Shown: positions 1 through 64,000 of the stretch, in pieces | Numbering within the stretch: the first letter of the stretch is position 1 | How the letters are laid out: every line of letters starts with the position of its first letter | Assembly: GCA_965140415.1 (NCBI GenBank) | Contig: OZ223209.1 | Span: 1,216,001 to 1,280,000 of the forward strand | Direction of reading: 5' to 3' | Origin: Myxococcota bacterium | Lineage (GTDB): Bacteria > Myxococcota_A > SURF-8 | DNA: 64,000 nucleotides | Translations under genes and position numbers: made by a program | Notes under the pieces: model-generated | Told to the model about the DNA's origin: nothing | Databases searched by the model: none | Seen by the model: only the letters and a program-made list of their open reading frames with translations

Positions 1-63
1 TAAATCCAAATCGATCGAATCGACATCTAGCATTTCAAATCTTGCACCCGCAGGTTTAGACAT
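1..63 (-). CDS. 5' end of an AT-rich gene running off the left edge (MSKPAGARFEMLDVDSIDLDL...), possibly ParB/Srx-like N-terminus
   Basis: ATG at 63 preceded by GGAG; frame open to position 1; only 21 codons visible, so the product is a guess. Confidence 0.45.
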   Translation of the reverse strand, partial: MSKPAGARFEMLDVDSIDLDL

Positions 64-466
64 ATGCGACTCCGTTCTTGTAATGGAACCAAAGGTGGCT
101 CATCCTTGAGGTATGAGAAAGATCATAGTAAAGATGTGAAGTCTTCACAACAATTTTCTCTTTTCATTTCATTTTTAGACGTTCCCTCGCCATGTGCGCG
201 AGGGAGTCGAACTCGGAGAAATTAGTCTCCTCTATCAGGATCGCGTAACCGTCCGTAAACAATCGGGATTCACATTTCGGACGAGGTCGGCGAAATTTCG
301 GACGAAGTCCGAAACCACGGAGAACAGAGAGAGAAAAACGGTGATTTCGGGTAGCGAGGGGAACGATGGGTGGAAGCCCCGTCCGAAATCGAGCGAGAGC
401 GTGCCGACTAGAGAATCCAGAAAAACCATAGAAATCAAGCAGATATAGGCTACTCCAGAAACACGA

Positions 467-499
467 AACCCGCTGCTCTGATCAAACAGAGAGCGGGTT
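467..499 (-). terminator. Hairpin downstream of tmRNA 3' end
   Basis: AACCCGCT(G)CTCTG...CAGAGAGCGGGTT inverted repeat ~15 nt after the CCA end. Confidence 0.55.
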
Positions 500-513
500 C
501 GATACTGAAAAAC

Positions 514-861
514 TGGTGGAGGCGGGGGGAATCGAACCCCCGTCCGAAATGCGTCTTGCGTGAGCGTCTACGTGCGTAGTTGATGGTTCAATCTCAATTC
601 ATCCCTCACCCATCAACAAGAGAGCAATGAATCCAGTTCGATTGATCTCGCCTCAGCAGGCTCGAACAGCGCCCGCATCGGCCAGCCATTAAATTGACGC
701 CTCTTCCCATGCAATGGCATCACAAGAGAGACGGACGGGCATTATGCCGCCATTTGGTAGTTGTTTTCGGCAATTGTATATGCCTGCCGGCTTTTACGAA
801 GATCCGGCGCTCCGGCACGCGACCCAGGCCTTCTACACCCCGTCGAAGCCATGTCGCCCCC
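514..861 (-). ncRNA. ssrA: tmRNA; resume-frame tag AENNYQMAA* (742..771)
   Basis: 5' GGGGGCG pairs with 3' CGCCUCC-ACCA with G3:U wobble; T-arm GGGGGUUCGAUUCCCCC; internal frame ends in ...YQMAA-UAA. Confidence 0.97.
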
Positions 862-1017
862 AGTTGGAAAAGAACGAGAACCATCCACGAGCGTAGCGTA
901 AAGTGAGGACGCCGTCAATAAGTTACGCAGCAATCGACAAGATAATCCCGACTAATGCCGGATTTCCTTGAAATCGGATAGTACAGCTTCTTGTTGCGGG
1001 TTTGGTTTAAGTGGATC

Positions 1018-2991
1018 TCAATCCGCAAATAGCGCTGTGCTTTCACCCGATTCTTCCGTTTGCGCCGGTAATACGATGGAAAAACGCGCGCCCCCCTGCT
1101 TACTCGACTGGCAGTGGATGTTCCCCTGTAAATCGTTGATGATGTTTAGTGCCATCGCCAATCCCAAACCGGTCCCCTGCGATTTGGTGGAAAAGAAGGG
1201 ATCGAAAATTTTCTCGCGCATGGTCTCGGGGACGCCGGGACCGGTATCCTGGATGTACACCTCGCAGCTTTGCTGGTTGCGCAGGGTGCCCAGTTCCAGA
1301 ATGCCGCCTTCTTCCATCGCCTCGATCGAATTCTTGATCAGGTTGTGGAACACCCGTACCAGCTGGTTTTCATCTGCCTGAATGATCACCGGTTGATCGT
1401 CCAGATCCAGGTGGCAGGAGATGTTGTGTTGCGACAGTTCCGCCGCGTAAAAATCGGAGAGATTGGTCAATACCCGGTTCAAATCCACGGAGCGTCTGCT
1501 CTGCACCGGCATACGGCCCAACTTCAAATAATCCTCCGTAATCGCGTTCAGGCGTTCTACTTCGCGAATGATCGCCTGCAAAATCGGCAGCGTTTCGGGA
1601 AGATTGGGATTACCCGAGGAGAACTCGTCTTGCAACATTTCGGTGTTCAGTGCAATGGAGCTTAGCGGATTGCGTACCTCGTGGGCAATCTTGGAGGAAA
1701 TCCGACCCACTGCGGCCATGCGTTCCGATTGCAGCAGGCTTTCCTTCATGCGCAGTTCGTCGGTAACGTCCTCGCCTAAAATCAATAAACCGTTGACGCG
1801 CTCATTGGCCAGAATCGGCACGGCGGTAAAGGTCAGGCGTCGAATCTCGCCATTTTCCTGTTTCACTTTTATCGCTTCGCGCACCAAGGTCGCTTTGGTT
1901 TGCAGCACTTTATCAAAGGGTAAAACATCACCCAGAACGCCATCTGCAATGGGAACGGAAGAGACCGGCTGCGACAGGAAGTGCTGCAATCCTTCTCCCC
2001 ATATTCGCTTGGCGCCATGGTTCACGGTTTTCAAGCGCTGATTCACGTCCGCCACCAATACCGGTTGCCATAAGGTCTCGATAATATTCTCGTAATGCCC
2101 TTTCAGCATCCCCAACTCGACATTGCTGGTTTCTAGCTCACGAGCCTGATCTTTCAAGGCCAGATCGCGTTGTAATAAGGACTGCCGCATGCCTTCGAAG
2201 GCCTGGGCCAATTCTCCCATTTCATCGCCGGAATGAATCGCGACCGTGTAGCGATATTCTCCCTGACCGATGCGCCGGGCGGCTTCGACCAGGCTGCGCA
2301 ATGGGCGAATGAGGAAGCCGGACAATACCGTTAATATGACGGCGGCGACGAAGGCGACGGCAAACAGGAAAATGCCGCTCCAGGTGGCGCGATCTCCCTG
2401 TTGTTCGGCGCGCGCCACGATCTGGGTGACTTCACTGTCCAGTTTCATCGATAACATCTTGATTTTACGATTCAACTGCAATTCCAGCGCCCGCAGTTCG
2501 GACAAGCCCAGCCGGCGTTCCTCTTCTGTTGCGTCCTGCGCTTCCAAAAGGGTAACGGCGCGGGCGTGATAGCGTTCCGTCTGCGTACCGACTTCTTCCA
2601 GACGTTGTTGAATATCCTGGTAAAATTTCCGTTGTTCCTTATCGGAAACCACCAGCAGCAGCTTGTCGCAATGCGCCACCCCTTGCGTGATGTGCTGTCG
2701 TACCAGGCGCGGAAAGCGGTTTTTTACGATGGCGATGAACAATCGCCGGGTGTTGGAGTCCTGCACGTCCAGAATGCGCTCGATATCCGTTTTCTGGCTC
2801 TTGGTGGCGGCGTCGATCTGGGCGATAATCCGCGACAAAGGCATGTAGCCCATGTTCAACTCGTAGAGCGAACGGGTGGAGCTGCGCATCTGGTAGATCT
2901 GATAGTAGGTGACGCCGGTGAAAATCACGATGACGGTCGCAAACAGCAGCACGATTTTAGTGACGATGGACAGCTTCATGATCAGGCGCAT
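1018..2991 (-). CDS. Membrane sensor histidine kinase (TM-HAMP-PAS-HisKA-HATPase, NtrB-like)
   Basis: H-box IAHEVRNPL, N-box NLIKNSIEA, G-boxes DTGPG and GTGLGL; two TM segments and HAMP. Confidence 0.92.
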   Translation of the reverse strand: MRLIMKLSIVTKIVLLFATVIVIFTGVTYYQIYQMRSSTRSLYELNMGYMPLSRIIAQIDAATKSQKTDIERILDVQDSNTRRLFIAIVKNRFPRLVRQHITQGVAHCDKLLLVVSDKEQRKFYQDIQQRLEEVGTQTERYHARAVTLLEAQDATEEERRLGLSELRALELQLNRKIKMLSMKLDSEVTQIVARAEQQGDRATWSGIFLFAVAFVAAVILTVLSGFLIRPLRSLVEAARRIGQGEYRYTVAIHSGDEMGELAQAFEGMRQSLLQRDLALKDQARELETSNVELGMLKGHYENIIETLWQPVLVADVNQRLKTVNHGAKRIWGEGLQHFLSQPVSSVPIADGVLGDVLPFDKVLQTKATLVREAIKVKQENGEIRRLTFTAVPILANERVNGLLILGEDVTDELRMKESLLQSERMAAVGRISSKIAHEVRNPLSSIALNTEMLQDEFSSGNPNLPETLPILQAIIREVERLNAITEDYLKLGRMPVQSRRSVDLNRVLTNLSDFYAAELSQHNISCHLDLDDQPVIIQADENQLVRVFHNLIKNSIEAMEEGGILELGTLRNQQSCEVYIQDTGPGVPETMREKIFDPFFSTKSQGTGLGLAMALNIINDLQGNIHCQSSKQGGARFSIVLPAQTEESGESTALFAD

Positions 2992-3284
2992 ACTCCCGAA
3001 AAAGGGTTCTGTTTTCCAGACACTAGCAAAACTCCATCACCTTAGCAAGACTTCTGAAACCCATACTGTATCCCGTCGAAAAACAGCCGCAGACTGCTCC
3101 AGAAAATAAATTGACTCCATACCTTAAGTATGCTAGTGTCCCAAACTGCTTTCCAACAGTGCGAAAGTACTACGGAAGTATCCGAAGTGATTAACTATTT
3201 TCATAGAACCAGCCGATAATTTGGAGTAGGTCCACTAGCTAGTTAGCCTGAGATCGAGAAGTCTTGGACCAGGAGAGGACAAGG

Positions 3285-4862
3285 ATGAAAGCAATGCGAT
3301 GTAATGGTATTTGGGCCAAGGTCGTTGCTTACGCGGTCATCGTGACGATGAACATCATGTACATGCCGCTAATCAACCAGGCACCCGTTTATGCTGCAAA
3401 GTCGAACCCGAAAGTGTTCGTCTTCGGCGTTTCCCCGGATGGTGATAAAACACCGCTGGAATTGCAGGGTATGACGGAAGCGAAATTCAAGGAACTGTTC
3501 GACGGGGAGCGGCGTATCACGATTGTGTCCGCCAGAGACGCGCGCAAAATGCTGCGTCCCGTCAAGCGTCAGCCTCCCACCCCTGGGATCGAAGGCACGC
3601 AAAAAGAGTTGAAGAGATTCGAGAAATACCTTTCCCGGGCGGAAGAAGCGCTTGAGGAAGAGGAAGTCGAGGATCTTTACAGCAGCGCGAAAAAGGCTGT
3701 CAAGTACCTGAAACGCGCCGCGAATCTGGTGGAAGATTACGACCAGGCGCGTGATGCCTATCTCTATCTGGCCGCCGGTGCGGAAGAGATGGAAGAAGAT
3801 GGCGCGCTGGTAGCCATGCAGACCGCGTTGAGCTTCGATCCCAAATACAGCCCCAAAGGCGATCTCAAATCGATGACGCGCGGATTGTACAAGGAAGCGG
3901 ATCGTGCCCGTGGTAAAGGCGAATTGGAAATCAGCGCCGATCCCGAAGACGCCACCATCTGGGTCAACGGTATCCGTCATAAGTCCCCGGCTTCGCTAAG
4001 GAACCTGACGGAAGGCGACTATTACATCCGTGTCGAAGCACGTGGCTTTAAAGCCAACACGACCTTGGTTGAGTTGAGCGGCGATTCGAAAGAACTGAAT
4101 ATCGTGCTGGCCGGTGAAGGCGGCGACGCCCAGGCGGATAGCGGTATCGATAAAAAAGCCGTGATGAAGGGTCTGTATAAGAAAGTCCGCGCTCAGGATT
4201 TCGACAAAGCCTTCTTCGATGACGCCCAGCGCTTTGGTGAATGGATCGAAGCGGATTACCTGGTAGTTCCGGCTTTCAAGTCCAAACGGAAAAGTTCCAG
4301 GCTGTATCCGCTCGTGTTCGATGTGTCCAGCGGCAAAATGGGCCAGGTGGAAGTCACGCGCATTCGTCACAGTAAATCGAATCCGGTCGGCGACATTGAA
4401 GCGTCTTTCGAAGACACCCGCGACGCCATCCTGGAGGATTTCCCGGGCGTGCTGATTGTGGCCGGTGGTCCGATCGGTGCCGATGCCGTGGAAGCGGCTG
4501 AGGAAGATGACTACGAAGAGGACGAACCGGTTGCCGCCGCTGTAATCGAGGACGAACCGGAAGAGGATGTCTACGATGAACCGGCTCCGCGTCGCAGCGA
4601 ACCTGTTGCGGCAGCGATTAACCTGGATATTGATGAGAGCGTGTATTTCTCCGACGACGATCTTTCCAAAGCACAGGAAGATTCCGAAGGCGAAGAATCG
4701 ATTGCCCCGGTGGAAACCACTCCGCTCTACAAGAAATGGTGGCTCTGGACAATCGTCGGTGTAGTCGTAGTCGGCGGTACTTTGGGTGGTCTTGGTGGAG
4801 CTGGACTTCTCAGCACCACGGATAACAGCCAACCCAACCGTTTCGTTGCACCGCAGCGCTAG
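3285..4862 (+). CDS. PEGA-domain surface protein with acidic linker and C-terminal TM anchor
   Basis: PEGA signature LEISADPEDATIWVNG...L.EGDYYIRVEARGF; C-terminal PLYKKWWLWTIVGVVVVG; RBS AGGAGAGG before ATG 3285. Confidence 0.8.
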   Translation: MKAMRCNGIWAKVVAYAVIVTMNIMYMPLINQAPVYAAKSNPKVFVFGVSPDGDKTPLELQGMTEAKFKELFDGERRITIVSARDARKMLRPVKRQPPTPGIEGTQKELKRFEKYLSRAEEALEEEEVEDLYSSAKKAVKYLKRAANLVEDYDQARDAYLYLAAGAEEMEEDGALVAMQTALSFDPKYSPKGDLKSMTRGLYKEADRARGKGELEISADPEDATIWVNGIRHKSPASLRNLTEGDYYIRVEARGFKANTTLVELSGDSKELNIVLAGEGGDAQADSGIDKKAVMKGLYKKVRAQDFDKAFFDDAQRFGEWIEADYLVVPAFKSKRKSSRLYPLVFDVSSGKMGQVEVTRIRHSKSNPVGDIEASFEDTRDAILEDFPGVLIVAGGPIGADAVEAAEEDDYEEDEPVAAAVIEDEPEEDVYDEPAPRRSEPVAAAINLDIDESVYFSDDDLSKAQEDSEGEESIAPVETTPLYKKWWLWTIVGVVVVGGTLGGLGGAGLLSTTDNSQPNRFVAPQR

Positions 4863-4927
4863 GGGGACGAACCATGATAGCGCGAAATGTACATGCTCGT
4901 CCGGAGCGAAGTAAGGAGAAAAATGAA

Positions 4928-7390
4928 ATGACGAAAAAGCGCACGATTTTGGGCTTTCTCGTGGTTATCCTGATTCTGGCCGCAGGTCTGATGGCTTGCG
5001 ATGACAAACCCGATCGGTCTCTGACCATTCAGGCCTATGCCCCGTTGAACCAGGAATCCGGTAAAACGACACCGGTTATGCAGGACGTCAAGCGCTTGCG
5101 TATCGGCGTGTTCGAGAAAGAAGAGAACGGCAGCTACACCAAGGTGACCACCTATCCCTTCCAGGGTCTGGTGCAGGACTACTACGAGTGTTCCGCTCGT
5201 ATCACCGTCGCCTCCACCGGCAATATCGCAGATAGTGTTACCTGTCAGCATTGCGTAGAGGGCGAATGCAAAACCGCCAGCGAATCTAGTGATTCCGATG
5301 GCGTGTTCAAGATTTTCAAAGCCACCTGCCAGGCTCCCACGGTTAGCGGTTCTTCGAACTGCGCCATGTTCAACGGCGAGAACGTCTGTGTTGAAATCAA
5401 CATCAGTGGGGAAACCGGTTCCTGCCAAGGCTATTACGAAATCGATCCTTCGTCCATCGACGAAGTCATCCTGGATGATTTGCCGACCTCGACCACCGTT
5501 CCTTATTACTACCTGGTCGAAGGTTATGGTAATGCCAGCGTGTATTCGCAGGTTAGCTGCGATATTGCAGGCACCAGCAGCGAGTGCGACACGGAATGGT
5601 ATTGCCGCACCAACCCCAACACCATGAACAACGTCTGCACGCGCACCACCTATCTGACTCCGGTCGCGCGCGGAATCAGCGCTCCTACCATTTATAATGG
5701 CGACGACGCTGCGGTGGCGGAAGTCTTCTTCTCGCTGGTCAGCAATTTCGGTTTCACCACGCTTCTCGACGGCAGCAATTCTACGCTGAACGGCGCGATT
5801 GCCACGACCGACAGCGGCACGGGTGGCGGCGGTCAAACCACCAGCAACGAACGTGCCTATCACGAATCGCTGGCGCTGCCCGACGGCAAGGTGTTGCTTG
5901 TCGGCGGTGAAGGTCCGGCTAGCGCCACCGGCGCGGCGACCTATCCGCTTAGCGGCCTGCTGTTCGACCCGGATACCAACGAATTCAATGAGATCGCCTT
6001 AAGCGGTCTGTCCCAGGGTCGTGCATATTTCGCCATGGTTCCCGTGGCGGAAGAAACCAGCTCGGTTATCGAGCCGACCGAAACCGACGGCGATACGTCC
6101 ATCACCACCGATGGTGATACCACGGTTGACGGTGATACGGCGGATGGCGACGCTGTGGTAGACGGTGACTCCACCGGCGGCAGCGTGTTCAGCAACATGC
6201 AGGAAGATGACACGACGACCAAGCGCTTCTTCATTATCGGTGGAAAAATCGCTACTGGCCCGACAGGCGAAGTGCTTTACGGAACCTATCAGTCCATCGG
6301 CGACGAAGCCGCCGTGGCGCTGCAAGCCATCAATGGCACCATTACCCCGGTGTTCCAACTCGCGACTGCCACCCTGCCGGATGGCAAGATTCTGATCACC
6401 GGTGGTTACAGCACCGAAGGTCCGGTCAAGAACGCCTACGTGTTGGATCCGTTCAACGCTGCCGGTCCCACCTTGCAACAGGTTGGTGCGATGCAAGTCG
6501 CCCGTTACCGCCATACCGCTACAACGCTGCCCAGCGGCCACGTCGTGATCGTCGGTGGTATGACTGCGGATGGTTCGACCATTTCCGATGTGGAAGTGTA
6601 CGATCCCGACACGATGAAGTTCAGCAGCTATGAAGCTTCCGAAGATGAGACGGCTTCCGATCCGCTGCTGACCAGCCGCGCCGGGCATATCGCCGTTCCG
6701 TTGGTTCGTTACAATGCCGATGGCACCGTCGATGCCGCCGGCAGCCGCGTTGCCATCTACGGTGGATATCGTGTGCTGGAAGGTACCAAAACCTACTTCA
6801 ATAACGAAAAAGCCAGCACCCGTGAAGTCGATGTGCCTTTGATCGACTTCCAGGGCAAAGTTTATCCGTACACGCCGACCTATAGCTCCGGATATTTTGC
6901 CGCTCAGAAACTGGATACCTTGAATCAGGGTCGTGCCAACACGCAGGTCAAAGTGACCTCCTATCATCTGTGTGTGGATTCGGAATGGGCCTGGTTGGGC
7001 GATTCCCCCAGCACCGTCATGGTATTTGGTGGTCGCGGTGGTTACGTCAACACCCAGGATACCGCCACGGGTTATTTCTACAGCGATTGGTTGGAAGTGC
7101 TGACCTTCGTGCAGGATGAATCCGCTGGCGGATTCAAGTTCGGAAAATTCCTGTTCGGTGCGGATGACAACGACAACACCCAGACGCCGTTCAAGCTCAG
7201 CAGCATGAACATCGGTCGTGGCGGCATGAGCGTCACTCCGCTGCAAAACGGGATGTATCTCGTTGCCGGTGGTAAGACCAGCCGCAACGGAGCCAGCGAG
7301 CAGATCACCAGCACCGGTGAAATCTTCAATCCGCCGGTTTACAACAGCTGGACCAACGACGTGCTTTCCGTGATCGAAAGTTACTATTGA
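4928..7390 (+). CDS. Kelch-repeat (beta-propeller) lipoprotein with Cys-rich N-region and DGD acidic linker
   Basis: Lipobox-like LMAC; repeated motifs HESLALPDGKVLLVGG, ATLPDGKILITGG, RYRHTATTLPSGHVVIVGG. Confidence 0.8.
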   Translation: MTKKRTILGFLVVILILAAGLMACDDKPDRSLTIQAYAPLNQESGKTTPVMQDVKRLRIGVFEKEENGSYTKVTTYPFQGLVQDYYECSARITVASTGNIADSVTCQHCVEGECKTASESSDSDGVFKIFKATCQAPTVSGSSNCAMFNGENVCVEINISGETGSCQGYYEIDPSSIDEVILDDLPTSTTVPYYYLVEGYGNASVYSQVSCDIAGTSSECDTEWYCRTNPNTMNNVCTRTTYLTPVARGISAPTIYNGDDAAVAEVFFSLVSNFGFTTLLDGSNSTLNGAIATTDSGTGGGGQTTSNERAYHESLALPDGKVLLVGGEGPASATGAATYPLSGLLFDPDTNEFNEIALSGLSQGRAYFAMVPVAEETSSVIEPTETDGDTSITTDGDTTVDGDTADGDAVVDGDSTGGSVFSNMQEDDTTTKRFFIIGGKIATGPTGEVLYGTYQSIGDEAAVALQAINGTITPVFQLATATLPDGKILITGGYSTEGPVKNAYVLDPFNAAGPTLQQVGAMQVARYRHTATTLPSGHVVIVGGMTADGSTISDVEVYDPDTMKFSSYEASEDETASDPLLTSRAGHIAVPLVRYNADGTVDAAGSRVAIYGGYRVLEGTKTYFNNEKASTREVDVPLIDFQGKVYPYTPTYSSGYFAAQKLDTLNQGRANTQVKVTSYHLCVDSEWAWLGDSPSTVMVFGGRGGYVNTQDTATGYFYSDWLEVLTFVQDESAGGFKFGKFLFGADDNDNTQTPFKLSSMNIGRGGMSVTPLQNGMYLVAGGKTSRNGASEQITSTGEIFNPPVYNSWTNDVLSVIESYY

Positions 7391-7427
7391 TTCGATAAAG
7401 CCCGCCTTTAGCGGCTTTGGATTCCGT

Positions 7428-7454
7428 AAGGGGCGCATTTGCGCCCCTTTTTTT
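7428..7454 (+). terminator. Rho-independent terminator
   Basis: AAGGGGCGC-ATTT-GCGCCCCTT followed by T run. Confidence 0.8.
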
Positions 7455-7510
7455 GTAGGTAGGTGATAGTCAATCGGGTAGCGACTGTTATCAAAATCAA
7501 GCGAATTTTG

Positions 7511-7787
7511 GTTTCCAGTGGTTGTAATTCGAATGAAGGGAAATGTAAACAAGTAGGATGGGCAATTGTTTTGCCCATCACCCGAGATTGAGTCTAATCA
7601 AAGAAGACAAACATTTGGAGCAGGGCAGGAGCCCATGCTCCAACGGAAGGTTTCCAGTGGTTGTAATTCGAATGAAGTGAAATGTAAACAAGTAGGATGG
7701 GCAATTGTTTTGCCCATCACCCGAGATCGAGTCTAATTAAATAAGACAAACATTTGGAGCAGGGCAGGAGCCTATGCTCCAACGGAA
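7511..7787. repeat. Tandem ~139-bp direct repeat, each unit carrying two REP-like palindromes (BIME-like)
   Basis: Units 7511-7649 and 7650-7787 near identical; contain GTAGGATGGGCAATTGTTTTGCCCATC and TTGGAGCAGGGCAGGAGCCC/TATGCTCCAAC. Confidence 0.9.
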
Positions 7788-7847
7788 ATCCTGATCCATC
7801 GCTGGGAATGAATAAGAGAAACGATGTATTCGATTGTGGGAGGAAGC

Positions 7848-8720
7848 ATGTTCGATACGCTGACGCAGACCGGTTTAAAGGCCATGGCGCAACGCATCCG
7901 AAAGGATGTCTTGATACAGACCTTTGTGGCCAACTCCGGTCATCCGGGGGGGCCGTTGTCTGCCGCAGATTATTTGACGACCCTTTTTTTCCGCTATTTA
8001 CGCAGCGATCCACAGCGCCCGGACTGGCCGGATCGCGATCGATTCGTGTTAAGCAACGGGCATTGTTCGGCGTTGATCTACGCCCTGCTGGCTCGCCGCG
8101 AATTTTTTCCCTTGGAAACGCTTTTAAGTTTCCGACAATCCGGCTCGATCTTGCAGGGACATCCCAATCGCTTGAAAGTACCCGGCCTGGATGCCTCCAC
8201 CGGTTCGCTGGGGCAGGGGCTGGGCCTGGCTCACGGCATGGCGCTGGGGGCCAAGCAGACCGGCAAAAACATACGGGTTTTCGTCAACCTCGGCGACGGC
8301 GAACTTCAGGAGGGAGCAATCTGGGAAGCGCTGATGGCCGCCGGGCATTACAAAACGGAAAACCTGATCGCCATGGTGGATTACAATCAGGTGCAAATCG
8401 ATGGTTGTGTGGAAGATGTGATGGGTGTAGCGCCGTTGGCTGATAAAATGCGCGCTTTTCGCTGGCGCGTAATCGAAGCGGACGGCCACGACTACGACGC
8501 CATCGACGACGCCTTTTTCCAGGCGTTGTCACCCGCCGACCGCCCCAGCATCATTCTTTTCAAAACCTGCATGATGCACGGCGTGGCCAGTTTCGAAGAC
8601 GATGCCGCCTGGCATGGTCGTCCACCAAAAGAGGAAGAACTGGCGCAGATGCTGGCTGAGCTGGGTTTCGAGCTGACCGTGGAAGAGGCCGTAAGGCAAT
8701 ATCGGCAGGGGAGGGCATGA
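7848..8720 (+). CDS. Transketolase, N-terminal (TPP-binding) subunit
   Basis: SGHPGG, DRDRFVLSNGH, LQGHP, STGSLGQG, GDGELQEG motifs. Confidence 0.93.
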   Translation: MFDTLTQTGLKAMAQRIRKDVLIQTFVANSGHPGGPLSAADYLTTLFFRYLRSDPQRPDWPDRDRFVLSNGHCSALIYALLARREFFPLETLLSFRQSGSILQGHPNRLKVPGLDASTGSLGQGLGLAHGMALGAKQTGKNIRVFVNLGDGELQEGAIWEALMAAGHYKTENLIAMVDYNQVQIDGCVEDVMGVAPLADKMRAFRWRVIEADGHDYDAIDDAFFQALSPADRPSIILFKTCMMHGVASFEDDAAWHGRPPKEEELAQMLAELGFELTVEEAVRQYRQGRA

Positions 8721-9685
8721 TGAAGATTTCGACGCCGGAACCTCAACCTTGGAAGATGCAGTTGACTCGCCAGGCCTTTGCTGATGCGTTGCTTACATTG
8801 GGCGAAGAAGATGAACGCGTGGTGGTGTTGGATGCGGATTTGTCGCAGTCCACCTTGACGAGCCAGTTTGCAAAACGTTTTCCCGAGCGCTTTTACAATA
8901 TGGGGATTGCAGAGCAGGACATGGTCGCGACCGCCAGCGGCATGGCGCTGATGGGCCTGCGTCCGTTTGTCACGTCGTATGCCATGTTCGTTGCCGGGCG
9001 GGCATGGGAGATCGTTCGTCAGCAGGTTTCATACGGTCAGGCGGGCGTGGTGGTTTGCGGTTTGCATGGTGGAATCTCAGTCGGAAAAGACGGCCCGACT
9101 CATCAAAGCATGGAAGATCTTGCCTTGATGCGCGTACTGGCCGGGATGAGCGTCGTCGTTCCTTGCGACTACTGGGAAACGTACAAAACCGTGTTGCACG
9201 CCGGTCGCAGTAACGAGCCTTTCTATTTTCGAATTGGACGAGAAACGGTGCCGAGTATCACGACGGAGAAATCGCCGTTTGAAGTTGGAAAGGCGGCGTG
9301 TCTGGCCGATGGCAAGGATGGCTGCATCGTGGCTTGCGGTTTGATGGTGAGCCAGGCGCTTGCCGCTCTGGACATATTGGCGAAGCGTAATGTTTATCCG
9401 CGCTTATTGAACCTGCATACCATCAAGCCAATCGATCGCGAGACCATTCTTCTTGCTGCCAGGGAAACGGGTGCCATTTTAACGGTGGAGGAACATTCTG
9501 TTAACGGTGGCATGGGCTCGGCAGTGGCGGAAGTCGTGGTGCAATCGAAATCGCCTGTGCCCATGCGTATAATGGGCGTTAAAGATCGTTACCTGGAATC
9601 GGGAACGCCGGAAGAGTTGATCGAACTGGCCGGACTGACGCCGGATGACATCGCTATTAATCTGCTGCAACTGAAGGAAAAATAA
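8717..9685 (+). CDS. Transketolase, C-terminal subunit
   Basis: DADLSQST, MGIAEQDM, DGPTHQ, VEEHSVNGGMG; ATGA overlap with the N subunit. Confidence 0.93.
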   Translation: MMKISTPEPQPWKMQLTRQAFADALLTLGEEDERVVVLDADLSQSTLTSQFAKRFPERFYNMGIAEQDMVATASGMALMGLRPFVTSYAMFVAGRAWEIVRQQVSYGQAGVVVCGLHGGISVGKDGPTHQSMEDLALMRVLAGMSVVVPCDYWETYKTVLHAGRSNEPFYFRIGRETVPSITTEKSPFEVGKAACLADGKDGCIVACGLMVSQALAALDILAKRNVYPRLLNLHTIKPIDRETILLAARETGAILTVEEHSVNGGMGSAVAEVVVQSKSPVPMRIMGVKDRYLESGTPEELIELAGLTPDDIAINLLQLKEK

Positions 9686-9700
9686 TACAAGCAGATGAAG

Positions 9701-9816
9701 GTCGGATAAAATTCTTGTCCGACATGAATCTAATCAAAGAAGGCAAACATTTGGAGCAGGGCAGGAGCCCATGCTCCAACGGAAGGATTGTCGATCAGAA
9801 AATCTGACCGACCTAT
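9701..9816. repeat. Cluster of REP-like palindromes
   Basis: GTCGGATAAAATTCTTGTCCGAC; 58-bp copy of 7593-7650; GTCGATCAGAAAATCTGACCGACCTA. Confidence 0.8.
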
Positions 9817-10122
9817 GGCTTATAGATCGCAAACTGTGACACGACGCGGCGGCAGACCTACTAAATCCGCACTAAAACGACAGTAAACGCACACTAAAAC
9901 TACACTAGATGACCGTAGATGAGCACCAGATTTTAGGATTAGCGGCCCATAGTGAGCCATAAAACGCCCAAAGAGTGCCAGGATGCCGAGTTGCCGATAT
10001 GCCGCACGGTTTGGGCGCTTTTTACCGGTCGTTTACGGTCATGTAGTGTCATTTGCGGTTCAGATGGGATTTCGTCCAAAATGAAAGGCAACGCGATTGC
10101 CGATTTTGCGAATCTTTATCGC

Positions 10123-11940
10123 TTACGGAGAGGAGCTTTTTAAAATGTCTCGGGTCTTTTTGAGGTAGGTTTCCAACTCCACCATGCGTTCCACGTCGTT
10201 GTTTTCCAGCGCGCTTTTGGCGTTATCCACCACGGAGTGAATTTTGCCCAGCGCCGCACGGCTTTTGTCGTTGGCGTCGAACTGACCTTCCAAGGCAGGC
10301 AGCACCGTTTCGATGTAGTAGATCATCGATTCCACGTTGGTGCGCACCCGGTTGAGCATATCGTCGTATTCCTGCTCCAGCGCGTATTCGCGATTGTCTT
10401 CGATCATGCCCTGGATTTCGGTATCGGTGAGATAGCTGTAGGCGCTAACGGTGATGGATTGCTGCTGGCTGGTGTCCATATCGCGGGCGCTGACTTTCAG
10501 GGTGCCGTCGGCGTCGAGATCGAAAAATACCTTGATGCGCGTTTCACCGCGAGGCGCGCGCTTGATGTCGCTCATGGTGAATTCGCCAAGCACCACGTTT
10601 TCTTCCACGTTTTCGCCATCGCCTTGCAGAATCACGATGCGCACGGCTTCCTGGAAATCCCGTTCGGTGGTAAAAATGTGGCTCTTGCTGATGGGAATGG
10701 GAGAGTCTTTACTGATGATCTCCTTGAAATAACCACCCGTAATGGCAATGCCCAATGAATGCGGTGTCAGATCCAGCAGCAACATGCTTTGCGATTTGGA
10801 TTCGATCAGCATGTTGCCTTGAATCGCTGCTCCCAATGCCACGGCCTCGTCCGGGTTCAGGCTTTTTTGAGGCGCATTCTGGAAGAATTCAGTTACGGCA
10901 TCTTGAACCAGCGGCATACGGGTTTGCCCGCCTACAAGCAGAATGGAATCGATTTCCTCTCGCCGCAACTGCGAGTCGCGCACGGCTTTGGAGCAGATAT
11001 CGATGGTTCGTTCGATCAGATCCTCGACCATCTCCTCTAAATCTTCCCGGCTCAGGGATTTCTGAAGATGCAGAGGTTGTTGCTGGCTGCTTGTGGCGAT
11101 AAACGGCAGGTTGATTTCCGTATCGTTGACGCTGGAGAGCGAAATCTTGGCGTTTTCTGCGGCGTCTTTGAGGCGTTGAATCGCCATCTTGTCGTCGCGC
11201 AGATCGATGCCGTGCTCCTGGTAGAATTCATCCAGCAGCCATTCCATGATGCGGCTGTCGAAATCTTCACCGCCCAAAAAGGTGTCGCCGTTACTGGTTA
11301 GAACTTCATATACACCGTCGTTGATTTCCAGAATCGAAATATCGAAGGTACCGCCACCCAGATCGTAGATGGCGATTTTCTTGTTCGTGATTTTACCGTA
11401 ACCATAGGCCAGCGCGGCGGCGGTCGGTTCGTTGATAATACGAATGACATCCAATCCGGCAATGGTTCCGGCATCTTTGGTGGATTGCCGTTGCGGATCT
11501 TTGAAGTAGGCCGGAACGGTGATCACCGCTTTGTCTACCGTCTGGCCGACGTGTTCTTCGGCCACTTTTCGCATTTCAGCCAATACCATCGCCTGGATTT
11601 CAGGGATGGAATAGACTTTATTCTGCAACTTGATGCGAATGTCCTTGTTTGGTCCCTCGACCATTTCGAAAGGACAACTGATCTGTGCAGACTGAACGAT
11701 GGGAGACTCGAAAGAGCGCCCGATATAGCGCTTGGCCGCAAAAACGGTATTGGTTGGATTGGTAATGGCCTGTCGTTTGGCAGCATATCCGATCAGTCGT
11801 TTGCCGCTGGGTGTAATCGCGACAACCGAAGGAGTGATCTTGTATCCTGACTTGTTTGGGATGACCTTGGGAACTCCGTCGTCGATAAAGGCCACGCAGG
11901 AGTTGGTCGTTCCAAGATCGATACCAATCACGATGCTCAT
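10123..11940 (-). CDS. dnaK: Hsp70/DnaK-family chaperone (paralog, short C-terminus)
   Basis: [49 protein letters not shown]. Confidence 0.92.
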
Positions 11941-11994
11941 ATCTAATTGAGCCTCCACCTAAGAAGAAACAAGGCCGCAATACTCAACAAGCGA

Positions 11995-13269
11995 TTAGAA
12001 CCACTTTTTCGCTTCCTTGAGTTGACTTTTGGCCAATTCGTTTTTTGGATCTACTTCAAGTGCGGCCTCGAACTGCTTAGCGGCCTCATCCTTTTTTCGC
12101 AATCTTAACAGGATTTGTCCAAACAACAAACGATATTCTACATTTTTTGGATCCGATTGCACCGCACGCTTTGCGAACGGCTGTGCATCATCCCAATCCA
12201 TCTGATCGGCATAATGACGTGCGACCTTGATATTGTATTCGGCACCGGATGGGTAAATCTGAACCGCTTTTAGAAAAGCTTCCAAATAGCCGTCCTGACC
12301 GTAGGATTCCAATACCAGGCCTCTTTGATAAAATCTCTCGGCGGTGGCCTTTTCCGCGTTGTCGCGTACCTGCTCCAGTTTCAGCTTGTACAACTCGTTG
12401 TGAGCGTCGAATGAAATGGCCAGCTTCAGATTGCTGGCGGCGGAAAGCCAGGATTCTTTGGAAATATCATGCAGCGCGGCCTCGTAAAACTCGCGCGCTT
12501 TCTTGACCCGTTCCATCAATGGATTGCGGCTGGCGCGGCGTTGCCTGAATTCTTTTTTACGCCGCTGCTCGCGCTTGACCGGATCCTCCATAATATCTTC
12601 TTCACTCTGCTCGATTTCACCTTTCTCGATCAATTCGCGTCGGTATTCTCTGTGTTCCACCGAGTCCATCAGAAGATTGTGAGCTTCGGAGAACCGGTTG
12701 TAGATGCGTTTGATCTTTTCTCCAAAGGAACCAAGTTCTTTTCTGAAATAATTGTCCGGATGATAGCGTTTGGATAGTTTCAGGAATTGAGTTTTAACGG
12801 CTGCTGGATCTGCACTCGATTTTAAACCGAGAATCTCATAATGATTCATGTGTTCAAGGTTTTCGAAAAGATAGAGAATTTCCTTTTTGAAATTTTCATC
12901 CAGTTCAACATCTTCCTGTAACTGCGTCAGATCGAAAATGAATCCACCAAACTTGTAAGGCTTTAATACGCTTTCGGAAACTTCCTCTTCAACCTTGGGC
13001 AACGGGGTGATCTTGCCAGAGGATTTTTCGTTTTCCGAGGAGCCTTTTTCCTGGTCTTGAATCTCTAGAATGCCTTCATCCGCCAGTTTCTTGATAATCG
13101 TGGCCGTAGCGGATTTGTCCAGCAGGCTTAGAAGGTATATTTCACGAACGGTGATTGGCTGCGATATTCTGGAAAGAATGTAACCTTCCTGGGGGGAAAG
13201 TTCCAGATTAAGGATATCTACACCAGGTCGAACGCGAAGAACTGTGTCATCGTGGATGATTTTAGACAT
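11995..13269 (-). CDS. J-domain plus TPR co-chaperone
   Basis: HYEILGL...KRYHPD J-domain; C-terminal TPR-like helices; directly upstream of the Hsp70. Confidence 0.88.
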   Translation of the reverse strand: MSKIIHDDTVLRVRPGVDILNLELSPQEGYILSRISQPITVREIYLLSLLDKSATATIIKKLADEGILEIQDQEKGSSENEKSSGKITPLPKVEEEVSESVLKPYKFGGFIFDLTQLQEDVELDENFKKEILYLFENLEHMNHYEILGLKSSADPAAVKTQFLKLSKRYHPDNYFRKELGSFGEKIKRIYNRFSEAHNLLMDSVEHREYRRELIEKGEIEQSEEDIMEDPVKREQRRKKEFRQRRASRNPLMERVKKAREFYEAALHDISKESWLSAASNLKLAISFDAHNELYKLKLEQVRDNAEKATAERFYQRGLVLESYGQDGYLEAFLKAVQIYPSGAEYNIKVARHYADQMDWDDAQPFAKRAVQSDPKNVEYRLLFGQILLRLRKKDEAAKQFEAALEVDPKNELAKSQLKEAKKWF

Positions 13270-13585
13270 CAAGATCTATCTATTCATAAAGTTTTTCGAT
13301 TTAAAACGCACTACCATCTTGGGATTCATCCTTTCCGGAATTATGCTTCATTAGGTCTATAATGTCAAGGAAATCAAGGGATTCCTCGTTTTGTACGGCT
13401 GAATGCATTTCGGGTTCATCCTGAATCCCGGCAACCTGCAATGCATTTCCTGTTCTGTTGACTCGAAAAGTTGCAGATTCCTACAATCCTAGTTGATATT
13501 CTTGACCATCGAAACTCAATTTTGGTATGATGCGCAATCGCTGAAGGAAGTCATGAGATGCAATCTGATTGGGGAGATTAGAATA

Positions 13586-14449
13586 ATGAAGAAATCCGTA
13601 GTGTTTATCGCTTTGTTGTGTTGGGGGCTATTGAGTTGCGGGATCGGATGGGCTCAAGCCGAAAAGGAAAAACCGACTGAAGGTGACGCTCCGGCTCAAG
13701 CGGCAGCGCCATCCGCCGAGCAGGCCAAGCCGGCAGAAGAGGTCAAAACGCAATCCGTTGTCGATAAAGGGAAAGAACTGCTCAAGAAATCGGATGATTT
13801 ATGGCAAAAACGGCAAAAATCGGGTTGGGCGATGAAGTCTATCAAAGCCGCAGAAAAAGCCATGACATTCGACGCGGACGAGTTCGAGTGTCAGTGGCGT
13901 GTGGCGCGTGGTTGTTTCTGGGTGGCGGAGCGCAACCCGGATAGCAAGATAAAGGAATCCTTTGGGAAAAAGGGTTGGATTGCCGGGCAGAAAGCCGCCG
14001 AATTGCAGCCGCAGCGGGTTGAAGGCTGGTTCTGGGGCGTGGTTTCGCTGGGGCAGTATTCTACCGGCATTGGCCTCATGCGCGCCTTTTTCAAAGGAAT
14101 TGCAAGCGACTTCGAGAAAATGAACGAAAAGGCGATCAAGCTGGATGGAAAATATGAAATGGGTGGCCCGCTACGCTCTTACGGTCGCTACTGGTTCAGC
14201 GTTCCATCCGTCAAGCGGGATCTGGATCGATCCGAAAAATTGCTGAAGCAGTCGATTGCCGCTGCACCCAAAAAGCTGCGGACGCATTTCTACCTGGCGG
14301 AAACCTATCTTGAAAACGACAAGAAGGATCTGGCCAAGCAGGAACTGGAACTGTGCTTGAAACTCGATCCCAAAGCGGAAGAATACGCCGATGGCATCAT
14401 CTTCAAGAAGGATTGCCAGGCGCTATATGATAAGGAATTCAAGAAGTAG
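13586..14449 (+). CDS. Secreted TPR-like helical protein
   Basis: Signal peptide ...GWAQA; TPR-like repeats (AIKLDGKY, HFYLAETYL, CLKLDP). Confidence 0.7.
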   Translation: MKKSVVFIALLCWGLLSCGIGWAQAEKEKPTEGDAPAQAAAPSAEQAKPAEEVKTQSVVDKGKELLKKSDDLWQKRQKSGWAMKSIKAAEKAMTFDADEFECQWRVARGCFWVAERNPDSKIKESFGKKGWIAGQKAAELQPQRVEGWFWGVVSLGQYSTGIGLMRAFFKGIASDFEKMNEKAIKLDGKYEMGGPLRSYGRYWFSVPSVKRDLDRSEKLLKQSIAAAPKKLRTHFYLAETYLENDKKDLAKQELELCLKLDPKAEEYADGIIFKKDCQALYDKEFKK

Positions 14450-14542
14450 GTTTCATTATCTGCTTCGGATGATCTAAAAAACCTTTGGTCGTTTCTTTGT
14501 ACCGGGGGTACAATCGCGGCATGCAGGAGGCGAAAGCACCGG

Positions 14543-15274
14543 ATGCGTATCGGTATACTCTCGGACATACACAGTAACCTCGAAGCCTTGCAGGTTGTAC
14601 TGGAAACCATGTCCCATCTTAAGGTGGATCGATACATCTGCCTGGGGGATCTGGTCGGGTATGGCGCAAGCCCCAATGAAGTTGTCGATTTGATTCGGCC
14701 ATTGGTGGATTATACCATCATGGGCAATCACGATGCGGCGGTGGCGGGCTTTATGGATTACGAGTATTACTACGACTCCGCCCGCGAAGCGTTGGACTGG
14801 ACTCGCGAAACACTGACTCCCGAAAACATGGAATACCTGAAAGGCATGCCGTATTTCCGTTTGGAAGGCGATGCCCAGTTCGTGCACGGGGAGCCGATGC
14901 GCCCGGAATTGTTCAATTATCTCTATACACTTGACCATGCAAGAAATTTGCACTCGCATTTCAACGCCATCCGCAAAGTCACCTTTGTGGGACATTCGCA
15001 TTTGCGCCGCGTCTACGAATTATCGGAGACAGAGGTAACCGAACTGCCGGTCGAGAACCTTTCCTTCAAACAAGACAAGAAATACGCCATCGCCATCGGA
15101 TCGGTTGGGCAGCCCCGCGATTACGATCCCCGCGCCTGCTTCGTGATTTTCGATCCGGATATCATGCGCACGGAGTTCTATCGTGTCGAATACGATGTCG
15201 ATCAAGCCGCCGAAAAAATTCTTCAGGCCGGATTGCCGGAATACTTTGCCAGTCGGTTGTATAGCGGGGCCTAG
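14543..15274 (+). CDS. Calcineurin-like metallophosphoesterase
   Basis: SDIHSN, GDLVGYG, GNHD, VHG, GHSH, GSVGQPRD. Confidence 0.92.
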   Translation: MRIGILSDIHSNLEALQVVLETMSHLKVDRYICLGDLVGYGASPNEVVDLIRPLVDYTIMGNHDAAVAGFMDYEYYYDSAREALDWTRETLTPENMEYLKGMPYFRLEGDAQFVHGEPMRPELFNYLYTLDHARNLHSHFNAIRKVTFVGHSHLRRVYELSETEVTELPVENLSFKQDKKYAIAIGSVGQPRDYDPRACFVIFDPDIMRTEFYRVEYDVDQAAEKILQAGLPEYFASRLYSGA

Positions 15275-15951
15275 TGACACGCTCGGTAACTTGGGAATAT
15301 CTCGGGGAATCTTCCGTTGTAGACGCTCACCAGCGCATGGCCTTGCGAGCACAGACCGTACAAGAAGACGAACGCACCATTGGCTGGCTGCAACTGCAAC
15401 AACACCCACCGACCTTCACCTTGGGACGTCGTCCCAATGAGAACAACCTGCATGTCGATACAAGCACATTGACCGATTTGGGTTTCGAGGTCGTTCAAAC
15501 CGACCGTGGGGGATTGGTGACCTATCACGGGCCGGGGCAGTTGGTGGTATATCCGATTGTCCACCTGGGCCGACTGGCTTGTCCGCGCATCCCGGATTTC
15601 GTGTCTAAACTGGAAACGGTGATGATCGAGCTTTGTGCGTTGGCGGGAATTTCCGCTTCACGCATGGACGGCTTTCCCGGTGTCTGGGTCGGTGAAGAAA
15701 AGATCGGTGCGATCGGTCTGCATGTCTCCAACCAGGTCGTGACACATGGATTCGCGTTGAATCTCGCGCCGGATCTGGGACACTATCAGTACATCACGCC
15801 CTGCGGTATCCTTGGAAAAGGCGTGACATCTTTTCAAAAACTCGGTAAGACAATACCCATGCGCCAGGCTGTAGAACACGCGGTTCGGCTGTTCGGGGAG
15901 GTGTTCCACATCGAGATGGTTGCAGCGGAGAAATCGAACGACTCTATTTAA
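15274..15951 (+). CDS. lipB: Lipoyl(octanoyl) transferase
   Basis: QHPPTFTLG, RGGLVTYHGPGQLVVYP, KIGAIG, HGFALN, PCG. Confidence 0.93.
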   Translation: MTRSVTWEYLGESSVVDAHQRMALRAQTVQEDERTIGWLQLQQHPPTFTLGRRPNENNLHVDTSTLTDLGFEVVQTDRGGLVTYHGPGQLVVYPIVHLGRLACPRIPDFVSKLETVMIELCALAGISASRMDGFPGVWVGEEKIGAIGLHVSNQVVTHGFALNLAPDLGHYQYITPCGILGKGVTSFQKLGKTIPMRQAVEHAVRLFGEVFHIEMVAAEKSNDSI

Positions 15952-15963
15952 AAGGAAAAATCA

Positions 15964-16611
15964 ATGATGCGTTCCAGGTTCCCTTTGCATGTTTTCGTGT
16001 TTGTGTTTGCTACTTTGCTTTTAATCAGCGCCTGCGTGACTGGCGATAAAAAAGCCGACAAAAACCCCGCTACCGATGCGCCTCGTAAGCAGCAGGCCCA
16101 AAAGGACCAACTGGATGGTTTCGGTACGCGCAGCCTATCAACCTTTCTGCCGCTGAATCTTGGCAATACCTGGGTGTATCGTCGCTCGTTTTTGGGGGAA
16201 ACGGGGCAACTGACCGTAACGATAGAGAAAAAAGACGAGCAGGGCTTCTATGTAGACAGCCAGGGCGGACGTTTCAAAATTACCAGCCTGGGCATTCGCG
16301 ACGACAATCGCTTTTTGATTATCCCGCCGACGGAAAAGGGAACCCGCTGGCAGGCCCAGGTGGCGCCCAACATTGCGGAGCATTTTGAAATTACGGAAGA
16401 CAATCAAACGGTGACGGTTCCTGCCGGCAGCTATGAACATTGTCTGGTGGTGCAATCCACTACGCGGCTGGATGCCAACACCCGCATGGTCATCACCGTG
16501 ACCTATGCGCCCAAGGTCGGGATTATCCGCAGCGAAACCCGCATGGAAAACAACCAGCGCCGGGTTGCCAACCAGGTCGTGCTGGAACTGGAATCCTACC
16601 AATTCCCCTAG
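15964..16611 (+). CDS. Hypothetical lipoprotein
   Basis: Lipobox ISAC; FLPLNLGNTWVY, VTVPAGSY and YAPKVGII motifs typical of a beta-rich lipoprotein family. Confidence 0.75.
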   Translation: MMRSRFPLHVFVFVFATLLLISACVTGDKKADKNPATDAPRKQQAQKDQLDGFGTRSLSTFLPLNLGNTWVYRRSFLGETGQLTVTIEKKDEQGFYVDSQGGRFKITSLGIRDDNRFLIIPPTEKGTRWQAQVAPNIAEHFEITEDNQTVTVPAGSYEHCLVVQSTTRLDANTRMVITVTYAPKVGIIRSETRMENNQRRVANQVVLELESYQFP

Positions 16612-16640
16612 TGAGATCAGTGGTTTGTTTTAATTCGGGT

Positions 16641-16704
16641 ATGTCGGACAAATATTTTGTCCGACATAAATCGGATTGTCGGTCAGAAAATCTGACCGAC
16701 CTAC
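16641..16704. repeat. REP-like palindrome pair
   Basis: ATGTCGGACAAATATTTTGTCCGACAT and GTCGGTCAGAAAATCTGACCGACCTAC (GTAG end on the minus strand); related to 9701-9816. Confidence 0.75.
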
Positions 16705-16746
16705 AGGGTAGGAATTATACCAATATCCCAAGTGATATCAGTGGAT

Positions 16747-16788
16747 TATATACGGTGATAGCCGCTGTGCTTATTCTTTCGGCGGGTC
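16747..16788. repeat. 42-bp direct repeat, copy 1 (copy 2 at 17619..17660)
   Basis: TATATACGGTGATAGCCGCTGTGCTTATTCTTTCGGCGGGTC; 40/42 identical to copy 2. Confidence 0.9.
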
Positions 16789-17115
16789 GGGAATGAGTGG
16801 CTCTAACTGTGCGATCAGGGCGGGAATTTGTTCTTGTACCGTGACCCATACCTGTTCATTATCGACACCATCGTAAAAATGGATTAGTTTGTCCCTCATT
16901 CCGGCGATTTTCTTCCATGGGACTTGAACCTGCTTTTCCCTAAAATCCGCGCTTAAGCGTTTTACCGCTTCTCCCATGACCATGATCTGGTGCAGGACGG
17001 CGTGCACGGTCTTGTCGTCATTGATGAATGTGTCGTAATCGAGACCGTCTACGTATCTCAATATGTTGTGAGCGCAATGCCAGATATCCGTTAGGGTCGC
17101 ATCATCCCGATACAT
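16771..17115 (-). CDS. HEPN/DUF86 RNase toxin (HepT-like)
   Basis: GEAVKRLS, PWKKIAGMRDKLIHFYD (RX4HXY motif). Confidence 0.9.
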   Translation of the reverse strand: MYRDDATLTDIWHCAHNILRYVDGLDYDTFINDDKTVHAVLHQIMVMGEAVKRLSADFREKQVQVPWKKIAGMRDKLIHFYDGVDNEQVWVTVQEQIPALIAQLEPLIPDPPKE

Positions 17116-17419
17116 GGTATGGCTCCACCGATTCCAGGATGGCCTTTTTTCGGAATGGATTTTTAGACATTTCGATGCTGCGCCGGGTGACCAGATCGAC
17201 CTCCCGCCCGATGATTTCCTTTAACTCGTCTGTCATATCTACCAGTTCAAACAATCCCCATCCAGAATTCGGTGCAAAGGATACCATCACATCCACATCG
17301 GAATCGGGACCGAAGCGATCCGTCAGGACGGAACCGAACAAGGAGAACTCAGTCACCTTCCATTTGGCGCACCATTCGACGATTTTGTCTTTTGGTAGTT
17401 GCATCCGGGGTTCGGACAT
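17102..17419 (-). CDS. Minimal nucleotidyltransferase antitoxin (MntA-like)
   Basis: LFGSVLTDRFGPDSDVDV (GSX10DXD), GREVDLV; overlaps the HEPN start. Confidence 0.9.
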   Translation of the reverse strand: MSEPRMQLPKDKIVEWCAKWKVTEFSLFGSVLTDRFGPDSDVDVMVSFAPNSGWGLFELVDMTDELKEIIGREVDLVTRRSIEMSKNPFRKKAILESVEPYHVSG

Positions 17420-17618
17420 CGTTTGCCTCCTAAGCTTGAAAACCATTATATCATCAAGAATCGACCGCCGCAACGACTCTTGAAAATGGGAAAATTATGG
17501 AGATTTCAAGAATGGAGCTGATGGCAAGTATTCCCCTTTGCCGGTTCGGGGTGTTCCGACCAAGAAGACAAATTCAGGGAGCAGGACGTGAGCCCTGCTC
17601 CTGCGTAAATAACCAGTA

Positions 17619-17660
17619 TATATACGGTGATCGCCGCTGTGGTTATTCTTTCGGCGGGTC
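17619..17660. repeat. 42-bp direct repeat, copy 2
   Basis: TATATACGGTGATCGCCGCTGTGGTTATTCTTTCGGCGGGTC, spans the ktrA stop codon. Confidence 0.9.
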
Positions 17661-18326
17661 TTGTTCGCCAAGCTTGAAAATATCGTCTTCCTTGCCGATG
17701 ACGACTAGCACGTCTTCCGGGCGGATTGTGTATTCCGGTTCGGGCATGAACAGAAAGGTGCCCTGATCGGATTGCTTGACGGCGATGATAAAGACTCCGA
17801 AGCGTTTGCGCAGGTTCAATTCAATCAGTGTTTTGCCATGAGTGAAAACCGGAGCAGTCAAATCCATGACCCGGTAGTCCTGCTCGATGGGGAAGAAATC
17901 GATCAAATTCGGATTTAGAATCTGTGCGGCGACGCGGGTTGCGGTGTCGCGTTCCGGGAAAACGACATCCGTTGCGCCGACCGCCGTTAGAATCGAGGCG
18001 TGATCTTCGTTCGTGGCTTTGACCCGAATGGTTTCGATGCCGATCTGCTTGAGATGTAGCGTACACAGCACGCTGGCTTCAAGCGATTCCCCCATACTGA
18101 CGATAGCCTCATCAAAGTCCGCCGTGACCACCGCTTTCAAACTCGCCAGATCTCTGGCGTTCATGCACACCGCCCGCTGAACCTGATCCGCGATGCTGTC
18201 CACGCGCGGCTTGCTTTGATCGATGGCCAGAACTTCCGCATGTTTGGCAAGATCGCGGGCGATCTGTCCGCCGAACTGCCCAAGACCGATAACGGCGATC
18301 TGCTTCCGTTTTCTGTTATGTTTCAT
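17643..18326 (-). CDS. ktrA: KtrA/TrkA-family K+ uptake regulatory (RCK) subunit
   Basis: IAVIGLGQFGG Rossmann motif, VVFPERD, C-terminal RCK_C; ATG 18326 overlaps the ktrB stop. Confidence 0.9.
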   Translation of the reverse strand: MKHNRKRKQIAVIGLGQFGGQIARDLAKHAEVLAIDQSKPRVDSIADQVQRAVCMNARDLASLKAVVTADFDEAIVSMGESLEASVLCTLHLKQIGIETIRVKATNEDHASILTAVGATDVVFPERDTATRVAAQILNPNLIDFFPIEQDYRVMDLTAPVFTHGKTLIELNLRKRFGVFIIAVKQSDQGTFLFMPEPEYTIRPEDVLVVIGKEDDIFKLGEQDPPKE

Positions 18327-19672
18327 CCGATCATTACCTTTCCTTCCGGATAGCCGATTCGTTCCTTGCCCATGGGAATCGCCCAGAATGCCAGCGTCAA
18401 CGGTCCAAGCCGCCCGATGAACATCGTCAGAACGATCCAGAGTTGGCCTTCCACACTTAATTGAGGCGTCACGCCGGTAGATAGTCCTACGGTGGCAAAG
18501 GCCGAAATCTGTTCGAACAGCAGGCTTTCCAAATTCGCACCGGGAAGGGCGTGTTCGCTGATAAGGAGAAACAGCGTACCCAGTACATTCCAGATCAGCG
18601 CCAGGCCCATTAAAATAGAGACGCGACGCACGATGTCCACCGGCACGGAGCGTCCGAAAATGACGGTGTCGCTGCGCCCCATCAGGCGGCACTTCAGGCG
18701 AGCCAGCCAGATCGCGGTCGTGGTGGTTTTGATGCCTCCCGCGCAGGAACCGGGAGAGCCACCTACAAACATGAGAATACACATGAAAAACAGGCTGGCC
18801 AGCGGCAGTCGCCCGATCTCGACGGTGTTGAACCCCGCCGTACGCGCCGTCACGGATTGAAACAGAGCGCCCCAGAGACGATCTCCGAAGCCGCTTTCAT
18901 CCGGCGTCATGCCCAAGAGCAGCAGGGCAAGCGCACCGCCGAAAAGCAACACGCCCGAAGCAAGGAATACGATCTTGCTATGGTGGCTCAATGTAATCCG
19001 CGCGGCATCTCGTTTTCGTCTGAAAAAGCCCAGAAATTCGGTCAACGTGAGATGTCCGATGCCGCCCAGCACGATCAACAGCATGATAACGATTACCACG
19101 CCTTTATTGTCTCTCAAGCCGAGCAGGCTGTCAGAATACAGTGAAAATCCGGCATTGCAGAAGGCGGAAACGGAGTGGAACAGCGCCGATCCCAGAACAT
19201 TCAGAGCCGGTCTGTCATGCGGCAGGAAAACAAAGAGCAGCAGTGCGCCCAGGGCTTCTATCGAAAAAGTGAGGATCAGGATACGTTTGAAAAGCGAGTA
19301 GAACTGGTCGGCGGCGTCGCGCTGCAAAAAAGTGTCGGCCAGTGCCGCCTGGGAAGTCAAGGTCAAGCGTCCACCGAGGATTAAAATCGCCAGCCCGGCA
19401 AAGGTCATTACACCAAGTCCGCCGATCTGAATCAGTAGCAGAATCACCGTTTGGCCGAACAGGCTGAAGTCGGTTCCGGTATCCACGACGGCCAGGCCCG
19501 TCACACAGACGGCGGAAGTGGCGGTGAACAGGGCATCCAGCACGCCGACGCGATTCGTTTGATGCGCCCAGGGCAGGGAAAGCAGGAAGGTGCCCAGCCC
19601 GATCAACCCGGCGAAACCCGAGATCAATAAAGCTTGCGGCGACCCGACGAAAAATCGTTTGAAACCTGCCAT
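18323..19672 (-). CDS. ktrB: KtrB/TrkH-family K+ uptake membrane subunit
   Basis: SAVCVTGL, SAFCNAGF, TARTAGF, SAFATVGLS pore loops; MFIGRLGPLT. Confidence 0.93.
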   Translation of the reverse strand: MAGFKRFFVGSPQALLISGFAGLIGLGTFLLSLPWAHQTNRVGVLDALFTATSAVCVTGLAVVDTGTDFSLFGQTVILLLIQIGGLGVMTFAGLAILILGGRLTLTSQAALADTFLQRDAADQFYSLFKRILILTFSIEALGALLLFVFLPHDRPALNVLGSALFHSVSAFCNAGFSLYSDSLLGLRDNKGVVIVIMLLIVLGGIGHLTLTEFLGFFRRKRDAARITLSHHSKIVFLASGVLLFGGALALLLLGMTPDESGFGDRLWGALFQSVTARTAGFNTVEIGRLPLASLFFMCILMFVGGSPGSCAGGIKTTTTAIWLARLKCRLMGRSDTVIFGRSVPVDIVRRVSILMGLALIWNVLGTLFLLISEHALPGANLESLLFEQISAFATVGLSTGVTPQLSVEGQLWIVLTMFIGRLGPLTLAFWAIPMGKERIGYPEGKVMIG

Positions 19673-19765
19673 CTACCGTCTTTCCGAATGCTTTTAGGAA
19701 ATGGATGGATCGTCTGTTTAAACCGCTAGAGTCGAAAGTTTATTCCATAACTGGTATTATGCAAC

Positions 19766-19841
19766 AGGAGCAGGACGGGAGCCCTGCTCCTGCGTAAGGG
19801 AATCCCATAATGTTGGAGCAAAGCTCCTGTCTCGCTCCAAC
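19766..19841. repeat. REP-like palindromes (related copy at 17577-17608)
   Basis: AGGAGCAGGACGGGAGCCCTGCTCCTGCGTAA and GTTGGAGCAAAGCTCCTGTCTCGCTCCAAC. Confidence 0.75.
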
Positions 19842-19863
19842 ATACGGTCCGTGTATGGATCTT

Positions 19864-21303
19864 CTACTCCATTTCGCTGAGCAGTTGTTCCAGGCTGCGG
19901 CCCTTTTCCTGCTCTTCCTGTTCGTATTCTTTCAGTTTGTACTGGATTTTGCGCGGGCTGATTTTCAGAACCTCGCTGGTCCGCTTGGTGGATTTACCCA
20001 TGGCCAGCCAGGTCTTAAGTAGTGCTTCCTGTTCGATTTCCTTGAGTGAGCGACCGACGATCATGCCGGTATTGCTAACGGATTCGCTCTCTTTGTGCAA
20101 GGTCGGCATGTGTTTGGGTAGGATGGTATTGCCGCGCGTCATGATGACCGCTCGTTCGATCACGTTTTCCAATTCGCGAACGTTGCCCGGCCAGTCGTAG
20201 CTCAGCGCCGTCGTCAAGACGTCGTCGTCCATGTCCTGCACTTCTTTTTTGTTCTTTTCCGCATACTTACGGATGAAGTGCTCGATCAGTAACGGGATAT
20301 CCGAGCGCCGCTCACGCAGGGGCGGCAGGTTGATCGGGATGACATTCAGGCGGTAATACAAATCCTCGCGGAAATGTCCCAGCGCGACTTCCTTGTCCAG
20401 CGGACGGTTGGTGGCGGCGATGACGCGGACATCGACCTTGATGGTTTTAGTGCCGCCGACGCGTTCGAATTCGCGCTCCTGTAAAAAGCGCAGAATCTTG
20501 ACCTGGGTGACTTCCGGCATCACGTTGACGTCATCCAAAAACAGGGTGCCGCCGTGCGCCAGTTCGAAGCGTCCTTCCCTGCGACTGAATGCGCCGGTAA
20601 ACGAACCTTTTTCGTGTCCGAAGAGTTCGCTTTCCAATAGCGTTTCGGTAAAGACCGCGCAGTTGACCTTGACGAAGGGACCGTCGGAGCGGGTGGAATT
20701 GCGGTGAATCGCTTCGCCGATCAATTCTTTTCCGGTGCCGGATTCACCGTAGATCAGCACATTGGCAGTGGAGGGCGCGACCTGCTCGATGATTTTGTAT
20801 ATTTCCTGCATATGTGGATGATTACCCACGAGCCGCTCGAACTTCTTGGTGGCTTTGAGTTGCTCGCGCAAATATTGCGTTTCCTCCAGCAGCTGCATTT
20901 TTTCAAAGGCGCGTTTGACGATCAGTTCCAGCTCATCCAGGTTCACCGGTTTGGTCAGATAGCTTTCCGCACCCAGGCTCATGGCATGCACCGCTTCCTT
21001 GATGGTACCATAGGCTGTGAAGAGCACGATCTGAATTGAAGGTCGGATTTCCTTAATCTTTCCAAGTAGTTCAATTCCGGACATTCCTTCCAGGCGAATG
21101 TCGGAAATCACGACGGAGGGTAGATGTTCCAATACGAGTTTCAAGGCATGTTCCGCACGCGCGGCTTCGAACACTTCGTAGCCGACATCGCGCAGATAAT
21201 ACGCAATGGTCGTTCGCGCGGAGGGCTCGTCATCTACCACGACGATGCGCTTGGTGATAAATTGGCGACTATCCAACCCGTCGGTCATGTCATTGTTTTC
21301 CAT
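19864..21303 (-). CDS. Sigma-54-dependent response regulator (NtrC/AtoC family enhancer-binding protein)
   Basis: REC domain (VVDDE, SDIRL, KP); GESGTGKE; ESELFGHEKGSFTGA; WPGNVRELEN; C-terminal HTH. Confidence 0.95.
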   Translation of the reverse strand: MENNDMTDGLDSRQFITKRIVVVDDEPSARTTIAYYLRDVGYEVFEAARAEHALKLVLEHLPSVVISDIRLEGMSGIELLGKIKEIRPSIQIVLFTAYGTIKEAVHAMSLGAESYLTKPVNLDELELIVKRAFEKMQLLEETQYLREQLKATKKFERLVGNHPHMQEIYKIIEQVAPSTANVLIYGESGTGKELIGEAIHRNSTRSDGPFVKVNCAVFTETLLESELFGHEKGSFTGAFSRREGRFELAHGGTLFLDDVNVMPEVTQVKILRFLQEREFERVGGTKTIKVDVRVIAATNRPLDKEVALGHFREDLYYRLNVIPINLPPLRERRSDIPLLIEHFIRKYAEKNKKEVQDMDDDVLTTALSYDWPGNVRELENVIERAVIMTRGNTILPKHMPTLHKESESVSNTGMIVGRSLKEIEQEALLKTWLAMGKSTKRTSEVLKISPRKIQYKLKEYEQEEQEKGRSLEQLLSEME

Positions 21304-21562
21304 AAGGCAATCCTAGTGATTTCAAGCAACTACAACCTATCATAGCCGGGAAGCAATCAAAGTGCAAGAAGAAAAAGAAGCTGATGCGAAAAAATTGCAC
21401 TGACATCTTCGTAGGCGCAATCCTTGCGTGTGTATTGTGCGCATCCAAGGTTTTCATTCTGCGAAAAATGAACGTGCAGTCAGTTTTTTGAGTGCTGTAT
21501 CCTGCTGTATTCATAAGGGAAATTCTAATATTAAGATCATTTAATACGGAAATCTGCATGGT

Positions 21563-21577
21563 TGGCACGGCGTTTGC
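21563..21577 (+). promoter_or_regulatory. Sigma-54 (-24/-12) promoter
   Basis: TGGCAC-GGCGT-TTGC exactly matches TGGCAC-N5-TTGC; divergent from the sigma-54 activator gene. Confidence 0.85.
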
Positions 21578-21588
21578 GTATAAATATG

Positions 21589-21820
21589 GGCGTCTGTACC
21601 GCAATGTTCATTGAACCATTTGCCTTTAGTTTGAATCCTTCGGTTGCCCCTACCGTTGGATTCTGCGGCGTTCCTGCAGTATGTAGTATGGAAGGGAACG
21701 TTGCAAGCAGATTCAACGTGCCCCCAATGTGTTGAATCTGTGTAGTACCGTAGCTCAATTAGTAATGTAGTAGACGAGCTGCGAAATTGGCGAGAGGCCT
21801 CCCCCAACTCTCGCCTTTTT
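21589..21820 (+). ncRNA. Candidate sigma-54-dependent small RNA (~230 nt, five hairpins)
   Basis: Lies between the sigma-54 promoter and a terminator, no + strand ORF of 60 aa or more in the track; repeated CCCC loops and TGTAGTA motifs; 5' end estimated from the promoter. Confidence 0.65.
21789..21820 (+). terminator. Rho-independent terminator
   Basis: GGCGAGAG-N11-CTCTCGCC-TTTTT. Confidence 0.85.
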
Positions 21821-21846
21821 CATTTTATGCCTATGATTTTTCATCT

Positions 21847-21938
21847 GTAGGATGGGCATTTGCCATGCCCATCTTTTCCGAGGTGATGGACAAAACAATT
21901 GCCTTCCGTTAGAGCCGGGCTCCCGTCCTGCTCTATAC
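21847..21938. repeat. REP-like cluster
   Basis: GTAGGATGGGCATTTGCCATGCCCATC, a degenerate inverted copy at ~21882, and TAGAGCCGGGCTCCCGTCCTGCTCTA. Confidence 0.7.
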
Positions 21939-22181
21939 GTTTTGTCTTAGTGTTCGGGACAGGAGTCTCGCCTGGAAGCCGATGGTTCAAGACAGGAGCC
22001 TAGAACCATCCAAAAAGACTTTCCAGAATTGAAATGCTCATCCCAGCGGGGCTTGTCAAGCCCTGACAAAGCAGTTATACTGGGTTATGGAAGCGCTTAT
22101 TTATGTGTGCTGACTCTCGTAACCTCCGTTGCCGCTAGGCGTTTCGCGTATCGGCGTCGGGCCAGGAGAAAGGAGACCGTC

Positions 22182-22577
22182 ATGCAATGGGTGTACCGAT
22201 GTCCGTTCTGCCAGGCACATTTGAACCCCAGCGGGGAACGGGTGGTGCTGCTGGCGGATTGCGAACTGGGTCGGGGCTTGTTCCTTTTCGACGATGAGCC
22301 CGGCAACTACGAATTGACGCTCCCTCTGGATGTCGAGGTTCAACAGGGGCAGGTGTGGGAGTTTCTTTGTCCCGTCTGTCGCAAGAACCTGACCAGCAAG
22401 GCCGATGCCAATATCGCCATGATTCGCCTGACCGACGAGCACCAGGAGGACCACGCGGTCTTTTTTTCCAAGATCGCAGGAGAACGCTGCACCTTCGTCG
22501 TAACGGCGAAGGGCGTGCAGGTTTTCGGTCCCGAAGCGGCGATGTACGAACACCTGCTCTGGAACAAATTCTTCTAG
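22182..22577 (+). CDS. Hypothetical protein with two CxxC motifs (zinc-ribbon-like)
   Basis: AGGAG RBS; CPFC and CPVC. Confidence 0.8.
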   Translation: MQWVYRCPFCQAHLNPSGERVVLLADCELGRGLFLFDDEPGNYELTLPLDVEVQQGQVWEFLCPVCRKNLTSKADANIAMIRLTDEHQEDHAVFFSKIAGERCTFVVTAKGVQVFGPEAAMYEHLLWNKFF

Positions 22578-22923
22578 GTAACGGGCGGCCATCCTTTTAT
22601 AAGGGGTGAGACAATATCCCTGCGCTTGCTTGTTTCCCCTGTTTGCAATTCAGATTTACGTTTGTGTAAATTTGCTTCTCCGCTACAATGCGTTTAGAGA
22701 TTTTCTTACATTGTGAAGCGGAGCCGAAGATGGGATTCAAGTGGTAGCAGTAGGGTGGTTTTCACTCGACATTTATTTAAACAATAGAAAATTCTTGGAA
22801 TTAGGGGGGAGGGGAGATTATGTTGATCATCGGAATGTGGTATTAACATTTACATGTTCGGATCGTTTCCACGGTTCAATCTTGCTTGTAAGAGTGCTTA
22901 TTTGACGAATTGCGGAGGATACA

Positions 22924-23625
22924 ATGACAAGAGACCGATCGAAGTTCTGGATGGTCTTGGGCGTTGTGGTGTTGATCATGAGTTCGGCGGCGTCCAGCCA
23001 GGGCGAAGTAAAAAGCGCTCTTGGTGAAAGTTGTGTGAGCACAGCGGACTGCATAAGCGGGTTAGTTTGCGCCAATTCAAAATGCGTGGGCAAACTTGAT
23101 GCTGCGAAAAGCTGCGCAAGAACGGCGGACTGCCCGAGGGGCTTGCGATGCATCGACAACAAGTGCATTGCTAAGCAAATATATGGCGCTTGGGTCGACC
23201 CCGTAAGCGGCCTGACCTGGCAGAATCCACCAGCGCAAAAGATGTATGATTGGAAGGATGCTAAAGCTTACTGTTCCCACCTGGAGCTTGGTGGCTATAG
23301 TGACTGGCGGTTGCCTACGATCAGCGAACTTCGGTCCTTGATTCGCCGATGTTCAGCCAATCAGACGGGTGGTAGTTGCAGAGTGACTGATACATGCCTT
23401 TCAAGTAATTTGTGTGACGAAAACTGTCACGCATGTGAAGCTAAAGAGGAACGCTATTACTGGCCGGACGAGATGGAAAAAGCAGGGAATGATACATGGC
23501 AGTTTTTTTGGTCGTCGTCGCCCGTCGAGGACCGCGTCTACAACGTGTGGCTCGTCGGCTTCATCGGCGGCATCGTGTACAACGGCAGCGTCGACGACCC
23601 CAGCAGCGTTCGGTGTGTGAGGTAG
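22924..23625 (+). CDS. Secreted DUF1566 (Lcl-C/C-lectin-like fold) protein with two Cys-rich repeats
   Basis: Signal peptide; C-x4-DC-x2-GL-C-x4-C twice; DPVSGLTWQ, W..A..YC..L..GGYSDWRLPTISEL, FWSSS, VRCVR. Confidence 0.88.
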   Translation: MTRDRSKFWMVLGVVVLIMSSAASSQGEVKSALGESCVSTADCISGLVCANSKCVGKLDAAKSCARTADCPRGLRCIDNKCIAKQIYGAWVDPVSGLTWQNPPAQKMYDWKDAKAYCSHLELGGYSDWRLPTISELRSLIRRCSANQTGGSCRVTDTCLSSNLCDENCHACEAKEERYYWPDEMEKAGNDTWQFFWSSSPVEDRVYNVWLVGFIGGIVYNGSVDDPSSVRCVR

Positions 23626-23673
23626 TGGCGTAGTCGTAGGTAGGTTACTTTTCACCCGACATTAATTTGGATA

Positions 23674-23817
23674 GTCGGCTCCACTGGAGCCGACCTCCTC
23701 GTTGGAGCATTGACTCCTGCCATGCTCCACAGGTTTTGGTCGGGTCTTCTGACCCGACACTTGAGAGCTTTGAACCATCAAACGTCGAGTGATGGGCAAA
23801 GCAATTGCCCCTCCTAC
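23674..23817. repeat. Cluster of palindromes/REP-like elements
   Basis: GTCGGCTCCACTGGAGCCGAC; GTTGGAGCA...TGCTCCAC; GTCGGGTCTTCTGACCCGAC; GATGGGCAAAGCAATTGCCCCTCCTAC. Confidence 0.7.
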
Positions 23818-23931
23818 CTAAATTACCCCTTCCAAACTCAGAAAAACCTTGGCCCAACTCCACCCAAGTATGTATAATCACGCCATTCATTTTCGTACCA
23901 CAGCTCGATGACGAATGCAGGAGGAGGCGGC

Positions 23932-25266
23932 ATGGCGACGCAACCCGATCGTGGGCATTGGGGAAGTAAACTGGGATTCGTTCTGGCGGCAGCCGGTTCC
24001 GCCGTAGGTTTGGGAAATATCTGGCGATTTCCATACGTTACCCAGGAAAACGGCGGTGGCGCGTTCGTACTCTTTTACATTCTGGCCATTCTGGTGATCG
24101 GCCTGCCGGTCATGCTAGGCGAATTGACGATCGGTCGCCATAGTCAGAAGAACCCGGTCGGTGCCTATCGCAAGATCGCTCCCAGATGGTCCTTCGTCGG
24201 CGTGTTGGGCGTGGTGACCGGTATTGCGATTCTCTCCTATTATTCCGTAGTTGCAGGTTGGACGCTGGGCTATGTCATCAAGTCCATCGGCGGCGATCTG
24301 GACCCGGCAGCTTTTGGCGGCTTTATCGGTAACGCCCCGTTACAAATTGGCTATCTACTTGTATTCATTACTGTTACCGGGTTCGTAGTTGCACTGGGCG
24401 TGCAGAAGGGCATCGAAAACATGGCCCGCGTGTTGATGCCGCTATTGGTGCTGTTGATGCTTGGCCTGATCGTTCGCGGCTTGATGCAGCCTACCGCCAT
24501 GGACGGGCTGGAATTCTTTCTGCTCCCCAATTTCAGTGCAGTAAGTGGAAAAACCGTATTGTACGCCGTGGGGCAGGCCTTCTTTTCGCTGTCATTGGGT
24601 ATGGGTGTGATGATCACCTACGGTGGTTACATCGAAAAGAAAGACAACCTTGTAACCAGCGCCATTGCCGTGGTCGGCTTCGATACGCTGATCGCCATCA
24701 TGGCCGGTTTTCTGATCTTCCCGCTGATCGGGCATGGCCTGGCTAAAGGCGGGCCGACACTGGTGTTTATCACCATGATCGAGCAATTCAACCAGATGAC
24801 CGGCGGGCGCTGGGTGGCGTTATTGTTCTTCTTCATGCTTGCCGTTGCCGCATTGACGAGCACCGTTTCGCTTTTAGAGGTCGTAACCTCCTATTTCGTG
24901 GACGAATGGAAGCTGACCCGGCGCAAGTCGGTGGTGATCGTGGTGGCCATTTCGGTGGCGCTGGGCATTCCTTCCGCCTTGTCGTTAGGAGCGGTGCCGG
25001 GACTGAGTAACGTGGTGGGCGGTATGGGATTTCTGGATCTGATGGACTTCCTGTTCGGGAACCTCTCGCTTTCTATCGGGGCGTTTTTAATGTGTATTTT
25101 CCTGGTGTATCGTTGGGGAATCCAGAACGCCGCCCAGGAAATACTGGGCAGCGCGCCGGGATTCGCCCCTTATGTAAAAGGTTGGCGAGCATTAATGGGT
25201 GGCATCGTTCCGCTGGCGATTCTGGCCCTGATTCTGTACATGATCGTTACCGGTGGCAGCCTGTAA
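23932..25266 (+). CDS. Sodium-dependent transporter (NSS/SNF family)
   Basis: WGSKLGFVLAAAGSAVGLGNIWRFPY, GQAFFSLSLG, AALTS. Confidence 0.95.
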   Translation: MATQPDRGHWGSKLGFVLAAAGSAVGLGNIWRFPYVTQENGGGAFVLFYILAILVIGLPVMLGELTIGRHSQKNPVGAYRKIAPRWSFVGVLGVVTGIAILSYYSVVAGWTLGYVIKSIGGDLDPAAFGGFIGNAPLQIGYLLVFITVTGFVVALGVQKGIENMARVLMPLLVLLMLGLIVRGLMQPTAMDGLEFFLLPNFSAVSGKTVLYAVGQAFFSLSLGMGVMITYGGYIEKKDNLVTSAIAVVGFDTLIAIMAGFLIFPLIGHGLAKGGPTLVFITMIEQFNQMTGGRWVALLFFFMLAVAALTSTVSLLEVVTSYFVDEWKLTRRKSVVIVVAISVALGIPSALSLGAVPGLSNVVGGMGFLDLMDFLFGNLSLSIGAFLMCIFLVYRWGIQNAAQEILGSAPGFAPYVKGWRALMGGIVPLAILALILYMIVTGGSL

Positions 25267-25412
25267 GGCGAGTAAGTCCGGCGTTGTGAGCCCTGGAATC
25301 CAAGCTTGGAAATGGACGTGCTTTTCGACCGTTTTTGCTTGACAATCTTCTGAAATCATGGTTGACTCACGCGCCTTTGAGTGAGACAAGTTTTTAATGA
25401 TCGAGGTGACAC

Positions 25413-25562
25413 GTGAAACCGACATATAATCCTCATAATAAACGACGGCTAAGAACTCATGGTTTCCGCCTGCGCATGTCGACTGCCAATGGCCGCAAGG
25501 TGCTGGCTCGTCGTCGCGCGAAAGGCCGCAAGCTGCTGAGCGTTACGATCGGGAAGAAATAA
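25413..25562 (+). CDS. rpmH: 50S ribosomal protein L34 (not in the ORF track)
   Basis: GTG start after [48 protein letters not shown]... Confidence 0.96.
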
Positions 25563-25574
25563 CCGCCGAACGGA

Positions 25575-25949
25575 ATGACTTTACACGGTTTTCCACGCTG
25601 CCGTCGTATTCTGAAGAGCTGGCATTTTCGCCTGCTCCAGAGTGAAGGCGAGCGGCTGGTGACCCGGCGAATGGTGTTTTTGGTACGTCCGAATGATGTA
25701 GGCTACTCCCGCTTGGGGCAGATCGTCAGTCGTAAAGTAGGAAACGCCGTGGTTCGAAATCGGGTGCGACGGGTCGTGCGCGAAGTGTTTCGCCTGCACG
25801 ATGACTTGGCGTTGCGTCCGCTGGATATCGTCGTCATTCCCCGTCCGGCCCTCAATAAACCTGCTTCCTTTCACGACGTGGCAGAGGAATTTTCCCGTTT
25901 TCTCGATCGATACGATCGCTTGCATAGCGAGAAAGAGGAGGCGCAATGA
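25575..25949 (+). CDS. rnpA: RNase P protein component
   Basis: [21 protein letters not shown]; position after rpmH. Confidence 0.93.
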
Positions 25950-26200
25950 GCTGGTTGCGCAAAATCGTCCTTTTGCCGGTCCGATTTTACCAGTGGTTCA
26001 TTTCGCCCCTTTTAGGTCCGCATTGCCGGTTTACGCCGACCTGCTCCAACTACGCCATCGAGGCGGTGGAGCGTTACGGCATTATCATCGGTGGACTGAA
26101 AGCCATCACCCGGTTGTTGCGATGCCATCCCCTGTTTCCCGGCGGTTACGATCCGGTAGAAAACGGGTGGCCGCGCGTCGGAAAAGACCGAAAGCGATAG
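25946..26200 (+). CDS. yidD: Membrane protein insertion efficiency factor
   Basis: YQWFISP...[11 protein letters not shown]...RCHP...GGYDPV. Confidence 0.95.
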
Positions 26201-26209
26201 GAGAGTCTC

Positions 26210-28042
26210 GTGGAACGACGCTTTATTTACGCGCTGTTGCTGTCTCTGGGAGTGCTGTACCTGTGGAACGTGGTAATCAATCCACCGCCTCCTCCGCCTC
26301 CGGTTGAAGAAGGTCAGCCCGCAGCACAAGTCGCCCAGCCCGCTCCCAAGCCCGAAAAAATGGATGCGCCGCTGTTCGACGAGCCCAGCTCCGAGCCTCC
26401 CGCCATGCTGCCCCCGCTGGCCGAAAAGAAAGTGGAACCGGCCCCGGAACAAGATCCGGCCCAAGCCGACGACGCCACTGCCAAGCTGGATGCAGACCCG
26501 CAGGAAGGCAACGCCCCGACGCCGCCCGCTCCGGTCGTTCCCAAAGTGGAGCCGCCCAAAGAGCAGCCGGAACGGTTTATCACGCTTGAAAACGATCTGT
26601 TCAAAGCCGTCTTTTCGTCGCATGGCGCCAAGCTGAAAAGCTGCGAACTGAAAAGCAAGAAATTCAGCGAAGCCATTCCCGATTCCGATGAACGCATGCA
26701 GGTGGATCTGGTGACCACCGATCATGCGGGTCGATTACCTTATGCCTTGCTGCTTGAGCAGGCCAATTTCCAGTATTCACCCGATCAATCCTTTGAAGTC
26801 GCTTCTAAAAGCGCAACGTCCGTGACCTTCCGCAGCAAGACTCCGCAAGGCGTAACTATTGAAAAACGCTTCAGTATGACGGATAAAGACTACCTGCTCG
26901 ACATGAACGTGTCGGTCATCAACGGCGCGGGTGCGGCAGTCAGTTTCTTCCCCAAGGTGCGTCTGGTCGGTTTCCAGGACGATCGTCACGTTCAATCGGG
27001 TATGTTCGGCTCCATGCCGATGAACCTGCAAATTCCCAAGGCCTTTATCAGCGGGGAACTGTGGGAAGAGGAAGATCCCTCCAGCCTGGAACAGTTGCTG
27101 GTGAAAAAGGGCGATATCACCTGGACCGGCATCGACAACCGCTATTTCCTGATGGCCTTGATTCCACCGGAGGGTCAGCGCTCGCAGGTCGACATCAAGA
27201 CCGTGATCAAGCAGGCCAGCGACGAGCAGGGCAAGGAATTCAAGGAAACCTGGCTGGGAATCACCCACAGCCTGGCGAAACAGGAACTTCAGGCGGGGCA
27301 GAACGCATCGCTAGACTACAAGATTTATGTTGGCCCCAAAGGCTACGATCGCCTGCGCGAAACCGGCTATCACCTGGAAGAATCCGTGGATTTCTGGGTG
27401 TTGGGCGTGCTGGCCAAGCCGATGCTCTGGTTCCTGATTGCCAGCCAGTCGGTGGTTGTCAACTGGGGACTGGCCATCATCATCCTGACGGTGGTCGTCA
27501 AACTGCTGCTCTATCCGCTCACGCGCAAATCCTTCCAATCCATGCAGAAAATGAAGGACTTGAAGCCCAAGCTGGACGCCATCAAGGAAAAGGTCGGCGA
27601 CGACAAGCAGGCCTTGAACCAGCAGATGATGGAGTTATATAAACAGGAGGGCGTCAACCCGCTGGGTGGTTGTTTGCCGATGCTGCTGCAAATGCCGGTC
27701 TTTATTGCGCTCTATAAGGTGTTACAGAACTCCGTAGAGTTGTACAACGCCGCCTTCATTCCCGGTTGGCTGGACGATCTGGTTCAGCCGGACCCTTATT
27801 ACATCCTGCCGGTGCTGCTGGGTGTGATGATGTTCGTCCAGCAGAAAATGACGCCTACGCCCGATAGCCAGCAACAGAAAATGATGATGTACATGATGCC
27901 GGCCATGATGTTCTTCTTCATGCTCATGCTGCCCAGCGGCCTGGTGCTTTACATTCTGGCCAATACGGTTGTCAGCCTGGGACAGCAGTGGTGGATCAAC
28001 AAGAAAGCGCAGGAAGAAAAGGCCAAGCAGGCCACGGCGTAA
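26210..28042 (+). CDS. yidC: Membrane protein insertase
   Basis: NWGLAIIILT, NPLGGCLPMLLQMPVF, PSGLVLY; periplasmic domain; synteny. Confidence 0.96.
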   Translation: MERRFIYALLLSLGVLYLWNVVINPPPPPPPVEEGQPAAQVAQPAPKPEKMDAPLFDEPSSEPPAMLPPLAEKKVEPAPEQDPAQADDATAKLDADPQEGNAPTPPAPVVPKVEPPKEQPERFITLENDLFKAVFSSHGAKLKSCELKSKKFSEAIPDSDERMQVDLVTTDHAGRLPYALLLEQANFQYSPDQSFEVASKSATSVTFRSKTPQGVTIEKRFSMTDKDYLLDMNVSVINGAGAAVSFFPKVRLVGFQDDRHVQSGMFGSMPMNLQIPKAFISGELWEEEDPSSLEQLLVKKGDITWTGIDNRYFLMALIPPEGQRSQVDIKTVIKQASDEQGKEFKETWLGITHSLAKQELQAGQNASLDYKIYVGPKGYDRLRETGYHLEESVDFWVLGVLAKPMLWFLIASQSVVVNWGLAIIILTVVVKLLLYPLTRKSFQSMQKMKDLKPKLDAIKEKVGDDKQALNQQMMELYKQEGVNPLGGCLPMLLQMPVFIALYKVLQNSVELYNAAFIPGWLDDLVQPDPYYILPVLLGVMMFVQQKMTPTPDSQQQKMMMYMMPAMMFFFMLMLPSGLVLYILANTVVSLGQQWWINKKAQEEKAKQATA

Positions 28043-28121
28043 AGAGCCGCTTGAAATCCTTGACGAATCAAGGTTGTGCTGCTAGGAAAAGAAGAGATTC
28101 GTTCTTTAAACGTTCAGATAT

Positions 28122-28198
<77 letters not shown>

Positions 28199-28207
28199 GA
28201 AAAAACA

Positions 28208-28243
28208 GCGAGCCGCCCTGCAATACCGGGGTGGCTCGTTTGT
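28208..28243 (+). terminator. Terminator hairpin after tRNA-Arg
   Basis: GCGAGCCGCCC...GGGTGGCTCGT followed by T-rich tail. Confidence 0.65.
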
Positions 28244-28461
28244 GTTTGGAACTTGGAGTAGGTATTACTCATTTCTGTCCATCGAGTAATCACGATGTGC
28301 CATGGTCTCACGGAATGGAGATTCCGGGAGGCCGTGTGTAACTACAAGAAAACACACAACCTTCCACGATCTTCGATCGCGTAAGACTAAGCCACACATT
28401 CTTTAAATTAGTGGCCAAAAATGATTGAGAACCGATATAAATTTGTGGAATCCTGCTCCGT

Positions 28462-29745
28462 TCAGGGCAGTTTGCCGATTTTCAGATAGGCGTAGGCGGC
28501 GCGAAGCTGGTGATCGTCTTCCTCAATGGACTTGGGCGCGCGCACCGATTGCAGCAGTTTCAGTCCGGTTTCGTCGGTCAGATCGTCCATCGCGCCTTCC
28601 GGTAGTTTGTCCAGATCGCCCTCGGCCAGATGCAGCAGGGTTTCCGGTTGCATCACCGTGACATCCGGCGTGATGCCGTTGCCGTCGATGGCCAAGCGAT
28701 GCGGCGTGAAATAGCGCGCCACGGTGATCTTCAAGCCGCTGCCGTCGTCCAGATCGATGATGTTCTGCACGCTGCCCTTGCCGAAGCTGCGATTCCCAAA
28801 AATCAAAGCCCGTTGGTGATCCTTCAGTGCGCCCGCCACAATCTCGGAGGCGCTGGCGCTGCCACCATTGATCAAAACCACCAAGCGTCCTTTCAAAAAG
28901 GAACCGGTCGGATGAGCGCGTTCCGTTTCGATGTGCTGGCGGTTGCGGCCTTCGGTGGTGACGATCAGACCTTTTGCGATGAACTCGTCCACAATGCGAA
29001 TCGACTCTTCCAGCAGCCCGCCGGGATTGTCGCGCATGTCCAATACCAGCCCGCGTAAATCGCTTTGCGATTCGATGCTCAGCTTCCGCATGGCCGAAAC
29101 CAGTTGCGTGCTGGTGTGATCCTGAAAGGACTTGATATGGATGTAGCCCAGACCCGGCTCCAGCAGGCGCGATTCGACGCTGGTTACGCGGATGTGCCCG
29201 CGCGTGAGCACGAAATTCATGGGTTTGGTTTGGCCGTTGCGAGAGATCGTAAGCGTGACATCCGTGCCGACCGGGCCGCGCATCAGATGTACGGCATCCT
29301 GTAGTGACAAATCGGTGGTGTCTTTGCCGTCGATTGCAAGAATGATATCGTTCTTTTTCACACCGGCTTTGGAGGCCGGGGAATCTTCGATGGGATTGAT
29401 GACCGCCAGTCGCCGGTCGCGAACTTCAACAACCAGACCCAATCCCTGAAATTCGCCGGTGGTGTCGATCTTCATTTCCTTGTAAATTTCCGGCGGCATG
29501 AAAATCGTGTGCGGGTCCAAGGTGTCCAACATGCCTTTGATCGCGCCGTAAACCAGGTCTTTCTGCTCTACCTGATCTACGTAATTGGTTTCCACGTAGT
29601 GCAGTACCTTGGCGAAAATATCCAGCTTTTCGTAGATATCGCTTTTCGCTTTGGCGGCGACGCTGCTGCCCGCACCGGACAGATACCCGGCAAAGAAAAC
29701 CGCTACCAATAGCAGCACCAGGTTTCGGCGTGTTTTATCGAACAT
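28462..29745 (-). CDS. ctpA: Carboxyl-terminal processing protease (S41A, PDZ)
   Basis: LDPHT, PDZ GLGLVV, LDMRDNPGGLL, SASASEIVAGAL, SFGKGSVQ. Confidence 0.93.
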   Translation of the reverse strand: MFDKTRRNLVLLLVAVFFAGYLSGAGSSVAAKAKSDIYEKLDIFAKVLHYVETNYVDQVEQKDLVYGAIKGMLDTLDPHTIFMPPEIYKEMKIDTTGEFQGLGLVVEVRDRRLAVINPIEDSPASKAGVKKNDIILAIDGKDTTDLSLQDAVHLMRGPVGTDVTLTISRNGQTKPMNFVLTRGHIRVTSVESRLLEPGLGYIHIKSFQDHTSTQLVSAMRKLSIESQSDLRGLVLDMRDNPGGLLEESIRIVDEFIAKGLIVTTEGRNRQHIETERAHPTGSFLKGRLVVLINGGSASASEIVAGALKDHQRALIFGNRSFGKGSVQNIIDLDDGSGLKITVARYFTPHRLAIDGNGITPDVTVMQPETLLHLAEGDLDKLPEGAMDDLTDETGLKLLQSVRAPKSIEEDDHQLRAAYAYLKIGKLP

Positions 29746-29949
29746 CCAGTCACTCCTTTGCGCTCATCGCCCGCCCGCAGATGACTCTCGGGCGCAACGT
29801 GTCTCAATCCATCCATTCTACCATAAAGAACATCGCTTGGCTTGGATTATTCCGTTCGGCTCATTTCGGAATGTCGGAACATTCACCCTCCAACCCACGA
29901 TGATTTCGTCTGTCTTTTGGGAATTACGTAGGAATAACAGCCTGTTCCT

Positions 29950-30122
29950 CGTTGCCATCCCCGACGGAGCCGCCTCGCGTCATGAGGCGAAAGGACCGGG
30001 GCGGAAAAGGGAGGCAGTCAAGGCCGCAGCGAAGCGGAGTACAGTTCAGCCTTGACGGCTTCCCGCGCTCCGGTACAAGCCGAAAATGACGCGCGTGCGA
30101 GCGATGGAGGCGGATGGCAACG
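29950..30122. repeat. ~173-bp long imperfect palindrome
   Basis: Nested arms CGTTGCCATCC/GGATGGCAACG, CGCGTCAT/ATGACGCG, ACCGGGGCG/CGCTCCGGT, GTCAAGGC/GCCTTGAC. Confidence 0.8.
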
Positions 30123-30223
30123 GGCCATCCTCGATGGTGGGCCTTGGCCTGTCTTTTTGAAATGCCTTCATTTTCAACGTGTTGACTTTTGACCTTTACT
30201 TCGGCTTGTGATACGCCAATGCC

Positions 30224-32392
30224 ATGAGTTGGACGAAATGGATGAACTTCTATTCCGCGGGGGAGCGGGCGGCTTTTAGCCGATTGAAATCGTGGTGGCG
30301 ATCTCGCTATGCCGACAGCGATTCGTTCGATTTGCTGGCTAATAGCGTAGCCGAGATGGTGGCCTTGCGTTTGTTGCAGCGTTGGCATGCGGCAGGCTGG
30401 CAGCGGGATTCAGCAGAGCGAATTCTTCGTGAACGCTATGGTTTCTCCTCACCGGTGTTGGAAACGATTCTGCATCGAATCGAAAGCCACCTGCAACAAG
30501 CAGATTCACAAGACGTACAAAGTGTGCCGCGATTTCCTGATCTCCCCGATATAGCCGCGCCGTTTCTGGACGTCTTCGCTCCCAAAGCACCACGGCGCAG
30601 CATGGGGTTTTATCTCACGCCATTGCCGGTGATCCGGCAACTGCTGGAGCAACTGCACTTAAATAAAGCGGAATCCATTCCATCCCTTGCCGATGATGGT
30701 GCGGGTTGCGGTTCGTTAGCATTGCTGGCCTTGCAGACTGTGATGAAAGGCTGGTCGCATGAACGTAACGAACGGGCGCAGCGCTTGGAAACGCTGTTAC
30801 AAAGCTGGCGCATCTGCGAATTGCATCCCGTGCTGGCTGGCATTATCGACTTGCAATTGTTGTGGTTATTGCATGACGAGTTGCGGAATTCGGATAGGGA
30901 GCATTGTCATTGGCCGGTGCTTTGCGGCGATGCATTGCAGGAATTTCCGCAACGACAATTTTCACACCTGATCGGAAATCCGCCGTATATCGGGGAAAAG
31001 CAGGCGCGAGAACGGATAGCCAACGCATTATCGAACGCGCCGGAACTGGCTCAGGCCTATACGGGCAAAGCGGATTATCTCTTTCTGTTTTTATTCCGAG
31101 CAGTCCAACGCCTGCAACCAGGTGGACGTCTTGCCTTTCTGACCCCGGCGTATTGGCCGGGCGCAGATGGCGCAGCTAGTCTGCGGCGCGCCTTGATCGG
31201 TCTGGCGGATCTGCAAGCGTTATTGCAGCCGGTGGTTCCGGTGCCCAGCGCGGCGGGTGTCGATACCTGCGTGGTAGTTTTTCAAAAGCCAAGTGATGAT
31301 GAAAATGCAATTGCCGGAAACACAAACACGTCCGTAACGATCAGTCGGGCCAATGAGCAGTTCAGCGTTTCCGTAAGTCGCAAGAGATTGCAGGACGCTC
31401 CATGGCGCTTCATCGAACGTCCGCACGAACAACGCTGGCTGGACGAAATGGAGCGTAGCGGCAAGAAACTGGGTGGGGTAACAGGAGCATTTGATATTTT
31501 TACGGGGGTGCAGAGCGGACTGGATAAAATCACCCGAGCGCATCTTCAAAAAGGATCTGGCTTGAAAGAAGGGCAGGGGGTGTTCGTTTTATCCAATGAG
31601 GAAGCGGACGCGCTATTGCAGCGGGCCAGTGAATTGGAACGGGCGCTGGTGTTTCCGCTCTTCAAATCTCCGGCGATCGGTCCTTTTCTGATGGATCGGC
31701 ACCACTCCGGTTTTCTGATTTATCTGGATGGCTCCCAGCCAATCGAAGAGCTTGCAACGCTGCATCAACACTTGCTGCCTTTTAAAAGCTTACTGGAGCA
31801 GCGGCGGGAAAGCAGAAACGGGCGCATGCCCTGGTGGCGGCTGCACTGGCCGCGCAAGATAGAAAACCTTCTCGCGCCGAGTCTGCTGGTTCCCCAGCGC
31901 GCCGCATGGCCGCGCTTTGCGCTTGCGCCCGAAGGTGCGATGAGCAGCGTGGATGTCTATCACCTGCTACCCAACGAATCGGAACGGGAGCGTCTGTCGG
32001 CCTGGTTGACGATTCTTCACAGCAGCCCGGTGCATTTGTGGCTGCGGCGACGCGGCAAGCGCAAGGGCGACTTGTTGGAGTTGTATCATACGCCGCTTTC
32101 AAATTTACCCATACCCACTCTAGCCGAGCAGGATTGGCAGCACCTGAATGATTTCGGTCGGCGCAGCTTGCAATTCTGCAAGGATTTGCAGGCAAAAACG
32201 ACGCTTACTGTTCCCTGGTATCGAATCTGGCAGCAAGAGCGGCTTACATTTGCAGGTATGTCCACCTGGATGCAAGAGTGGCAGCAGGTGGAAATTGTGA
32301 TCGCCAGCGGTTACGGTTTGACTCCGAGTGAGCTTGCCGCCATCCGCAAGGCGCTTCCGCAGTTGCCGGATGTAGTGGGTGAAGGAAATTAG
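30224..32392 (+). CDS. N6-adenine DNA methyltransferase (Eco57I/TaqI-like with C-terminal TRD), no adjacent REase
   Basis: GFYLTP, DDGAGCG (motif I-like), IGNPPYIG, ADYLFLF; TaqI_C-like WWRLHWPR. Confidence 0.82.
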   Translation: MSWTKWMNFYSAGERAAFSRLKSWWRSRYADSDSFDLLANSVAEMVALRLLQRWHAAGWQRDSAERILRERYGFSSPVLETILHRIESHLQQADSQDVQSVPRFPDLPDIAAPFLDVFAPKAPRRSMGFYLTPLPVIRQLLEQLHLNKAESIPSLADDGAGCGSLALLALQTVMKGWSHERNERAQRLETLLQSWRICELHPVLAGIIDLQLLWLLHDELRNSDREHCHWPVLCGDALQEFPQRQFSHLIGNPPYIGEKQARERIANALSNAPELAQAYTGKADYLFLFLFRAVQRLQPGGRLAFLTPAYWPGADGAASLRRALIGLADLQALLQPVVPVPSAAGVDTCVVVFQKPSDDENAIAGNTNTSVTISRANEQFSVSVSRKRLQDAPWRFIERPHEQRWLDEMERSGKKLGGVTGAFDIFTGVQSGLDKITRAHLQKGSGLKEGQGVFVLSNEEADALLQRASELERALVFPLFKSPAIGPFLMDRHHSGFLIYLDGSQPIEELATLHQHLLPFKSLLEQRRESRNGRMPWWRLHWPRKIENLLAPSLLVPQRAAWPRFALAPEGAMSSVDVYHLLPNESERERLSAWLTILHSSPVHLWLRRRGKRKGDLLELYHTPLSNLPIPTLAEQDWQHLNDFGRRSLQFCKDLQAKTTLTVPWYRIWQQERLTFAGMSTWMQEWQQVEIVIASGYGLTPSELAAIRKALPQLPDVVGEGN

Positions 32393-32435
32393 GTCGGCTA
32401 GTCGGGCGAGATATTTTACTACGCTATGTGGCTAG

Positions 32436-34283
32436 TCATCCCTTTTTCTTCAGATAAAGTTGCCACTGGTTCGCCCCCTCTACATGCACCGGGTGATGTT
32501 CCAATAGCTCCATATCCGCCAGACTAGAGATGATCTGTAACGCCTGTTTGGAATGATGATTGCTGAAGTGTTCGTAATTGGGTTGCCCGCCCTGGCTGCG
32601 AAGGCGTTGCATGACTTCCTGCGAGCGCACGACGCCAAACGCGATGTTATCCACCACCATCAGGCTGCCGCCCGGCTTCAACCAACGCAGCATGTTTCGA
32701 TAAGCGCGGGATTTGTCGTAGAAATGATTGTGGCTGCGCATCACCAGAATCATGTCGAAGCGCTCCGCTTCAAAGTCGATATCCTCCACGTAACCGCGCC
32801 TCAGGTGATCTTCGATGTCATGCTCTTTCAGAAATTCGAGCAGCACCTGTGGTGGATTCGGCTCCAACACGAAGTAGTTCATGCCGTGTTTGGTGATGCA
32901 GTCGCTGAATTCCTTTGTGTAGCGGCTGGGACCGCCGCCCACATCGAGCAACTCGCCTTTTAAATGCCGGAAGAAGGTCGCCAGTTTCTGCTCGCTTAGC
33001 GCGAAATGCTCCTTGGGGTCGAATTCGTACAGCGCCGGGCACCAGGAAAAATCCGGGCAGGCGGTACAGACCGGATGCGGTGAAAGCTTGACCAGATCGT
33101 GCAGGAAATCTTCGTGGTAAAGGTTGCCGCTGCGGTCGAAGTAAAGCTGGCCGAAGTCCTGCTTGATCTGTCGAATCTGTTCGATGCTGAAGTCGGAACT
33201 GTCGGTGCGACACAGGCGCACCCGGCTTTTATCGCTTAGCAGCAGCAGGCGTTCGGGATCTTCCGGCTTCCATTGTCCGGAACGGATAGAGCATGTGTGA
33301 ATATCGAAATCCGGCAGTTCGCGCAACGGCTCGTAAACAAAGGAGTTACTGATCGGCCCCAGAAACGGCGTGAGCTCCTGCTCTCCGCGCGATTGCAGGT
33401 AACTTTCGTACACCCCAGGGCAGACTTGCTTCAAGCGGCACTCCGTACAAGCCGCGACGTGGCGCCGCCCCAGAAATTCCGCCGGCTGAAAGCCCTCGCC
33501 AAGCAGTTCGGAGACATCGGAAAGATTCTCTTCGCGCAGTTCATCCATGCGGTCAGCGTAATTGGGCAAGGCGCACAACGGCAGGCCACTGTTTGTAATC
33601 GTCAATCGGGCTTGTGTTTTCGGTTGATTGTCACCGAAGACATACAGTGCTGCCAGCGCATCCGCCGCCTCTGAAATCGTCGGCAGCAGTTCATCGAAAC
33701 GCGCGGGATCGATACCCGAGGGATTGGGAAAGACTGCCTCCAGAGTCAGCGGCGCAAAGGCGCGCAAACGCTCGGCCAGCGGCAACAAGTCGTTCAGGTT
33801 GGGCCGCGTCAATACGTACACGACCTTTAGTTCCAACCCGAGCTCGTGCAGCAGCTGCAATCCCGCCCAGCTTTCATCGAAGCTTTTTGACGCGGTAAGT
33901 TGGTTGTGCAGCGCTGCCTTGTTGGCATGTATGGAGAGCGTAACCTGTCGCAGGCCGTGTCGCTGCAATAATTCAACGTAGGTCCGATCCGACAAACGCC
34001 GCCCGTTGCTGATCAGACCCGAAGACATGTGCAGCTTTTCGGCCAAAGCCATCAGTTTGGGCAGGTCAGGGCGCAGGGTGGCTTCGCCGCCGGTAAATAC
34101 CACCTGGCGATAGCCCAGTTGGGAGGCCAGTAAGATCTTTTTAGCCAGCGCTTTGGTGTCCGGTTCCGCCAGGCCGCGATAGGCGGCGCAGTCGCAGAAG
34201 ACGCAGTCATTCTCGCAGCGCGCCGTTACCTGCAACTTGGCGCGAGGTCGCTGGATGCGCGCTCCCTTGGTGGCGGCGCTCAT
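32436..34283 (-). CDS. Radical SAM protein fused to a class I SAM-dependent methyltransferase
   Basis: CENDCVFC, FTGGEAT; auxiliary CTECRLKQVC and CTACPDFSWC; LLDVGGG...LKPGGSL. Confidence 0.85.
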   Translation of the reverse strand: MSAATKGARIQRPRAKLQVTARCENDCVFCDCAAYRGLAEPDTKALAKKILLASQLGYRQVVFTGGEATLRPDLPKLMALAEKLHMSSGLISNGRRLSDRTYVELLQRHGLRQVTLSIHANKAALHNQLTASKSFDESWAGLQLLHELGLELKVVYVLTRPNLNDLLPLAERLRAFAPLTLEAVFPNPSGIDPARFDELLPTISEAADALAALYVFGDNQPKTQARLTITNSGLPLCALPNYADRMDELREENLSDVSELLGEGFQPAEFLGRRHVAACTECRLKQVCPGVYESYLQSRGEQELTPFLGPISNSFVYEPLRELPDFDIHTCSIRSGQWKPEDPERLLLLSDKSRVRLCRTDSSDFSIEQIRQIKQDFGQLYFDRSGNLYHEDFLHDLVKLSPHPVCTACPDFSWCPALYEFDPKEHFALSEQKLATFFRHLKGELLDVGGGPSRYTKEFSDCITKHGMNYFVLEPNPPQVLLEFLKEHDIEDHLRRGYVEDIDFEAERFDMILVMRSHNHFYDKSRAYRNMLRWLKPGGSLMVVDNIAFGVVRSQEVMQRLRSQGGQPNYEHFSNHHSKQALQIISSLADMELLEHHPVHVEGANQWQLYLKKKG

Positions 34284-34347
34284 AACAAGCACTCCCTACA
34301 AAGAGGACGCCTCACGCGCTTGCAAATGGAGAACGGGCAGTTCATTG

Positions 34348-36786
34348 CTAGTTATCGACGCCCCAGCTACCCGGCTCCGGTCCCATTTCGAAATGCAGGG
34401 TGCCGCCGGAGGCGATCATGTCGTGGGTGAACCAGGGACTTTCCAACTCTTCGCCGTTGAAGCTGACGCTTTGCACGTAGATGTTCTCCAGCGAGGCATC
34501 CGGTGCTTCGATTTTCAACACGCCGCCCGGCAGATTGATTTCGGCCTGCGGGAAGAAGGGACTGCCCACGATGTACAGGTCGCTGCCCGGCATCGGGAAA
34601 AAGCCCAGCGCGGAAAAGACGTACCAGGCCGACAAGGTGCCGCAGTCGTCGTTTCCGGGCACACCATCTACGCCGTCTCCGTACAGATGTTCCGCGATCC
34701 AGTGCACCCATTTCTGGGTCAGATCTGCGCGACCCACCCTGGCGAACAGGTAGGCGGCGTGAATGTCCGGCTCGTTGCCGTGCCAGTAATAGGTTGGTGG
34801 CAGCAGGCTGTTCAAGGTATAGCCATCTTCCAGTTCCTGCTGGCGTTCTTCGCGTTCGATGGCCGCCTTTTCGAAGAAGGTATTCAATTCCTGCGCCATC
34901 GTCTCATTGGAGCCGAAGAGTTCCGCCAGCCCTTCCGGGTCGTGCGGCGCCAGGAAACGATAATGCCAGGCATTGCCTTCCGTATACGCCTTGACCTTGC
35001 GGCCACCCGGCTCCACCTCCCGCTCGATTTCGAACTGCAAGGGATCGAAATCGTCCAGCCATGTACCGTCGGGGCGTTTGGCCCAAAAGAACTTGTAGTC
35101 GGAATGCCACAGGTTCTTGTAATTTTTCGAGCGCTGTAAGAAGATCTCGGCTTCGTCGGTCTTGCCCATGGCCGCCGCCATCTGGCTGATGGCATAATCG
35201 GCTACCGCGAATTCCTGGGTGCGCGCCACCGGACCGCCGGTATTGGTAGTGGCGTATCCAAGGTCGATGTAATTCTGGATGTCGCTGCGACCGGAATAGG
35301 GATGCTCCGGAGGAACGGGGGCGTTGGCGGTCAACAGCATGCCCTCGAAAGCCTTTTCCGCATCGAAATCGGTGATGCCCTTGACGTAGCTGTCCGCAAT
35401 CACGACATCCGCCGGGCTGCCGTTCATACAATTGGTGTAGCCTGCGCCCATCGGCCACTTGGGCAGGTAGCCGCCCTGCTCGTACATCGTGACCAGCGAC
35501 GTCAGCATGTCGCGCTGTCGCTCGGGTTTGAGCAGGGTCAACAGCGAATGCAGGGAACGGTAGGTGTCCCACATCGAAAAGTTCGTGTAATAGGTAAAGT
35601 CCTGTGCCTCGTGCACTTGCTTGTCGAAACCAATGTATTTACCGCTTTGATCGGTGAAGGTGTCCGGCATGTAAAAGGCATGGTACAAGGCAGTCGCCAT
35701 CATGGTGCGTTGCGAATCGGTGCCGCCGGTAAAGCTCACCACCGACAATTCCTGCTCCCAGGTATCTTCCAGCTCTTGCGCGGCGGTATCGAAATCCCAG
35801 TCCGGCATTTCAATATTCAAGTTGTTGCGCGCCTCTTCGATACTGACGTAGGAAATCGCCACCCGCGCCTCGACCGGTTCTCCGTCGGAAACGTCGAAAC
35901 CCAGATACGCGCCGATCGGCGTGCCGCTTACCTCGGTGGCGTCGGCAGTGACCGTCCAGTCTTTAAAGGTTCCGGTGGAGCTGAACGGACGATTGAACTG
36001 CATGACGTAGTACACCGACAGGCCGCCGTAACGCCCGGTAAAGCCGCCTTTGCCGGTCAGCCAGCCTTCGATGGTCTGTGTGGCGGAATCGATCGTGATA
36101 TCGCCTTCGGTCACTTCGGTGTCATCCACCGCGTGGTAGTGATCCAACAGCACGAAAACTTCTTTGGACTGCGCGCTTTGTGGGAAGGTATAGCGATGAT
36201 GCGCCGCTCGTGTGGTAGCGGTCAGTTCCACCCGGATGTCGGTGTCTTTCAATGTAACGGCGTAATAACCGGGTCGGGCTTCTTCCGTTTCCTTGTCGAA
36301 GAAGGACCAGTAGCCGTTGGGCTTGACGCTGTCATTGGTGATGGCGTTGGTGGTGGGCATCAGCATGACGTGCCCCAGATCCTGTGCGCCGACTCCGTAG
36401 AGGTGCGTGTGCGAAAAGCCGGTGATGATGTCATCGTCGGCATAGTAGCCGCTGCAATGGTAAAACGGCTCCGCGCCCAGTTCCTTGCGGGTGTCGGGGC
36501 TGGGATAGATCATGCCGAAAGGCGCAGTGGGGCCGGGTAAACCGCTGCCGACATTGAAGCCTGGACCGCCGGTGCCGATGAAGGGATCGACCCAGTCGAC
36601 CATGCGCAGGGGCGCGGCCTGTTCTCCCTCTTCTTCCGTGTCCGCCCATTCGCCATCGCCATCGACCTGATCGCCGTCAGTGGAGTCACCATCCACCGGG
36701 TCGTCACCGCCGTCGTCACAGGCGAACATCAAGAAGGGAATCATCAATAAAAGCAACATCCAAGACCATCGAATAGGTGCGAACAT
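34348..36786 (-). CDS. GH92 alpha-1,2-mannosidase-family lipoprotein
   Basis: WVDPFIGTGG, GFSHTH, SMWDTYR, YTEGNAW, HGNEPD, GNDDCGTLSAWYVF; lipobox MFAC followed by DGD linker. Confidence 0.92.
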   Translation of the reverse strand: MFAPIRWSWMLLLLMIPFLMFACDDGGDDPVDGDSTDGDQVDGDGEWADTEEEGEQAAPLRMVDWVDPFIGTGGPGFNVGSGLPGPTAPFGMIYPSPDTRKELGAEPFYHCSGYYADDDIITGFSHTHLYGVGAQDLGHVMLMPTTNAITNDSVKPNGYWSFFDKETEEARPGYYAVTLKDTDIRVELTATTRAAHHRYTFPQSAQSKEVFVLLDHYHAVDDTEVTEGDITIDSATQTIEGWLTGKGGFTGRYGGLSVYYVMQFNRPFSSTGTFKDWTVTADATEVSGTPIGAYLGFDVSDGEPVEARVAISYVSIEEARNNLNIEMPDWDFDTAAQELEDTWEQELSVVSFTGGTDSQRTMMATALYHAFYMPDTFTDQSGKYIGFDKQVHEAQDFTYYTNFSMWDTYRSLHSLLTLLKPERQRDMLTSLVTMYEQGGYLPKWPMGAGYTNCMNGSPADVVIADSYVKGITDFDAEKAFEGMLLTANAPVPPEHPYSGRSDIQNYIDLGYATTNTGGPVARTQEFAVADYAISQMAAAMGKTDEAEIFLQRSKNYKNLWHSDYKFFWAKRPDGTWLDDFDPLQFEIEREVEPGGRKVKAYTEGNAWHYRFLAPHDPEGLAELFGSNETMAQELNTFFEKAAIEREERQQELEDGYTLNSLLPPTYYWHGNEPDIHAAYLFARVGRADLTQKWVHWIAEHLYGDGVDGVPGNDDCGTLSAWYVFSALGFFPMPGSDLYIVGSPFFPQAEINLPGGVLKIEAPDASLENIYVQSVSFNGEELESPWFTHDMIASGGTLHFEMGPEPGSWGVDN

Positions 36787-36964
36787 GACTGATCCTTAGT
36801 AATGGTTACAAGACGCTCCCAGTGTACCGATTTTCACCGGAAAGTGAAGGGAGTTTCTTTGCTTTTGCCAGATTGCATATCCTCATCCGCTAGACTCTGT
36901 ACAAGCGGCGAGGCTTGTGATAGCGTTTGAGCGAGTTCGAAACAGACCACGACGAGGAGGAAGC

Positions 36965-38713
36965 ATGATCCGTATCGACCGTATCCTCATCGGCTTCTGC
37001 CTGATGGCCGTACTCGCCTGCGCTTATTCTCCTGCGATTCATGCACAACAGCAACCTGCGGCGCAATCCATCGAGTATGCCGCCTGCTGGTCAAACCCTG
37101 AGCTGGAATCCACCGGGGTCATAAATAGCGATTTGCTACTCTATGCGGCGATTCGCGACCTCGCACAAAGCGAGGGACCGCTTGAAAAAGCATTGATGGA
37201 AATTCAACGGGAGTTACTGCAACAAGGCCGGGACGCGCTGGTAAAACGCTTTAAAATCTGGAAGTTGGACGATGCCGAATTGCGCGCGGCGCTCACGGAA
37301 TTGATGCTGGAACTGGCTGTAATGACCCGAGCTTACGAGCCGCAACGGGAATTTCTGCTGAGCTTCGAGAAATCCGTTCAACTTCGTTTCACCAGCTTTA
37401 CTCGTGAACTGATGGCGGGTGAATGGCTGCCGCTGGTGCCTTTGCCACCATTGCAGCACATGCCCGATCCCGGCGCGATGGCGCAGTTGTATAGCCTGGC
37501 GCATCCGCTGAATATGGCCACGGAAAAGGGACGACTGATGGCGCTGCTTTGGCTGCACCTATTGCGTACCGAACCGGAATTGAAGCAGCTTTGGCAGCGT
37601 CGCCGGGCGCTTGTCGAGTTGGATGACCCTTCGGCCTTTCGCGACTGGAACCGGCTGGAAAATTCCCTGCACGGGCAACCGCTGGGCAGATACAGCGATC
37701 TTGCGAACCCGGAAGTCCGCCAGCGAATGTCGGCATATTGGAAACCGGAATCCACTGCCAGAGATCCCAATACGCCCACGGCGAGCATGGACCCCTTGTC
37801 GCTGCTGCCGCTGCACAATCATGCGCTGCACCGGGAATTGCTGATCCTGGTCGACTGGGGATTGCAGCCTTCGGGTGAATTACTGGCCGCCCTGGCAAGT
37901 AACGATGACACGCTGGATGGCGCAAACCGCTATCGCTTTCAGGCAGAACCGTTGCAGTTCGAGCAGGCGAGCGCCTCATTTGCCGCGTTACTGAAAAAAG
38001 CTCGCAAGCAGGGCGACTGGCTGGCATTGCTGGACAATCAGGACGAAAGCACTTCGATGGGTTTAGCTGCCAACACCGCGCTGGCATTGTGGACGCAGGC
38101 ACAAAACGTCCGCTTGGATGTTTCCAATATGGCAGATGTTTCTCTGCCGCCGTGGGTCGAAGTGAATGAGCCTCTTTACCGGAACGTGGCCGCACTGCTG
38201 CTTGCCAGAGCTTCGCGAAGCTTCGTGATGCAGCAGCAGGATAGGCGGCTTGTCGAAACGCTGAACGCGCGCGCCACCCAATGGGCGCAGTATTTTCAGG
38301 ATCTTGCCTTGCTGACAGCGGATGCGAGCGTGGCTGCTACGATCAACCTTGCGCCGCTTCCAGAAACATTGCGTTCACTTTCCGCTTTAAAAGAAGCGAT
38401 TGCAGCACCACCCTCCGGTCGTGCGGTGTTTTCCAGCACGCTGGCGCGTAAAGGCAGCGCTACGCTTTTCATGATCGGCGAGGCGCGCTGGAACTGTACT
38501 TCCGAAACCGCCATGCAGCTTGTTTCGCAAGACGGTGACGGTGACGGTGACGACGAGATAGAACAGGTGCGGCAGCAGATGCTGTCGTTGTCGGTTCCAA
38601 GGTTGAACTACTTACAAGAAGTGATGCCCTTGCAATCCGATCTGAGCCTGGGACAGCACCGGACTCATTCTAAAGAAACCACACCGAGCACGACGCCAAG
38701 CGCACAGGAGTAA
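36965..38713 (+). CDS. Secreted hypothetical protein, possibly a divergent DUF3160 member
   Basis: Signal peptide; INSDLLL, NTALALWTQ and PWVEVNEPLY segments recall DUF3160 motifs; family call tentative. Confidence 0.55.
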   Translation: MIRIDRILIGFCLMAVLACAYSPAIHAQQQPAAQSIEYAACWSNPELESTGVINSDLLLYAAIRDLAQSEGPLEKALMEIQRELLQQGRDALVKRFKIWKLDDAELRAALTELMLELAVMTRAYEPQREFLLSFEKSVQLRFTSFTRELMAGEWLPLVPLPPLQHMPDPGAMAQLYSLAHPLNMATEKGRLMALLWLHLLRTEPELKQLWQRRRALVELDDPSAFRDWNRLENSLHGQPLGRYSDLANPEVRQRMSAYWKPESTARDPNTPTASMDPLSLLPLHNHALHRELLILVDWGLQPSGELLAALASNDDTLDGANRYRFQAEPLQFEQASASFAALLKKARKQGDWLALLDNQDESTSMGLAANTALALWTQAQNVRLDVSNMADVSLPPWVEVNEPLYRNVAALLLARASRSFVMQQQDRRLVETLNARATQWAQYFQDLALLTADASVAATINLAPLPETLRSLSALKEAIAAPPSGRAVFSSTLARKGSATLFMIGEARWNCTSETAMQLVSQDGDGDGDDEIEQVRQQMLSLSVPRLNYLQEVMPLQSDLSLGQHRTHSKETTPSTTPSAQE

Positions 38714-38719
38714 GCCTAC

Positions 38720-40096
38720 ATGGCCAAAGCCAAGACCATCTACAGTTGTCAGAAATGCGGTTACCAGTCTCCCAAGTGGCTGGGACGCTGCCCGGATTGC
38801 CAGAGTTGGAACTCGTTGATCGAGGAAAGCGTGGAAGCCGCCGCACCTGCACCCACCCGGACACAGTCGGGTTGGGCCATCAGTGAGGAGCACAGCGCGG
38901 CGCTGCCCATAACCGATATCGATGTGACGGAAACACCCCGTATGGTCTGCGATTTAAGTGAGTTCGACCGCGTAACCGGTGGCGGCTTGGTGCCGGGTTC
39001 GGTGTTGCTGGTCGGCGGCGATCCGGGCGTCGGCAAAAGCACGTTGGCTTTGCAGGTATTGGGGAGGCTGGCGGAGCAGGGACAATCCGTGCTGTACGTT
39101 ACCGGCGAGGAATCTGCGCGGCAGGTGAAGCTGCGCGCCGACCGGCTGGGCACCTTAAATGAACGGCTTTTAGTTGCGGCGCAGACGGATTTGAACAAAA
39201 TCCTGGGCATGATGAAGAAACTCAAACCAGCGGTGGTGGTAGTGGATTCGATCCAGACTATGTACACCTCCGAACTTACCAGTGCACCGGGGAGCATCAG
39301 CCAGGTGCGCGAATCCGCCGCGCGTTTGCTTGCACGCTGCAAGCGCGACGGTGCCGCTTCGATGCTGATCGGGCACGTCACCAAGGTCGGTTCTCTGGCC
39401 GGACCGCGCGTATTGGAACACATGGTGGACTGCGTACTCACGTTCGAAGGAGAGCGCGGGTACCCCTTCCGCGTGCTGCGTGCGGTGAAAAACCGTTTCG
39501 GCTCCACAAACGAGGTCGGCGTGTTCGAAATGGGCGAGCGCGGCCTGGAGGAAGTGGTCAATCCCTCGCAATTGTTCCTGGCGGAGCGTTCGGTAGACGA
39601 GCCTGGCTCGGTGGTGACGGTATCCATCGAAGGCACGCGCCCCTTGCTGGTGGAAGTGCAGGCGCTGGTTTCGCCTACCAGTTTCGGTACGCCGCGTCGC
39701 ACCTGCATCGGCGTGGACCCCAACCGTGTGGCGTTATTGGCGGCGGTGCTGGAAAAGAAGGCCGGGCTGGATCTGATCGGCTGTGACATCTTCGTCAACG
39801 TGGCGGGTGGCGTGCGGCTGTCGGAACCGGCGGTGGATCTGGGCATTGCCTGTGCGCTGGCCAGCAGTTTCGTGGATCGTCCTGTTCCCGCCGATACGCT
39901 GATCGTGGGGGAACTGGGTCTGGCGGGCGAAGTGCGCTCGGTCGGGCAGCCGGAGCAGCGCCTGATGGAAGCGCGTAAAATGGGTTTTTCCCGCGCGGTC
40001 ATGCCCAGTTACAAACAAAAGGGGCTGTCGATTCCAGAGGGGATGCGCGTGACGGCGGTGCGGTCGATTCAGGCCGCCATCGATGAACTCTTCTAA
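38720..40096 (+). CDS. radA: DNA repair protein RadA/Sms
   Basis: CQKCG...CPDC zinc finger, GDPGVGKS, KNRFG, Lon-like C-domain. Confidence 0.97.
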   Translation: MAKAKTIYSCQKCGYQSPKWLGRCPDCQSWNSLIEESVEAAAPAPTRTQSGWAISEEHSAALPITDIDVTETPRMVCDLSEFDRVTGGGLVPGSVLLVGGDPGVGKSTLALQVLGRLAEQGQSVLYVTGEESARQVKLRADRLGTLNERLLVAAQTDLNKILGMMKKLKPAVVVVDSIQTMYTSELTSAPGSISQVRESAARLLARCKRDGAASMLIGHVTKVGSLAGPRVLEHMVDCVLTFEGERGYPFRVLRAVKNRFGSTNEVGVFEMGERGLEEVVNPSQLFLAERSVDEPGSVVTVSIEGTRPLLVEVQALVSPTSFGTPRRTCIGVDPNRVALLAAVLEKKAGLDLIGCDIFVNVAGGVRLSEPAVDLGIACALASSFVDRPVPADTLIVGELGLAGEVRSVGQPEQRLMEARKMGFSRAVMPSYKQKGLSIPEGMRVTAVRSIQAAIDELF

Positions 40097-40110
40097 TTTG
40101 TGAGCGTTCC

Positions 40111-41067
40111 ATGATGACAGAAACGACTTTTCCCACATTGAGTGACATTCGCGCCGCGCATGAGCGCATCCGGCCTTTCATTCATCGCACGCCGGTCGTG
40201 ACCTGCCAAAGTTTGAACAAATTGGCAGGAGCGGAATTGTTCTTTAAATGTGAGAATTTCCAGAAGGTGGGCGCGTTCAAGTTTCGCGGGGCAAGTAACG
40301 CCGTGCGTTTGTTGACACAAGAGCGGGGCAGGGCGGGTGTGTGTACGCACAGTTCCGGCAACCATGCTCAGGCGCTGGCTTTGGCGGCCAGGCAATGCGG
40401 CTATGCAGCCTATATCGTGATGCCTGAGAATTCGCCTTCCGTCAAGGTGCAGGCGGTGCGCGGTTACGGAGCGCAGATCACGTTTTGCAAGCCGACTTTA
40501 CAGGCGCGGGAGGACACGCTGCAAGAAGTCGTGCGGCAAACCGGGGCGACGTTCATTCATCCTTACAACAATGCGGATATCATCGCCGGGCAGGGGACAG
40601 CGGCGGTGGAACTGTTGGAGGAAGTCCCGGAGCTGGACGTCGTCATGGCTCCGGTCGGTGGGGGCGGATTGCTTTCCGGCACGGCGCTGGCCGTACATTT
40701 TTTATCGCCGCAGACGCGCGTCATCGCTGCCGAACCGGTCAACGCGGATGATGCCGCCCGGTCATTGCATGCGGGAAGGCTGATTCCTTCCGAAAACCCG
40801 CAGACCATTGCCGACGGCCTGCGCACTTCGCTGGGCAGCTTGACATTCCCCATCATCCGGCAGCATGTCTCCGACATTCTCACCGTCTCCGAAGCCGGAA
40901 TTGTCCAGGCTTTGCGCGCCACCTGGGAACGCGCCAAGATCCTGATCGAACCCTCCAGTGCCGTCCCGCTGGGAGCTCTGATCGAGCAGGGCGAGGCTCT
41001 ACGCGGCCTACGCATCGGTGTGATTCTCTCCGGGGGAAACATCGATCTGGATGCTCTGCCCTGGTGA
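40111..41067 (+). CDS. PLP-dependent serine/threonine dehydratase (serine racemase-like)
   Basis: FKCENFQKVGAFKFRGA, SSGNHAQA, GQGT, VGGGGL, SGGN. Confidence 0.92.
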   Translation: MMTETTFPTLSDIRAAHERIRPFIHRTPVVTCQSLNKLAGAELFFKCENFQKVGAFKFRGASNAVRLLTQERGRAGVCTHSSGNHAQALALAARQCGYAAYIVMPENSPSVKVQAVRGYGAQITFCKPTLQAREDTLQEVVRQTGATFIHPYNNADIIAGQGTAAVELLEEVPELDVVMAPVGGGGLLSGTALAVHFLSPQTRVIAAEPVNADDAARSLHAGRLIPSENPQTIADGLRTSLGSLTFPIIRQHVSDILTVSEAGIVQALRATWERAKILIEPSSAVPLGALIEQGEALRGLRIGVILSGGNIDLDALPW

Positions 41068-41284
41068 CGAAGAGCCCATCAAGTACTATATACCTAAACA
41101 AAAATAGAAGGCTAAGCCATACGTATGATATAATAAACCATATTATTTATGGGAAATAATCCATGAAACATACGTCTCTTGCTAACTTTGCGGATGGAAC
41201 AGATGTCTGGTCTAAATCTTTCTGCATGAACTAGTAGAGCATGTCGGAAGACATGTTCCAACATTAGGAATCTAGGAGAAAACA

Positions 41285-43078
41285 ATGATTAATCCGCTGG
41301 ATTCTTTGGCATTTTCGTTGGCGACTAACAAGGGAGTCTATGCTGTATTACTCGGCTCAGGAATCTCTCGTAGCGCAGGTATATACACAGGCTGGGAAAT
41401 TACCCTCGACTTAATCAAACGACTTGCTGTGGTTGCCGGTGAAGATGCTGAGTGTGAGGAGGCTTCTCCTGATAACTGGTATAAAAATAAGTTCAATAAG
41501 GAACCTGATTATTCAAACTTGCTAGAAGAGCTTGCCAAGACTCAAGCAGAAAGAATGCAGCTTCTTCGTTCGTATTTCGAGCCTACAGAGGAAGAGCAGG
41601 AACAAGGGTTAAAACAGCCTACGAACGCTCATAAAGCAATTGCTAAGCTCGTTAATAATGGGCATATTAGAGTCGTTCTCACTACTAATTTTGACCGTCT
41701 AATGGAACAGGCTCTGGAAGAGGTAGGTGTAAATCCATCGGTAGTTTCTTCAAGCGATGGGCTCAACGGCGCTTTGCCATACGTTCATTCCAATTGCACC
41801 TTAGTCAAATTGCACGGTGACTATTTAGATACGAGGATTAAAAACACAAAAAGCGAACTGGCTAAATACGATAAAGAGTTAAATAGTTTCCTCGACCGAG
41901 TATTGGACGAATTCGGCCTTATTATATGCGGCTGGTCAGCAGAGTGGGATGCAGCACTTGGAGAGGCTATTAAGCGTTGTCCGAATAGGAGGTTCCAAAC
42001 TTTCTGGACTGTTCGAGGAAAGGTGCCAGATAAAAGCAAGGATCTAATTCAAAAGCGTCTTGCCAGTACGATATCAATAAATGGGGCTGACGAGTTCTTC
42101 TCTTCTTTAGAAGAGAAAGTAACATCAATAATCGAATATAAAAGACCACATCCTGTAAGCATCCAGGCGGCCATTGCTACTTTAAAGCGTTATCTTTCTG
42201 AAGACAAATATCGAATTCGTTTATACGATTACATTAACGAAGAAGTTGACCGTGTCATTGACGCGACTGGTCCCGATAAATTGCCAATAGGAATTACCCC
42301 TACAAAAGAGACGGTTACAAAACGGATCAAAGAGTACCAAGAAATTACGAAAGTGCTTCAGCACCTCTTTGCTGTTGGCTGCTATTGGGGAGGAGATGAC
42401 CATATCTCCATCTGGACGAAAACATTAAAAAAGATTGCTGACTATAGATCGATAGTAGGAAGCTCTCATGAACTGTTTGAAACCCTAAGACTCTATCCTG
42501 CGCTACTTCTAATGTATGCAGGGGGTATGGCATCAATTGCTGCAGAAAACTACAAAACCACTTTGGCAATACTTTTTCTGGATGGAATTCGAATGAGAAA
42601 TGCAACGTATCAACTGCCTTCCTTTGTAAATCCAATCTCAGTACTTGAAGCTGCGAAGAAACATATTGAAGGAAAAGAAGATCGCAAAACACCAGGCAGT
42701 GACTTGCTTTTTGAAGCTATAATCGATCCTATGAAGTCTTTCGCTTCCCATATCCAAGAAGAAACCCAAGATTATAGATCCTACGAAAGTGAATATCATA
42801 GGGTCTTTGATAGATTCGAATACCTAATGGGTCTGTCTGTCATTGGTGCTAGAGCTACCGGATGGGCTCCTATTGGGCAAAACATATGGAAACATCAATA
42901 CCAGTCCGAGGAATCAAGGGTTTTTAATGTTATTGATTGGGAAGTAGAAAAAATGCAAGAAGACTGGCCTCCTTTAAAAGCTGGGCTCTTTGGTGGTTCA
43001 CTCGAAAACCTTAAGCTGGCAATAGAAGGGCTTAAAACCTTCTATTCAAGAGTTTCTCGGAGTGAAGGAATCTTCTAA
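41285..43078 (+). CDS. SIR2-like domain protein (AT-rich, probably horizontally acquired)
   Basis: VLLGSGIS, TTNFD, KLHGD, CGWSAEWD; codon usage and AT content unlike the neighbours. Confidence 0.85.
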   Translation: MINPLDSLAFSLATNKGVYAVLLGSGISRSAGIYTGWEITLDLIKRLAVVAGEDAECEEASPDNWYKNKFNKEPDYSNLLEELAKTQAERMQLLRSYFEPTEEEQEQGLKQPTNAHKAIAKLVNNGHIRVVLTTNFDRLMEQALEEVGVNPSVVSSSDGLNGALPYVHSNCTLVKLHGDYLDTRIKNTKSELAKYDKELNSFLDRVLDEFGLIICGWSAEWDAALGEAIKRCPNRRFQTFWTVRGKVPDKSKDLIQKRLASTISINGADEFFSSLEEKVTSIIEYKRPHPVSIQAAIATLKRYLSEDKYRIRLYDYINEEVDRVIDATGPDKLPIGITPTKETVTKRIKEYQEITKVLQHLFAVGCYWGGDDHISIWTKTLKKIADYRSIVGSSHELFETLRLYPALLLMYAGGMASIAAENYKTTLAILFLDGIRMRNATYQLPSFVNPISVLEAAKKHIEGKEDRKTPGSDLLFEAIIDPMKSFASHIQEETQDYRSYESEYHRVFDRFEYLMGLSVIGARATGWAPIGQNIWKHQYQSEESRVFNVIDWEVEKMQEDWPPLKAGLFGGSLENLKLAIEGLKTFYSRVSRSEGIF

Positions 43079-43251
43079 ATTGTATTATGATTAATCAATA
43101 GGGATTTTGTCGGCTATACTGTAGCCGACATACCTAGCTACAACCCCCGTGTTTAACCTTCCATCACCTCTCTTTTCGCGAGGGGTCACGACAAAACACT
43201 TGCTCCAATAGGCAATCGAACGTATGATCATAGCCACGCTGCTACGGCAAC

Positions 43252-43348
43252 GGGAATGGAAGGCTACCTGGTGGGGCCCGCGGACTTCAAATCCGTTGTA
43301 GGGCGTGAGAGCGTCCTGGGTGGGTTCAATTCCCACACATTCCCGCCA
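43252..43348 (+). tRNA. selC: tRNA-Sec (anticodon UCA)
   Basis: GGGAATG/CATTCCC-GCCA; anticodon arm GCGGA-CTTCAAA-TCCGT; long variable arm; directly upstream of selA-selB. Confidence 0.96.
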
Positions 43349-43383
43349 TTTTTTTCTTTGTCGGCATATACGGAAGCGAAGCC

Positions 43384-44748
43384 ATGACAGACGCCTTTCG
43401 CCACATTCCGAAAATCGACCGCCTGCTGCAACGTGCGGATGTAGGCGAACTGGCCGCCCGCTACGGTCATCCCTACGCGGTGCAGACTTGTCGCAGCATC
43501 GCAAACGAACTGCGCACCCGGCTGGCCTCCGATCCCGGCGAAGACCCGGCGCAACTGGTGGAAAAAGTGGCCGAGTGCGTGATCGACGACGCCCGGCTCA
43601 ATCCATCCCAGGAGGTCATCAACGGTTCGGGCGTGATTTTGCATACCAACCTTGGCCGCGCGCCCTATGGACGCGAACTACTGGCTGAAACATTTGAACA
43701 TTTGAGTGGTCCTTACAGTGTGGAACTGGATCTGGTAGACGGCAAGCGCGGCGTACGCGGGCGTTTCGTGCGTGAAACGCTGGCACGCATCTGTCACGCC
43801 GAGGACGCCCTGGTTGTCAACAACAATGCCGCCGCGGTGCTATTGGCGCTTTCCGCATTGGCCGCAGGACGCGAAGTGCTCGTCTCGCGCGGGGAGCTGA
43901 TCCAGATCGGCGGAGGCTTCCGCATCCCGGATGTCATCCAGCAGGGCGGCGCAAGGCTAAAGGAAGTCGGCTCAACCAATGTCACCACCTTAGACGATTA
44001 CCGGGCGGGCATTGGTCCCGAAACCGGCGCGCTATTGAAAGTCCATTTAAGCAATTTCTATCAGGGCGGCTTCTGTCAACGTCCGGAAACCAGCGAACTG
44101 GCGCAGTTGAAAAGCGCCTCGTTGCCACTGATCGAGGATCTGGGCTCGGGCTGTCTGGTGGAGCGCATCGGCGAGCAGGTCATGCCGGACCCACTTCCCT
44201 CGCGCGTGATCGACGACGGCGCGGATCTGGTCTGCTTCAGCGGTGACAAACTATTGGGCGGTCCGCAAGCCGGGTTGCTTGCCGGGCGCAAGGATCTGAT
44301 TCAACGACTGGCCAAGCATCCGCTGATGCGGGCGGTCAGGCCGGACAAGTTCCAATACGCTATGTTGCAGACCGTGCTGGGTCACTACGAGAAAAACGAA
44401 GCCGAGCACATGGCCCCCTGGAGGCAGATTCGACAGAGCCGGCCACAGATCATTGCGCGTATCGAAGCTTTTCGTAACAGGCATTCCCTCGATTCCAAGC
44501 GCTTTCCAATCGTGCTGACGTTGGGCGAATTCGGAGCGGGCAGCCTACCGGGGCGGACCATCGAAAGCGCCGCCCTTCAACTTCCCGCAAAGCAACCGGA
44601 TGAACTGGCCCAGCGACTACGTCGCAGCAAGCCCCCGGTCATCGGGGTGATCCGCAACAATTCCCTGCATATCGATTTTCTGGCCATCGAACCCGAACAG
44701 GAAGATCCACTCGCCCAGGCGCTGTTACAAGCGACGGGAGAGGCCTGA
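43384..44748 (+). CDS. selA: L-seryl-tRNA(Sec) selenium transferase
   Basis: [53 protein letters not shown]. Confidence 0.96.
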
Positions 44749-46712
44749 TGGCAAACGCGGTGATTGACAATCTCCCTGCCGTACCGGTGATTATCGGCAC
44801 CGCCGGGCATATCGACCACGGCAAGAGCAGCCTGATTCGGGCGCTCACCGGTACCGATCCCGACCGGCTCAAGGAAGAAAAGAAACGCGGTATCACCATT
44901 GAACTGGGTTTCGCGTTTCTAAACGACCGCATCGCCTTTATCGACGTGCCGGGGCACGAGAAATTCGTCAAGCACATGGTGGCGGGCGCGGCTACGGTCG
45001 ATTACGCCCTGCTGATCATTGCCGCTGACGATGGCGTCATGCCGCAGACGCGCGAACATCTGGACGTGCTGACGCTGATGGGTGTCGAGCAGGGACTGGT
45101 GGTTGTGACCAAGGCGGACTTGGTCGAGCCGGACTGGCTGGAGATGGTGCAGGAGGAAATTTCCGACTGGCTCTCTTCCACCGCTTTCAAGAATGCACCG
45201 ATTCACGTGGTGGACAGTTTAAGCGGACGCGGAGTGCCTGAACTGGAGGCTGCCATTATCAAGCTGGCTGCCGGCAAGCGCATCAGCGGCGGTAAAAGCC
45301 TGTTCCGCATGCCCATCGACCGCGTTTTCACCATCAAAGGTTTCGGAACGGTTGTCACCGGCTCGGTACTTTCCGGGCGCGTTCAAAAAGGTGACACGCT
45401 GCAACTGCTGCCCGAAGGCCGCCTGCTGCGCGTGAAGGGCTTGCAAAGCCATGGACACGAAATTCCGCAATCCGCCGCCGGAGAACGAGCGGCCATCAAC
45501 CTTGCGAACATTTCGGTAGAGGAGATCGAGCGCGGCGATACGCTGGCCAGCCCGGACACCTTGAGCGCCGATATGGCGCTGGACGCGCATCTGCATGTGT
45601 TGCCAACTTCCCCCGCACCATTGAAACATCGCCAGCGCGTACATCTGCATCTTGGCACTGCGGATATCCTGGCGCGTATCGTGCTGTTGCAGGGCGACGA
45701 AATCCAGCCGGGAGAGTCCGGTTACGTGCAGTTCCGCCTGGAGCGTCCCACCGCCGCGCAACGGCTGGACCGCTTCGTCATCCGTCGCTACAGTCCGACA
45801 CTGACCATCGGAGGCGGTATAATCTTAGACGCCACGCCCGCGCGGCATCGCCGCAACCGACCGGAAGTCATTCAGGCTTTGGAACGCTTGCAGGGCGGTG
45901 ATGATGGCGGCATGATCCGCACCTCGCTACATGCTACGCCGTTGCAAACGCTCAAGGAGCTTTCCCTTGCACTGAGCAAAGACGAGCAGGAACTGGCGCA
46001 GGCCATCGATACGTTGCTGGCGGCTGGCGATCTACTTGTGTTCGACGGTCCCAAGGGCGCGATGTATTGCGATCTGGACCTGTTGGGTCAATTCATGGAT
46101 CTGGCGCGCGCCCACATGAGCAAACAGCACGCCGCCCATCCCTTGCGGGCGGGTATCCGCCAGGGTGAACTGGCGCCACAACTGAAACACAAAATTCCAA
46201 AGGCGGCTCAACCCTTGTTGATCGAGCACGCCTTGCAAACCGGCCTGTTGATCCGGCCTGGAGGAGATCTGCTGGCGTTGCCGGAACATCGCGTTGCCTT
46301 GACGCCCGAGCAGCAGCAGGCCATCGACCGTTTGATTTCCATTTTCGATCAGTCCGCACTTACTCCACCTTCCCCGCAGCAACTGGCCGATGAACTCGGC
46401 CTGGCGAAATCCGAACTCACACCCCTGTTGACTTACCTTGTTGATACCGACCATCTGCTTTGTCTGGAAGGACAGCTTTTCTTTTCGATGACCGCCATCG
46501 AAAACGCCAAGAAAACGTTGGCAACGTTACTTGGTGGCGGCGAGAAAAAGACGTTGTCCGAAATCCGAGAAGTCTTGAACAGCACGCGCAAATTTGCGCT
46601 ACCCTTGATCAACTACCTCGACGCCTGTGGCTGGACCCAGCGCAACGAGGACGATCTACGCATGGCCGGAGCCGCCATGCAGAAAGCGTTGAAGCTCGAA
46701 ATCGAGTCGTAA
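44748..46712 (+). CDS. selB: Selenocysteine-specific elongation factor
   Basis: [29 protein letters not shown]-terminal winged helices ending [14 protein letters not shown]. Confidence 0.96.
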
Positions 46713-46764
46713 ACGACCCAGGTGTTCACAGTAACGGCAACTATCGGATACAAAGGGGAAAACT

Positions 46765-47094
46765 ATGGATGAGTATCGCGTTGTGTTCATCACCACTCCC
46801 AACGAAGCCACCTCGCTCTCGATTGCACGTACGCTGGTCAACGAGCGGCTGGCCGCCTGCGTCAACATTCTGCCCCAGGTGCGTTCCATCTACCAGTGGA
46901 AGGAAGACATGTGCGACGAAATGGAGCAGATGCTGGTCATCAAAACCATCTCCAAAAACGTCAAGCGGTTGGTGGCGCGTGTGAAAACGCTGCATGGCTA
47001 CGAAGTACCGGAAGTGATCGCCCTGCCGATATTGACCGGAAACAAAGACTACCTCAGTTGGATTTCGCACGAAACGGATACCGAAGAAGGATAA
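46765..47094 (+). CDS. cutA: Divalent-cation tolerance protein
   Basis: LVNERLAACVNI, SIYQWK, HGYEVPEVI. Confidence 0.95.
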   Translation: MDEYRVVFITTPNEATSLSIARTLVNERLAACVNILPQVRSIYQWKEDMCDEMEQMLVIKTISKNVKRLVARVKTLHGYEVPEVIALPILTGNKDYLSWISHETDTEEG

Positions 47095-47110
47095 GCGCAG
47101 TCCGGCTCGA

Positions 47111-48421
47111 TCACTGTAGGGGGTCGATACGCGGTAACTGAAAACCGCTGATCATAGCCAGGCGTACGGCGTTGATGGGTGAATACGCACCGGATTCCGT
47201 GGACACGCTCCAATCGCTGACATGATCGCAGGAAATTTCAACAAGCTCATCGGCGCTACTTTGTGGTTCGATTTCAGCTGGACCTACCGGGCGGACCAGC
47301 ACCGTATTGGAGCGAACCTCTTCGACTTCGAACCAACGTTGCCGTGATAGTGCCGTGGGGCCGTGTTCTTCTGCCGCGCTTCGCACCAAGAAACGCCAAC
47401 CTGTCTCCTTACGCCCCTTCCACAATGCCAGAAATACGGACCAGCGATAGCGCGCATAGTAGGCCGTGCGTTCCACTTCCTGCTCGGTATGGTATAGCCG
47501 TCCCAGCCTTTCCAGACGCGCCAACAGACCGTCGAGATAAATCGACTGCTGCGGAGGCTGGAAAAAGGAAAGCCCCTGCTTGTCCGCACCGGTTGCTGCT
47601 ACAAGCACCGCCCGTTCCGGTTCGTGGGTTTCGTCCCGGTCGTAGTCGCCACCCAATACTTCCTTGGGAGCGCTATCCAATACGTCCTGTAACGGCAGTA
47701 AGTGGAGCGCCAAGCCCGGTTCCGGGCCGAGCGACACGGTGGAGCCGATTTCTGCAACGCCATCGAGCAGGCGGTCGGCGACCAAGGCGATAAGGGATGC
47801 AGCTAGTTGACGATGCTGCTCCGGCACCGCCAGGACATCCAGATCGGGAATGCCGGTGCGTCCCAGGCCGTGGGTATGCAGCCACAGGCGGGACTCGTCT
47901 TTACTATCGTAAATGGCGTGCAGGGTGTACAGTTCCCGCGCAGGTGGCGCAACGGGAAGATCGGCGGTCCATTCGGCGGAACTGCGCGGAAGGATGCGCA
48001 GGGCGTTTTCGTCGTAGATCAAAGGGGCCGTGCGCCCGAGCGAGAGCGCCACGATCAGCAGATCGCGCCAGCTCATGCGCGGATCGTCCTCGCCATCGAG
48101 CATCATTTCCAGCACCAGCCCGAAATGACAGCGTTCGAACTCGCTGCGTTCGTCGGCCTGAATATCGGTGGCGGACCACCAGGCTTCTTCGGGCAGTTCA
48201 TCCACTTCACCCGGCCAGATCAGAATAGGACGCTCGACCTTGGGAATCTCGACCAAAAGCGCCCAAGGCAGTTCTTCGTCTGCAATCATTTCCAACTCGG
48301 CTTCATGTTCGCGCCAACCGGGAAAATTCTGATTGAGCAGTTCCCGAATGTAGGACTCCAGCGGCAATTCCACAAGCGGCAACGGAACCAGAAAACTGCA
48401 TGGCTGATGGATGGACCTCAA
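47111..48421 (-). CDS. DUF4026/DUF2314-like protein
   Basis: LYTLHAI...LWLHTHGLGRTGIPDLDVL and C-terminal WFEV; TTG start after GGAGG. Confidence 0.7.
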   Translation of the reverse strand: MRSIHQPCSFLVPLPLVELPLESYIRELLNQNFPGWREHEAELEMIADEELPWALLVEIPKVERPILIWPGEVDELPEEAWWSATDIQADERSEFERCHFGLVLEMMLDGEDDPRMSWRDLLIVALSLGRTAPLIYDENALRILPRSSAEWTADLPVAPPARELYTLHAIYDSKDESRLWLHTHGLGRTGIPDLDVLAVPEQHRQLAASLIALVADRLLDGVAEIGSTVSLGPEPGLALHLLPLQDVLDSAPKEVLGGDYDRDETHEPERAVLVAATGADKQGLSFFQPPQQSIYLDGLLARLERLGRLYHTEQEVERTAYYARYRWSVFLALWKGRKETGWRFLVRSAAEEHGPTALSRQRWFEVEEVRSNTVLVRPVGPAEIEPQSSADELVEISCDHVSDWSVSTESGAYSPINAVRLAMISGFQLPRIDPLQ

Positions 48422-48844
48422 AAAAGCCTCCCTTGCGGTTTGAATTCAAGCGCATATGCAAGCGCCAGATTTGAGCGAACGTCAATGTCGGCGGTAGCTT
48501 ACCCGGCAACGCCTGAAATAGCAAGCCGGGAGACGGGAGGAAATTCTAGCGTTTCTTTTCTCTTTTTTAATTCTTTCTCATTAATGTCAAGTATTCAATG
48601 TGCCAAGTTTCCATTATCACCCCGCTTTCTTCACACCCGGAACTTGACCTTGACACCTACCCGGGGATTCCGTAAGATGAAGATAAGGGTTGGAGACAGT
48701 ACATACGATATCTGACAATCGAGCGGACGGAATTTTCGCCTGGCATTTCTGTTGAGTTGCAACCGGGGCTAATCCGGGATTCGTAATAGAGCAGTTAACC
48801 CTGCAGTACATTATGACATCTTTCGCAACCGGAAGGAGGGCGCC

Positions 48845-49435
48845 ATGGAAGAAATGAAAGTCCAACGGTACAGTACGGAAGTCAAGGTGTATATCCTTGC
48901 CACCGTGATGCTGACGGCTTTGATCGTCGGGTTGATCTGGTGGAATGCCTCCGAAGAAGCCAAGCGCGAGGCCCAGCTCCTCTCTTTGTACAACACCTAT
49001 CTCGATCTCGAAAACCACATCAAGACCAACGTGGATATCAACGGCATCGCGGCCTGCGAAAAGCTGATGCAACCGCAGATCAGCGAGGAGCAGCGGGAAG
49101 CGCTGTCGCCGGAGGAACTGCAAAAAATCGAGCAGGAATTTCAGACTTCGGTGCAGGCCCAACGTGCCAAGCGGCAGGACTTCACCAATCGGCTGGCACG
49201 CGAGTTCAACTACCTGACCGACCGCAGACCGCAGAACCCGGACCCGGCATTGATGACGGATGCGCTGTTGTTCCGTCTGACCAAGACCTACGACGAATTC
49301 TCCGATGCGATGGAGAAACTGGCGAGCCGTTGCGGCGATCTGACCGAAGATCAGGTGGCCATGCGTAAACGCCGGTTCAACAAAGCGTTGGCGCGTTTTT
49401 CGGAGAACCTGCGCAAGGTCAACGAAAAGAAGTAG
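48845..49435 (+). CDS. Hypothetical membrane-anchored helical protein
   Basis: GGAGG RBS, single N-terminal TM, host-like codon usage. Confidence 0.75.
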   Translation: MEEMKVQRYSTEVKVYILATVMLTALIVGLIWWNASEEAKREAQLLSLYNTYLDLENHIKTNVDINGIAACEKLMQPQISEEQREALSPEELQKIEQEFQTSVQAQRAKRQDFTNRLAREFNYLTDRRPQNPDPALMTDALLFRLTKTYDEFSDAMEKLASRCGDLTEDQVAMRKRRFNKALARFSENLRKVNEKK

Positions 49436-49456
49436 TATTTCGTTCGGTGTGGGGTT

Positions 49457-50422
49457 TTAGTTTTCGATCATGCTGATTAACGAGCGGATTTTCTGCCGTG
49501 CGTCCTGCATGCGACTGTTGAGCATCATTGGATCGTTCTGACAGGGAATCCAGCTTCCGGGAGAACAGTTCATCACCGCGTACTTCGGCTCCCATTGTGT
49601 GTGTTCGAGTACGACGATAATATTCTGTAGCAGTTCGGTGGCCTTTTTGGTCTGGAGGATCTCCGTAAAATCGCTGCCGACAGCGACCAGCACCTGGCGC
49701 AGTCCCATTGCGACCCCCTGTGCGAAATAGAAGTGGTCGTCTTTTTCCGTCCAGCCTATTTCTACGCGAACACGTTTTTCACCTTGCAGCACGGTATCTC
49801 CTGCGGTTTCTTCAGACAGAAACTCGTTGTAATCACTAGGAATCATCGATAAACGTGTGCAGACGCCACCCAGGAGCGAGTTCATTTGATTGAGCAACTC
49901 GATCAAGTTATCGCCGCGAGGATAGAAGTGCGCCTTGCCGGTCTGCAAGCGTTGCCGGAAGGTCTCCAGGTGCTTGACACCTGCCAGAAACTTGCTTTCG
50001 GCAGAGGGCAGCATCCAGCGCATGGGATCGTTGGAAAAACTGGTATAGGCCATATCGGCGTCATTATCGATCTGATCGGTGGTGCGCAACCGGCTCAAGT
50101 TGTCGCGCAGAACCCGCACGGAGTAGCGCACGACTTCAAGTTGCCCCAACTGGTAATTTTGCGGATTATCCAGCAGTACGCTGGGCCAGGCGACATCGTT
50201 GGGCAGCCAGTGCGAACTGAATTCTTCGCTTAGTTGAATCAGCGTAGACACGGTGGCATCCCCGGTGAGTTTCTTGTCGTACTGGGGAGTAAAGAAATCC
50301 GGGAAACGGTAATTCAAGATGGCCCCAACCAGGTAAAACACCACGATCAGGCCGAACAGAACTTTTAAAACGGTCAGCAGTGTTTTGCTGCGGGTGGACG
50401 ATGTCGATTTCTTATCTGTCAT
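49457..50422 (-). CDS. DUF2333-family protein
   Basis: N-terminal TM; WLPND...LDNPQNYQLG, PSAESK, FYPRGDNL, DDHFYFAQG. Confidence 0.75.
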   Translation of the reverse strand: MTDKKSTSSTRSKTLLTVLKVLFGLIVVFYLVGAILNYRFPDFFTPQYDKKLTGDATVSTLIQLSEEFSSHWLPNDVAWPSVLLDNPQNYQLGQLEVVRYSVRVLRDNLSRLRTTDQIDNDADMAYTSFSNDPMRWMLPSAESKFLAGVKHLETFRQRLQTGKAHFYPRGDNLIELLNQMNSLLGGVCTRLSMIPSDYNEFLSEETAGDTVLQGEKRVRVEIGWTEKDDHFYFAQGVAMGLRQVLVAVGSDFTEILQTKKATELLQNIIVVLEHTQWEPKYAVMNCSPGSWIPCQNDPMMLNSRMQDARQKIRSLISMIEN

Positions 50423-50445
50423 TAACAATCTCCCTATTGAAGGGT

Positions 50446-52443
50446 TTAGCTTCTTCTCTTGGTGTACTCCGCTTTGTCTTCGTTTTCCAGCACCAAATCT
50501 TCTTTTTGCCGCCACCAGGCGGAAACCTGTTCCAGCCGATCCATTTGGATTGAGCGCGGCAGGCTGCGTAAAAAGAACTTGCCATAGGATTTGCTGCGCA
50601 GGCGACGGTCTAAAATGGCGATGATGCCCCAGTCGCCGTGATCGCGAATCAGTCGTCCCACCCCCTGCTTGAGTTGAATGATGGCGGTAGGCACCTGATA
50701 GGTATAGAAGGGGTTGCGATCCTGTTTGCGCAGGTAATCGATACGCGCTTCCGTTACCGGATCGCCGGGCGACTCGAAGGGCAGCTTGTCGATGATCACC
50801 ACCCGCAGCGCTTCGCCCAGCACATCCACCCCCTGCCAGAACGTCCCGGTGGCGAACAAGACCGAGTCGATGTTGGAGCGGAACTCGTCGAGCAGGCGGT
50901 TGCGGGGAGCATCTCCCTGTTTCAACAACGGTTGCTCGATGCGACTGACCAGCCGTTCATGCACGGCGTTCATGTTGGCGTAACTGGTAAACAACACCAG
51001 CGCGCGCCCCTTGGACAATCGAATCAACTGGTTGATCAACTCGGCGGCGCGGGGAACGAATTGCTGATGCGAGGGTTCCGGCATGACGCGTGGAATGAAC
51101 AACGCTGCCTGCCGACGGTAATTGAATGGCGAGGGAAACAGGCTTTCCACCGCATCCGATGGCAGCCCCAGGCGGCCCTTGAAATAGTCGAAGTTGCCAT
51201 CCGCTGCCAGTGTGGCGCTGGTGAAAATCGGATGCACCGGACGTTTGAACAGGTAGCTGCGCATCAAGGGAGCGACATCCAGCGGCGATCCGTGCAGAAT
51301 GACGGAACGCGGACGCACTTCGCCCCAATACACCATGTCCTCGCGCCGTTCTTCAAACATTTCATGAAGATCCGTGATGATGGCCTTGGCACGGTCGCCC
51401 AGCCCCCTGGCTTCGTCGTCGTCACGCTGTTCCCCGATTTCGATGCACAGACGTTGAACGGCAGATAAGGCCTGCGCCAGTATTATATGGTCTTCCTGCA
51501 TCAGGTTGTCGATCATACGTGCTTCAAAGCGAAAACGAGGCTGCATGGCGGAAAACGCTTCGAACAAGCGCACGGCGGCGCTTTTACATTCTTCCAGCGC
51601 CTTGCTCAACGCGAGAATCGACAACTGCTTGGCCTGTAACCAGCGACTGATGTCGTCGGTCAGCGAAAACACGCGATAATTGGACACCGAAACCCCGAAA
51701 TATTGCGTGGCCACCGATTCGAGCAGGTGCGCCTCGTCGAAGATCACCACATCGTGATCCGGGATGACCTCTCCAAAGCGCCGTTCCCGCACCGCCAGAT
51801 CGGCGAAATAGAGGTGATGATTGACGATAATCAGGTTGGCGTCCTGCGCTTTCTTGCGCATTTTAGTGACGAAACAGGAATTGTAAAATCGGCAATGACT
51901 GCCCAGGCAATTGTCCGAAGTCGAGGTGATTTCCGACCAGGTGCGGAAGTCGTCGGGCAGATCCGTCAATTCGGCGCGGTCGCCGGTTTCGGTCACATCC
52001 GCCCAGCGCACGACTTCATCGAACAGCGGACCTTCAGAGGCGAACCGGAACAAGCCTTGGGCTGTGAATTGACCGAAACGCAGTTTACACAGGTAATTGC
52101 TGCGGCCTTTCATATAGGTTGCCCTGACTGGTAGATCCACGGAATCGATCAGTAATGGCAGATCCTTGAAGAAAATCTGTTCCTGCAAGGTTTTCGTGCC
52201 GGTGGCTACCACGACTTTCAGTCCGGTCAGAATGGAGGGAACCAGATAGGCCAGCGTTTTTCCGATGCCGGTGCCGCCTTCGGCCACCAGCGGCGTCCGA
52301 TCCAGAATGGAATGCGCCACGGTTTGGGCCATCGCCACCTGTCCGGGACGACTGGAGAATCCGTCCAGGCGGTTTTCCAAAATACCACCGGTTCCTAGGA
52401 TGGACTGTAAATCTTCCAGCAGACGTTCGCGGTCGATACTCAT
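50446..52443 (-). CDS. ATP-dependent DNA helicase, DinG/YoaA family
   Basis: RPGQ, GTGIGKT, Fe-S cysteines, DEAH, TSATL, FWQGVD, IIDKLPF, QGVGRLIR. Confidence 0.95.
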   Translation of the reverse strand: MSIDRERLLEDLQSILGTGGILENRLDGFSSRPGQVAMAQTVAHSILDRTPLVAEGGTGIGKTLAYLVPSILTGLKVVVATGTKTLQEQIFFKDLPLLIDSVDLPVRATYMKGRSNYLCKLRFGQFTAQGLFRFASEGPLFDEVVRWADVTETGDRAELTDLPDDFRTWSEITSTSDNCLGSHCRFYNSCFVTKMRKKAQDANLIIVNHHLYFADLAVRERRFGEVIPDHDVVIFDEAHLLESVATQYFGVSVSNYRVFSLTDDISRWLQAKQLSILALSKALEECKSAAVRLFEAFSAMQPRFRFEARMIDNLMQEDHIILAQALSAVQRLCIEIGEQRDDDEARGLGDRAKAIITDLHEMFEERREDMVYWGEVRPRSVILHGSPLDVAPLMRSYLFKRPVHPIFTSATLAADGNFDYFKGRLGLPSDAVESLFPSPFNYRRQAALFIPRVMPEPSHQQFVPRAAELINQLIRLSKGRALVLFTSYANMNAVHERLVSRIEQPLLKQGDAPRNRLLDEFRSNIDSVLFATGTFWQGVDVLGEALRVVIIDKLPFESPGDPVTEARIDYLRKQDRNPFYTYQVPTAIIQLKQGVGRLIRDHGDWGIIAILDRRLRSKSYGKFFLRSLPRSIQMDRLEQVSAWWRQKEDLVLENEDKAEYTKRRS

Positions 52444-52446
52444 TCG

Positions 52447-53313
52447 TCAACCACCGATCATCATCATGGTAAGGGCATATGCCGCCAAGCCCACAACCGC
52501 ACCTACCACCAAGGCGATGAGTATGCCCTTGGTGCTAAGGCGTTCGGATTTCTCACGGGGAGGACGATCGGGAAGCATCATACCGGCCTGCCGCACCACC
52601 TGATCCAGGCGCAGCCGGATTGCAGCGGAATCGGGATTGGTTGCCAAAAACGCGCGGTAGCGAGTTGAGGCGAAGCGCAGACCGTTTTGCTGACTGCAAT
52701 AGTTGTGAAAATTGTCCAAAGTTCGTTCGTTCTCACAATCGCGTTCCACAGCCTGCCACAACAACCGGGCTTGTTCCAGACTGCCGGGTGGCATTTCGGC
52801 GTAGAGTTCCTGCTCCAGTTCCGGTTTCCAGTTGGCAAAGTTCAAGCCGCACATCGCACAACTCAGTTCGTTGTCATTGCCGTGACCGCACTTGGGACAG
52901 ACTTTCACCGGTGGCTTGACTGGCTGGGCAGAAGTTGCCGGAGGTGTTGGAGAAACAGGAATATCCGATGTGGGTGCTGCTGCTTCGGGAGCGTTTGCCA
53001 TCATCGGATTAGCAACGGCATCAGTAGCCGGAATAATCGGTGCTTCAACCTTGGGTGTACCGCGCCATTTCGCAAACACCAGGCCGCAACGGTCGCAGCT
53101 TTGCGGATTGGATTTTGGGAAACCGCATTTGGGACAGGCTTCGCTTGCTGCCGGAGTCTCTACGGTTTGCGGTTTCACTTCCGTTTCGCTAGCGGTTTTG
53201 GGCGGCTCAGACGGCTCACCCAGCGCCGGACGCCAATCCGAGGACAAGGGCAGATCGACCTCCGCCTGTGCTTTCTTTCGAGCGTCTTGATTGTCGTTTC
53301 GGTCGGCGCTCAT
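52447..53313 (-). CDS. Double zinc-ribbon protein with C-terminal TM
   Basis: CPKCG...CDRCG and CPKCG...CAMCG separated by a Pro/Ala linker. Confidence 0.75.
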   Translation of the reverse strand: MSADRNDNQDARKKAQAEVDLPLSSDWRPALGEPSEPPKTASETEVKPQTVETPAASEACPKCGFPKSNPQSCDRCGLVFAKWRGTPKVEAPIIPATDAVANPMMANAPEAAAPTSDIPVSPTPPATSAQPVKPPVKVCPKCGHGNDNELSCAMCGLNFANWKPELEQELYAEMPPGSLEQARLLWQAVERDCENERTLDNFHNYCSQQNGLRFASTRYRAFLATNPDSAAIRLRLDQVVRQAGMMLPDRPPREKSERLSTKGILIALVVGAVVGLAAYALTMMMIGG

Positions 53314-53353
53314 GCTTCGCTCCTGGATTCGCCCTCGGTGCAATCGTCAGCCA

Positions 53354-55510
53354 TCAATTGGTCGGTTTTCCTTCCGGCCTGTCGAATTGTTCGAACTCCT
53401 CATAGACTTCCTCGGGGGTTTTGTCCTGAATGGGTTCCGCGTTCAATTCCTTTTTCGCCGGAACGATTACGCCGTCTGTCAAGGTCAGTATGAGCAATTC
53501 GTTGACCATCTCACCGTTTTTATCGAAACGCATCGAGCCGGTGGCTCCCTGATACTCCGTGAGGTTCAACAGGGCAGCACGAAGTTGCTTGCGGCTTTGC
53601 GCCTGGCTGGTGAGCAGTGTTTCAGCAAGCAGACCGACCGCATCATAAGCATAAGCTTCCATCGTGCCGGGCTTGCGCTTGTAGTCCTTCTTGAAAGCGG
53701 CGACGAAATCCGCGCTTTTGGGGTCCGGTGATCCGGTATCCAAAAAGCCGTCGCAGAAGATGCCGCCTTCCACCCATTTCCCGCCGAAATCCTTCAGGCG
53801 TTCGTGGTTCCAGCCATTTCCTCCCAATAACTGTACCGCCTTGATTTCATGGCCGGTGCGGCGCTTGTTGCGCTCCATGCGGCGATAGGTCGAAGCCAGG
53901 TGATTGTCGATCTCCACTTCTTCAAAGGGAATGGCAGGCGCGATCATGCCGACTTGCTTGGCGTAATCCGGAATGAAGAGGGCTTCGAAATCGACGGTCG
54001 GCACGGTTTCTTCCTCGAACTTGCGAACCACGACTCCGCAGGTCAGCTTGCTGTTATCGCGGCAAATGCCTCCGCCGCTGGCTCCATAGAGCAGTTCATA
54101 GCGCCAGACCATGCTGCGCACCTGCCGTTTGAAGGTGCTGGCGTCGTATTCATAACGCTCCGCCGCCGTGACTTCTCCACCGCGCTTGCGTACCTGTTCC
54201 CAGAATGCCAAGGCCAGATCTTCGCCGTAAGGCTGCATGGGATACAGAATGCCGAAGCTGCGCTTGCCCAGAACTTCCCAGGCATAACCCACGATTGCCT
54301 CTGCCTGCATGGTGGCCGTCATGCCGGAACGGAAGACGTTCGGTCCGATTTCGGGTAGACCTTCGCGCGGCGAGAGGCTGATCAAGGGAACCTGCAACTG
54401 CTCGGCCTGATAGGCGGCAGCCTGCGAGGTGTCGCCCATCAACGGGCCGATAATCGCAATTACGCCCTCATCGTAAACCAGTTCTTCCATGGCTTTCTGT
54501 GTCTGGATGGGATCGCCTGCCGTATCTTTATACAGAAACTTCAGTTTGCCTTCACTGCGCGCCGCAGCCTCGGTGGCGGCCATGTCGAATACCTGCTTGA
54601 CGCGCTCCCCGAATACCTTGAAGCGCCCGCTTAACGGCAGCAGGATGCCTACGCGACCCGCTTTGACGCTCTGGCGCTGCTGAAGACGTGCTAATGCTTT
54701 TTCGGCCTGTTTGCCCGCTTCGCCAAGCGGTTCGGCTTTTTTCGCCGCACTAAAGTGTTCGTGGGCTGAGGCCCAGTTGTGCAGGTGCATCTGGCGACGC
54801 CCCAGGCGATAATGAACCAGCGACAATAACGGGGCATCGTCTTCGACTTCCTCCAGCACCTTTTCCAGGTCGGATTGACTCAGGCGGTCGGCCTTGGTGC
54901 GCAGACGTTCCAGGATTTCCGGGCGCTGGGCCAAGGTCGCTTCGCGCCATGTTTCCACCAGTTCCAGAAATTCCGCTGCCGAGACGGCATGGTATGGCGC
55001 GGCCAGCCATTCGCCTTCGTTTACCGGCAAAGTCGGTGGCGTATCTTTGGTAAGTTCCGTGTCATCCGAATCGCCCGAATCGGGAGTTGGTTCTACCGCC
55101 GGTTTCGGCTTCGGGGGAGGCGGATTTTTGCGTTCCCGCTCCACCACTTTGAGCATGTGACGTGCTTCGATGGTGTACAAGGAGGTAGGAAAACGCTGTT
55201 CTACCTCGTGAAATCGCTTGGTGGCAGCATCGTAGTCCTGTTCGTACAGATCGATCTTACCCAGCGTCAACAAGGCTTCGGCGGCGTTTTTGTCCTCGCC
55301 TTTTTCCTTAATGAAAGCGGACAGTTTGCCGCGCGCCGCCTTCATCCGTCCCGCACGGAAATCCTGTAAACCCGCTTCGAAATTCTCTTGTGGGCCCAGT
55401 TGCGGACCGGATCGGTCGGGACGCGGCTCGGCGCAGGCGGTAAACGTCAGAAGCAATAACAAGCATAACCAGCAGCTTATTCTCCACTTTGCTAGCGGGA
55501 AACCATGCAT
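53354..55510 (-). CDS. TPR plus periplasmic-binding-fold lipoprotein (LpoA-like penicillin-binding protein activator)
   Basis: Lipobox FTAC; TPR helices; VGILLPLSG, IIGPL, FEALFIPD, YQGATG. Confidence 0.8.
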   Translation of the reverse strand: MHGFPLAKWRISCWLCLLLLLTFTACAEPRPDRSGPQLGPQENFEAGLQDFRAGRMKAARGKLSAFIKEKGEDKNAAEALLTLGKIDLYEQDYDAATKRFHEVEQRFPTSLYTIEARHMLKVVERERKNPPPPKPKPAVEPTPDSGDSDDTELTKDTPPTLPVNEGEWLAAPYHAVSAAEFLELVETWREATLAQRPEILERLRTKADRLSQSDLEKVLEEVEDDAPLLSLVHYRLGRRQMHLHNWASAHEHFSAAKKAEPLGEAGKQAEKALARLQQRQSVKAGRVGILLPLSGRFKVFGERVKQVFDMAATEAAARSEGKLKFLYKDTAGDPIQTQKAMEELVYDEGVIAIIGPLMGDTSQAAAYQAEQLQVPLISLSPREGLPEIGPNVFRSGMTATMQAEAIVGYAWEVLGKRSFGILYPMQPYGEDLALAFWEQVRKRGGEVTAAERYEYDASTFKRQVRSMVWRYELLYGASGGGICRDNSKLTCGVVVRKFEEETVPTVDFEALFIPDYAKQVGMIAPAIPFEEVEIDNHLASTYRRMERNKRRTGHEIKAVQLLGGNGWNHERLKDFGGKWVEGGIFCDGFLDTGSPDPKSADFVAAFKKDYKRKPGTMEAYAYDAVGLLAETLLTSQAQSRKQLRAALLNLTEYQGATGSMRFDKNGEMVNELLILTLTDGVIVPAKKELNAEPIQDKTPEEVYEEFEQFDRPEGKPTN

Positions 55511-55627
55511 CGGTACTCACCTCATAAAGGGTTCTAAACGGCAATCAAGATACCTTAGCCCCCGGTCGCTTTGCAAGGAAAAGGGTGCCACGGTCTTCGA
55601 TTTGAAGAATCGATGGCCGTGCCGAAT

Positions 55628-55740
55628 GTTGGAGCTGGGCTCCCGTCCTGCTCTATGTATTTGTCCGAATGTTGGAGCAGCGGCTCCTGCCCTGCTCCTA
55701 ATGTTTGTCTTCTTCATCAAGACAGGAGCTTTGACCATCC
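55628..55740. repeat. REP-like cluster (inverted relative to 7593-7650)
   Basis: GTTGGAGCTGGGCTCCCGTCCTGCTCTA; GTTGGAGCAGCGGCTCCTGCCCTGCTCCTAATGTTTGTCTTCTT; CAAGACAGGAGC also at ~21988. Confidence 0.8.
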
Positions 55741-55751
55741 ACCCGGAGCTT

Positions 55752-56855
55752 TTACTCTTTGGGGTTTTTCTCTACCCAGAGTCGATTGCTGAAACTGCGA
55801 ACGGTAAAGGATTCCTCGTCGCGGCGCACCAGTCGTTCAGGCGCCAAGGGCACCTTGCCATAGGGCGTATCGGCGGCGAACTGCGGCACAGCCAACCCGC
55901 TGGTGTGACCTTCCATGCGTTCGATGATCTCCAGCCCGACTTCCACCGGTACACGCAAGTGTTCGGTTCCTTTAACTAAATGAGGCAGGAACAGGTAATA
56001 GGGGCGCACTCGGGCCATCAGCAACTTGTGGCACAACTCGGTCATGATTTCCGCCGAATCATTCACGCCACGCAAAAGAACCGACTGATTTCCCAAGGGA
56101 ATTCCGCGATCGGCCAGGCGCGTCAAGGCGGCGATGGCTTCCGGCGTCAATTCGCGCGGATGGTTGAACTGCACGTTGACGAACAAGGGGTGAAAGTCCG
56201 CCAGACCACGGGCGAGTTCTTCGGTGACGCGCATGGGCAGCATGGCCGGAGCGCGGGTGCCGATGCGCAGAATCTGAACGTGTTTCAGTTCCCGCAAACG
56301 CGCCAGTTTGTCGAACAAGACCTTGTCGCTCAGCATCAGGGGGTCGCCGCCGGTCACCAGAACATCCCTGATTTCCGTATGTTCTTTCAAATAGCCCAGC
56401 GCCTGCTCGAAGGCATTGGCAGGTGGGGTTTGATGGGTGCGGCGTTTTCTGAAGCAGTGGCGGCAATACACCTGACAGATGCTGGTGATACACAGCGCAA
56501 CCCGATCCGGGTAAAGGTGGATCATATCCGGTGTCGGGCAGTGGCTCTCTTCCAGCAAGGGATCGTCTTCGCCGAGTACATCGTGGCATTCGCGCTCGCT
56601 GGGAACGATCTGCCGTCGCAGGGGGCAATTGGGGTCATTTACGTCGATCAATGTCAGGGCATAAGGTGTAATCGCCCAACGAAACTCTTCGGCGGCGCGT
56701 TGTGCTCCTTGCTGTTCTTCTTCGGAAAGTGACAGGATTTCAGCAAGTTGGGGAATCGTTTCGATACGATGCTGCATCTGCCAGCGCCAGTCGGACCACT
56801 GCGACTCGGATGCGCCCATCTGTTGGCGGATCTTCTCGGGGACTGGTACGAACAT
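55752..56855 (-). CDS. KamA-family radical SAM aminomutase (lysine 2,3-aminomutase/EpmB-like)
   Basis: WSDWRWQ, HLYPDRV, CQVYCRHCFR, TGGDPL, NQSVLLRGVND, RPYYL, GKVPL. Confidence 0.92.
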   Translation of the reverse strand: MFVPVPEKIRQQMGASESQWSDWRWQMQHRIETIPQLAEILSLSEEEQQGAQRAAEEFRWAITPYALTLIDVNDPNCPLRRQIVPSERECHDVLGEDDPLLEESHCPTPDMIHLYPDRVALCITSICQVYCRHCFRKRRTHQTPPANAFEQALGYLKEHTEIRDVLVTGGDPLMLSDKVLFDKLARLRELKHVQILRIGTRAPAMLPMRVTEELARGLADFHPLFVNVQFNHPRELTPEAIAALTRLADRGIPLGNQSVLLRGVNDSAEIMTELCHKLLMARVRPYYLFLPHLVKGTEHLRVPVEVGLEIIERMEGHTSGLAVPQFAADTPYGKVPLAPERLVRRDEESFTVRSFSNRLWVEKNPKE

Positions 56856-56936
56856 AAAAAGTGCTTTCTTGTGAAAGGGAACCGACGCTTTAACTTGGCT
56901 ACGACCAGGTTCGGGCGTCGAAAGGGAGAACGCGGA

Positions 56937-57341
56937 TTAGACGAGCTGGCTGCTCACCGGCAGACGCGGTCCGGGAACTTCGGCGCGGTCGAGTTCCTTG
57001 ATCCGGTTTTTCTCGTCTACAAACACCAGCTTCGGCGTGTACTTGCGGGCTTCCTCATCGGTCATTTTCAGCCAACTGGCGATAATCACCAGATCGCCCG
57101 GCTTGGCCAGATGCGCCGCCGCACCGTTGATGCAGATTTCGCCTTTGCCGCGAATGCCCCGCAGAGCATAGGTTTCAAGGCGCGTGCCGCGGGTCACGTT
57201 CCAGATGTGAACGTTTTCATTTTCCCAAATGTCGGCAGCTTCCAGCAGGTTAGGATCGATGGTCACGCTTCCTTCGTATTCCACATCGGCGTGAGTGACG
57301 GTTGCCCGGTGAATTTTCGACTTCAGCATTGTTCGTTCCAT
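56937..57341 (-). CDS. panD: Aspartate 1-decarboxylase
   Basis: [16 protein letters not shown] cleavage site, ETY, NGAAAH. Confidence 0.97.
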
Positions 57342-57520
57342 CGTGTTCTCCTCGCATACATATGATGCAGGGTGTCTATTCCAAAGAGACACCAGCGGGT
57401 GAAAACAGATGAAATCCTTAATGGGGGGAAGATGAATTGCGGCGAAACGTCCGGTACAGCATCCCGTTTTCCGGGGTTGCCATCCGCTTTTACGACGAAA
57501 CAGAGGGCCTTAGCATCCAT

Positions 57521-57549
57521 CGTCCAGGTCCACAAGGATCCCAGCGACG
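57521..57549 (-). promoter_or_regulatory. pan-motif-like bulged-A hairpin in the panD 5' leader
   Basis: Minus strand CGUCGCUGGG(A)UCC-UUGU-GGACCUGGACG at the predicted transcript start; resemblance to the pan motif judged from memory, not a covariance search. Confidence 0.5.
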
Positions 57550-57554
57550 GGGGA

Positions 57555-57583
57555 AATATAAAGTTAACGAAATTAAATGTCAA
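57555..57583 (-). promoter_or_regulatory. Sigma-70 promoter for panD
   Basis: TTGACA-17 nt-TATATT on the minus strand. Confidence 0.75.
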
Positions 57584-57693
57584 TATTAATGATCAAAAAG
57601 CCATAGGTTTTTGGGGTTTTCATAGACAAACCTCTTTGCCCTTTGTACAATACGGATCCTGTGTGTTTCTTGGTGAAGAATGAGGAAAAGTGA

Positions 57694-58314
57694 ATGAAAT
57701 TAGACGTCTTTGTTGTTGGAGCCTTTCAGGAAAACACCTATATCATGACGGATGAGGCAAGCAAACTTGCCTATATCATCGATCCAGGTGGCGATGTGGA
57801 ACAGATTGTGGCGCATCTGGAGAACAACGGCTTGACCGCCAAGGCGATCATCAACACTCATGGTCACATCGATCATATCCTGGGTGTGAAAGCCTTGCAG
57901 GATATTTTAAAGATTCCGTTTATGCTGCATCAGGCCGATGAACCTCTTGTCGATCAGGCCGAAGCCAGCGCCCGACTTTTCGGTCTACAGGCGCAAGGCA
58001 CCCCGAAGGTGGACGATTACCTTCAAGATGGACAGGAACTGGAACTGGGCGAAACACGCATCAAGGTGCTGCATACGCCGGGTCATTCTCCGGGTGGAGT
58101 CTGTTTCCTGTCGGGAGAAGATGTGGTAGTCGGCGATACCCTGTTCGCCATGAGCATCGGGCGTACCGATCTGCCCGGCGGCTCTTTCCAAAGCTTGATT
58201 CAATCGATCAAAACCCAGTTGCTCACCCTGGACGACGCCGTGCGCGTTCATCCGGGTCATGGTCCGATGACGACCATCGGTCGCGAGCGACGCACCAATC
58301 CTTTCATCGGATAA
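57694..58314 (+). CDS. MBL-fold metallo-hydrolase (glyoxalase II-like)
   Basis: THGHIDH, HTPGHSPG, GDTLF, PGHG. Confidence 0.93.
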   Translation: MKLDVFVVGAFQENTYIMTDEASKLAYIIDPGGDVEQIVAHLENNGLTAKAIINTHGHIDHILGVKALQDILKIPFMLHQADEPLVDQAEASARLFGLQAQGTPKVDDYLQDGQELELGETRIKVLHTPGHSPGGVCFLSGEDVVVGDTLFAMSIGRTDLPGGSFQSLIQSIKTQLLTLDDAVRVHPGHGPMTTIGRERRTNPFIG

Positions 58315-58323
58315 GGCAGTAGT

Positions 58324-59004
58324 ATGAGCGGATACGGAAAACCTTTGCCCGTGCTTTCGTTGCCCAATTCGGTGCTGTATCCGGGAGCGGATCTGCCGAT
58401 TAAGGTTTTCGATCCGGCGCATAAACTGATGCTGATCGATGTGATCAAAGGCGACAAGACCCTGGTGGTGGTGCTCGTTCACAATCCCTGGGAGGAGCGC
58501 GGCGCTAACGCTCCGGCCTTGCATTCGCTGGGAACCGTGGCGGTCGTCAGCGGTCACGAACCGCAAAAAGACGGCAGTGTCAATATTTCGCTGCACGGCA
58601 TCGGGCGTGCCACGGTGCGCCAGGATATCCGCTTAAAACCCTACCGCGTGGCGATGACCGATGCGATTGCGGAAGAGGACGAGTCGGAACAGCAGCCGCG
58701 CATCGACGAACTGCGCAAACAGATCATGAAAATGCTCTATCAAAGCAGTTGGCAGCAGGAGTTGGGGCCTTTCCCCAGTTCGATGCTTAAACGGGTGGAG
58801 GATTCCAAAGCGGCGAATTTCGTGCCGCTGGTCTGCGGCCTGCTGAAACTGAACGCCGAGGAGCAACAGGGCCTGTTGGAACGCGACGGGCAGCTTTCGC
58901 GCTTACAAGGATTGATGGCGCTGTTTGAACGGCAGCTTTTGCAGGCCGCCCATCTGGGCGAGGGGCCCTCCAGTTCGGATGAAGACGGCGAATTTTCCCA
59001 TTAA
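58324..59004 (+). CDS. Lon protease substrate-binding (N-terminal) domain protein
   Basis: LPVLSLPNSVLYPG..LPIKVF, GTVA, DGSVNI.LHG..R; no ATPase domain. Confidence 0.85.
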   Translation: MSGYGKPLPVLSLPNSVLYPGADLPIKVFDPAHKLMLIDVIKGDKTLVVVLVHNPWEERGANAPALHSLGTVAVVSGHEPQKDGSVNISLHGIGRATVRQDIRLKPYRVAMTDAIAEEDESEQQPRIDELRKQIMKMLYQSSWQQELGPFPSSMLKRVEDSKAANFVPLVCGLLKLNAEEQQGLLERDGQLSRLQGLMALFERQLLQAAHLGEGPSSSDEDGEFSH

Positions 59005-59207
59005 ACGACAGGTTGCCCAACGCTAACCAGCATCCGTGATTTTTCCTGCCAATCTCAACACTTGACGAAGGGATCGCAATCGGCGAAAAAGAGTTGCGTG
59101 TCAAAGCGTTGACTATGGTTGACCCCGGCGAAAATCGGGTATAAAAGAAAGAAAAGCGCTCAAAAACAGGTGCCGAGCGTAGCAAAAACGAACCGAAGGA
59201 AGAAATC

Positions 59208-59750
59208 ATGGCGATATTGGAAATCGTGGAATTGCCGGATAAACGCTTGCATCAGAAAAGCGAGCCGATAAAGGAAATCGACGACAGCATCCGCACGCTG
59301 GCCAAGGATATGGCGGAAACCATGTACGCCGCACCGGGAATCGGTCTGGCGGCGGTGCAGGTGGGAGAGATGCTGCGCATGTTGACCTGCGATGTCAGCG
59401 AGAAAGACGCTCCCCCGGCGCTGATGACCGTGATCAACCCGGAAATCACCAGCCGCGAAGGCGAGTGCAGCGGCGACGAGGGCTGCTTGTCGGTTCCGGG
59501 CGTGTTCGACGAAGTCAAGCGCGCCGAGCGCATCACCGTGAAATATCTGGATCTGGACGGCAACGAGCAGACTATCGAAGCGGAAGGCTTGTTGGCGATC
59601 TGCCTGCAACACGAAATCGATCACCTCGATGGTGTTGTTTTTCTGGACCGGCTTTCCTCGCTGAAACGCAAACTGGCGCTGCGGCGCATGGATCGTTTCA
59701 AGCGGGAACGCGAAGAAGAGCAGGACGAGTCACAGCAGGAACAGGCGTAA
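59208..59750 (+). CDS. def: Peptide deformylase
   Basis: GIGLAAVQ, EGCLS, QHEIDHL. Confidence 0.97.
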   Translation: MAILEIVELPDKRLHQKSEPIKEIDDSIRTLAKDMAETMYAAPGIGLAAVQVGEMLRMLTCDVSEKDAPPALMTVINPEITSREGECSGDEGCLSVPGVFDEVKRAERITVKYLDLDGNEQTIEAEGLLAICLQHEIDHLDGVVFLDRLSSLKRKLALRRMDRFKREREEEQDESQQEQA

Positions 59751-59755
59751 GCAGC

Positions 59756-60709
59756 ATGAGCAAGGGACGAATCGTATATCTGGGAACGCCGCAACTGGCG
59801 GTGCCGACCTTGGAGCGCGTGGTCGAAGAAGGCTACGACGTCGTGGGTGTCGTCTGCCAGCCGGACAAGACGCGCGGGCGTGACCGCAAGAAACCGATTC
59901 CGCCGCCGGTCAAGCAGAAGGCGCTGGAACTGGGTCTGAACGTGATGCAGCCGGAGAAGGTCAAGGAAGAGGCGTTTTTAGAGGAACTGGAGGCGCTGCA
60001 GGCAGATGCCTTTCTCGTGTTTGCCTTCGGACAGATCTTGCCTCGCCGCCTGATCGACATGCCCCCGCTGGGCACCTTCAACGCGCATGCCTCGTTATTG
60101 CCCAAGCTACGCGGACCTGCGCCGATCAACTGGGCGATCATCAACGGCGATGAGCAGACTGGGATGACCATCCAGAAGGTGGTTTTCGAGTTGGATGCCG
60201 GTCCAGTCTGTCTGCATCTCCCGATCACGCTGGACCCGCGCGAAACCGCGCAAACTCTGGGTGCGCGGCTGTTACCGCTGGCTTCGGAGGGCTTTGTTAC
60301 GGTGCTAGAGCGGGCTTTCAACGGAACGCTGGAATTGATCGAACAGAATCATAACGAAAAGACCTATGCGCCGATGCTGAAAAAGGAAGACGGCTACCTG
60401 GATTTCAGCCGCTCCGCCATTGAACTGGACCGCCGCATCCGGGGGCTGACTCCCTGGCCGGGTGCGGTGACGAGTTGTGGCGAGGAATACATTAAAATCC
60501 ACGACGCCCTGCCGCTGGAAGAGCATTTCGACGCCGAGCCGGGACGACTGGTGAAAATCCGCCCCGACGGACTGGTGCTGGCCTGCGGCGAAGGATCGCT
60601 GCTGGTTCGTGAGTTGCAGCGACAGGGGAAAAAGCGTATGTGCGCCCAGGCTTATCTGTGCGGCTGCAGCATGGAACTCGGTACCTTGTTTCAAGCGCCC
60701 GCCTCATGA
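59756..60709 (+). CDS. fmt: Methionyl-tRNA formyltransferase
   Basis: YLGTP, QPDK, NAHASLLPKLRG, LDAG, PWPG; start at ATG 59756. Confidence 0.96.
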   Translation: MSKGRIVYLGTPQLAVPTLERVVEEGYDVVGVVCQPDKTRGRDRKKPIPPPVKQKALELGLNVMQPEKVKEEAFLEELEALQADAFLVFAFGQILPRRLIDMPPLGTFNAHASLLPKLRGPAPINWAIINGDEQTGMTIQKVVFELDAGPVCLHLPITLDPRETAQTLGARLLPLASEGFVTVLERAFNGTLELIEQNHNEKTYAPMLKKEDGYLDFSRSAIELDRRIRGLTPWPGAVTSCGEEYIKIHDALPLEEHFDAEPGRLVKIRPDGLVLACGEGSLLVRELQRQGKKRMCAQAYLCGCSMELGTLFQAPAS

Positions 60710-62097
60710 ACGCACGCCGCATTGCCTATAACGTATTGACCCGCGTCGAACGCGACCAGGCGTATTCCAACCTGGCGCTGATGCACGAACTGTCCCGACA
60801 ACGTCCGGCTGCGGAGAAGGAGCGGGAAACGCAGGAAGCCGACCGCCGTCTGGCGACCGAGCTGGTGTACGGCGTGTTGCGTCATCGCCGCCTGTTGGAC
60901 GTCTGGATTCGGCATCTAAGCAGTCGCCCGGATAAATCCATCGATCCGGTGGCGCGTCAGGTGCTGCGTCTGTCATTGTATCAATTACTGAAGCTGGATC
61001 GCATCCCGCAACACGCGGTGTTGAACGAAGCCGGAAGTCTGCTGCGGCAGTTGCAGCGCGGCCATGCGGTGGGTTTCGTCAATGCGCTATTGCGTCGCTG
61101 CCTGCGCGAACTCAAAGAGGAGCGCGGCCCCGAGTTTCCGCCCGATGCCGCCGGACGGCTGGCTATCGAACATTCAATTCCAAACTGGCTCGTGCAGCGT
61201 CTGCTGCAAGATCCGGAAATCCGTTGCGATGATAAGAAAAAGCAGGTCGGGCGACTGACCGAGCGGCTGGAGCGCTTCAACCGTCCCGCGCCGCTGTCGG
61301 TCTGCGTCAATACCACGCGCATGGATGTGGCGAAGCTGATCGCTTGTATCGAAGAGCAGGGTGGGGAAGCGCAGCCAGGAGAATGGTCTGCGGATGCCGT
61401 TACGGTAACGCGTGGTGGAATCGGAGTGTTATTGCCGCTATTGGAGCAGGGGCTTTGCCACGTGGCCGATGAAGCCTCGCAACTGGTGGCGCGTCTATTG
61501 GATGCCCAGCCTGAAGAACGCATTCTGGACTGCTGCGCTGCGCCGGGCGGGAAAACGCTGATGGCCGCCTCTGCCGTTGGTCCAGATGGATCGGTGCTGG
61601 CGGTGGATCTGTCCGAAGCGAAACTGAAGCTGCTATCCGAACAGGCTGCGCGCCACGGCTTTACGCACATCCAAACCTTTGCTGCCGATATGAGCCAGCC
61701 GCAACCGAGCCTGGAAGCGGGATCGTTCGACCGGGTGCTGGTCGATGCACCCTGCACCGCGCTGGGTGTCATACGCCGTCACCCGGAAATCCGCTGGCGA
61801 CGCGAAGCCAAGGACGTGCGCGGCATGGCGGCGCTGGCCCGGACCATCGCCGAGCATGCGCTGAGATACGTCAAGCCGGGTGGGGTACTGGTGTTTTCGG
61901 TTTGTACGCATACCGACGAGGAAGGTCCGCAGCAACTGCGCCACCTGCAACAACTGAGTGGTTGGAACTGTGAACGAAGCGATTCCATAGACGCCGGATT
62001 GTGGAATCGGGAAGAAAATTTGTGCTGGTTCGATACGCGCCGCGCCCCGGAGCTGGACGGCTTTTTTGCCTTCCGCCTGCGGCGACCGCAGCAATAA
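60706..62097 (+). CDS. rsmB: 16S rRNA m5C967 methyltransferase
   Basis: NusB-like N-domain, DCCAAPGGKT, VDAPC, SVCT; def-fmt-rsmB synteny. Confidence 0.95.
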   Translation: MNARRIAYNVLTRVERDQAYSNLALMHELSRQRPAAEKERETQEADRRLATELVYGVLRHRRLLDVWIRHLSSRPDKSIDPVARQVLRLSLYQLLKLDRIPQHAVLNEAGSLLRQLQRGHAVGFVNALLRRCLRELKEERGPEFPPDAAGRLAIEHSIPNWLVQRLLQDPEIRCDDKKKQVGRLTERLERFNRPAPLSVCVNTTRMDVAKLIACIEEQGGEAQPGEWSADAVTVTRGGIGVLLPLLEQGLCHVADEASQLVARLLDAQPEERILDCCAAPGGKTLMAASAVGPDGSVLAVDLSEAKLKLLSEQAARHGFTHIQTFAADMSQPQPSLEAGSFDRVLVDAPCTALGVIRRHPEIRWRREAKDVRGMAALARTIAEHALRYVKPGGVLVFSVCTHTDEEGPQQLRHLQQLSGWNCERSDSIDAGLWNREENLCWFDTRRAPELDGFFAFRLRRPQQ

Positions 62098-62153
62098 AGT
62101 AATAGATTTCATACGAATCTCCGTTGTTCATCATTCAAACGAAGGAAACGATC

Positions 62154-63917
62154 ATGCCGTATAAGTTGTTTCTAGGCTGTCTGCTGTCTCTGTTCTTGTT
62201 CGTAGCCTGTGGTTCCGACGACGATCCCGTCACTACTCCCGATGGCGATCAGGATGCCGATGTCGCCGACGGCGATCTGAGTGAAAGTGACGTCGTGGAT
62301 GGCGATGCCGTGGATGGCGACGACGACAGCATGGTGCTTGCAGACTGGGTGGTGCCGCAGGAAGAATGGTCCACCTGCCCGGCAGAAGATTATCTGGGAG
62401 GCATGACGCTGCATGAGAAGGCGGCTTATTACGACTGGATCGTGCCGAAACTGCATCAGGTTCCAACCGATGTTCCCGGTCACGAGGATTACTCGCGCGT
62501 TTTCACCGTCAACTGCGACGCACCGGTGCCGGACAGCATCGTCTCCGACGATCAGTTGCCTACCTGCACGTTTTCGCTTTCGGAGAACAACGGTTTGTGG
62601 ACCGGTTTGTATGTGGCCTCGCAGGCATTCCGTTACGCCGTCACCGGTGACGCCGATGCGCTGGCGCAACTCAAGCGCACGCTCAACGGTACCTACCAGA
62701 TGATGCAGATCACCGGCAAGGACGGCCTGTATACGCGCGACTTCCGCGATCCGTCGATTCCGCAGCAGTACTGCATCGAAGACGAAGATCGTTACGCCAG
62801 CGCCGCTACCGACAACGAACGCTACGCGCGTTACATTCCCCCGGCGGAGAACATGGTTGGCAATCAGTTCATCAAGGTGGATACGGACGGCTGCTTCAAG
62901 ACCTGGAATCCGGAGTTGAACGACGGCAACGGCGGCTGGGCCAAGGACAGCGAACACTGCACCGATCCACGCTTTGCGGGGTTCTGCTGGCAGATGAACG
63001 TCAGCAAGGATGAATACGCGGGTCATATGTTCGCGGCGGGTATCGTAGCGCGCATCGTGGACGACCCGGAAGTACGCGCCATCGCGGTGGATATTTTGCA
63101 GCAGGTAGGACATCACCTGGTGGATCACAGCTATTGGATCAACGATTACGACGGGCGTAACACGCGCTACGGCTCGGCTCACGCCATTTCGCTGGATTCG
63201 GTGCCGGGTGCAAACGCCTTATTGGCCTTGACCTGGAGCAAAATGGGCGCGGTGGTCGCCAACGATCAGGAATTGATCGACAGCTACTACGACTGCCTCC
63301 TGCAACAGTCCGGGGAACTACAGTGCATCGATCAACCCTTTGAAACACCGCAAGACTACAGAGAGCACCTTACGAACATGGGCTACATGCTGGGCTGCAA
63401 CTCCAACTACGACACCATTTCCATCGGCGAGCTGGCCTACTTCAACCTTATCTGGTACGAGCAAGACCCGGAACTGCGCAGCCTGTATCGGCAGCGTTTC
63501 CGCGAAAACACCAAAGGCCCGGATGCCAAGGGGCGCGATTTGTGGAGCGAAGCCAACCCCTTCCGCAACATGAATCTCGTCAGCCGCATGGAGACCAACG
63601 ACAACTACAATGCGGATGAAGCCAAGCAGTTGATCGAGGAAGCCGTCTGCACCTTGAAACGCTATCACACCGACAACATCCGGCGCGCTCACGACGACAC
63701 CGGCTATGAAGAGTGGTGCGTGTCGCCTCGCCACGGCAGCCTGGCGGAAGATCAGATTCCGATCAACGAGCGCTGTCCGTCGATCTTCGAATGGTGGGGC
63801 GATCCCAACCAGCGGGAAGTCTGCTCGGAAAACCTGAATTCGGCCATTCCCCCGGCGGGTTATCTCTTGCCATACTGGATGGGTCGCTACTTCGGCTTCA
63901 TCGGGGAAGAGTTGTGA
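62154..63917 (+). CDS. Hypothetical lipoprotein with DGD linker, probable helical enzyme-like domain
   Basis: Lipobox FVAC; ENNGLWTGLYVASQAFRYAVT, SKDEYAG, YLLPYWMGRY conserved-looking motifs. Confidence 0.75.
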   Translation: MPYKLFLGCLLSLFLFVACGSDDDPVTTPDGDQDADVADGDLSESDVVDGDAVDGDDDSMVLADWVVPQEEWSTCPAEDYLGGMTLHEKAAYYDWIVPKLHQVPTDVPGHEDYSRVFTVNCDAPVPDSIVSDDQLPTCTFSLSENNGLWTGLYVASQAFRYAVTGDADALAQLKRTLNGTYQMMQITGKDGLYTRDFRDPSIPQQYCIEDEDRYASAATDNERYARYIPPAENMVGNQFIKVDTDGCFKTWNPELNDGNGGWAKDSEHCTDPRFAGFCWQMNVSKDEYAGHMFAAGIVARIVDDPEVRAIAVDILQQVGHHLVDHSYWINDYDGRNTRYGSAHAISLDSVPGANALLALTWSKMGAVVANDQELIDSYYDCLLQQSGELQCIDQPFETPQDYREHLTNMGYMLGCNSNYDTISIGELAYFNLIWYEQDPELRSLYRQRFRENTKGPDAKGRDLWSEANPFRNMNLVSRMETNDNYNADEAKQLIEEAVCTLKRYHTDNIRRAHDDTGYEEWCVSPRHGSLAEDQIPINERCPSIFEWWGDPNQREVCSENLNSAIPPAGYLLPYWMGRYFGFIGEEL

Positions 63918-63966
63918 GTTGATCGGTTCGAGTGTATTTCTGCGGGCTTACGCCTCGCCGCCTAAC

Positions 63967-63995
63967 GTTGGAGCATGTCTCCCGACATGCTTCAA
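63967..63995. repeat. REP-like palindrome (inverted relative of 41234-41262)
   Basis: GTTGGAGCATGTCTCCCGACATGCTTCAA vs GTAGAGCATGTCGGAAGACATGTTCCAAC. Confidence 0.7.
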
Positions 63996-64000
63996 AAGTT

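Follow-up and report, generated by a model that had tools for sequence, protein, structure and literature searches.

The intergenic region between the gene for an NtrC/AtoC-type response regulator and a small gene for a Zn-ribbon-like protein raises the question whether it harbours a gene for a small regulatory RNA (sRNA) and, if so, by which regulator such an RNA might be controlled and how it might act. The window, i.e., the whole stretch of DNA analysed, comprises 64 kb (contig C1, positions 1216001-1280000) of the source genome (G000), which consists of one contig of 5.98 Mb. For this window, an original prediction had proposed a sigma-54-controlled sRNA of a family not yet described, which would combine C-rich, Shine-Dalgarno-pairing (anti-SD) loops with a protein-binding UGUAGUA repeat. 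Ten genomes of one GTDB order were compared, six of which (G000 included) belong to one family and four to other families.

Organization of the locus

The predicted RNA gene and its downstream neighbour comprise the following features (positions within the window):

21563-21577, plus strand: sigma-54 -24/-12 promoter, TGGCACGGCGTTTGC, the sole perfect match in the window
21589-21820, plus strand: predicted sRNA of around 232 nt, start placed from promoter geometry, end from the U-tract of the terminator
21606-21624, plus strand: conserved 5' box, GTTCATTGAACCATTTGCC, from the alignment of the six same-family genomes (G000-G005)
21633-21638/21658-21663, plus strand: hairpin 1, stem GAATCC/GGATTC, loop TGCCCCT (UGCCCCU in the RNA) at 21645-21651
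21669-21674/21695-21700 (whole hairpin 21664-21705), plus strand: hairpin 2, stem CGTTCC/GGAACG, apical region GCAGUAUGUAGUAUGG
21708-21717/21731-21740 (whole hairpin 21707-21740), plus strand: hairpin 3, stem CAGATTCAAC/GTTGAATCTG, loop TGCCCCCAATG (UGCCCCCAAUG as RNA) at 21719-21729
21741-21747, plus strand: UGUAGUA, unpaired between hairpins 3 and 4 in the MFE fold
21749-21756/21776-21783, plus strand: hairpin 4, stem CGTAGCTC/GAGCTGCG, loop region containing UAGUAAUGUAGUAG
21789-21796/21808-21815, plus strand: intrinsic terminator, 8-bp GC-rich stem GGCGAGAG/CTCTCGCC, 11-nt loop GCCTCCCCCAA (GCCUCCCCCAA as RNA)
22182-22577, plus strand: small Zn-ribbon-like gene, downstream of the sRNA

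The -24/-12 element, described as perfect in the original prediction, is indeed the only site in the 64-kb window that matches TGGCAC-N5-TTGC without any mismatch. When up to one mismatch is allowed, six sites are found against 6.1 expected, such that the one-mismatch sites occur at chance level and only the perfect site is informative. The row of ordered hairpins followed by a terminator, which had likewise been read from the sequence, is given back by the MFE fold of positions 21589-21825 (237 nt). This fold has an energy of -85 kcal/mol and a z-score of -5.91, and none of 200 dinucleotide shuffles was as stable. Directly 3' of the terminator stem, a U5 tract (TTTTT) is situated at 21816-21820. 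A simple terminator scan did not flag the terminator (21789-21820) because its loop of 11 nt exceeds the limit of 8 set in that scan.

According to a scan for the promoter plus C-runs, the element is present as a single copy in G000. In the search for paralogues within this genome, a sigma-54-like site followed by at least three C-runs was encountered at ten places, and the form with hairpins and terminator was found only at the present locus. In its organization, the region looks like a sigma-54-driven, terminator-closed gene for a non-coding RNA.

The adjacent regulator and its putative binding site

Upstream of the promoter, the following features are situated:

19864-21303, minus strand: gene for an NtrC/AtoC-type response regulator and sigma-54 activator of 479 aa (Pfam Response_reg, Sigma54_activat, AAA_lid_14)
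21385-21400, no strand assigned: putative upstream activating site, a dyad, TGCGAAAAAATTGCAC, 178 bp before the TGG of the -24 element
21460-21468, no strand assigned: second TGCGAAAAA half-site, 103 bp before the -24 element

In the translation of the regulator, the receiver aspartate D68, the Walker A motif GESGTGKE, and the GSFTGA loop are all intact, and for the C-terminal 75 aa, a Fis-type HTH is indicated by a match to HTH_8 that is full-length but weak (E-value 0.0017) and misses the cut-off. Its best matches in NCBIfam are the AtoC and NtrC models, all of them below the equivalog cut-offs, and the protein is therefore regarded as a generic member of the NtrC family without assigned function. 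It is presumed to be the activator of the sRNA promoter. One copy of rpoN and one copy of csrA are present in G000, and hfq was not detected in this one-contig genome. Five matches to the Myxococcus cysteine-rich repeat were also noted in G000. Concerning the functional class of a sigma-54/bEBP-controlled sRNA, the promoter, rpoN, an AAA+ activator with a GAFTGA-type loop, and an upstream site are all present at the sequence level.

The motif TGCGAAAAA occurs at 21385 and at 21460; with three copies in the window against 1.46 expected, its count alone is not significant. The repeated upstream TGCGAAA that had been noticed before is nevertheless real, as it forms half of a conserved dyad, the copy at 21460 representing an extra half-site. 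The dyad, NGCG[A/C]AA-N3-TT[T/G]C[G/A][C/G], is found once per intergenic region in all nine sRNA-bearing loci among the genomes compared, at a distance of 163-186 bp upstream of the -24 TGG in each of them. The pattern itself was composed after inspection of the sequences, whereas the constant distance is an independent, unselected part of the observation and renders the dyad convincing as the putative binding site of the activator. We infer that the regulator binds this dyad. Additional GCGAAA/TTTCGC half-sites exist in G002, G003, G006, and G009.

Occurrence in related genomes

Within the order, orthologues of the regulator (60-75% identity) are clearly separated from its paralogues (at most 45%). 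It had been suggested to look for the promoter, the hairpins, and the terminator beside orthologous regulators, and the divergent regulator and the RNA were found together in nine of the ten genomes, with 63-76% identity of the regulator and the nine RNAs spanning four families. In the eight relatives of G000 among these nine, an equivalent -24/-12 element is found at the same position. Throughout, the element is made up of a -24/-12 site, placed 232-311 bp away from where the regulator starts, a non-coding part of 129-295 nt, and a terminator; in G005, the copy was found on a second contig. The exception is G007, where a protein gene is situated in this place and no such promoter was found within 9 kb; its regulator is the most divergent one (54-60% identity). 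The proposed tie of the sRNA to the divergent NtrC-family regulator is strengthened by this co-conservation as well as by the fixed distance of the dyad.

The flanking genes are not conserved. TrkH and TrkA follow the regulator on the same strand in G000 only, such that a conserved synteny with these two genes was rejected, and the genes downstream of the RNA differ between the genomes. Therefore, the pair of regulator and RNA constitutes the conserved unit. This bears on the idea that the hairpins form a conditional terminator through which the RNA, as a leader or attenuator, would control the downstream gene (22182-22577) in cis. The RNA and this gene lie on the same strand, and read-through of the terminator would be possible in principle; however, the next start codon lies around 360 nt beyond the terminator, and this gap holds a second terminator-like hairpin (21851-21877) as well as a hairpin element belonging to a dispersed repeat. 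Furthermore, the downstream position is occupied by a Zn-ribbon-like gene in G000, by that for a CHASE4 sensor in G004, by that for a HisKA kinase in G006, and by others elsewhere, whereas the RNA remains beside the regulator throughout. A leader function is thus highly improbable.

An even smaller probability is assigned to a gene for a small protein, or to a non-functional intergenic remnant with chance features. Mechanically, open reading frames of 57 aa on the plus strand and of 73-88 aa on the minus strand can be drawn. The frame on the plus strand, however, starts within the promoter, the homologues differ in length from 129 to 295 nt, and no conserved peptide was found among the nine homologues, the matches between close relatives being short and frame-switching. 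The earlier description of the stretch as free of open reading frames is supported by this lack of a conserved frame. Chance features are excluded, since promoter, dyad, C-loops, and terminator are shared by members of four families. From these sequence comparisons, the locus is very probably a regulator-coupled sigma-54 sRNA gene, and we treat it as a strong candidate for such a gene in the following.

Outside the order, 301 genomes sampled from the phylum contained regulator homologues of at most 55% identity, the best ones being 50-55% identical. In 21 flanks of these homologues, no RNA with promoter and C-runs was found, and 20 of the 21 flanks, which were scanned with Rfam, contained none of its sRNAs. 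Other searches differ in their reach. A regulator search of genome contigs led to G001 alone. When 40 relatives were searched by blastn with the 291-nt locus as query, G001 alone was matched, and there only in its terminator; true homologues were missed in this way, and the negative results of blastn are thus no evidence of absence. The covariance model R1, for which the promoter, the 5' box, and hairpin 1 were taken from the six same-family genomes, recovered among 151 genomes just its six training genomes and missed the homologues in G006, G008, and G009, such that it cannot show absence elsewhere. One further match of R1, in G011 (23 bits), possesses neither a -24/-12 element nor a C-run and was taken as false. 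With a degenerate terminator pattern, at least 80 loci were obtained from metagenome contigs; all of those listed are GC-rich chance matches without promoter, and the four listed loci with T-tails were inspected and rejected. As far as searched, the sRNA family appears restricted to one order-level lineage.

Conserved features of the RNA

The nine RNAs, with a total length of 1,817 nt, contain 32 runs of at least four C (C4-7, between three and six runs per RNA). In the MFE folds, none of the 32 runs is paired, and 28 lie within hairpin loops, such that the C-rich loops singled out in the original prediction represent a conserved hallmark of the family. A run of at least four G is found only once in the nine RNAs, and this asymmetry of C over G fits the direction of promoter and terminator. 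The C-runs continue with UA in ten of the 32 cases (type CCCC(C)UA or CCCC(C)UAC, as in hairpin 1) and with AA in six (type CCCCCAAUG); loops of the latter sequence are also found in G002 and G004. The C-run loop of hairpin 1 exists in all six genomes of the family, with comparable hairpins in the other three, and the terminator loop is C-rich in all nine RNAs. The 5' box, with the consensus GYUCAUUGAAYCAYUUGCC, is nearly invariant in G000-G005 and absent from G006, G008, and G009.

Concerning secondary structure, the folds of the nine homologues have z-scores between -5.1 and -9.2, and for each of them none of 100 shuffles was as stable. Between genera, the stems diverge in sequence, whereas the loops persist. 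The terminator stem is kept in the nine homologues, four of its eight pairs exhibiting compensatory changes and none being broken. When the MFE structure of G003 was mapped onto its congener G005, eight of 11 changed pairs were found to pair still, against 4.0 in the null expectation (P about 0.016). Between G006 and G009, five of ten changed pairs were kept against 3.2 (P 0.18). In these counts of mapped pairs, the structure was predicted from one sequence only; pair counts from a consensus structure are biased toward the consensus. With only nine homologues from four families, the covariation statistics are weak, and the support that the mapped pairs give to the structure is modest.

Possible mode of action

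Regarding its function, the RNA is, as we tend to believe, a trans-acting sRNA dependent on sigma-54 and on the activator but independent of Hfq, the C-loops of which would pair with G-rich ribosome-binding regions; for the narrower statement that it acts through base pairing of the C-loops, by analogy with other sRNAs, our confidence is similar or very slightly lower. As sequence and co-conservation suggest, a sensor kinase would phosphorylate the receiver domain of the divergent NtrC/AtoC-type activator (19864-21303), which would bind to the dyad around 178 bp upstream and to the half-site at around -103. Its AAA+ ATPase would then open the complex of the sigma-54 holoenzyme at the -24/-12 promoter, and transcription would end at the intrinsic terminator. 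By analogy, the three C4-5 runs in loops (UGCCCCU, UGCCCCCAAUG, and GCCUCCCCCAA) may serve as redundant seeds, which would pair without Hfq to G-rich ribosome-binding stretches of several mRNAs, as conceived from stem-loop 1 (SL1) of the sRNA Pxr of Myxococcus and from other C-loop sRNAs. Such pairing might lower the translation or the stability of the targets. The 5' box, found in the family only, and the AGUA-type loops, found in G000 and G001 only, could constitute additional, younger specificity elements.

The original prediction had addressed the C-rich loops as anti-SD loops in general. G000 uses the canonical GGAGG, and the term applies strictly only to CCUCC, which is contained in the terminator loop; most of the loops read CCCC(C)UA or CCCCCAA and match G-runs instead of the GGAGG core. 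In a search for possible targets, the word GTAGGGG was found at 189 sites, 15 of which are in an SD-like position (7.9%), compared to 3-6% for control words, i.e., an enrichment of at most twofold in a crude scan with small numbers. Among 14 candidate targets with ATG start, picked by hand from those listed, Pfam annotation revealed no functional theme.

That a coherent set of mRNA targets did not emerge would be expected from a protein-sequestering sponge RNA, in which the C-runs (and the AGUA loops in G000 and G001) titrate an RNA-binding protein as in CsrB/RsmZ or CrcZ, promoter and regulator being the same as described above. The variation in the number of motif copies (three to six per RNA), with the motif itself kept, is in line with this idea, and the recurrence of one loop on different stems is just as typical of RNAs that act as protein sponges. 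The UGUAGUA motif belongs here as well: TGTAGTA is found at 21682, 21741, and 21766, and these three, out of four copies in the window, fall into a segment of 91 nt, while 1.25 copies would be expected window-wide. In G001, four successive hairpins with different stems carry near-identical AGCAGUAUC loops, which points to hairpin duplication and to selection on the loop. In the sub-lineage of G000 and G001, the UGUAGUA repeat is real and probably functional.

However, AGUA occurs five times in the RNA of G000, five times in that of G001, twice in that of G003, and not at all in the other six of the nine RNAs. Being confined to G000, G001, and, weakly, G003, it is not a feature of the family, such that the two-motif design does not hold as a family property, nor does the protein-sponge role of UGUAGUA find support in the form in which it had been put forward. 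Motifs of the known sponges were not found either: GGA in loops, as in CsrB/RsmZ, is absent although csrA is present, A-rich repeats, as in CrcZ, are absent and hfq was not found, and the loops carry C-runs or AGUA instead. Furthermore, no global regulator in bacteria is known to bind C-runs or AGUA. The precedent of Pxr does not discriminate between pairing and sequestration. On balance, we regard a sponge function as unlikely and prefer base pairing of the C-loops with G-rich mRNA regions.

Comparison with known systems

In the whole window, only tmRNA and two tRNAs reach the gathering score of Rfam 15. At positions 21300-22200, Rfam models yielded with E-values up to 10 only noise from eukaryotic miRNA and snoRNA families of at most 18 bits, and at the eight homologous loci nothing was matched at the sRNA with E-values up to 1. 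The claim that the RNA does not belong to a known family is thus borne out by the covariance-model check on the locus and its eight homologues. The most likely assignment, judged from sequence features, is a new, uncatalogued sRNA family of a known kind, with sigma-54/NtrC-type control, multiple C-loops, and a mode of action without Hfq.

If this is true, a well-defined regulatory RNA is added to a lineage for which experimental genetics hardly exists, and the promoter, the activator, the activator-binding site, the seeds, and the terminator would all be legible from sequence. Beside Pxr, it would constitute a second, independent case in which a C-loop sRNA is driven by a sigma-54/NtrC-type switch in a bacterium that lacks Hfq. 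It would open to test what C-run loops bind without Hfq, whether the Pxr module is older than thought, and the growth of sRNAs by hairpin duplication (129-295 nt, three to six C-runs). The conserved dyad together with the promoter could furthermore serve as a portable inducible expression module in these organisms.

Sigma-54-dependent sRNAs under the control of a response regulator of the NtrC family are represented by Qrr with LuxO in Vibrio and by CrcZ with CbrB in Pseudomonas, where crcZ adjoins cbrB. Qrr, however, needs Hfq, whereas hfq was not found in G000, and CrcZ is an A-rich sponge for Hfq/Crc. Both differ from the RNA described here in the lack of C-run loops, and neither was matched by Rfam at the present locus. 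The multi-loop C-seed logic assumed here is the same as in sX13 of Xanthomonas, which reportedly acts independently of Hfq and possesses three stem-loops with C-rich loops (4-5 C) pairing with G-rich motifs near translation starts. For sX13, which belongs to another phylum, no sigma-54 promoter and no activator of its own next to the gene are known, and no Rfam match to it was obtained here at E-values up to 10.

Repeated C-rich loop motifs acting as anti-SD seeds are also found in RsaE of Firmicutes, in the 6C RNA of Actinobacteria, and in the alpha-proteobacterial CCUCCUCCC 'cuckoo' RNAs. RsaE/RoxS, 6C, and the CCUCCUCCC 'cuckoo'/NfeR1 RNAs are unrelated in sequence to the RNA described here, gave no Rfam match, and are under other transcriptional control, a sigma-54 promoter not being known for them. 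For RoxS and NfeR1, C-rich unpaired loop motifs are described as anti-SD seeds (PMC8216469, PMC10746234).

For an sRNA with C-rich loops that is driven by sigma-54 beside its activator, nothing closer than Pxr with PxrR (Nla19)/PxrK of Myxococcus xanthus and other Cystobacterineae was found in the literature, and no Rfam accession for Pxr was found there. The comparison with Pxr is based on its published description, a primer, and a probe. According to this description, pxr possesses a predicted sigma-54 promoter and an upstream enhancer region (PMC5684412) and is situated directly downstream of, and in the same direction as, the NtrC-like gene pxrR (nla19), before a gene for NADH dehydrogenase (PMC5568312, PMC5684412). 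PxrR controls the synthesis of Pxr, and the RNA consists of three stem-loops with an intrinsic terminator (PMC5684412, PMC5568312, PMC11928866). A single change of C to A in the first loop abolishes its function, and the myxobacteria are described as lacking hfq (PMC5684412, PMC5568312). Pxr is said to be confined to the Cystobacterineae (PMC11928866), and the literature views it as a recent invention of this group.

The 26-nt Pxr probe found no match with up to three mismatches in any of 301 genomes, G000-G009 included. The 21-nt primer on SL1 matched in 61 of 401 genomes, all at three mismatches except one at two, and none at the sRNA loci; as a control, the pattern read backwards also matched in dozens of genomes, i.e., at chance level.

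As judged from these accounts, there are some differences between the two systems. Whereas pxr and pxrR run in the same direction, RNA and regulator diverge in the nine loci described here, and the neighbours are different ones. Pxr has a length of around 110 nt and one C-loop, compared to 129-295 nt and three to six C-runs in the present family, and its terminator loop is not C-rich, in contrast to the C-loop terminator found here. That regulator and C-loop sRNA form an old, self-contained cassette of a deep lineage labelled Myxococcota, which shares its ancestry with Pxr/PxrR and grows by hairpin duplication, the RNAs of G000 and G001 working in a dual mode (pairing with G-rich mRNA and titration of an AGUA-binding factor), is a speculative idea, to which we give still less weight than to a pure sponge.

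Despite these differences, both systems share, as far as the published descriptions of Pxr extend, a predicted sigma-54 promoter, an enhancer region upstream of it, an adjoining gene for an NtrC-like response regulator, and a multi-stem-loop RNA with an intrinsic terminator and a C-run in its first loop, in a host without hfq. The first loop of Pxr, as read from the published primer and probe, comprises six C between UU and A and thereby differs in one base from the loop of hairpin 1 in G001, UUCCCCCUA. Pxr of Myxococcus is thus the closest known system, and it is Pxr to which the sRNA described here would, by analogy, be most similar in the way it works.

3' end of the sRNA and its homologue in G001

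The terminator stem of the predicted sigma-54-controlled sRNA is followed on its 3' side by two further elements:

21816-21831: CATTTT(T)ATGCC tail, abutting the 3' side of the terminator stem (also in the relatives' loci L005, L007 and L008)
21851-21877, same strand as the sRNA: second terminator-like hairpin, 30 nt past the sRNA terminator

The tail is common to G000 (the genome of the window), G002, G004 and G008 despite different flanking genes, and may either belong to the RNA's 3' end or serve as a processing site. The hairpin consists of a 9 bp stem (GATGGGCAT/ATGCCCATC) with the loop TTGCC and is followed by TTTT. Concerning the sRNA itself, the homologue in G001, a genome of the same family (L006:903-1197, minus strand), measures 295 nt and contains four hairpins in succession, the stems of which are unlike while the AGCAGUAUC loop is identical, an apparent case of sRNA growth via hairpin duplication.

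Neighbouring genes and possible control of the activators

No kinase is adjacent to the regulator-sRNA module in G000. In two relatives, a sensor gene begins just 3' of the sRNA, and both products are candidate cognate sensors:

L008:3566-4363 (G004): CHASE4-domain sensor
L009:3562-4344 (G006): HisKA histidine kinase

On the other side, a conserved protein follows the regulator:

L003:10398-12605 (G001)
L008:3-1385 (G004)

These two proteins share 53-56% identity, have no Pfam match whatever, and possess two homologues elsewhere in G000 (G000:C1:4974363-4976252). In G164, a genome from outside the order, a sigma-54-like site is situated directly 5' of the start codon of a 55%-identical regulator homologue (L018), which suggests that some activators of this kind are themselves sigma-54-dependent.

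Genomic context and flanking repeat

The whole G000 genome (one contig, estimated completeness 93.7%) yielded no match to the Hfq family; it carries csrA and one rpoN, as well as five matches to the Myxococcus-type cysteine-rich repeat TIGR02232 across three reading frames. Other RNA genes in the window are:

514-861, minus strand: tmRNA
28122-28195, plus strand: tRNA
43252-43344, plus strand: selenocysteine tRNA

The module is bracketed by two copies, in inverted orientation, of a dispersed repeat that measures about 100 nt and consists of two GC-rich hairpins; the list also gives a copy from elsewhere in the window:

19768-19839: first flanking copy
21898-22008: second flanking copy
near 55637: further copy

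The inverted arms are complementary at 83% over 36 nt and at 73% over 26 nt. The 17-nt core of the repeat occurs eight times in G000. The repeat may be REP- or MITE-like.
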